Shown: positions 1 to 64,000 of the stretch, piece after piece
Numbering within the stretch: position 1 is the first letter of the stretch
Layout of the letters: every line of letters begins with the position of its first letter
Assembly: GCF_009914755.1 (NCBI RefSeq)
Contig: NC_060941.1
Origin: the human T2T-CHM13v2.0 reference genome, Homo sapiens
DNA length: 64,000 nt
Reading direction: 5' to 3' (one strand)
Notes under the pieces: generated by a model
What the model was told of the DNA's origin: nothing
Seen by the model: the letters and a program-made list of their open reading frames with translations, nothing else
Databases searched by the model: none
Position numbers and translations under genes: made by a program

Positions 1-1052
1 CACTCTACTGTTAATGACAGATGTTCTGTTTTTATAACCTACCAAAAGGAAACTAGAGGCTTCTTGGTGAAGAGCATTTTTGTGAAGTGGGTTCTGCAAG
101 GAGCCTATAAAGCCAAGGGTGGTGTCCATTTCTGGGAATGGTTAAACACAAAAGGCTGATAGCTGGTATCACATAGTTGGAGTCAGTGCATAATTCCAAG
201 TGGCTTTTTTTTTTTTTGGCACGGGGACTGATCAGGAAGATATATTCCTGCATAACTCAATCTGAACCAAGGATTGTAGTTTAGTTTTCCTCCTTGCCTT
301 CCCTTCTGTGTGACCGACCCCTTGGCCAAAAAAAAACAAAAAGCAAAAAACAAAAACCTACCCTGTTCTGGTTTTTTTCCTCCCTTTAGTTCCACCCCCA
401 ACCCCCATTCCCTGGTGTCCTTCTTAGAGATGAAGAAATAATAAGGAAACATCTTTCATAGCCACATTAAATAAGAGAAACTGATATACATTATTTTTTT
501 CTTTTTAAAGATGACTTATAAGAACCCTGAAATTTATATAGGTGAGACAATAGAAATAAAAAGATCTTCAGCCAGGCCTTTCTGAAGGAGTTATTCTGCT
601 AAAAATGGTCTTAGTTGTCTGAAAAGCCAGCTCTTGAACCTCTTCACAACAGTATCAACACTGGCTTCTCCCGGTTCATTTTATGCGTGCGAGAAGTCAG
701 TGGTAACTGCTGCAGGGCTTAATACATTAGTGGTAACTGGTTTAAAAAACAAAGACTGTAAGCCTGTGTGTGCCACTGTTTGCTTCAACAGTATATCCTA
801 ATAAGCCTCACCTATTTAATCCAATGAGTTTTAAATCTAAATCTCATTCCCTTCTTCTTTCCCTACCTTTTTTTTCTTTTTTTCTTAAAAAAATATTTTG
901 TGTTATTAACAGAAATTCATATTTGGTGTGGCTTAACGGTATTTCAGAAGGTCATCAGATTGTGAGACTGCTTCCTTGAAACATTTTTGTGCTATTGTTT
1001 TAAAAAAATAATTAAAAAACAGTTGGCGTTAATAAAAATGTCAATGTGAAAC
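1..1052 (+). other. NPEPPS: 3' UTR end of upstream gene (probably NPEPPS, puromycin-sensitive aminopeptidase)
   Basis: Repeat-free AT-rich UTR-like sequence with AATAAA at 555-560 and 1031-1036, followed by U-rich sequence. Identity is inferred from the known human gene order NPEPPS-KPNB1; no NPEPPS coding sequence is in the window. Confidence 0.7.
1031..1036 (+). terminator. Polyadenylation signal AATAAA of upstream gene
   Basis: AATAAA followed ~30 nt later by a T-rich downstream element (cacttttattctctttcttt). Confidence 0.65.
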
Positions 1053-1544
1053 TGATGTCCTGATTCACTTTATTCTCTTTCTTTGATAAGAAACTAAAAA
1101 CTTTCCTATCATTCAGTAGGCTTATGCAAAGTTATACTATCATAGGATTTTTCAAATTCAAAAAAAATCCAGTTCCTTAATTCCTAATTTATAGATCTTA
1201 ACAGAAAAATCCTGAGATTCATTCTAAATCAGTTCTACATTCTCAAAACTCTCTCAGAGACTCTTATAGTCAGCATTCAGGAATGAACTTGAGACTTCCT
1301 CAGTCCCTAGTTTTGAGGCACCCTAGTTCAGGCACCATGCTCAGGGCTGCCCTTAGGCTCTCAAATGTTCTTAAGGCACCAGTGAAGCAGGGGCACCAAA
1401 AAGACTGAGAAAAATGCAGGTTTAATTGAAGAACTCAGAATTTTGCAATCAGAAATTCTGGAAACAGGTTATTTTACTTTCAGCATACATGTGATTTTTG
1501 TCTGTAATAATAGTTAAGTAGTTTGAATTACGTTCAGGGAGAGG

Positions 1545-2620
<1,076 letters not shown>

Positions 2621-3292
2621 TTGGGCACAATAGCCCTGCTGCTTTGGGTCTCTAAAGGTTTTAATTCAGCCTTTTCTGTGTCAGATGTTTTGTTTTTCAA
2701 ATAGCTCCCTATCATAAGTCATACACCCATTTTACAGATGAGAATGCAGACTCAGAAAAGTAAGGCAAATTAATACAGCAAAATAACTATCAACCAGTGA
2801 TCAAGCCAGGTTTGCTAGTCTCCAAAGGCTGTGGTCTTTCAGGGAACTGCCATGTCTCCACAATTAAAAGATCATAGTTAGACTGGGCCAGGCAATAGCA
2901 TTAAAGCTTAATTACTTTTTCCTAATATATTTTGGTTACAAATTTTAGTGGAAATCAGAAGGTTTGGAAGAAACAAGTATGTTAATGCCTCCTATGGAGA
3001 GTTTTACATTATTTTTCATTAATGAGATTCAGTAAAGCTTTTTGGAACAGTGGGCAGTGGTGGGGTGAATTCTCAACTTGCAATTTCTAAGGATAGGTTT
3101 TAGGGAGCAAGGAATAAATCTGTTGAGTACAACTTGGGGAGGATTAAGAGGAGTTCTATAGCTCTAAATAGATTCTTCAAATTCTATAACCCAAAAAGTT
3201 TCCAGAATTACCAGAAAGACATCATGGAGCCACATGTAAGTGCTAATGTTTTTTGTTTTTATTTTTTAGCAAGTTATTAAATAAAAGCAAGT

Positions 3293-3939
<647 letters not shown>

Positions 3940-4764
3940 TTATACTGCTGAATCTATACTTACAGCGTCACTCTTGACTGAAAAATATATTGCTTGATAG
4001 AACTGAATCTCTTCCTTTACTAGATACTAGTTTTAGGGTTTCAGAGTTGGTTTTCTCTAAATAAGAGTATTTGTGACAATGCAAAATACCCACCCAAGAA
4101 GGACCGTGCCTTCTTGTACCAACCCTGGTGCAAGCAAAATGATTGAGGTGTTTGGTTTCAAATGCAAGAATAAGAGCCTTGATGTTAACAAAACATTGAG
4201 CCGAACAACTGCCTTCCCTAGGAAACCAAATCAGAGGACTGGTTGTTCTACCAGTTTGATGGCCAGTGTTGTGATAGGTGACAGTGTCAGGTGAAGGAAA
4301 GTCAAGTGAGTTGTTACTGCCACTTACAAAGACCTGTGATTGCTCCTGTGATTCCACTGCAAGTATATGGCAGCTGTAGCTTTCACTACTGGGCTTCTGT
4401 TTCCAACACTGGGGAGGAATTGGCAGAGAATGAACATAGTTTACTATCATGATCTGTGCTTTCTCAGGGAGGTTGTAGCAGCTAACAGCAGATATACTAT
4501 ACATCAATTAAGATGACTACCAGGAAGAAAAAAATAATCCTTGCCGTGGTTTGGCTGACAGTACCAATATGGTCCTCTGAGACATCCCCTACCCCTACTC
4601 TAACCACCTTTAACCTTCATCACCAATTTGACAAATTTTACAGGTGTATTACGTTACACTGCAATTCTGGGCAACTCTTAATAGGGCACTGATTACCTTG
4701 CATTATTTGTACTCATCTGGACATTCTCTTCCTTAATGTTTATTAGCCTGTACTTTTAAAGTTA

Positions 4765-5645
<881 letters not shown>

Positions 5646-5934
5646 TAAGGAGAAGAAAAAATCAGTATGTGGAGTGGCTATTAGGTTAGTGGGAGAAGTC
5701 TCAAGAACACCATACAAAATAATAGAAGGGAGATGGAAGGAAACAACTTACAAGAAAATGTACAAAGCACTTAAAATATTTGAGATGAATGAGAATGGAT
5801 GAGATTGCTGTTGCTTTTCTAACAGGTCAATTTCCTCTTCTATCAGCAGAGCACTTGTAAGTCAGAATGTAAAGGGATGTGATAGGATGAAGTTAATACT
5901 GTGCCCTCTACAAGTGTAAAGAAGTTCTTTGTTT

Positions 5935-6535
5935 TCTTCTTTTTTGTCTTGAGATGATCTCTTTGTCACCCAGGCTGGAGTGCAGTGGTGCGATCCTGGC
6001 TCACTGCGCAGTGGTGCGATCCTGGCTCACTGCAGCCTTGAACTTCTGGGCTTAAGGGATCCTCCCACCTCAGCCTCCTGAGTAGCTGGGACTAGAGGTG
6101 TGTGCCACCACACCCACTAATTTAATTTGTTAATTTTGTGGAGGTGGGGTTTCACCATGTTGCCCAGGCTTGTCTCGAACTCCTAGGCTCACGTGATCCC
6201 AAGTTACTGGGATTACAGGCATGAGCCATCTTGCCCCGCCTTAGTTCATTTTTTTTTTTTTTGAGATGGAGTCTTGCTCTGTTGCCCAGGCTGGAGTGCA
6301 ATGGCGTGATCTTGGCTCACTGCAACCTCCGCCTCCCAGGGTCAAGCGATTCTCCCACCTTCAGCCACCCAAGTAGCTGGGCTTACAGGCATGCACCACC
6401 TGTCTGGCTAATTTTTGTATTTTTAGTAGACATGAGGTTTCGCCATGCTGGCCAGGCTGGTCTTGAACTCCTGACCGCCCACCTGGGCCTCCCAAAGTGC
6501 TGGGATTACAGGCGTGAGCCACTGCGCCTGGCCTC
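5935..6535 (-). mobile_element. Two antisense Alu elements
   Basis: T-rich heads followed by reverse-complement Alu consensus. Confidence 0.93.
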
Positions 6536-6664
6536 TTAGTTCATTCTTATAACAGTAACAGAGTAGACAGACTATTGGATAAACAACGAAATAGTACATG
6601 ACTTAGATCTCTTGGCTACCAAACCTGGCCTTCTCTTAATTTCTTACTCTCAGCAAATGGAAGA

Positions 6665-7122
<458 letters not shown>

Positions 7123-7175
7123 GAGCTACACCTCATATATCCAAGTGTATTTTTTTGTGTATCACTGAAAGTAAT

Positions 7176-7385
7176 AGCTTGGGCAACATGGTGAGACTCT
7201 GTCTCTACAAAAGATTGAAAAAATTAACTGAGTGTGGTAGCACACACCTGTAGCCCCAACTGCTTAGAAGACTGAGGTTGGGAGATCACTTGAGTCCAGG
7301 AGGTGGAGGCGGCAGTGAGCCATGTTCGTGCCACTGCACTATAGAGCCTGGGCAACAAAATGAGACCCTGTCTCCAAAAAACAAA
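7176..7385 (+). mobile_element. 5'-truncated Alu
   Basis: Partial Alu consensus with A-tail. Confidence 0.9.
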
Positions 7386-8774
7386 GTTACATTTTTACTA
7401 ATCTTGTAACAAATTGCTGATCACCTAAGAACATTTTATCACTAACCCCTATTCATTTAAAATTTTATTTTTCATGAATGTAATACATGTCGTATTCATT
7501 TTCCAAAAATTGAAGGAAAAAAAAGTGACTCTCTTCTTACAAACTCCTCTACGTTTTTATACTCTATGCATTTTGAATATTTTTAGTAATGAAGATAGGC
7601 TGTGCCTCCTTCACTTGTCTGACCATGTAACCAGTGCCACGTGTTTTCAGTCTTTGCTGTATGAAACTAAATGTGCCATGCTCAGAGCTGCCACCCGTGT
7701 CCTAAGTCACGAAGCTAATCACCAAAGACTACTTGTGAACAAAGTAACAGCTGGCAAATGCATACCTTGAGAAGTGTTTCTTCCTTGTTTAGAGTCACTG
7801 GTTCATGAATGTTTTCCAGCCTGACTTCCTGATGTTAAATGCCAGTTTTGTGGACTGCACACATTTGAAGAACGTGACTTTAAGTTCCTGGTTCAATTAG
7901 TTTAAGTGGCTCATGTAATGAATTCACTCAATGTACTTCCCTCACTGGAGATGTGAACTGCACTATATTTGGAACTAACACTTGCAATCCTATACACTGT
8001 TGCCTGGGTGTTGAGCTACAAATTTTGGTTAATATCACCATTAACTAGATTCAGGAAGTTATATGATGATGAATTTCACAAAGATTTTGGTGAAGAGAGA
8101 TGTGACTGGTTTGAAAAAAAGGGGGGTGAGGGTATTCTTCTCATAGGTTCCCAATGTGCAGGGACTTCAGCTTGCTGACACTGTTGAATGAGGCCATGCG
8201 TTCCTCCCACTGGGGCTTGCTTACCTGCTGACACCTGCCACGCCAGCCTGAGCAACTGTGTTGCCCTGACTCCTAGGCTTACCCCCGTTAACTTGGTGAC
8301 TACACCTCACTGCTTCCAACAAATAAAACAAATGTGCCATCCATCCAGAAATGCCCCAAGTGTGCACTAAACCCAGGAAAGACCTGAGATAGGAATAATC
8401 TAGGTAGCTTTAAATGTTCCTGTTCTCTAGGATCCAAACTTAGCCATCCCCACTAAGATGCTGGGCAAACGTTCTCATTGGTACATAAGCATCACAGAAG
8501 GCTGGTGAGAAGGGGACCAGCCTTTTCTAGTCATTATCAAATAATACAGCAGCACTGTGCTCCAGCCTCACAGGCTGCTATCTGATGGGACGGGTGTGCA
8601 TTTTGGCCACTGATCAAAAGACCTTGGTTATCACAAGAACCTTATCAGAAAAGCCCCACAGCATTAAACCTGAGTGCAGTATTCAAGGCAAGGTTCTGAT
8701 GGATTTGTTCAATGGCTATGGGATTCAGATGGCAGACACTACATAGTTGCAAAAGCTTTTACTGCAGAAGGAAA

Positions 8775-9105
8775 TGCCTATTATACTAGATATTGAGGCT
8801 ACAGTATCAAATAAGGTAGACTTGGTCTCTGCCCTAATGGAGCTTACAATCTAGCAGCGACAAGAGATATCGAATGAGTAATTTTAAGTGTGCCAACTCT
8901 GGAGTGGGAAGTTTAGTGTGCTATACCAGACAGTTCAAAGTAGCCTGAAGGTTCAGGAAAGTCTCCCTGGAGAAATGTTAAACTGAAACATGAAAGATGA
9001 GTAGTTGCCAGGCAAAGAGGAGAGAAAAAGTGTTATTAGCAGAAGAAACAGCATGTGCAACGGGCCTGTAGTTAGAAGGAAGCAGACCTATTTAAGAAAG
9101 CAAAA
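8775..9105. mobile_element. L2 fragment
   Basis: ggtctctgccctaatggagcttacaatctag and related L2 3'-end motifs. Confidence 0.6.
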
Positions 9106-9108
9106 GAG

Positions 9109-10575
<1,467 letters not shown>

Positions 10576-10624
10576 ATTCTCCAAAAAAAGTAAAAATATT
10601 CAGGACTCTAACTAAGGAACAATG

Positions 10625-10745
10625 GGAGAACATCACATTCCTCACCTGTAAAGTGGGAATAATAACAACAGTTATCTCATAGTTATCAGGGAGCAAAATG
10701 AGAATAATACAAATAAAAGGTCTTTTTAAGTTATAAAGCATTATA
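10625..10745 (+). mobile_element. MIR fragment
   Basis: ttcctcacctgtaaagtgggaataata MIR core. Confidence 0.7.
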
Positions 10746-10930
10746 GGAATACTACTAAGATTATATTATTAGTAATAAGAAGTTGTGCTGCTTTCTTAAT
10801 AGAACCCAAGAGTTCAAATCTCCTCATAATGGGAATATGAAATACCCTCTAAAACCCTGACCTGCTCCAGGGAACTGATGGAAAGGTCATAAGTTTATTT
10901 CAGTTGAAACTTCCAGTGTGAGACTTATGA

Positions 10931-11658
<728 letters not shown>

Positions 11659-12334
11659 AGCTCAGCTTTTATAGCAGCTGCCATCATTCCAGAAATGTTA
11701 CACTCTGAGCTGTTCATGGCAAAATCATCATCCCAATTGGTGCCTGCTTTATTACACTTTAGGAGAAATTCCACCTATTTCCAAATATGTGATACTTTAT
11801 TCTTGCAATGGTTCCGAGTAGTAGGCACAACAAGTAGTCAAATTTCACAGAATGGATGAGAAACCTGGAGTTTACCTCTCCAGACCAGCCCTGACATGTC
11901 ACCATGGAGAAACATAAGGGCTCATTTTGGGCCATTTCCTCTCTGCCTGCAAAATATGAAACATTACCCAAGTATAGGAGGGCAGAGCTTCTGCCCAGAT
12001 AGGCATGTGATTTACCATTACCACAACCCTCTTGCTAACTGTGAGTAGAACAAACTAAACACAGTTCTTCCCCAGAGAGGTCACTGACTACTCTAAATGT
12101 TCTATAGTACTATACCCCAGAGGTTGCAAACTTGCATTTTTTTTCTTGACCTACACAATGCTTTCAAAGTCTTTTTGAAATTTTATTTACTTATTTATTT
12201 TATTTTCTCATGTGGCCAGTGGGTGGGAAGACCAAAAACCCTCAATCTGCTTGAAAATTTCCATTCCAGCTTTAAAAAATCGAGGTATTTTAAATAAAAA
12301 TCCAGATTACCAGCTTTTCTTGAAAAATCACCAT

Positions 12335-12825
<491 letters not shown>

Positions 12826-13024
12826 TGGTTACATAGCATTCAGTCACTTACACAGCACTGCCACATCCTTGTGATCTGCACTGTGGTTGATGTTTTTATT
12901 ATCATCTCTTCCACCCTCCCATTTTTCAGAAAAGGACCTGAGTTCCAGAGAGTGCTTTACCCAAGGTCACACAAGTCATCACTGGAAACTCTGTCAAAAC
13001 CCAGCTGTTCTGAATACTCAGTGA

Positions 13025-13730
<706 letters not shown>

Positions 13731-14439
13731 TTTAATTCAAACATTTATTAACTTAATGCTTTAATTTACTAATTGAATTTCATTAATTCAATTCCTAGTT
13801 AACCAAAAGAAACCCAGGATAGCTGGAACAAAGAGGACTCATGCTGGCTGGAGTGCAGGCAGGACGGCTGGAAAGTAGCCATCTTGGACCATAAAGAGGA
13901 AAGCCCATGTTATGCTGGGCTTGGTGGAAATCGACACACTTTGTTTATGCCTCTGGATATATTATTCACCGCTGGGCAATTTAGCCTACTATGATTATGT
14001 TTTGTTTCTTTGTTAGTTAAAAAAAATTTCATGGAGTCAATTATACCTAAAAACAAAATTGGGATTTATTTGCTTAGTTTTCTATGTTCCAATCATGAAT
14101 TTATTCTCCATCATTCACTAAAAGTGTAGATTTTTCCTGTATTCATTTCATCTTATTTCTTGGGTACCTCCCTCCTGGAGGCTTTTGTCCTCTGGCTCCA
14201 GCCTTACTGATTGCTCCCTAGGCCTGCTGCCAGGCCAGCTATCACCCTAGGATTTCCCTTCATTATCATCTTGGAGACTTTCTTATTTCTCACCTATACT
14301 GGAATATCCTGTTGCCTGGATCACGTCTTCCTGTTTCTTGGTTTATTCTCTTATTCTGGTGCACCACATCCTCCAGTAGTTTCCTGAGAAAGGGTACATG
14401 GATAGGAAATAAGATTTCACGTATCTGAAAATATGCTTT

Positions 14440-15838
<1,399 letters not shown>

Positions 15839-15844
15839 TAGATC

Positions 15845-18800
<2,956 letters not shown>

Positions 18801-18829
18801 TCATGTTTTGTGGCAGAATAGGAAATTTT

Positions 18830-19708
<879 letters not shown>

Positions 19709-19840
19709 AGCCTTAGTTTCTTGACTGTAAAAAAGGCACAATAGGAGTACCTATTTTGGAGGGTTGCTGGGAGGATTAAATGAGTTACTATATGTAAAGA
19801 GCCTTGAACAATACAAAGAGTAAGTGTTTTAAAAACATCA

Positions 19841-20500
<660 letters not shown>

Positions 20501-20566
20501 TTACTATGTGCTAGGCAGGAAACACAGGAATTTATATGACATGGCTTCTAACCTTGAGGAGCTATA

Positions 20567-21112
20567 AATGTGGTTCTCAATTGTGGGGAGGATTTAGCAG
20601 GGATTCACTCCCTTCCTAGGAGTTATTCTGTAACATCTGGAGACATTTTTGATTGTCCCACCATGACTTGGTGGGAGACGAGCCAGTGGAACTTAGTAGG
20701 CAGGGGCCAGAAATGCTGCTAAACATTCTGAAATGAACAGGACAGCTTCCCCAAAGGTAATTATGTGAGGGCAGGCACAGTGGCTCATGCCTATAATCCC
20801 AGCACTTTGGGAAACCGAAGCGGGTGGATCACTTGAGGCCAGGAGTTCGATACAAGCCTGGGCAACACAGCAAAACCCCGTCTCTACAAAAAATACAAAA
20901 ATTAGCCATGTGTGGTGGTGCATGCCTGTAATCCCAGCTACTCAGGAGGTTACCCAGCTACTGGGAGGCAGAGGTCACAGTGAGCCAAGATCACGCCATG
21001 GCACTCCAGTCTGAACAAGAGTGAGACTCTGCTCTCTGCCACCACCCGCCCCCCAACACCCACAAAAAAAAGAATTATGTTGTCCAAAATAATCAAGGTT
21101 GAGAAACCCTGA
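20567..21112. mobile_element. MER20-like hAT-Charlie element interrupted by a + strand Alu (~20768-21070)
   Basis: gtggttctcaa ... tctggagacatttttgattgtc ... atgctgctaaacat ... ggttgagaaaccctg. Confidence 0.75.
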
Positions 21113-21513
21113 GTCATAGTCTAACTCAGGACAAAAGATACATGCATACATACAAATTGTACAAGGCAGACAATCAAAATAGAGCATTATGCAATTATAC
21201 ATATAAAAAAAAAAACAGAAAAGATAGAATAGCCCTGGGCCAGAGTACAGGATTCCCTGTGACACCCGGCCAGGAAGACAGGCCTCAGTGAACTTCCAGT
21301 TTTGGGACCCAGTGGACATACTTCAACGATTTGCAACTTTTAGCTTATTCTATCAGTAGGTACCTTTTTTAAAGGTTAAGTCAAAGTTAAAAGGCTTCAC
21401 TTCTGCATTGCACTACCAGTGTGAAAATGTACTGGGGCCAGTTCACATATGTTTAATTCATATTATCTTTTCAATGCAACTTGATAAAGAGTTGAGTCAA
21501 TTTAAAATTCTTA

Positions 21514-22558
<1,045 letters not shown>

Positions 22559-22559
22559 A

Positions 22560-23110
22560 TCACCAAGCTCAATTAATTTCGATATCTCTTTGTGTTTCTA
22601 CCATTACTTCCACCCTTCTCCTTTTCACAAGTATCATGTCCTATGTGATTACTGCAACGGCCTCCTAACTGGTCTCCCTGCATCTGCTCTTTCCCCTTCC
22701 CACCCAATCTCGACATTGTAATGACCATCCTTCTTAAAACCTTTCAATAGCTCTCCTTTGCTCTTAGGATATAGACAAAACCACTTGCATGGCAGGGAAG
22801 ATCTTATATGGTCTTGCCTCCACTCAAAACTAGCTCAACTCAATCCCTTGTTCTCTGTTTTGGGGACACTGGCATTCTTGCAGTAACTTGTAATCCCCAA
22901 GCTCCTTCCCACGAGAGTCTCCATACACACTATTCCTCTCTTCTTCACCTGAGTAACTCTCTTCCCTTCCTCAGCTAAGCTTTCCCTGAACTCCCTGACT
23001 GGAACCTTCCTTGACATGTGTCACTTTTACAACTTTACATGTTTGAGAGATTAAATGATTAAAGTCTATCTTCCCTAATAGACCAAGGACCACTCACTTA
23101 GCACAAAATA
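22560..23110. mobile_element. L2 fragment
   Basis: ttactgcaacggcctcctaactggtctccctgc and cttaaaacctttcaatagctc L2 motifs. Confidence 0.65.
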
Positions 23111-23188
23111 CATGGTAAGGAGATAACAGCCAATGCATACATAACATGCTAGACTGGCATTCACCATGTCTTTTATTTATTTTTTTAA

Positions 23189-26531
<3,343 letters not shown>

Positions 26532-26850
26532 TAAGAAAAGGCATTCATGAGTTTCTTCCGGGGTTGAGAACTGAAACAGGTTAAGAACCACAATCCTTTA
26601 TTCCTGTACACACATTCTTTCTGGTTCGAGGTTGGGCCTTTACAGGGTACTTTTGGAGGGTGAAACATTTCCATCCTGTCAAGTACCTGGTAGCTATGGA
26701 TGGGGGGTCTAAGAGGAGGAATCCCTTAGCTCACCCCTAAGCAAGTCAGATTTATCACAGCACAGGTCTCAAGCCCCATATAAGCAGGCTTAGGGGACTC
26801 CTTGGAGAGGAAGCTGCTTGTAGGGACAAGGGCCGTCAGGAGAGCTTGAG

Positions 26851-26998
26851 CTTATCAAGCCACTAACCAGCTGTGTGACCTTGGACAAGTTCCAGACCCT
26901 CTCTGGGCTCCTGAACCCATTCCTTACCAAGCCATTAACCAGCTGTGTGACCTTGGACAAGTTCCATACCCTCTCTGGGCTTCAGTTTCCACATCTAC
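26851..26998 (+). repeat. 72-bp-period tandem duplication of a MIR core
   Basis: caagccactaaccagctgtgtgaccttggacaagttcca.accctctctgggct occurs twice (26851, 26923). Confidence 0.85.
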
Positions 26999-28028
26999 AC
27001 ATTGGCAGTGGAGCCACATGGCCTTACGGATCCCTCCCAGCCGAAAGCAGGGTACCAAGCCGACCTAGCCATTAAAGCAGCTTCCTGTGGGCGCGGCGCA
27101 GGACTTCAACAGTCCCCCCTCCCCCGCTCAGGCCCGCGAAAACCTCGCGCAACACGCCCCTCGGAGCGACGGCGCTTACCCAACCGCAGCCCCAGCGCTC
27201 GAACCCAGCTCCGCCTCTTCCCGGGGGCGTCCCATCGTGCCCCGCGCCGGGCTCCTAGGGTTGCCGGGCACCTCCCGCCTTCCCGCGCCCCGACCCCGAA
27301 CTCCTCTCCTTAGTTCTCCCGGGCACCCTATCCTATCAACGCCTACTATCCCAGCCAATCGCGCAGGATCCGAGTCGTGCCTCCGGTCCACCCTCCTCCC
27401 AGCGCTCAGCCGGTCTGAGCTCAAGGCCTTTACCAAGCCCACCCAATCAACGGCGGGCTCTCTCCTACCCCATCCCAATCTCCCTCCCCTCGGCCAATCC
27501 GCGCGCTCCATTCCGCTGCCCGCCCAGCCAACCCGGGCCTTGAAACCAGCAGGCGAATGGGCGCGAGACGGCCCTTCGACGCTGAGCGCCTGGCCAGTTA
27601 GGGATTCCGCGTGGCCAGGACAACGGCCAATCGTCGTGGAGCGCGGCGCCTCCGCGGAGAGGTCCGGTCCGAATATCCCTCCGCCTTCCTCCCTCCCTCG
27701 CTCCCTCCCTGCGCGCCGCCTCTCACTCACAGCCTCCCTTCCTTCTTTCTCCCTCCGCCTCCCGAGCACCAGCGCGCTCTGAGCTGCCCCCAGGGTCCCT
27801 CCCCCGCCGCCAGCAGCCCATTTGGAGGGAGGAAGTAAGGGAAGAGGAGAGGAAGGGGAGCCGGACCGACTACCCAGACAGAGCCGGTGAATGGGTTTGT
27901 GGTGACCCCCGCCCCCCACCCCACCCTCCCTTCCCACCCGACCCCCAACCCCCATCCCCAGTTCGAGCCGCCGCCCGAAAGGCCGGGCCGTCGTCTTAGG
28001 AGGAGTCGCCGCCGCCGCCACCTCCGCC

Positions 28029-28068
28029 ATGGAGCTGATCACCATTCTCGAGAAGACCGTGTCTCCCG
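28029..28068 (+). CDS. KPNB1: Importin beta-1 exon 1 (coding part)
   Basis: Kozak ccgccATGG; MELITILEKTVSP; donor gtagga. Confidence 0.98.
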
Positions 28069-28169
28069 GTAGGACGCAGGAGCCGGGGGTAGGGCTGAGG
28101 TGATTGGGGTGGGGGAGGGGAGGCCCGGCCCCTCTGACCCCGCTCCGTCTCCCACTTTCCTCCCCCTAG

Positions 28170-28228
28170 ATCGGCTGGAGCTGGAAGCGGCGCAGAAGTT
28201 CCTGGAGCGTGCGGCCGTGGAGAACCTG
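28170..28228 (+). CDS. KPNB1: Importin beta-1 exon 2
   Basis: ctag acceptor; DRLELEAAQKFLERAAVENL; donor gtgcgt. Confidence 0.98.
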
Positions 28229-30474
28229 GTGCGTGCTACCCCGCCGCGCCCATCCCGCCGCGTCCCCATCCCCTGCGTGCGGGGCCTTCCCGCCCTCCCG
28301 GAGGCCCAGGCCTCGGGAACCTACCCCGCCCCATCCCGTCCCCCTCCCCCCTCCCCCTCCCCCCCCAACCCGGTCCAACCTAACCCCGCCATCGGGAAGC
28401 CGGTGGGTGTGTCCCGCCCCGGGCCTCGCGACTGGCCAATGGCTTGGCGCGCCGAGCTGCCTGCCGCCCAATCGTTGCGCGGCCTGAGGGCGGCGGTGCA
28501 GCGGGAGGGAGAAAGAGGGAGGGAAGGGAAGTTAGGTTGCGCGGCGCTGCGTGTTCAGCAGGGGTGGGGGCGGGGGAGTCGGGCCTAGGGGCCATGTGGA
28601 AGCTCTGGGCCCGGCCGCCCGCCCTGTCTGACCCCGGCCGGCTTCTCCTTCCTATCCCGTGGCCCCTGTGGCTCTCCCCACCTATTTCCTAGAGCTCTGC
28701 CCTTTCCTAGCTACCTTGGTCTGTACTCATGGCCAGGCCTGGCACCCGACTGCCTCTTAACCCATTTCCACTGATATTTTTCCCTCTTTGCTCGGTTATT
28801 CCTCTCTTGGGGTTTTTTCTTTTTCTTTCTTTCTTTTTTTTTTTTCTTCTGACCTGGATGAATAGAGACCTAATCACTAGGGATCTGCACCCAGAAAACA
28901 GACTGAGGCTCATCTTTGAGATGGGGCCTGTTTGCTGATGAAATCACAGGGGAAAGTTCCTCGTTTTTCATATTTTAAAATTTAAGGGGTCCGGAGAAAA
29001 TGAAGCTAAGTCCGCTAGAGACTGGTCCTTTGTATAAAAATGTGGGATGGATTGGTTGAAACAGCCTAGATGCCAGTTAAGTTTCTCTTTGGTGTCCATC
29101 TCCTGTTGGGGGATGGGGTCAGAGGGAAGGATTGGATGATGCTTGACATCTTTGAGAAAGGTAATAGGAATTAAGTCTGAGTAACACTAACCATATGTGT
29201 TCCTTTGTGTTATATAGGCAAAATGTCAACATCAACAAAGTGACAAGGCTTATTTTATACAGACTGCCTTTGAATGATTTTTTTGTTGTTTTTCATATGT
29301 GCCAATTTTTACAACTAACCTGTTTATCCTTTCCTAGAAGAGATTTTTCCACTAGTATAGGCTGATAATTCCATTTAGGGTATTATTCCTGTTTCTGCTT
29401 TTGCAAATTTTGCAAAAAGCTTTTTATCTTATTCCTAACATTCTTAACATTCTTTAGTGGTACATAATTAATAAAACTTTTAAGAATTATCTTCTGCTGT
29501 GATTGCAGAGCTTGTTAGCAGTAAGAAAAATGTGTCTGCTTTTGACTTTTCCTGCTAACTTTGCTGTTTGGGCACGGTTTTTGGTGGAGAGGTGTGTGTG
29601 TGCTAAATTTTTAAACAAAGGGAGTAGTTTTTGAGGCCTGTGGATTACAAAAGGTTACAAAAGAACATGCTTTTCAGGGATCCACTGTATTCCTCAACTA
29701 AAGTCCAAATGTAAAGGAGCAAGTAATTGTTGATCATTAGATACAAAGTTATTTTGCTTGAACAGCTTGCCTGAAGATTTTTTCTTTCACTTTTTCCCTA
29801 TTTCTAAATATCTTATCACTTTTCCTTATAAATCTGCTTTTTTCATTGTTCCCTTTTTGCTGAGTGCCCACAAATAAAACAGAGGATGAGGCTCCTAAGT
29901 TTGTTTTAGGCTTATCTGTATTTCCCCCTCTCATAAAAGATCACCTCCTTCCATGGATTGAAAAGCTACCCTGCTGCTGCCATGAGATGGAAAGTTGGAT
30001 CATTCTTTTGGGACCAAGGTTTTTGAAATTTAGATAAACAGTTTTATTTTCTACCCCCCATCATAACAGCCATTCATTTAACAAACATTGAGTACCAGAC
30101 ATTATTAAAAGTTCTTGGGACACCTCAGTATACATAGAAGACTGACTACTACTACCATACTCTGAAACCTTGCAATTCGGGGGTCTAACATGACAATTTG
30201 GGCACTAAGAATGATCTTGATAGGGAAATCTGTAATTCCTCATTAAGTGCTAGGCTCCACGAGAAAAGTGGAAGACTTCCTGTTACACTAAGTAACATTT
30301 TTATAGAAGTCAGTGAAGTAAATATTTTGTGGTTTCCTGAAATGCTTATATCAAAAAAAAATTAGACATTAGTTCCCCCCCTCGCCGCCCCTCTGGTGGT
30401 TCAGTGCTCTATAAATTATCCTCAGTTGTGGAAATTCCTAAGATATTTTTATTTACAAATTTATCTTCCCTTAA

Positions 30475-30741
<267 letters not shown>

Positions 30742-31054
30742 TAGAGCTAACAGTGTGATAGGTTTCTGGGACCTCAACTTTACCTAAAGATAAAAATTGT
30801 CTTTGTCTTAAATCTTTCTCAACACAGCTTGTCCATTCCCATTGATGGATTGGAATTCTTTTTAGATGACTGAGGTAGGCTGCAGCAGTTTGGGAAACTT
30901 TAATTACGTGCCATAATTTGTAAAATCTGTTTGGCAAATGGGAGTAGTGTACAAATTGGTGCTACATTTGTATAAAAATTAGGGAATTTGTTAATAGGTA
31001 TTTCCAAGCTCTCCAGAAATTCCGATTCGGTACTTCTGGAGTACAGCTCAGGGA

Positions 31055-31330
31055 ATTTTTTTTTTTTTTTTTTTTTTTTTTGGAGACAGTCTTGCTCTGT
31101 TGCCCAGGCTGGAGTGCAATGGCATGATCTCGGCTCACTGCAGCCTCCGCCTCCCAAGTAGCTGGGATTACAGGCACCCACCACCATGCCCAGCTAATTT
31201 TTGTACTTGAAGTAGAGACGGGGTTTCACCATGTTGGCCAGGCTGGTCTTGAACTCCTGACCTCAGGTGATCTGCCTGCCTTGGCTTCCCAAAGTGCTGG
31301 GATTACAGGAGTGAGCCACCTTGCCTGGCT
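31055..31330 (-). mobile_element. Antisense Alu, intron 3
   Basis: T-run plus reverse Alu consensus. Confidence 0.93.
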
Positions 31331-31921
31331 GTTGTTGTTTTTAAATTAAGTTCTTTAGTGATCTGTCTTACATGGGTAAGGCACAAAGAGGAGTGAGTTA
31401 AATATCTGTGCAGTCATCATTTTGTCCTTGGTATTTGAGTGGAAACTAGTGGGGAATTCCTACATATGTACTTGTGCAGGACATGGTTATGCACATCATA
31501 CTTGCTATTTCCTGGTTCTAGATATCAGCATTAGGTAAAGTAGTGCCCTGTAAGGCAGTAACTTCTGTATCTGGTTGTGTACCTCCTTCTGTCACCAATC
31601 TTGCATACCCATGATAAGGAGCCGGGTTATTAAATCCAACTTGGTTTCAAATCGTTTTGGAGCATGTAGAGCTGTTTCTATTCATGTTGGTTCTGCTTGT
31701 GTAATAACAACATTTTAATTCCTTCTCCCTCAGCTAAGTGACATAAATGGAAGTATATTCTATCACTGGAAATCTCGATACTGATAGTGCCCATTCAGTT
31801 TCTCATCTTCCTTAATTTACACACTAGTAAATGGGATAAGATGTAATTGGAATTGTAATTGGCTTATTTTTTGGCACATCACTCTTAACACCAACCCTTT
31901 AAAAAAAAATTAGACAATAAT

Positions 31922-35032
<3,111 letters not shown>

Positions 35033-35921
35033 TAAAGAAACTTGAGGATCGCAAACTGAAAACAGAAGTCTATGTTTGAAGAGTCTTAGATTCTAGACTT
35101 ACAAAATGAGGATATTCTCATTTGGATTATCCCTGACCCAGTCTTTTTTCTTAAGATCCCGAATGTACCATGAATGTTGTGGCGCATTTTCATTTACAAC
35201 ATTACGGAAAGTTTTGCCAACATTTGATGTAGTTGGTTTAGCCACTGGAGACACAGTATTTTAGATGTAGCCCCCCCAGCACTGTTGTTCCTGATGAGGT
35301 TACCACTCTTGGTGTGTATTTTAATATATAGACTTTATGAAGCAAAGGAGCCCACAGCACTTGACCCAGACTTAGACTCCCTAGATGTGCCTAGGTGTCG
35401 ATCCTTGGCCTTGGCCCTTAAATGCCCTGAAGCTTTACTTTAGAGTACAGATGGCCTGGAAAATACGAACAGACTGCCATCTCCATTTGCACAGAAGTGG
35501 GGAGGAAAGCGAATATTACCTCATACCCAGAGTCATTATGCTAAGAAGTCAAAGATGAAGTTGATGAGTTTGACTTGGTTTTGTTCAGTTCTGGATTGCC
35601 AGTACCATGAGACATTTTGCAGGTGGTTTGCAGTGTTATTCCCAAATGGAAACGGGTGGGGAAAGATCACCAATTCATGATACTTTCTTGAGTGAACTTT
35701 ACAGTTAAAAGGACTGCCAATTAAGCCAGGCACAGTGGCTTACACCTGTAGTCCCAGCTGCTTGGGAAGCTGAGGTGGGAGGATCACTTGAACCCAGGAA
35801 TTTGAGGGTTCAGTGCATTGTGGTAGTGCCTGTGAATAGCCACTGCACTTTAGTCTGGGCAATACAGACCCTGTCTCTTAAGAACAGAAGAAGGACTGCT
35901 TCTGTCGTGAAGCTCCTTATG

Positions 35922-36267
35922 GCAGTCTTTTGGAGGGGATTGATTCCAGCACCCTCCTCAGGTACCAAAATCCTCAGATGTTCAAGTCTGTTACATAAAA
36001 TGGTGTAGTATTTGCATATAACCTATGCACATCCTCCCATATACTTTAAATCATCTCTAGAATACTTACAATACCTAATTCAATGTAAATGCTATATTAA
36101 TAGTTGGTATACTGTATTAAGGGAATGATGACAAGAAAAAAAGGTGTACATGCACCTTTTGGTGCAGTACAGATGCAACCATCCATTTTTTTTCCTCTAA
36201 ATATTTTCAATCCATAGTTGTTTGAATCCACAGATGTGGAACCCATGGCTGCAGAGGGCTGACTGTA
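35922..36267. mobile_element. MER2-like TcMar-Tigger element
   Basis: gtagtatttgcatataacctatgcacatcctccc...tactttaaatcatctctaga; ends in gagggctgactg+TA. Confidence 0.8.
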
Positions 36268-36296
36268 TATTCATTGCACTTCTCTGCTTGTTACAG

Positions 36297-36449
36297 GACC
36301 CAGAGCAGCTACAAGATAAATCCAATGAGATTCTGACTGCCATAATCCAGGGGATGAGGAAAGAAGAGCCTAGTAATAATGTGAAGCTAGCTGCTACGAA
36401 TGCACTCCTGAACTCATTGGAGTTCACCAAAGCAAACTTTGATAAAGAG
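36297..36449 (+). CDS. KPNB1: Importin beta-1 exon 5
   Basis: DPEQLQDKS...ANFDKE; ag/gtaagt. Confidence 0.98.
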
Positions 36450-36724
36450 GTAAGTTTTTTGACAATAAGGTATAGATTCAGACAGTAAGGGATGAAAGAG
36501 TTGAATGAAAGTTTTTTGTTTTGTTTTCTTAAGTTTATGGTTTAGAAAGTACCACCTACTTAAAAGTATTTGTTTCCAGTTTAGTCGAGTTCGTATTGTG
36601 TGAGATATCCCCATGGAGTGTTTGCCGTTTCTCATCATGCTTTTGGAAATAAAGTGTTTCTAAGCTTAGGTTTTTCCTTTTGCAGTCCAAAGTGTGGAAT
36701 GTTGTTGGGTTTTTTTAAATTATA

Positions 36725-37700
<976 letters not shown>

Positions 37701-37759
37701 ATATATATATGTATATGTATGTGTATGTATAATATATATGTAAACATTTTGGCTGAAAA

Positions 37760-38290
37760 TGCAATGAATAACATAAAATTTACCATCTTAAATCATTTTT
37801 AAATGTATAGTTAGTTAAGTAGATTCACATTGCTGTGGAAACAATCTCCAGAACTTTTTCATCTTGCAAAACTGAAACTGTACATACTGAACAACAACTC
37901 CTCATTTCCCCCTTTCTCAGCCACTGGTAACGACCATTTTACTTTCAGTTTCTATGTATTTTACTACTCTAACGAAATACCTTACGTAAGTGGAATCATA
38001 TTTGTCTTTTTGCGACTGGTTTGTTTTACTTAGTATGATGTCCTCGAGATTCATCTAAGGGGTAGCATTTGTCAAAATTGGCTTTTTAAGGGTGATTAAT
38101 ATTCCATTATATGTATATGCCACATTTTGTTTATCTAGTCTTCCATCCATGGCCATTTGGTTTGCATCCACCTTTTGGCTATTGTGGGTAATGCTGCTAT
38201 GAACATGGGCATGCATGTGTATCTTTGAGACTCTGCTTTCAGTTCTTTAGGGTAAATACCGACAAGTAAAATTGCCAGGGTCATGGTCTG
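37760..38290 (-). mobile_element. L1M 3' fragment, antisense
   Basis: ccaccttttggctattgtgggtaatgctgctatgaacatggg L1 motif. Confidence 0.85.
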
Positions 38291-38907
38291 AAAGTATTTC
38301 TGTATATATGTTTGTTGACACTTCAGCTGGGTTTTTACCATTTCTTGACTTTGGAAAGGTCTGAAACCCCAGAGCAAATGGCAATTCTAATTGATTAGAA
38401 AACTGGATTTTTCCTTAATAGATTTTGGAAGATTTAGGAGGGTAGCACATAAAGTTCATTCTCCCTTTTCTCACCACATTTGATGTGAATTTGCTACCTC
38501 TCAGAAAACAAATTTGGTCTCTGAAATAAAGCAGATGTTTTGAATTCTCTTATATAAGGAAACTGATTTTCCTACATGTAAATTTTTATCTTTTAACCAT
38601 TTTTATTTAAAACTTGTGACCTACATTTTTCTGTTTCCTCCCTGAAGTCTTTGTTAGTGGTCATTTTGGAGATTAAAAGATTAGGGACCTCATTGGAGGG
38701 CAAGTCACATAGCAGACACCGAAGGTAAACTCTTTATAGCCTTTATAGTGCTGTACCATCTCAAGGGAGAGTGGCTTGATTGTACCAGGCAGGGCTGTGT
38801 GGGGCCCTGAGGGGGAGTGAGAGGTTTTCCTTGTAGAGGGAGTCTGGAAATCTTCCTACGTACAGGTTATGCTCTCCTAATTCTCTTTATTTTTATTCCT
38901 CCTACAG

Positions 38908-38967
38908 TCTGAAAGGCACTTTATTATGCAGGTGGTCTGTGAAGCCACACAGTGTCCAGATACGAGG
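38908..38967 (+). CDS. KPNB1: Importin beta-1 exon 6
   Basis: [20 protein letters not shown]; ag/gtaagt. Confidence 0.97.
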
Positions 38968-39106
38968 GTAAGTGTGAGGTTATATGAAAAATCTGTCTTA
39001 CATCTTTCTTAGGAAATGTCAAATCTAATATAAGTTTGAAATACTGGGAATCAGTTGACTTCAGCAATAAGGTTTGATTAATATTGTTACTAATAATTAA
39101 TATTCT

Positions 39107-41795
<2,689 letters not shown>

Positions 41796-41947
41796 AAATC
41801 TTTCTTTTCCTATCTTTTCTTTCAAGCCTAGCTTCCTTTTTATAGTTACATTTCTGAAATTTGCATGTCTGTGGTTAAAGCCGGGTTGGGGCAGGGACTC
41901 ACTTGAATCAGTACTTATTTGGGGCCTGGGGTGTTTTTCTTCTTAAG

Positions 41948-42058
41948 ATCACAATCGAAGCAATGAAAAGTGACATTGATGAGGTGGCTTTACAAGGGAT
42001 AGAATTCTGGTCCAATGTCTGTGATGAGGAAATGGATTTGGCCATTGAAGCTTCAGAG
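41948..42058 (+). CDS. KPNB1: Importin beta-1 exon 8
   Basis: [11 protein letters not shown]...AIEASE; aag/gtgagc. Confidence 0.98.
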
Positions 42059-42298
42059 GTGAGCTGGGGAGAACTATTACTCTGAATACGCTTTGGGACA
42101 TATCTCATTTGTGGATGATGTTCCCCTTCTAGGAGAACTTTATTCTGTCTGGGTTTAGAGGGTATCTCCATTGGCAGAGATTTTGATTTTTCTGCTAGCC
42201 AGAGCCCTTCATGAAGGAGGCACATCAGTAATGAGGGCTCACGTTCTTGCCAAGCAGTCAGGCATGATTGATCGTAAATAGTGGTATTATCACTGTGA

Positions 42299-42314
42299 AC
42301 ACAAGGGGGCAGCA
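42299..42314 (+). promoter_or_regulatory. Candidate CTCF site, intron 8
   Basis: ACACAAGGGGGCAGCA versus consensus CCACYAGGGGGCRSYA; motif match only. Confidence 0.35.
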
Positions 42315-42668
42315 GGCTGTCGCAGTTTACCAAGGTGATGCCTGATGCTGAATTATTTCCTTTTGGAAGTCCTAATGCAAGCCTAGGATGTATAATTGAT
42401 ACTTTACTAACTCTGGTGAAAGAGTCAGATATGGAAGAGAATGGGGAGTTCTGTACTTGGGATCTTTGAATTCAAGTTTTGTTTCCAGCTTGGTCTTTAC
42501 ACACTTTTATTTCAGGACAAAAATAAAAAGGTTTTTTTTGGCATCTTTAGGCAAACTGAGTGTGTGTTGATCCAAGGAACACTGAAATATCAGGTTGTCC
42601 ATATGAATTGAACTTATGAAAAAAAAGTTATACTTAATGTTGCCTTGGACCTATAATATATGGCCTAA

Positions 42669-42974
<306 letters not shown>

Positions 42975-43824
42975 TAAGCTGTGGAACCTTACTAAGAGTA
43001 AACTGTGGAAACTTTCCATGGAAGGAACTTCGCAGCCCATCAACTATTTGATGTTCTGTTGTTGATGACTTAGAAACAGCTAAGCTGCATCTATAAGATC
43101 CCCTAGGCTCTGACTTCTTTGTGAAGGAGAACTGAGTCTTAACATCTCAGATGCATCTTGCTCAGGAATGAGCCACATGCTGCTCTGATTTCCTGAGTGC
43201 TCCATTGTCCAAACTCATAAAAGAAAGGTGCTCTGTCAAAGCTTCAGTGAAGCAAGGTTAGGAGCAAAGATGTGCTGGTTTTAGGCCACTTGCGTATCTG
43301 TTGTAATATCCAGGATACTTTCGTGAGTTCACAGGGTGTATGTTTTTAAAATTCTAAGGAAGTTGGATATAAGTTATTCAGATGCTAATGAAGGACCCCA
43401 ACCCAAGAAAGAAACCCTTCTACTGATCCTTTAAGATAATTAACTTCAATTATTAAGATTCAGGATGAAAGTAAAGTGACAAGACTTCATAAAGATTGGG
43501 GTCTAATGAGTAAATATAGAAGTTCTTTTATGAGGACCGTGTCCTGGTTGCTTTTGTTCTCCTGACTTGATGCAACACAGTGTTTTTTGATACGGTATTT
43601 GGGAAGCTTCTTCTGGTGCATGTGAAGTATTACCAAAGAGCTGCTAGTACTCTGACGAAACAATGTTGGTAACTGAGCATTGCATCATTTCTTTGTACAC
43701 AGGAATGTAATTGTTTTTAGGGATGTGTATAATTCTCAATATAGCAGTTTCAAAAGCTAAGTAGGGATGTGTTTGGATTAAAATGAACTGGGTGTTCCCT
43801 TAATTTTCATCTCTCCTCTCAGGG

Positions 43825-45660
<1,836 letters not shown>

Positions 45661-45924
45661 TAACTGGAATCATACAGCATACATTCTAGTTCTGTATTTT
45701 GTTCTAAATGTTTGGAATTCATTCTTTTTGGATGTAGTTGAAATTTTTTCATTCTTGTTGTGTAGTACTAAATGGAATCTTCTTCCATCTGAATCTTGTT
45801 TAACAAAGGCTATGCTGTGATGAATGTTTGTGGAAGAGACAAAATATAAAGGTCTTATATTTTATTTCCCTGGAGTTTAAGTTCTAAAGACATTCAAGAG
45901 TAGTCAGAGGACCTTTAGAGTTAA

Positions 45925-46227
<303 letters not shown>

Positions 46228-47449
46228 TAGGATATTTATTGTTTAAACTTAAAGCATATCTTTATTTTTCAAAACAAAACTGTAAATTGTCATCTACAAA
46301 GATTATCTCTAGATACTTGTTTACTTTTAATGAGGGTAAAATATATTTCTTAGGTTTTTAATTACATAAGTCAGCATGATCCAGAGACATGTGAAAGAAG
46401 CCAAAAGAGAAAAGTCATCTTTAATTTCATTGCCCAGAAATACCACTCTTAACTCTGTATTTATCCTTGAAGCTTTTTCCTATGTGCATGTGTGTGCAAC
46501 AGGCTCTTCCTGTGCAGATTGTTTTATAACTTGTTTCTTCATTTAATACTATGTTGTAAACATTTCCCAATAATTTTTTTTTGCACCTAGCACTGATTCC
46601 CCATAATTTTTAATAATGGCATTATTATTCTATTCTTTGGACAAAATGTCCTTTATGTAATGAAAATGTTCTTATGGAAATGTTGTGCTTGTTTTGCTAT
46701 TACAAGTCGTGCCATTGCACTCCAGCCTGGGCAACGAGCGAAACTCTATCTCAAAAAAAAAAAAAAGAGTTTGTTATAGTTGAGTTTAGTGCTTAAAGAA
46801 TTCAGTCTTCAGTCTTTCTGGATATAGCCAGATGCCATCATAGCTGCATCCTGAGAATTCTGAGTATCTGAGTAATTCTTTTTTTTTTTGAGGTAGGGAG
46901 GCGGGGGGATGGAGTCTTACTCTGTCACCCATGCTGGAGTGCTGAAGTGCAGTGGTGCAATCTAGGCTCACTGCAACCTCCAGCTCCCCAGCTTAAGCAA
47001 TTCTCGTGCCTCAGCCCCCTGAGTAGGTGGGACTATGTGCCACCATGCCCAGCTAATTTTTGTATTCTTAGTAGAGAGACCGGGTTTCATCATGTTGGTC
47101 AGGCTGGTCTTGAACTCCTGACCTCAAGCAACTCCTGACCTCAAGTGATCTGCCTGCCTCAGCCTCCCAGAGTGCTGGGATTACAGGCATGAGCCATCAT
47201 CATGCCCGGCCTCTATCTGAGTAATTTATTGCAGACTACTAAAAGCATTTACACCAAATTCTTAATATAAAACTCTAAACTGGAGTTTTGAAAGATATTT
47301 TCAAATATTTTGAAAGATGTTTCACACCATGTCCTGTAAAATTACAGAAGTATCTTGGTGACTTTTTTGAGTTAAGCCATCCATCAGTATTTCTTTCTCT
47401 GGGGTAGTAGTTAACATGAATTTTAATCTTTGTTTTGCTTTGCTAATAA

Positions 47450-47713
<264 letters not shown>

Positions 47714-48365
47714 TAGAAGGTGTGGGAGAGAAATCAATCTGCCTCACTGGAATGCTTTTTCTGATTTTCTTTCTAATTTATTCAATTAAAATGTGGGGGA
47801 GATTCCAACTGCAAGAGCCAGTGGGAACACTTGACTTATGGTTACTGGTTCCTGAACCACTTAGAACAGTCATGGTAACCCAGTGGGGAAACTATCTGGA
47901 CTTGGGTTGCTTTCTTGAATTGCTTGGGGACAAGAAGTTTTGATTAAGGTAGAGAGTTTTTGGCTGTAAGAAGTATCATTGCTGAGTAGAGGGCAAGAGG
48001 GAAGGAAGGTAGGCAGCCTAAATGCTGAGTCAGTATAGGCTAATGTAATTGGTTAAGGGGAGGAAGTTCAAATAAGGAAGGAATGGGGCTAAACGTCTTT
48101 CTGTGAAAGGAAACAGAAATGAAATGGCAGGTATGGTTGAAAGTACTCTGCTGCTTAGAGAGTTGTCAGATTATCAAACAGGATGATGAGAGATGTCAGA
48201 TTATCAGACAGGATTTCTGTGATTGGAAACAGAAGAAATGGCAGGTATTGGTGAAAGTACTCTGCTGCTTAGAGAGTTGTCAGATTATCAGACAGGATGA
48301 ACAGGAAGTACAAATCAAATAAATAAATAGTTAGTTTAAAAGATACCTGTAAAATGCTGTCTTGA

Positions 48366-48620
<255 letters not shown>

Positions 48621-48823
48621 TAACTGATATTTCACAGAAATGAGTGACGTCTTTGCATCCAAGTTCTATTGCCTTCTGTGTGGAGGATATCTAGCTTAAT
48701 CATAGAAGCATAATGAGACAGGACAAGACTCTACCTTCTCTAGAGGAATTAAAAGAAACCCGCTGGGCGCGGTGGCTCACGCCTATATTCCCAGCACTTT
48801 GGGAGGCCAAGGCGGCTGGATCA

Positions 48824-49204
<381 letters not shown>

Positions 49205-49820
49205 TCATTTTGCAGCATTGACAGTTAACAGGAGTATTTGGTTACAAGAGAAATGATAGTACTCATTATGAATTTGATTGCCACACCAAATCAATAACTA
49301 CCATTTTTATTTTATTTTATTAATTAATTAATTAATTTATTTTGAGACAGAGTGTTGCTCTGTTGCCCAGGCTGGAGTGCAGTGGCGCAATCTCAGCTCA
49401 CTGCAACCTCCTCAAGCGATTCTCCTGCCTCAGCCTCCTGGGTAGCTGGGACTACAGGTGCATGCCACCATGCCTGGCTAATTTTTGTATTTTTAGTAGA
49501 GACAGGGTTTCACCATGTTGGACAGGATGGTCTCGATCTCCTGACCCTCGTGATCCACCTGCCTTCGCCCCCCAAAGTGCCAGGATTACAGGCATGAGCC
49601 ACCATGCCCGGCCAACTACCATATTTTTATATAGGATGAAGAACTTGGGGTAAATACAGTTGACTTAGAAACAAGCTTTTGAAATGTTGTTTAAAGGGAT
49701 TATAAGTTGGAGACAACCTTTAACAATTTATGTTTTGTATGAGCTATACCTAAAGTCATGAGCAAAGTAAACCTTCAGGAAGAGAGCTGAGCACAAAATC
49801 TTCCTTTTTTTTTTTTTTGA

Positions 49821-50069
<249 letters not shown>

Positions 50070-50804
50070 TAGGCCTGAGCCACTGTGCCCATCAAAAAAA
50101 AAATCTTCCATTTAACTAGTTCATGTCCATGCCTCTTTGAGATTATATATGAAGACATCTTTTTTAAATGAATGAAGAAAATTGGGGTATTTTTTTTTTT
50201 CTGGGACGGAGTTTCGGTCTTGTTGCTCAGGCTGGAGTGCGGTCTCGGCCCACTGCAACCTCCACCTCCCAGGTTCAAGGAATTCTCGTGCCTCAGCCTC
50301 CTGAGTAGCTAGGATTACAGGCACAAGCCACTACACCTGGCTAATTTTTATATTTTTAGTAGAGGTGGGGTTTCACCATGTTGACCAGGCTGGTCTCAAA
50401 CTGACCTCAAGTGATCCGCCTGCCTCAGCCTCCTAAATTGCTGGGATTATAGGCATGAGCCATCACGTCTAGCCAGGAAAATTGGGGTATTTTCTTCATA
50501 GCACTTCAGACAACCTGTTAAATTGTTCACATGATTTTTTACCATTTCAAACCATTTTTTCCTCTATAATTTTAGCCCATTTCCAAAAGGGCCATTCTAA
50601 ATTTTAACTGTCTGGAGACCATAATGAACATAGCCATTGGCTCAAAGGACTTGAAGATTTCATTCTTGGATATTGTGTTTTCAAACTCAAACCAGGTCTG
50701 CAGACATACCGGTTCCTGAGTTCTTATTTTTGGCAAGACATTGTCTATGTTCTTCCCTGTCCTTTTCATTTGAGGCTTTAAGATTTTCGCTGTGTTCTTT
50801 ACAG

Positions 50805-50952
50805 ACCTGATGGACACCAGAACAACCTGAGGAGTTCTGCATATGAATCTCTGATGGAAATTGTGAAAAACAGTGCCAAGGATTGTTATCCTGCTGTCCA
50901 GAAAACGACTTTGGTCATCATGGAACGACTGCAACAGGTTCTTCAGATGGAG
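50805..50952 (+). CDS. KPNB1: Importin beta-1 exon 13
   Basis: [13 protein letters not shown]...QVLQME; ag/gtgaga. Confidence 0.98.
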
Positions 50953-51276
50953 GTGAGACCTAAGAGTGCCCCTGACTATGGGTGGGAATTGGGTAGTACT
51001 TTTGACACCTAGGTCTGTTTTCCAGACTGTTCTGTCTTTTTAGTGTTTAAGTATATATTTTCTCAGAAAGATAATAAAGCTTATACAAAAAACATTGCAC
51101 CTTAACGTTAGCATTGTTTGTCATGGTTTACTCATATATGTGTTACACTATATGTATTATGGGTTTTTTGTTGCTGTTGTTTACTTTCCTATGTTAGTAT
51201 TAGGGAAGATTATTAAATGGTCCCAGCAAAAGTGGAAGGTTTTCATGTAGAGTATGTTTTCTTATTTTCTTTGTAG

Positions 51277-51369
<93 letters not shown>

Positions 51370-51550
51370 TAATAACTCCAGGTTGGAGAATTATTAGTAT
51401 CTCAGTATAACAAGTTCGTGTACACACAGAACTCGAAAATGGTATAGATGATGCGGATCAGAAGCTGTTCTCAGAAGGCTTTGGTCTGTGATTGGTTGAT
51501 TGGGAGAGGAATTCCCCACCTGCCTTACCTGTCTGTCTAGAAAGATTCAA

Positions 51551-52026
51551 ATCCTACTTATTTACAGATGGTCTAGATGTAATCTTGATAAAATCAAACC
51601 AACTTGACTTCTCCTAATTCAACATACACTCCTCAGACCTCTCTTCCTCACTCGTTTGTTTCAACTAATGTCACTGTGTAGAGAAGGAAACTACTTAATG
51701 TGTGATGGTTCCTTCCAGATGTATAGCTCATTTGTGTTGGCAGCTTGAATGGTTTTGGTTTTTTTATTTTGAAAACCAAAAAACTCTTGGTTTTTCATTA
51801 GGTTATTCAAGCCTAGCTCAGTCAGATTTGGTTCCCAGCTATAGTTCACTTGGCTAAAAATAAAGCCTTGAATTTGTACCGTCATCTTTTGAAACATTTG
51901 CTGTTTGACCTAATGTCAGTGACATTAGTTGAAACAAACGAGTGAGGAAGGAATGTTTGATGGGAGAAGTCAGGTTGGTTTGATTTTATCAAGTTTATTT
52001 CTAGGTCATCTGTAAATAGGTAGGAT
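51551..52026 (+). repeat. Long non-Alu inverted repeat in intron 14
   Basis: 51551-51615 pairs with 51962-52026; 51643-51676 is the exact reverse complement of 51917-51950. Confidence 0.95.
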
Positions 52027-52424
52027 ATAGGAAGGGTTGCTTTTTGTTTGTTTTATGAATAAGAGCTCTAAGGTGATAGGGCCTTCTCTAAAGCTGAAGT
52101 AATTTAACTATCATTCCAGTAAGACTGGACTATGGCGGCTACCAGCAGGGATTTGTCAGACAGTAAGACAAATGAAATTGAGAGGACATGACCTTCTGCA
52201 CAACGGAGGATCAGCTCACGTTTGTTCTGAATTGAGAAACAGGAGAAATGTTAAAATGTATTGCTGATGATTGGTACTGTCAATGTTTTTGTGTATAAAA
52301 TACATTTGGCATTCCCAAAATTAAAAAATATCAAGGGACTTAATTGATTTTAAAAAGAAAAGGTATAGTGTTCTGATTGGGAGATTTGGAATCAACTGAT
52401 CTTGAACTCTTACTCATTTCACAG

Positions 52425-52569
52425 AATGTTCTTCGGAAAGTGCAACATCAAGATGCTTTGCAGATCTCTGATGTGGTTATGGCCTCCCTGTTAAGGATGT
52501 TCCAAAGCACAGCTGGGTCTGGGGGAGTACAAGAGGATGCCCTGATGGCAGTTAGCACACTGGTGGAAG
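52425..52569 (+). CDS. KPNB1: Importin beta-1 exon 15
   Basis: [10 protein letters not shown]...STLVE; ag/gtcggt. Confidence 0.97.
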
Positions 52570-52639
52570 GTCGGTGAGAAATACTGTCTGGTCAGGGAAT
52601 GTCTTTGGAATGTAGGCATTTCAGTGGCCTTAAATAATT

Positions 52640-53396
<757 letters not shown>

Positions 53397-54201
53397 TAAG
53401 ATTGACACATCATGGTGCCTGGTATGGGATGAAATGAAACATTGAGCGAGTTCTAGGAATTGATTTTCTGATTTTTACATGTCTGACTGCAAAATTGGTT
53501 TGGGGAAGCCATATCTGACTTAAGACTCTTTGAAGGGGCATTACGAAGCACTTTAGGAATCTGATATGCCTTTTCAGGGGTGGCCTGTAAGTACATTGCT
53601 AAGGCCATTTACCTGAGGACCACTCTCCTGAGGACTAGACCTATTTTTGGCATAAACAGCCTATGTCCAACTGGTCTGTCAACATGTGACCACTCCTCTG
53701 AAAGGGCAAAGAAGTTAATTTTGGCTCCTGGAGTGGCTGATTTGGATCTGAAGCCCAGTGCTGCTTTTCCTGGCTGTGGCTTGTTTAGCCCTTGATGGAA
53801 TTGCCTAAGGACCCTGTTTTGAAGCTGGCTTGCAGAAAGGACATGCTATTATCAGATGAGGAGGTGGACAAGAGTCAGTATTGCTGGTTCAGCCCATTTA
53901 AAATTAACCTTGACATTCCTTGAGGGTCATACCACTTGGTTGTATTAGTCAGAGTAAAGCCCTATTCTGTGGACAGTGGGCATTGTCTCTGTGGCGTATG
54001 AATTAGGGCCCTTCCAGCAGTAATAAATTTGGCTTATGCAAGCCTTTAATGTCTTCATGATGGAATCGGTAACTAAAGCACATTTCACCCAACCTGTTGA
54101 GTGGAGCGAGTACATTTTGGGAGAGGTAGGATGGGTTATTTCTGCCTGCCTCTGTGTTAACCCGTGGTGCTGTCATTGGCTAATAGCTTATTTCATTACA
54201 G

Positions 54202-54284
54202 TGTTGGGTGGTGAATTCCTCAAGTACATGGAGGCCTTTAAACCCTTCCTGGGCATTGGATTAAAAAATTATGCTGAATACCAG
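54202..54284 (+). CDS. KPNB1: Importin beta-1 exon 16
   Basis: (V)[12 protein letters not shown]...AEYQ; ag/gtagga. Confidence 0.98.
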
Positions 54285-54813
54285 GTAGGATGTGCTTTTC
54301 AAAATAGTATGTTCCCATTTATATCTGACAGTCACTGTAGTGCACGCAAAACCAGGTTCTTATAGCTTAAGTAGTTTTTCCTGATACATTGTCCTAAAAG
54401 GCAAGCTACTTTATTCATTGCCTGAACGTTTGAACTGGAAGTAGTCCATGAAAAACAGGATATTAGATGTACCAGATAACGGTGGACAAGATATTAGATG
54501 TAACAGATAATGGTGGACAAGATGACTGTTTATTTGCTTAGACAGTACTAATGCAGGAGCAGCTATAAAGTTGAGCTATTAGCACCCTGGAGAGCAAGGC
54601 TTTTTTTTTTTTTTTTTTTTTTAACTTTATCAGTGATCTCTCTCGGATAGTCTTTGTTCCCTGCCTGCCATGTTGGTTGTTGAAAAATTAATCTCGGCAG
54701 AGGGATTTAACTCTAGGTTCAAGTGATAAAAGCTCAGCAGCTAGTTAAAAATAATATCTTGCCCCAGCAGGCAGCCTTTTCTGTTAGAAGATTATTTCCT
54801 TGATTCTTGGCAG

Positions 54814-55289
<476 letters not shown>

Positions 55290-55453
55290 TCAGTGACAGG
55301 GAGCTGTAAGTTTCTAGAACATTGGCTTTGGGCTTATAAAGAGGGGAGTTGTTCATTTCACAGATGACTCTGAAGAAAGATTGTAAAGTTAAAGGAATGT
55401 GTGCTCTATTAGAGATTTTTAAAACAAAACAGTAAAATGCAAAGGAAAAGTAA

Positions 55454-55552
55454 ATACAGTTGTTCCTTGACTTATGATGGAGTTAGGTCCCAATAAACAC
55501 ATTGTAAAGTGGAGAAATCATCAAACCATCATGAGCAGGGGACCATTTGTAT
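55454..55552. mobile_element. Short MER47-like Tigger MITE
   Basis: TA-cagttgttccttgacttatgatgg ... ccatcatgagcaggggaccatttg-TA terminal inverted repeats. Confidence 0.55.
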
Positions 55553-55811
55553 ATTATACCTCTCTCCAGAGATAGCCATCATTAATTATTGTACATGTGT
55601 GTTCTCAGACAAGTCACTTGATTCTTAAGTCAGTCTCCTCATGTGTAAAGTGGGAATACCAATACCTGGGCTAGCTTCTTAGAGTTGGTGTGAGGTGCAA
55701 ATGGGAAAGGTTTTGTAAGCTATAAAGGACCATCCAAATATTTAAAATCAATAGTTGCTTGTTAGAAATGAAATTTTCATGAATCTTTGGACCAAACAAG
55801 TTTTGACTTAA

Positions 55812-56208
<397 letters not shown>

Positions 56209-56350
56209 TGAGTATACAACCCAGTTCCCTTCGTCCACTCGCCAATGTGCACTTAGCCAAGTGGGCTATGTCTGTCATTCTGTAGCTCGCTTGTGAACCT
56301 AGTGCCTGTTGCTTAAAAGGCTGGGAGAAGGGGGAGCAGTGCCCTAATGA

Positions 56351-57928
<1,578 letters not shown>

Positions 57929-58223
57929 TAAGTTATACCCTGCTTCTAAGAGCTGAATAGAACTTCTCACAGAAAATGAGAAAACATGGAGTAAGGAGTT
58001 TTGAGAGTATCGCGGATGGCAACAGTTCACTTTTTTGGCACAGAGATTTCTTTGCAGAACGCTTCATGTCCTGTTTTGAGTGTTCACATGATAGTTTATT
58101 CCAGACCCTCAAGGTGTCTGTATTACACCCCATTAAACTCTGATGTTGGTCAACAATTGCCTCTGTCTAGTGACCTCTACTGAGGGTTTTATTTATCTTT
58201 GAAATTTGCTAAGAAACCCATAG

Positions 58224-58463
<240 letters not shown>

Positions 58464-58820
58464 TAAGATCTTGCCTCCACTGTCCTCTTTCTTCTACTTC
58501 CTGGAGGAGGGGGGTATGTTTTCTTTAGGCCATTCTGGCAAGCACTGCCTTCTGGCATTTTTTTTGTTTGTACTTTTTCCCATGTAGGTGCTTCTGAGTC
58601 AGGCAGCCTCAGTTTTTCCTTGAGCCAAATGTTTGACTCCTCATAGTGATGGAGAGCAGAACTTTTAAAACTGGAATTCACTGAAATTCCCTGAGTATTT
58701 TGGGTCCTAATAAAATCATCAGTAATGCCATTTCCCCCTAATTCTCTTCTGTTTTCTATTCCTTTCCTCATGCCCTATTCTTTCTTTACAGCAGTGCTTT
58801 TAGACGTTGCCTAGCTCTAG

Positions 58821-59920
<1,100 letters not shown>

Positions 59921-60878
59921 GAAATACAGTTTTAATTTCTTTCACTCTTAATTAGTTATCTTACTCCACAGATCTCAGTAAAATTGGCTCTTTGAGTTTC
60001 CCTCGCACCCTCTGATGTAGGTGTTAATAAGAGCAGGTCAATGGCACATAGGACAAGAAGAAAGAGTGTCAATCCTTGAAATGTTGACAAATTCCATTCA
60101 GGCCTAGGAGCATGTAATTGTAGGAGTCAGCATTATTGGCTCTGTTGGGTATATGTGATCTCAAAGATTGACCTTTTTTTCCATCTGTTTTTAGATCTGT
60201 TACCATTGGGATGATAACCTGAGGACCCCCACTGGAAATCTCCCATCTTTTGAAAAACCTGGAAGTGAGGAGTGTGCACGGATGCTGAATGTTTGGGAAT
60301 GAGAGGATGAGTGAGTGAGGCTTGAAAACACACCACATTGAAAATCCTGCCACAGCAGCAGCCGCAGCCGCCAACAGCAGCGCTGTTAGTGAGCTAAGTA
60401 AGCACTGACTTCGTAGAAAACCATAACATCGGCCATCTTGGAAAAGAGAAAAACAATGGAGTTACTTATTTAAAAAAAAAGAAAGAAAGTTATCTCTTCC
60501 CAGGAGAGGCTAGAAGTAGCTTTTCTGTCTTTTGGCCAGTGCCGAGTGGAATGCCTGGTTTGGGGGAGGAGGAGGGACTGGGTTCAGCTGTGGTGCTTTG
60601 TTGTAAAAGGCAGCCTGGCCTTTGCTACTGAGGAGAAAGATGGAGCCTGGGTCTCAAGCCCACCTTCGCTGTACCTTTGCCACATGGTACTGTATGCTTG
60701 CCAGCTAGAAGGAGGGTCAGGGATTTTTTACAGTCTGAGAATGAGTGTGTGTGAGTGAGGCGGTATCCACATTCTCAACTTCAAGTCATTGCAGTTTCTT
60801 TTTCCCAGAAAACAAGGGGTTAGATGTTGCATTTCATAAAACTAACCGAAGTTCTGTCTACTGATGCAGCACAAGAGA

Positions 60879-60912
<34 letters not shown>

Positions 60913-61306
60913 ACACACACAGAGGAAAGACGCTCTTTAGGTTTTGTTTTGTTTTTTTTTTTTGGTTTTGTTTTTTGTTTTTTTTACTCTAGGGAAAACA
61001 CTGACGAATGGTCAGAGCTCCTATCCTGATCTTTTCATCAAGGCGCCTTTCCTAATAATATGGTTCAACTGTGAATGTAGAAGTGGGGGGGAGGGGGGAG
61101 AAAAAGAAAACTCTGGCGTTAGAGGATATAGAAAAATATAAGTACAATTGTTACAAATAACGCAGACTTCAAAAACAAAAAAATCACAACCCAAACAAAC
61201 CAAAATTTAAATGATCAGAATTGGCAGCACAAAGAAAACGCCCTCTCCTGACTTGTATTGTGGCAGTCTGAACGCCCCCAGAAAATTGTGCCAAAGAGTT
61301 TAGAAA

Positions 61307-61323
61307 AATAAATATACAATAAA
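61307..61323 (+). terminator. KPNB1: Twin proximal polyadenylation signals
   Basis: AATAAA at 61307-61312 and 61318-61323. Confidence 0.65.
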
Positions 61324-63266
61324 AGTAAACACATACACACAAAACAGCAAACTTCAGGTAACTATTTTGGATTGCAAACAGGATAATTAAATGTTCAAAC
61401 AATCTGATAAAATAACCATTTGGAAACTGCTTGGCCTTCTGTTCTTTTATTTGATTGACTACAATGCGGTATTGGTCTCTTGCTGCACTTCAAAAGCAAC
61501 CAACAAAACAAAAACAAAAAAAAGTGTGTGTGTGTGAATACACACACACACTAACTAGAAGTCTTGTGATGAAAATGGCACTTGGAAAAGGTTTTATTTT
61601 TCCACTGAAGTTGAAGGTTAATAAAATGGTGTCAAACGTCCCCTGGTCACACACTTGAATATTTTTTTAGAAGTGTGATGTGGTATGATTACCATAAATC
61701 AGACTTAATTATTTTCCCTTTTACAAGGGAACAGGGCATCCTGAATTTTAGAGCCTTTCAGCAATAAGAAGGGATGTTGGTGAGCTTTGATCCTCTTTTG
61801 GTTTTGCAGTTGTTAGGAGTTTTTGCTGGCATTTTGAATATGCTGCTTTCAGAAAAACCAAGGAAGTTTTAAAATTGCTTCCTGGTCCTTAGAGGACTAA
61901 AAACAAGACCCTCATTCCCACTTTCATTTCCACTCTAGCAAAAACTGGGCTTGCGTTTTTCTCCAACTCCTCGTTTATATCCTCCCTTCCATGTCCAAGC
62001 CTTCCATTCCTAAGTGGGATTGGCTCAGTTTTGCCCATCCATATGGCAGCATCTCTAATAGCTCTTGTACAGGGTATCAGATATTGTGCCTTTTGGTGCC
62101 AGGTTCAAAGTCAAGTGCCGATCTATGAACCAGTGTACAAAAAAAAAAAAATCCAGGTATTTGAAGGAGAGACGCTCCATTGTGAATAAAGAGCTCATAC
62201 CAGCTCCTAAGCCCTATTAAGAAGAGGCCTGGTCCTCTAATGCCTTGTTTCCATTTCAGTTGTTCTTTGAGAGACAGAATGATGTACTAACCATTCGTGA
62301 TTATTAAGATAGGGTTGGGTCAGGGCTTAGGGAGGGGGCAGAAATATTGGGGATAGAAAAAAAATCTGATCATTCCTCAGTGCTACCCATTTCTGTCCTG
62401 TGTGGGCTGCTTAGCTAGACAGCAGGAGAATAAAGTACACCGAGAACCATAATGAAAAAACCTTCCGTGTGTTTTGTCATGTTTTGTTCCAGGGAAGCAG
62501 TTGATGAGTGCTGTTACTAATGCTTTCTCCCAGATCCATTCAGTGGTGGAGAGGAGGAAAATGGGCTGGTTGGATGTGGTCTTGGTGCCTTGCAGTTACT
62601 CTGCACTGGTTATGCATTTAATTCTCCTCTTTTCTAGTTAACCTTTTGCCAGTGGGTTTTCCATAGTCTGGGTATTTGTCCTTATATCAGTTATACCACC
62701 TAAGGCAACTGGGTGCAAAATGCATTCTGTTCACTCACTGTCTGGGCCTTCCCCACCCTAGTCTTGGCACATTCCTTCAAGAATGTAGTTACCGTCTGCT
62801 TGGGAAGATGTCAGTGCAAATGTGAAGATAATGGGCATCGGACTAGGCTTTGGTTTGCCACAAGTGGCAGCTGCCTGTATCAATTACATTTATTAATTTT
62901 GCTTTTCATTTTTCCCAGTTCTCCTCACCCCCCCTTTGTTGAAATGTTGGACTTGCTGTCAGAGGCAACTGTAATATTGCCTTAGGGACTTGTGGAGAAG
63001 GGGAATTGCTCAGTGTAGTGTTTTAACTTTCAGAACCAAGCAATCTATTTACTCTTACAAATATTTAAGAAGTGTGTTAGTCCAACTTTAAGAAAAATCC
63101 AAACTCATCAGCTTTTGATAGCATCTTGGTTTTTGAAACAACTTCAATCTGTAATTGGCATTCAGAATGCCCTTGGCATGCCAGTCTGTGATGGCATTTA
63201 AGACCTGTAAAACACTTGAGCCCAACTCGATTAACCAAAACCGATAACCACCACCTTTATCTTCTA

Positions 63267-63272
63267 AATAAA
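63267..63272 (+). terminator. KPNB1: Distal polyadenylation signal of KPNB1
   Basis: AATAAA, CA dinucleotides ~22-26 nt downstream, then a T-rich/GT-rich element. Confidence 0.75.
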
Positions 63273-64000
63273 GTCCGCTTTATTTTTATTTTCAACATCT
63301 TGCTGCTTTTTTTTTTTTTTTTGTCCCAAATGGTGTCACCTCCATGGAGGTGAAATGGTTTGAAAGTCAGAATGTGTGGTGAGAGGTGTTTGTGTATGTA
63401 TGTGTGTGGGGAAAAGGAGGGACACACTTCTTGAAATGGATATTACATAGTGTAATGTGATATAGATGAAACAGTGTCCTACAAATGAGGTAAGGCAAAA
63501 GTATGCATGGAGGATGTTTCGTGTTTGGAGAGTTTGAAGCATTCCTCATCAGTAAAACAGGAATACTGACTAAGGTTGTTCTGCAAATTAAAACATAAAA
63601 TCTCAGTGTTTACCATTTTTCACTTCAGGTGGGCCAAGCTGGCACCTTGGAGGCCAGGTGGAACTGCAGGCTTGCACTGTGTTTCTGAGTGTTTGTATTG
63701 GGACCAGGTATACGGTAATGGGGTTTCTTGTGGGAGCAGTTGCTCCTTCTCTGCCATTTGATGAACTAATTGCATTCTTTTCTCAAATCTCACCTTCAGT
63801 GGAGAAATGTTCTCAGTGAATCATTGTCCTCTGTTTGTGCCTATTTCTCAAGCTAATTCCGTGTCTAATGGATCATCCAAAAGTTGGCCTTTCACTTAGT
63901 TTTCATCATGTATTTCATTTCTACTTGCATTTCCCCCCCTCAAGAAACTTAGAACACTAGTTTGAGATTTAGGAGACTAGGCCCTTTCCTTTAACCCTGC

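What the first reader, a model, noticed from the sequence alone, without database searches (positions are those of the whole stretch)
51551..52026. Long non-Alu RNA fold-back in KPNB1 intron 14 with strand-specific G-U wobble signature
Seen: the outer stem 51551-51615/51962-52026 has 65 aligned positions without gaps (57 Watson-Crick, 6 G-U, 2 U-U, 0 A-C by hand count). After an asymmetric bulge comes a perfect 34-bp inner stem, 51643-51676/51917-51950. Neutral decay of a DNA inverted repeat should give G-U and A-C equally often, so 6:0 (about 1 in 64 by chance, ignoring ascertainment) favours pairing maintained in the sense pre-mRNA. I do not recognise the arms as Alu, MIR or L1, and the intron is Alu-free in an otherwise Alu-saturated gene. 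Inference: a functional ~100-bp dsRNA element, such as an ADAR substrate, a Microprocessor/endo-siRNA precursor, or a clamp that loops out cryptic processing signals.
Basis: partly seen in the sequence, partly recalled or inferred. Interest (0 to 1): 0.85.

Follow-up and report, generated by a model that had tools for sequence, protein, structure and literature searches.

The report
Single-copy inverted duplication in KPNB1 intron
A one-off inverted duplication inside an intron of the KPNB1 gene lets the unspliced RNA fold into a hairpin of about 110 base pairs, but nothing found here shows it is more than a neutral by-product of a DNA copying error.

Summary
The sense RNA folds at -213.6 kcal/mol, z = -17.6. 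It lies in intron 14 of NM_002265.6.

It does not look like a transposon. Both arms and the spacer are single-copy in T2T-CHM13. A neighbouring masked repeat, used as a control, gave 1804 candidates. There is no target-site duplication and no masked repeat of 100 nt or more.

The case for selection is weak. Over all 110 aligned positions the count is 8 G-U to 1 A-C. Other inverted pairs in transcribed DNA already give 52-56% G-U on the sense strand, so P is about 0.03-0.05 before allowing for ascertainment. The "Alu-free intron" is ordinary: 9 of 21 KPNB1 introns have no masked repeat.

Best reading: a local inverted duplication made by replication template switching, arms 11% diverged, now a generic intronic dsRNA. 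Cross-species conservation, RNA editing and in-cell pairing could not be tested. A second single-copy inverted repeat in KPNB1-DT shows the same sense-strand G-U excess, 5:1.

The parts
51551..51676 (+). Left arm (A), 126 nt. The outer stem half is 51551-51616, a left-arm-only 16-nt insertion lies at about 51617-51632, and the inner stem half is 51633-51676, of which 51643-51676 is perfectly paired.
51677..51901 (+). Spacer (S), 225 nt. It is single-copy in the genome, folds into small local hairpins, and contains an AATAAA hexamer at 51859-51864.
51902..51921 (+). Third, partial copy (A''). This is a direct repeat, 17 of 20 identical, of the last 20 nt of the left arm (51657-51676). It abuts and overlaps the start of the right arm, and forms a 17-nt-arm mini-palindrome 51902-51918/51920-51936 centred on 51919.
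   Evidence: D1, I3; 35-nt, 85.7% self-inverted match
51917..52026 (+). Right arm (A'), 110 nt, the reverse complement of the left arm. 98 of 110 aligned columns are identical.
51641..51641 (+). C51641, opposite A51952: the only A-C mismatch in the duplex.
51349..52424 (+). Host intron, 1076 nt (intron 14 of NM_002265.6). The fold-back starts 203 nt after the 5' splice site and ends 398 nt before exon 15.
   Evidence: annotation supplied with the finding

Best explanation
This is a single-copy, non-transposon inverted duplication of about 110-126 bp inside KPNB1 intron 14. It was most likely made in one replication template-switch event. It has since drifted roughly neutrally and carries no selected function.

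Proposed origin (inferred): the polymerase re-copied the last 17-20 nt of segment A forwards, turned onto the complementary strand, and copied all of A backwards. That inserted the block 51902-52026 downstream of a 225-nt stretch of ordinary intron.

Since then the arms have accumulated 12 substitutions in 110 positions and one 16-nt indel.

In the sense pre-mRNA the arms pair into an imperfect duplex of about 110 bp with a 34-bp perfect core and a 240-nt loop (shown by folding). Such a nuclear intronic dsRNA is expected to be bound and promiscuously A-to-I edited by ADARs, then removed and degraded with the intron (inferred from general knowledge, not shown here).

The excess of G-U over A-C is read as small-number noise on top of the transcription-associated sense-strand bias towards G and T.
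For: The structure is real and highly non-random.

Single copy in T2T-CHM13:
- The whole unit, the left arm and the spacer hit only themselves or the other arm. The arm search recovered the other arm at 79% identity, which shows the sensitivity reached.
- The 34-, 25- and 24-mers with up to 3 mismatches found the two arms plus 0, 1 and 3 other sites, against 0, 0 and 1 for the reversed controls. None of those 4 extra sites extends beyond 27 nt.
- A sequence-only model of the arms scored 128.7 and 109 bits on the arms. The next best hit was 26.5 bits. The 12 weak loci held no strong second copy (next best 9.3 bits), and the best one, L015, shows no fold-back.
- Positive control: a masked repeat 1.1 kb downstream gave 1804 candidates and 43 matches.

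No masked repeat of 100 nt or more lies between 50469 and 52635. No flanking direct repeat of 4 nt or more is present.

The three-copy anatomy A / A'' / A', with a palindrome centre at 51919, is what a forward-then-back copy of one template would leave.

Template switching is documented to create inverted repeats and whole hairpins de novo in primate genomes, with the derived miRNA loci mostly in sense-strand introns (PMC5453318 and PMC10710096, passages).

Neutral baseline for G-U share among transition mismatches: 0.52-0.56. Sense-strand G+T skew in KPNB1 introns, with the literature explanation in PMC2927911 (passages).

The duplex is imperfect in ways selection for pairing would not favour: a 16-nt one-sided insertion and 3 pyrimidine-pyrimidine mismatches.
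Against: 8 G-U: 1 A-C is nominally unusual (P 0.026-0.071).

The perfect 34-bp run sits exactly at the loop-proximal end. That placement has P = 0.009 if specified in advance, which it was not.

An independent single-copy inverted repeat in the window also shows sense-strand G-U excess, 5:1. The combined 13:2 exceeds the repeat-pair baselines (P 0.006-0.027, post hoc). A class-wide RNA-level or hairpin-specific effect is therefore not excluded.

The arms are longer (110-126 nt) than the short template-switch events described in the passages I read.

No outgroup sequence was available, so the direction of the event, its age and its neutrality are all inferred.

The repeat annotation at hand lists only masked stretches of 100 nt or more and gives no family names. 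A very old or very low-copy repeat family cannot be ruled out.
Confidence: 0.6

Rival explanations
1. The hairpin is a selected RNA element of the sense pre-mRNA, with pairing maintained by selection. It would act as a docking or editing site for dsRNA-binding proteins (ADAR, ILF3, STAU1, DHX9), as a splicing aid that brings the 5' splice site and branch region together, or as a clamp over signals in the spacer such as the AATAAA at 51859-51864.
For: Of the 12 mismatched positions, 8 are G-U, 1 is A-C and 3 are transversions. P(>=8 of 12 being G-U) is 0.018-0.076 for G-U shares of 0.33-0.42 among all mismatches. The sense fold is 22.5 kcal/mol more stable than the antisense fold. A CpG is retained in both arms of the perfect 34-bp core. 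Intronic long-range structures lying within a single intron are common, and a looping-out mechanism has been proposed for them (PMC10691357, PMC8052449, passages).
Against: The G-U excess is marginal against local baselines and was the reason the site was picked. The 16-nt one-sided insertion and 3 non-pairing mismatches are tolerated. A 1076-nt constitutive intron has no evident need for a bridge. One AATAAA is about what an AT-rich kilobase gives by chance (my estimate, not a call). KPNB1 is not mentioned in the main text of the three dsRNA/structure catalogue papers read, and no paper was found on this site.
Confidence: 0.12
2. The unit is a decayed non-autonomous DNA transposon (MITE or fold-back element), and the arms are its long terminal inverted repeats.
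For: The size (476 bp) lies within the 50-600 bp range quoted for MITEs (PMC11195612, passage). It has long inverted arms. The arm divergence of about 11% would fit the last wave of primate DNA-transposon activity, about 37 Mya (same passage). The inner arm ends read CAGTG outward, a motif I recall from some transposon termini, but here it is at the inner rather than the outer ends.
Against: No other copy was found in the genome by five kinds of search, while the control repeat was found in abundance. A family young enough to keep its arms 89% alike should have left recognisable relatives. There is no target-site duplication and no masked stretch of 100 nt or more.
Confidence: 0.08
3. The inverted repeat is much older than its 11% arm divergence suggests. 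The arms would be kept alike by recurrent intrachromosomal gene conversion or template switching between them, without any RNA-level function.
For: Template switching is described as converting near-perfect inverted repeats into perfect ones and as able to maintain hairpins (PMC5453318, passages; title and abstract listing of 10.1101/2021.04.15.439925). The mismatch-free 34 bp lie next to the loop.
Against: The run length is compatible with uniform decay (P = 0.11). Nothing here shows conversion tracts.
Confidence: 0.1

Closest known systems
Non-repetitive intramolecular long dsRNAs of the human transcriptome (dsRNAscan preprint, PMC11838218; passages read)
   Same: Both arms lie in non-repeat sequence of one transcript. 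The duplex has 34 contiguous bp, about 89% WC (96% with G-U), a 240-nt loop and a fold energy of -213.6 kcal/mol. The preprint's edited non-repetitive class has medians of 30 contiguous bp, 87.5% paired, a 509-nt loop and -184.8 kcal/mol. It counts about 497,000 such predicted dsRNAs, 4,597 of them edited on both arms.
   Different: I could not tell whether this locus is in their tables, because supplements are closed and KPNB1 occurs 0 times in the main text. Editing was not tested here.
Hairpins created by replication template switching (PMC5453318; PMC10710096; passages read)
   Same: It is a reverse-complement copy of nearby sequence that creates a hairpin at a stroke. [quoted passage not shown] It could be primate-age, judging from arm divergence.
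   Different: The arms of 110-126 nt and the 240-nt spacer are larger than the short events and miRNA-sized hairpins those papers treat. An extra forward-copied 17-20 nt implies more than the two switches of the four-point model. No ancestral state was seen here.
Inverted Alu pairs, the main human dsRNA/ADAR substrates
   Same: Intronic, intramolecular, imperfect long duplex. The same sense-strand G-U majority is seen in the repeat pairs of this gene (0.555).
   Different: The arms are not Alu or any dispersed repeat, and the duplex is about 110 bp rather than about 300 bp.
MITEs / fold-back DNA transposons
   Same: Size and long inverted arms.
   Different: Single copy, no target-site duplication, not masked.
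Conserved complementary regions and RIC-seq-supported intronic structures (PMC8052449; PMC10691357; passages read)
   Same: Complementary regions within one intron, far more stable than the -15 to -30 kcal/mol classes of those catalogues.
   Different: Those catalogues rest on vertebrate conservation or proximity-ligation reads, and neither could be checked for this site.

Membership tests
DNA transposon / MITE | Multiple dispersed copies of the arms or body in the genome | tested here: not met
   Searches find only the two arms. The control repeat gave 1804 candidates. Caveat: the searches score only the best candidates, and closed regions are not shown.
DNA transposon / MITE | Target-site duplication flanking the terminal inverted repeats | tested here: not met
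   No exact flanking direct repeat of 4 nt or more with the ends allowed to move by +/-6 nt. Only 2-3-nt matches were found.
DNA transposon / MITE | Terminal inverted repeats | tested here: met
   Arms of 126 and 110 nt, 98 of 110 aligned columns identical. This feature alone does not set it apart from any other inverted duplication.
DNA transposon / MITE | Match to a curated repeat family (Dfam/RepeatMasker) | not testable with these tools
   Only unnamed masked stretches of 100 nt or more are available. None lies between 50469 and 52635.
Alu inverted-repeat dsRNA | Both arms are Alu elements | tested here: not met
   The arms are unmasked and single-copy.
Non-repetitive intramolecular long dsRNA | Arms in non-repeat sequence of one transcript, with a long and largely contiguous duplex | tested here: met
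   Both arms lie in intron 14 on the sense strand. There are 34 contiguous bp, with 98 WC and 8 G-U of 110. Fold z = -17.6.
Non-repetitive intramolecular long dsRNA | Forms in cells (A-to-I editing on both arms, or duplex reads) | not testable with these tools
   No editing or RIC-seq/PARIS data are available. Paper searches found nothing for this site, and supplements are closed.
Template-switch-generated hairpin | One arm is a reverse-complement copy of adjacent sequence | tested here: met
   The extra forward copy and palindrome centre lie at 51902-51936.
Template-switch-generated hairpin | Outgroup or ancestral sequence lacks the copy, and a single event explains the change | not testable with these tools
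pri-miRNA / mirtron / known structured RNA | Match to a curated RNA family, or a stem of about 35 bp with a small terminal loop | tested here: not met
   Rfam at E <= 10 gave 4 matches, all below half their gathering scores (best 21.6 bits against 50). None is a miRNA. The inner stem closes a 240-nt spacer.
Conserved complementary regions (functional long-range RNA structure) | Conservation of both arms and compensatory substitutions across species | not testable with these tools
   No alignments are available. KPNB1 occurs 0 times in the main text of PMC8052449 and PMC10691357.

The most novel reading that the evidence does not exclude
Single-copy inverted repeats in transcribed DNA may carry a G-U over A-C excess on the sense strand beyond what transcription-coupled mutation gives. 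This would arise because pairing is seen at the RNA level (selection for intronic dsRNA), or because hairpin-forming DNA or RNA biases mutation towards A->G and C->T on the sense strand.

Two unrelated single-copy inverted repeats in this window lie in genes of opposite orientation. Each shows the excess on its own host's sense strand, 8:1 and 5:1, against 0.52-0.56 for dispersed-repeat pairs.

On this reading the KPNB1 hairpin would be one visible member of a constrained class of non-Alu intronic dsRNAs.
Probability: 0.1. Interest if true: 0.6.

Novelty: new member of a known kind. Interest (0 to 1): 0.25.

Why it matters
Taken at face value it matters little. It adds one well-characterised example to the large class of non-repeat intronic dsRNAs, with an unusually legible birth scar: a forward copy, a turn, then a back copy.

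It is useful as a caution. The G-U versus A-C strand test needs a transcription-aware null, which here is 0.52-0.56 rather than 0.5.

If the sense-strand G-U excess of single-copy inverted repeats held genome-wide, it would give a simple sequence-only handle on whether intronic dsRNA is seen by selection or by a hairpin-specific mutation process. With a 34-bp perfect core, the KPNB1 site would then be a convenient non-Alu substrate for ADAR and dsRNA-binding studies in a ubiquitously expressed gene.

Tried and rejected
Transposon origin: searched for in five ways and not found. The weak model hits of 26.5 bits or less were inspected and set aside as chance. They are AT-rich with about 55-60% identity by eye. 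None of the 12 loci has a strong second copy, and the best one, L015, shows no fold-back.

Insertion of the spacer into a perfect palindrome with a 20-nt target duplication: considered because of the direct repeat 51657-51676/51902-51921. Rejected as less likely, because the spacer has no source copy anywhere in the genome and no A-rich tail at either end.

Known RNA families: Rfam at E <= 10 gave only 4 sub-threshold matches.

pri-miRNA reading: rejected on architecture.

'Alu-free intron' as evidence: rejected.

Perfect inner stem as evidence of constraint: not significant (P = 0.11).

Literature: three searches for KPNB1 with inverted repeat/intron, A-to-I/editing, and editing sites/intronic/ADAR gave 7, 9 and 0 papers. 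From their titles and abstract openings, none is about this site. That it is not in print rests on these searches and on 0 occurrences of KPNB1 in the main texts of PMC11838218, PMC10691357 and PMC8052449. Their supplementary tables, which may list it, were closed.

Survey of more genes for a null distribution among single-copy inverted repeats: cut short. Only 20 pieces of 10 kb were obtained. They held a single unmasked inverted repeat, a 38-nt self-palindrome, so only the repeat-pair baseline could be extended.

The BLAST gapped alignment of the arms counts 5 G-U, 1 A-C, 4 transversions and 16 gap columns. The ungapped and MAFFT registers count 8, 1 and 3. The tally therefore depends on the alignment around the indel.

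The repeat-pair baselines come from overlapping, non-independent alignments. Each repeat copy takes part in many pairs. Rows shorter than 100 columns and the mirror-image duplicate of each pair were dropped before counting.

Age statements use substitution rates recalled from memory, not from a call.

Full report
OBSERVATION

The repeat finder reports two inverted pairs: 51551-51614/51963-52026 (64 nt, 89% complementary) and 51633-51676/51917-51960 (44 nt, 91%).

My position-by-position count reproduces the hand count exactly. The outer stem 51551-51615/51962-52026 has 57 Watson-Crick, 6 G-U, 2 U-U and 0 A-C of 65. The inner stem 51643-51676/51917-51950 has 34 of 34 Watson-Crick.

The inner stem continues outward for 10 more positions, which hold 6 WC, 2 G-U, 1 A-C (C51641/A51952) and 1 C-U. 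A MAFFT alignment of the left arm with the reverse complement of the right arm gives 98 identical of 110 aligned columns and one 16-nt insertion in the left arm. The full tally is 98 WC, 8 G-U, 1 A-C and 3 pyrimidine-pyrimidine.

As RNA, the sense strand folds at -213.6 kcal/mol. Shuffles average -113.2 with sd 5.7, so z = -17.6, and 0 of 100 shuffles fold as well. The antisense strand folds at -191.1 kcal/mol, z = -16.7. Both stems survive when the whole 1076-nt intron is folded, in the MFE and in the centroid. The intron is number 14 of NM_002265.6.

WHAT IT IS NOT

The RefSeq masking lists no repeat of 100 nt or more between 50469 and 52635. In the window's own genome:
- The 501-nt unit, the 126-nt left arm (E up to 10) and the 240-nt loop region 51677-51916 (E up to 10) matched only themselves or the other arm. 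The first look gave 1, 2 and 1 candidates, all scored.
- Mismatch-tolerant scans with up to 3 mismatches were run with a 34-mer, a 25-mer and a 24-mer. They found the two arms plus 0, 1 and 3 other sites. The reversed-pattern controls gave 0, 0 and 1.
- The 4 extra sites share nothing beyond 22-27 nt with the element.
- A sequence-only covariance model of the two arms scored them at 128.7 and 109 bits. Of 150 scored candidates, the next best reached 26.5 bits (E 0.018) and the rest 21 bits or less.
- None of those 12 loci holds a strong second copy; the next-best hit is 9.3 bits. The best locus, L015, has no fold-back.
- As a positive control, a masked repeat in the next intron (53140-53358) gave 1804 candidates and 43 matches at 79-100% identity, the 100% match being the query itself.

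No direct repeat of 4 nt or more flanks the unit, even with the ends allowed to move by +/-6 nt. Rfam gave four sub-threshold matches only.

A transposon family young enough to keep its arms 89% alike should have left recognisable relatives. I therefore set the transposon reading at low probability.

ANATOMY AND LIKELY ORIGIN

There are three copies of the inner end of the arm, not two. The last 20 nt of the left arm (51657-51676) recur as a direct repeat at 51902-51921, with 17 of 20 identical. This copy is immediately fused to the start of the right arm, so that 51902-51918 and 51920-51936 form a small palindrome centred on 51919.

The simplest single event that leaves A, then 225 nt of unique intron, then A'' joined to A', is a replication template switch. 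In it, about 17-20 nt of A are copied forwards, the polymerase turns onto the complementary strand, and all of A is copied backwards. The result is inserted at 51901/52027. This is inference.

The alternative is insertion of the spacer into a perfect palindrome with a 20-nt target duplication. It is less likely, because the spacer has no source copy in the genome and no A-rich tail.

Template switching is documented as a source of new inverted repeats and complete hairpins in primate genomes, with the derived miRNA loci mostly in sense-strand introns (PMC5453318 and PMC10710096, passages read). Those events are shorter than this one.

Arm divergence is 12 of 110 = 0.109, Jukes-Cantor 0.118, with a Poisson 95% range of 0.056-0.191. 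With primate substitution rates recalled from memory, this suggests an origin some tens of millions of years ago. Gene conversion between the arms would make this a lower bound.

THE G-U ARGUMENT

In a transcribed gene it does not.

KPNB1 introns are G+T-rich on the sense strand: (T-A)/(T+A) = +0.094 and (G-C)/(G+C) = +0.055. The literature ascribes such skew to an intronic excess of A->G over T->C on the non-template strand (PMC2927911, passages).

Empirical baselines:
- 237 other inverted-pair alignments of 100 columns or more inside KPNB1, mostly in masked repeats, give 3926 G-U: 3148 A-C = 0.555 on the sense strand. The 5th-95th percentile across 226 alignments with at least 10 transition mismatches is 0.37-0.71.
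- Outside CpG context the ratio is 3160:2459 = 0.562. In CpG context it is 766:689 = 0.526.
- In 10-kb pieces from other chr17 genes (20 pieces), 357 masked-repeat pair alignments give 6304:5786 = 0.521.
- These alignments overlap and are not independent.

Against such baselines, P(6 of 6) is 0.029 at a baseline of 0.555. P(>=8 of 9) is 0.026-0.071 for baselines of 0.52-0.60. A gapped BLAST alignment counts 5:1, so the tally depends on the register near the indel.

The perfect 34-bp run is expected in 11% of random placements of 12 mismatches among 110 positions. The 'Alu-free intron' is one of 9 such introns among 21. The evidence for selection is therefore suggestive at most.

A SECOND CASE

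A scan of the whole window for inverted matches outside masked repeats found four at E <= 0.001. Two of them are long and local: the KPNB1 hairpin and 22752-22855/24175-24278.

The second is also single-copy in the genome. It is 104 nt ungapped with 96 WC. It lies in an intron of KPNB1-DT, which is transcribed from the minus strand.

It has 5 A-C and 1 G-U read on the plus strand. That is 5 G-U: 1 A-C in its own sense RNA. On its own this is not significant (P 0.13-0.23). Pooled with the first case, 13:2 gives P 0.006-0.027, post hoc.

I tried to enlarge the sample. This remains an open lead.

HOW IT MOST LIKELY WORKS

Shown: the DNA is a single-copy inverted duplication. The sense transcript can form a duplex of about 110 bp with a 34-bp perfect core and a 240-nt loop.

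Inferred: it arose by template switching and has drifted. In the nucleus it behaves like other intronic dsRNAs, being bound and promiscuously edited by ADARs and discarded with the lariat.

Its dimensions match the edited non-repetitive dsRNA class of the dsRNAscan preprint. That class has medians of 30 contiguous bp, 87.5% paired, a 509-nt loop and -184.8 kcal/mol. 4,597 members are edited out of about 497,000 predicted (PMC11838218, passages).

Intronic structures confined to one intron are common and mostly not conserved (PMC10691357, passages). A-to-I sites are strongly enriched in the most stable conserved pairs (PMC8052449, passages).

None of these papers mentions KPNB1 in its main text, and their supplements were closed. 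Three literature searches found nothing on this site.

VERDICT

The functional inference is not supported by the evidence offered, though it is not excluded.

This is a new member of a known kind, and interest is low to moderate. The decisive data are cross-species alignment, editing and duplex reads, and a genome-wide G-U:A-C census of single-copy inverted repeats.

Noticed in passing
window 22752-22855 and 24175-24278: A second single-copy inverted repeat: 104 nt ungapped, 96 WC, arms 1319 nt apart, in an intron of the minus-strand lncRNA KPNB1-DT. Its transition mismatches are 5 A-C: 1 G-U on the plus strand, which is 5 G-U: 1 A-C in its host's sense RNA. This is the same direction of bias as the KPNB1 hairpin.
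   Followed up: partly
window 51902-51936: A mini-palindrome (17-nt arms, centre at 51919) made by a partial direct copy of the left arm's inner end fused to the right arm. In RNA it could compete with the top of the inner stem. I read it as the turning point of the duplication event.
   Followed up: partly
window 51859-51864: A canonical AATAAA hexamer in the spacer enclosed by the hairpin. No transcript end is annotated there, and one such hexamer per AT-rich kilobase is about the chance expectation (read; my estimate).
   Followed up: no
window 51752-51785: A small local hairpin in the spacer, made of a G/T-rich run and its A/C-rich complement around a short loop. It is seen in all the folds.
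   Followed up: no
window 5283-5323 / 59643-59684 and 46709-46763 / 59632-59686: Two short (42 and 56 nt) unmasked inverted matches that share a site near 59632-59686, in the last KPNB1 intron. They may be an unmasked fragment of a repeat.
   Followed up: no
KPNB1 introns, window 28069-60194: The sense strand is G+T-rich overall (T-A skew +0.094, G-C skew +0.055). The KPNB1-DT region shows almost no skew (-0.028 and -0.005 on the plus strand).
   Followed up: yes
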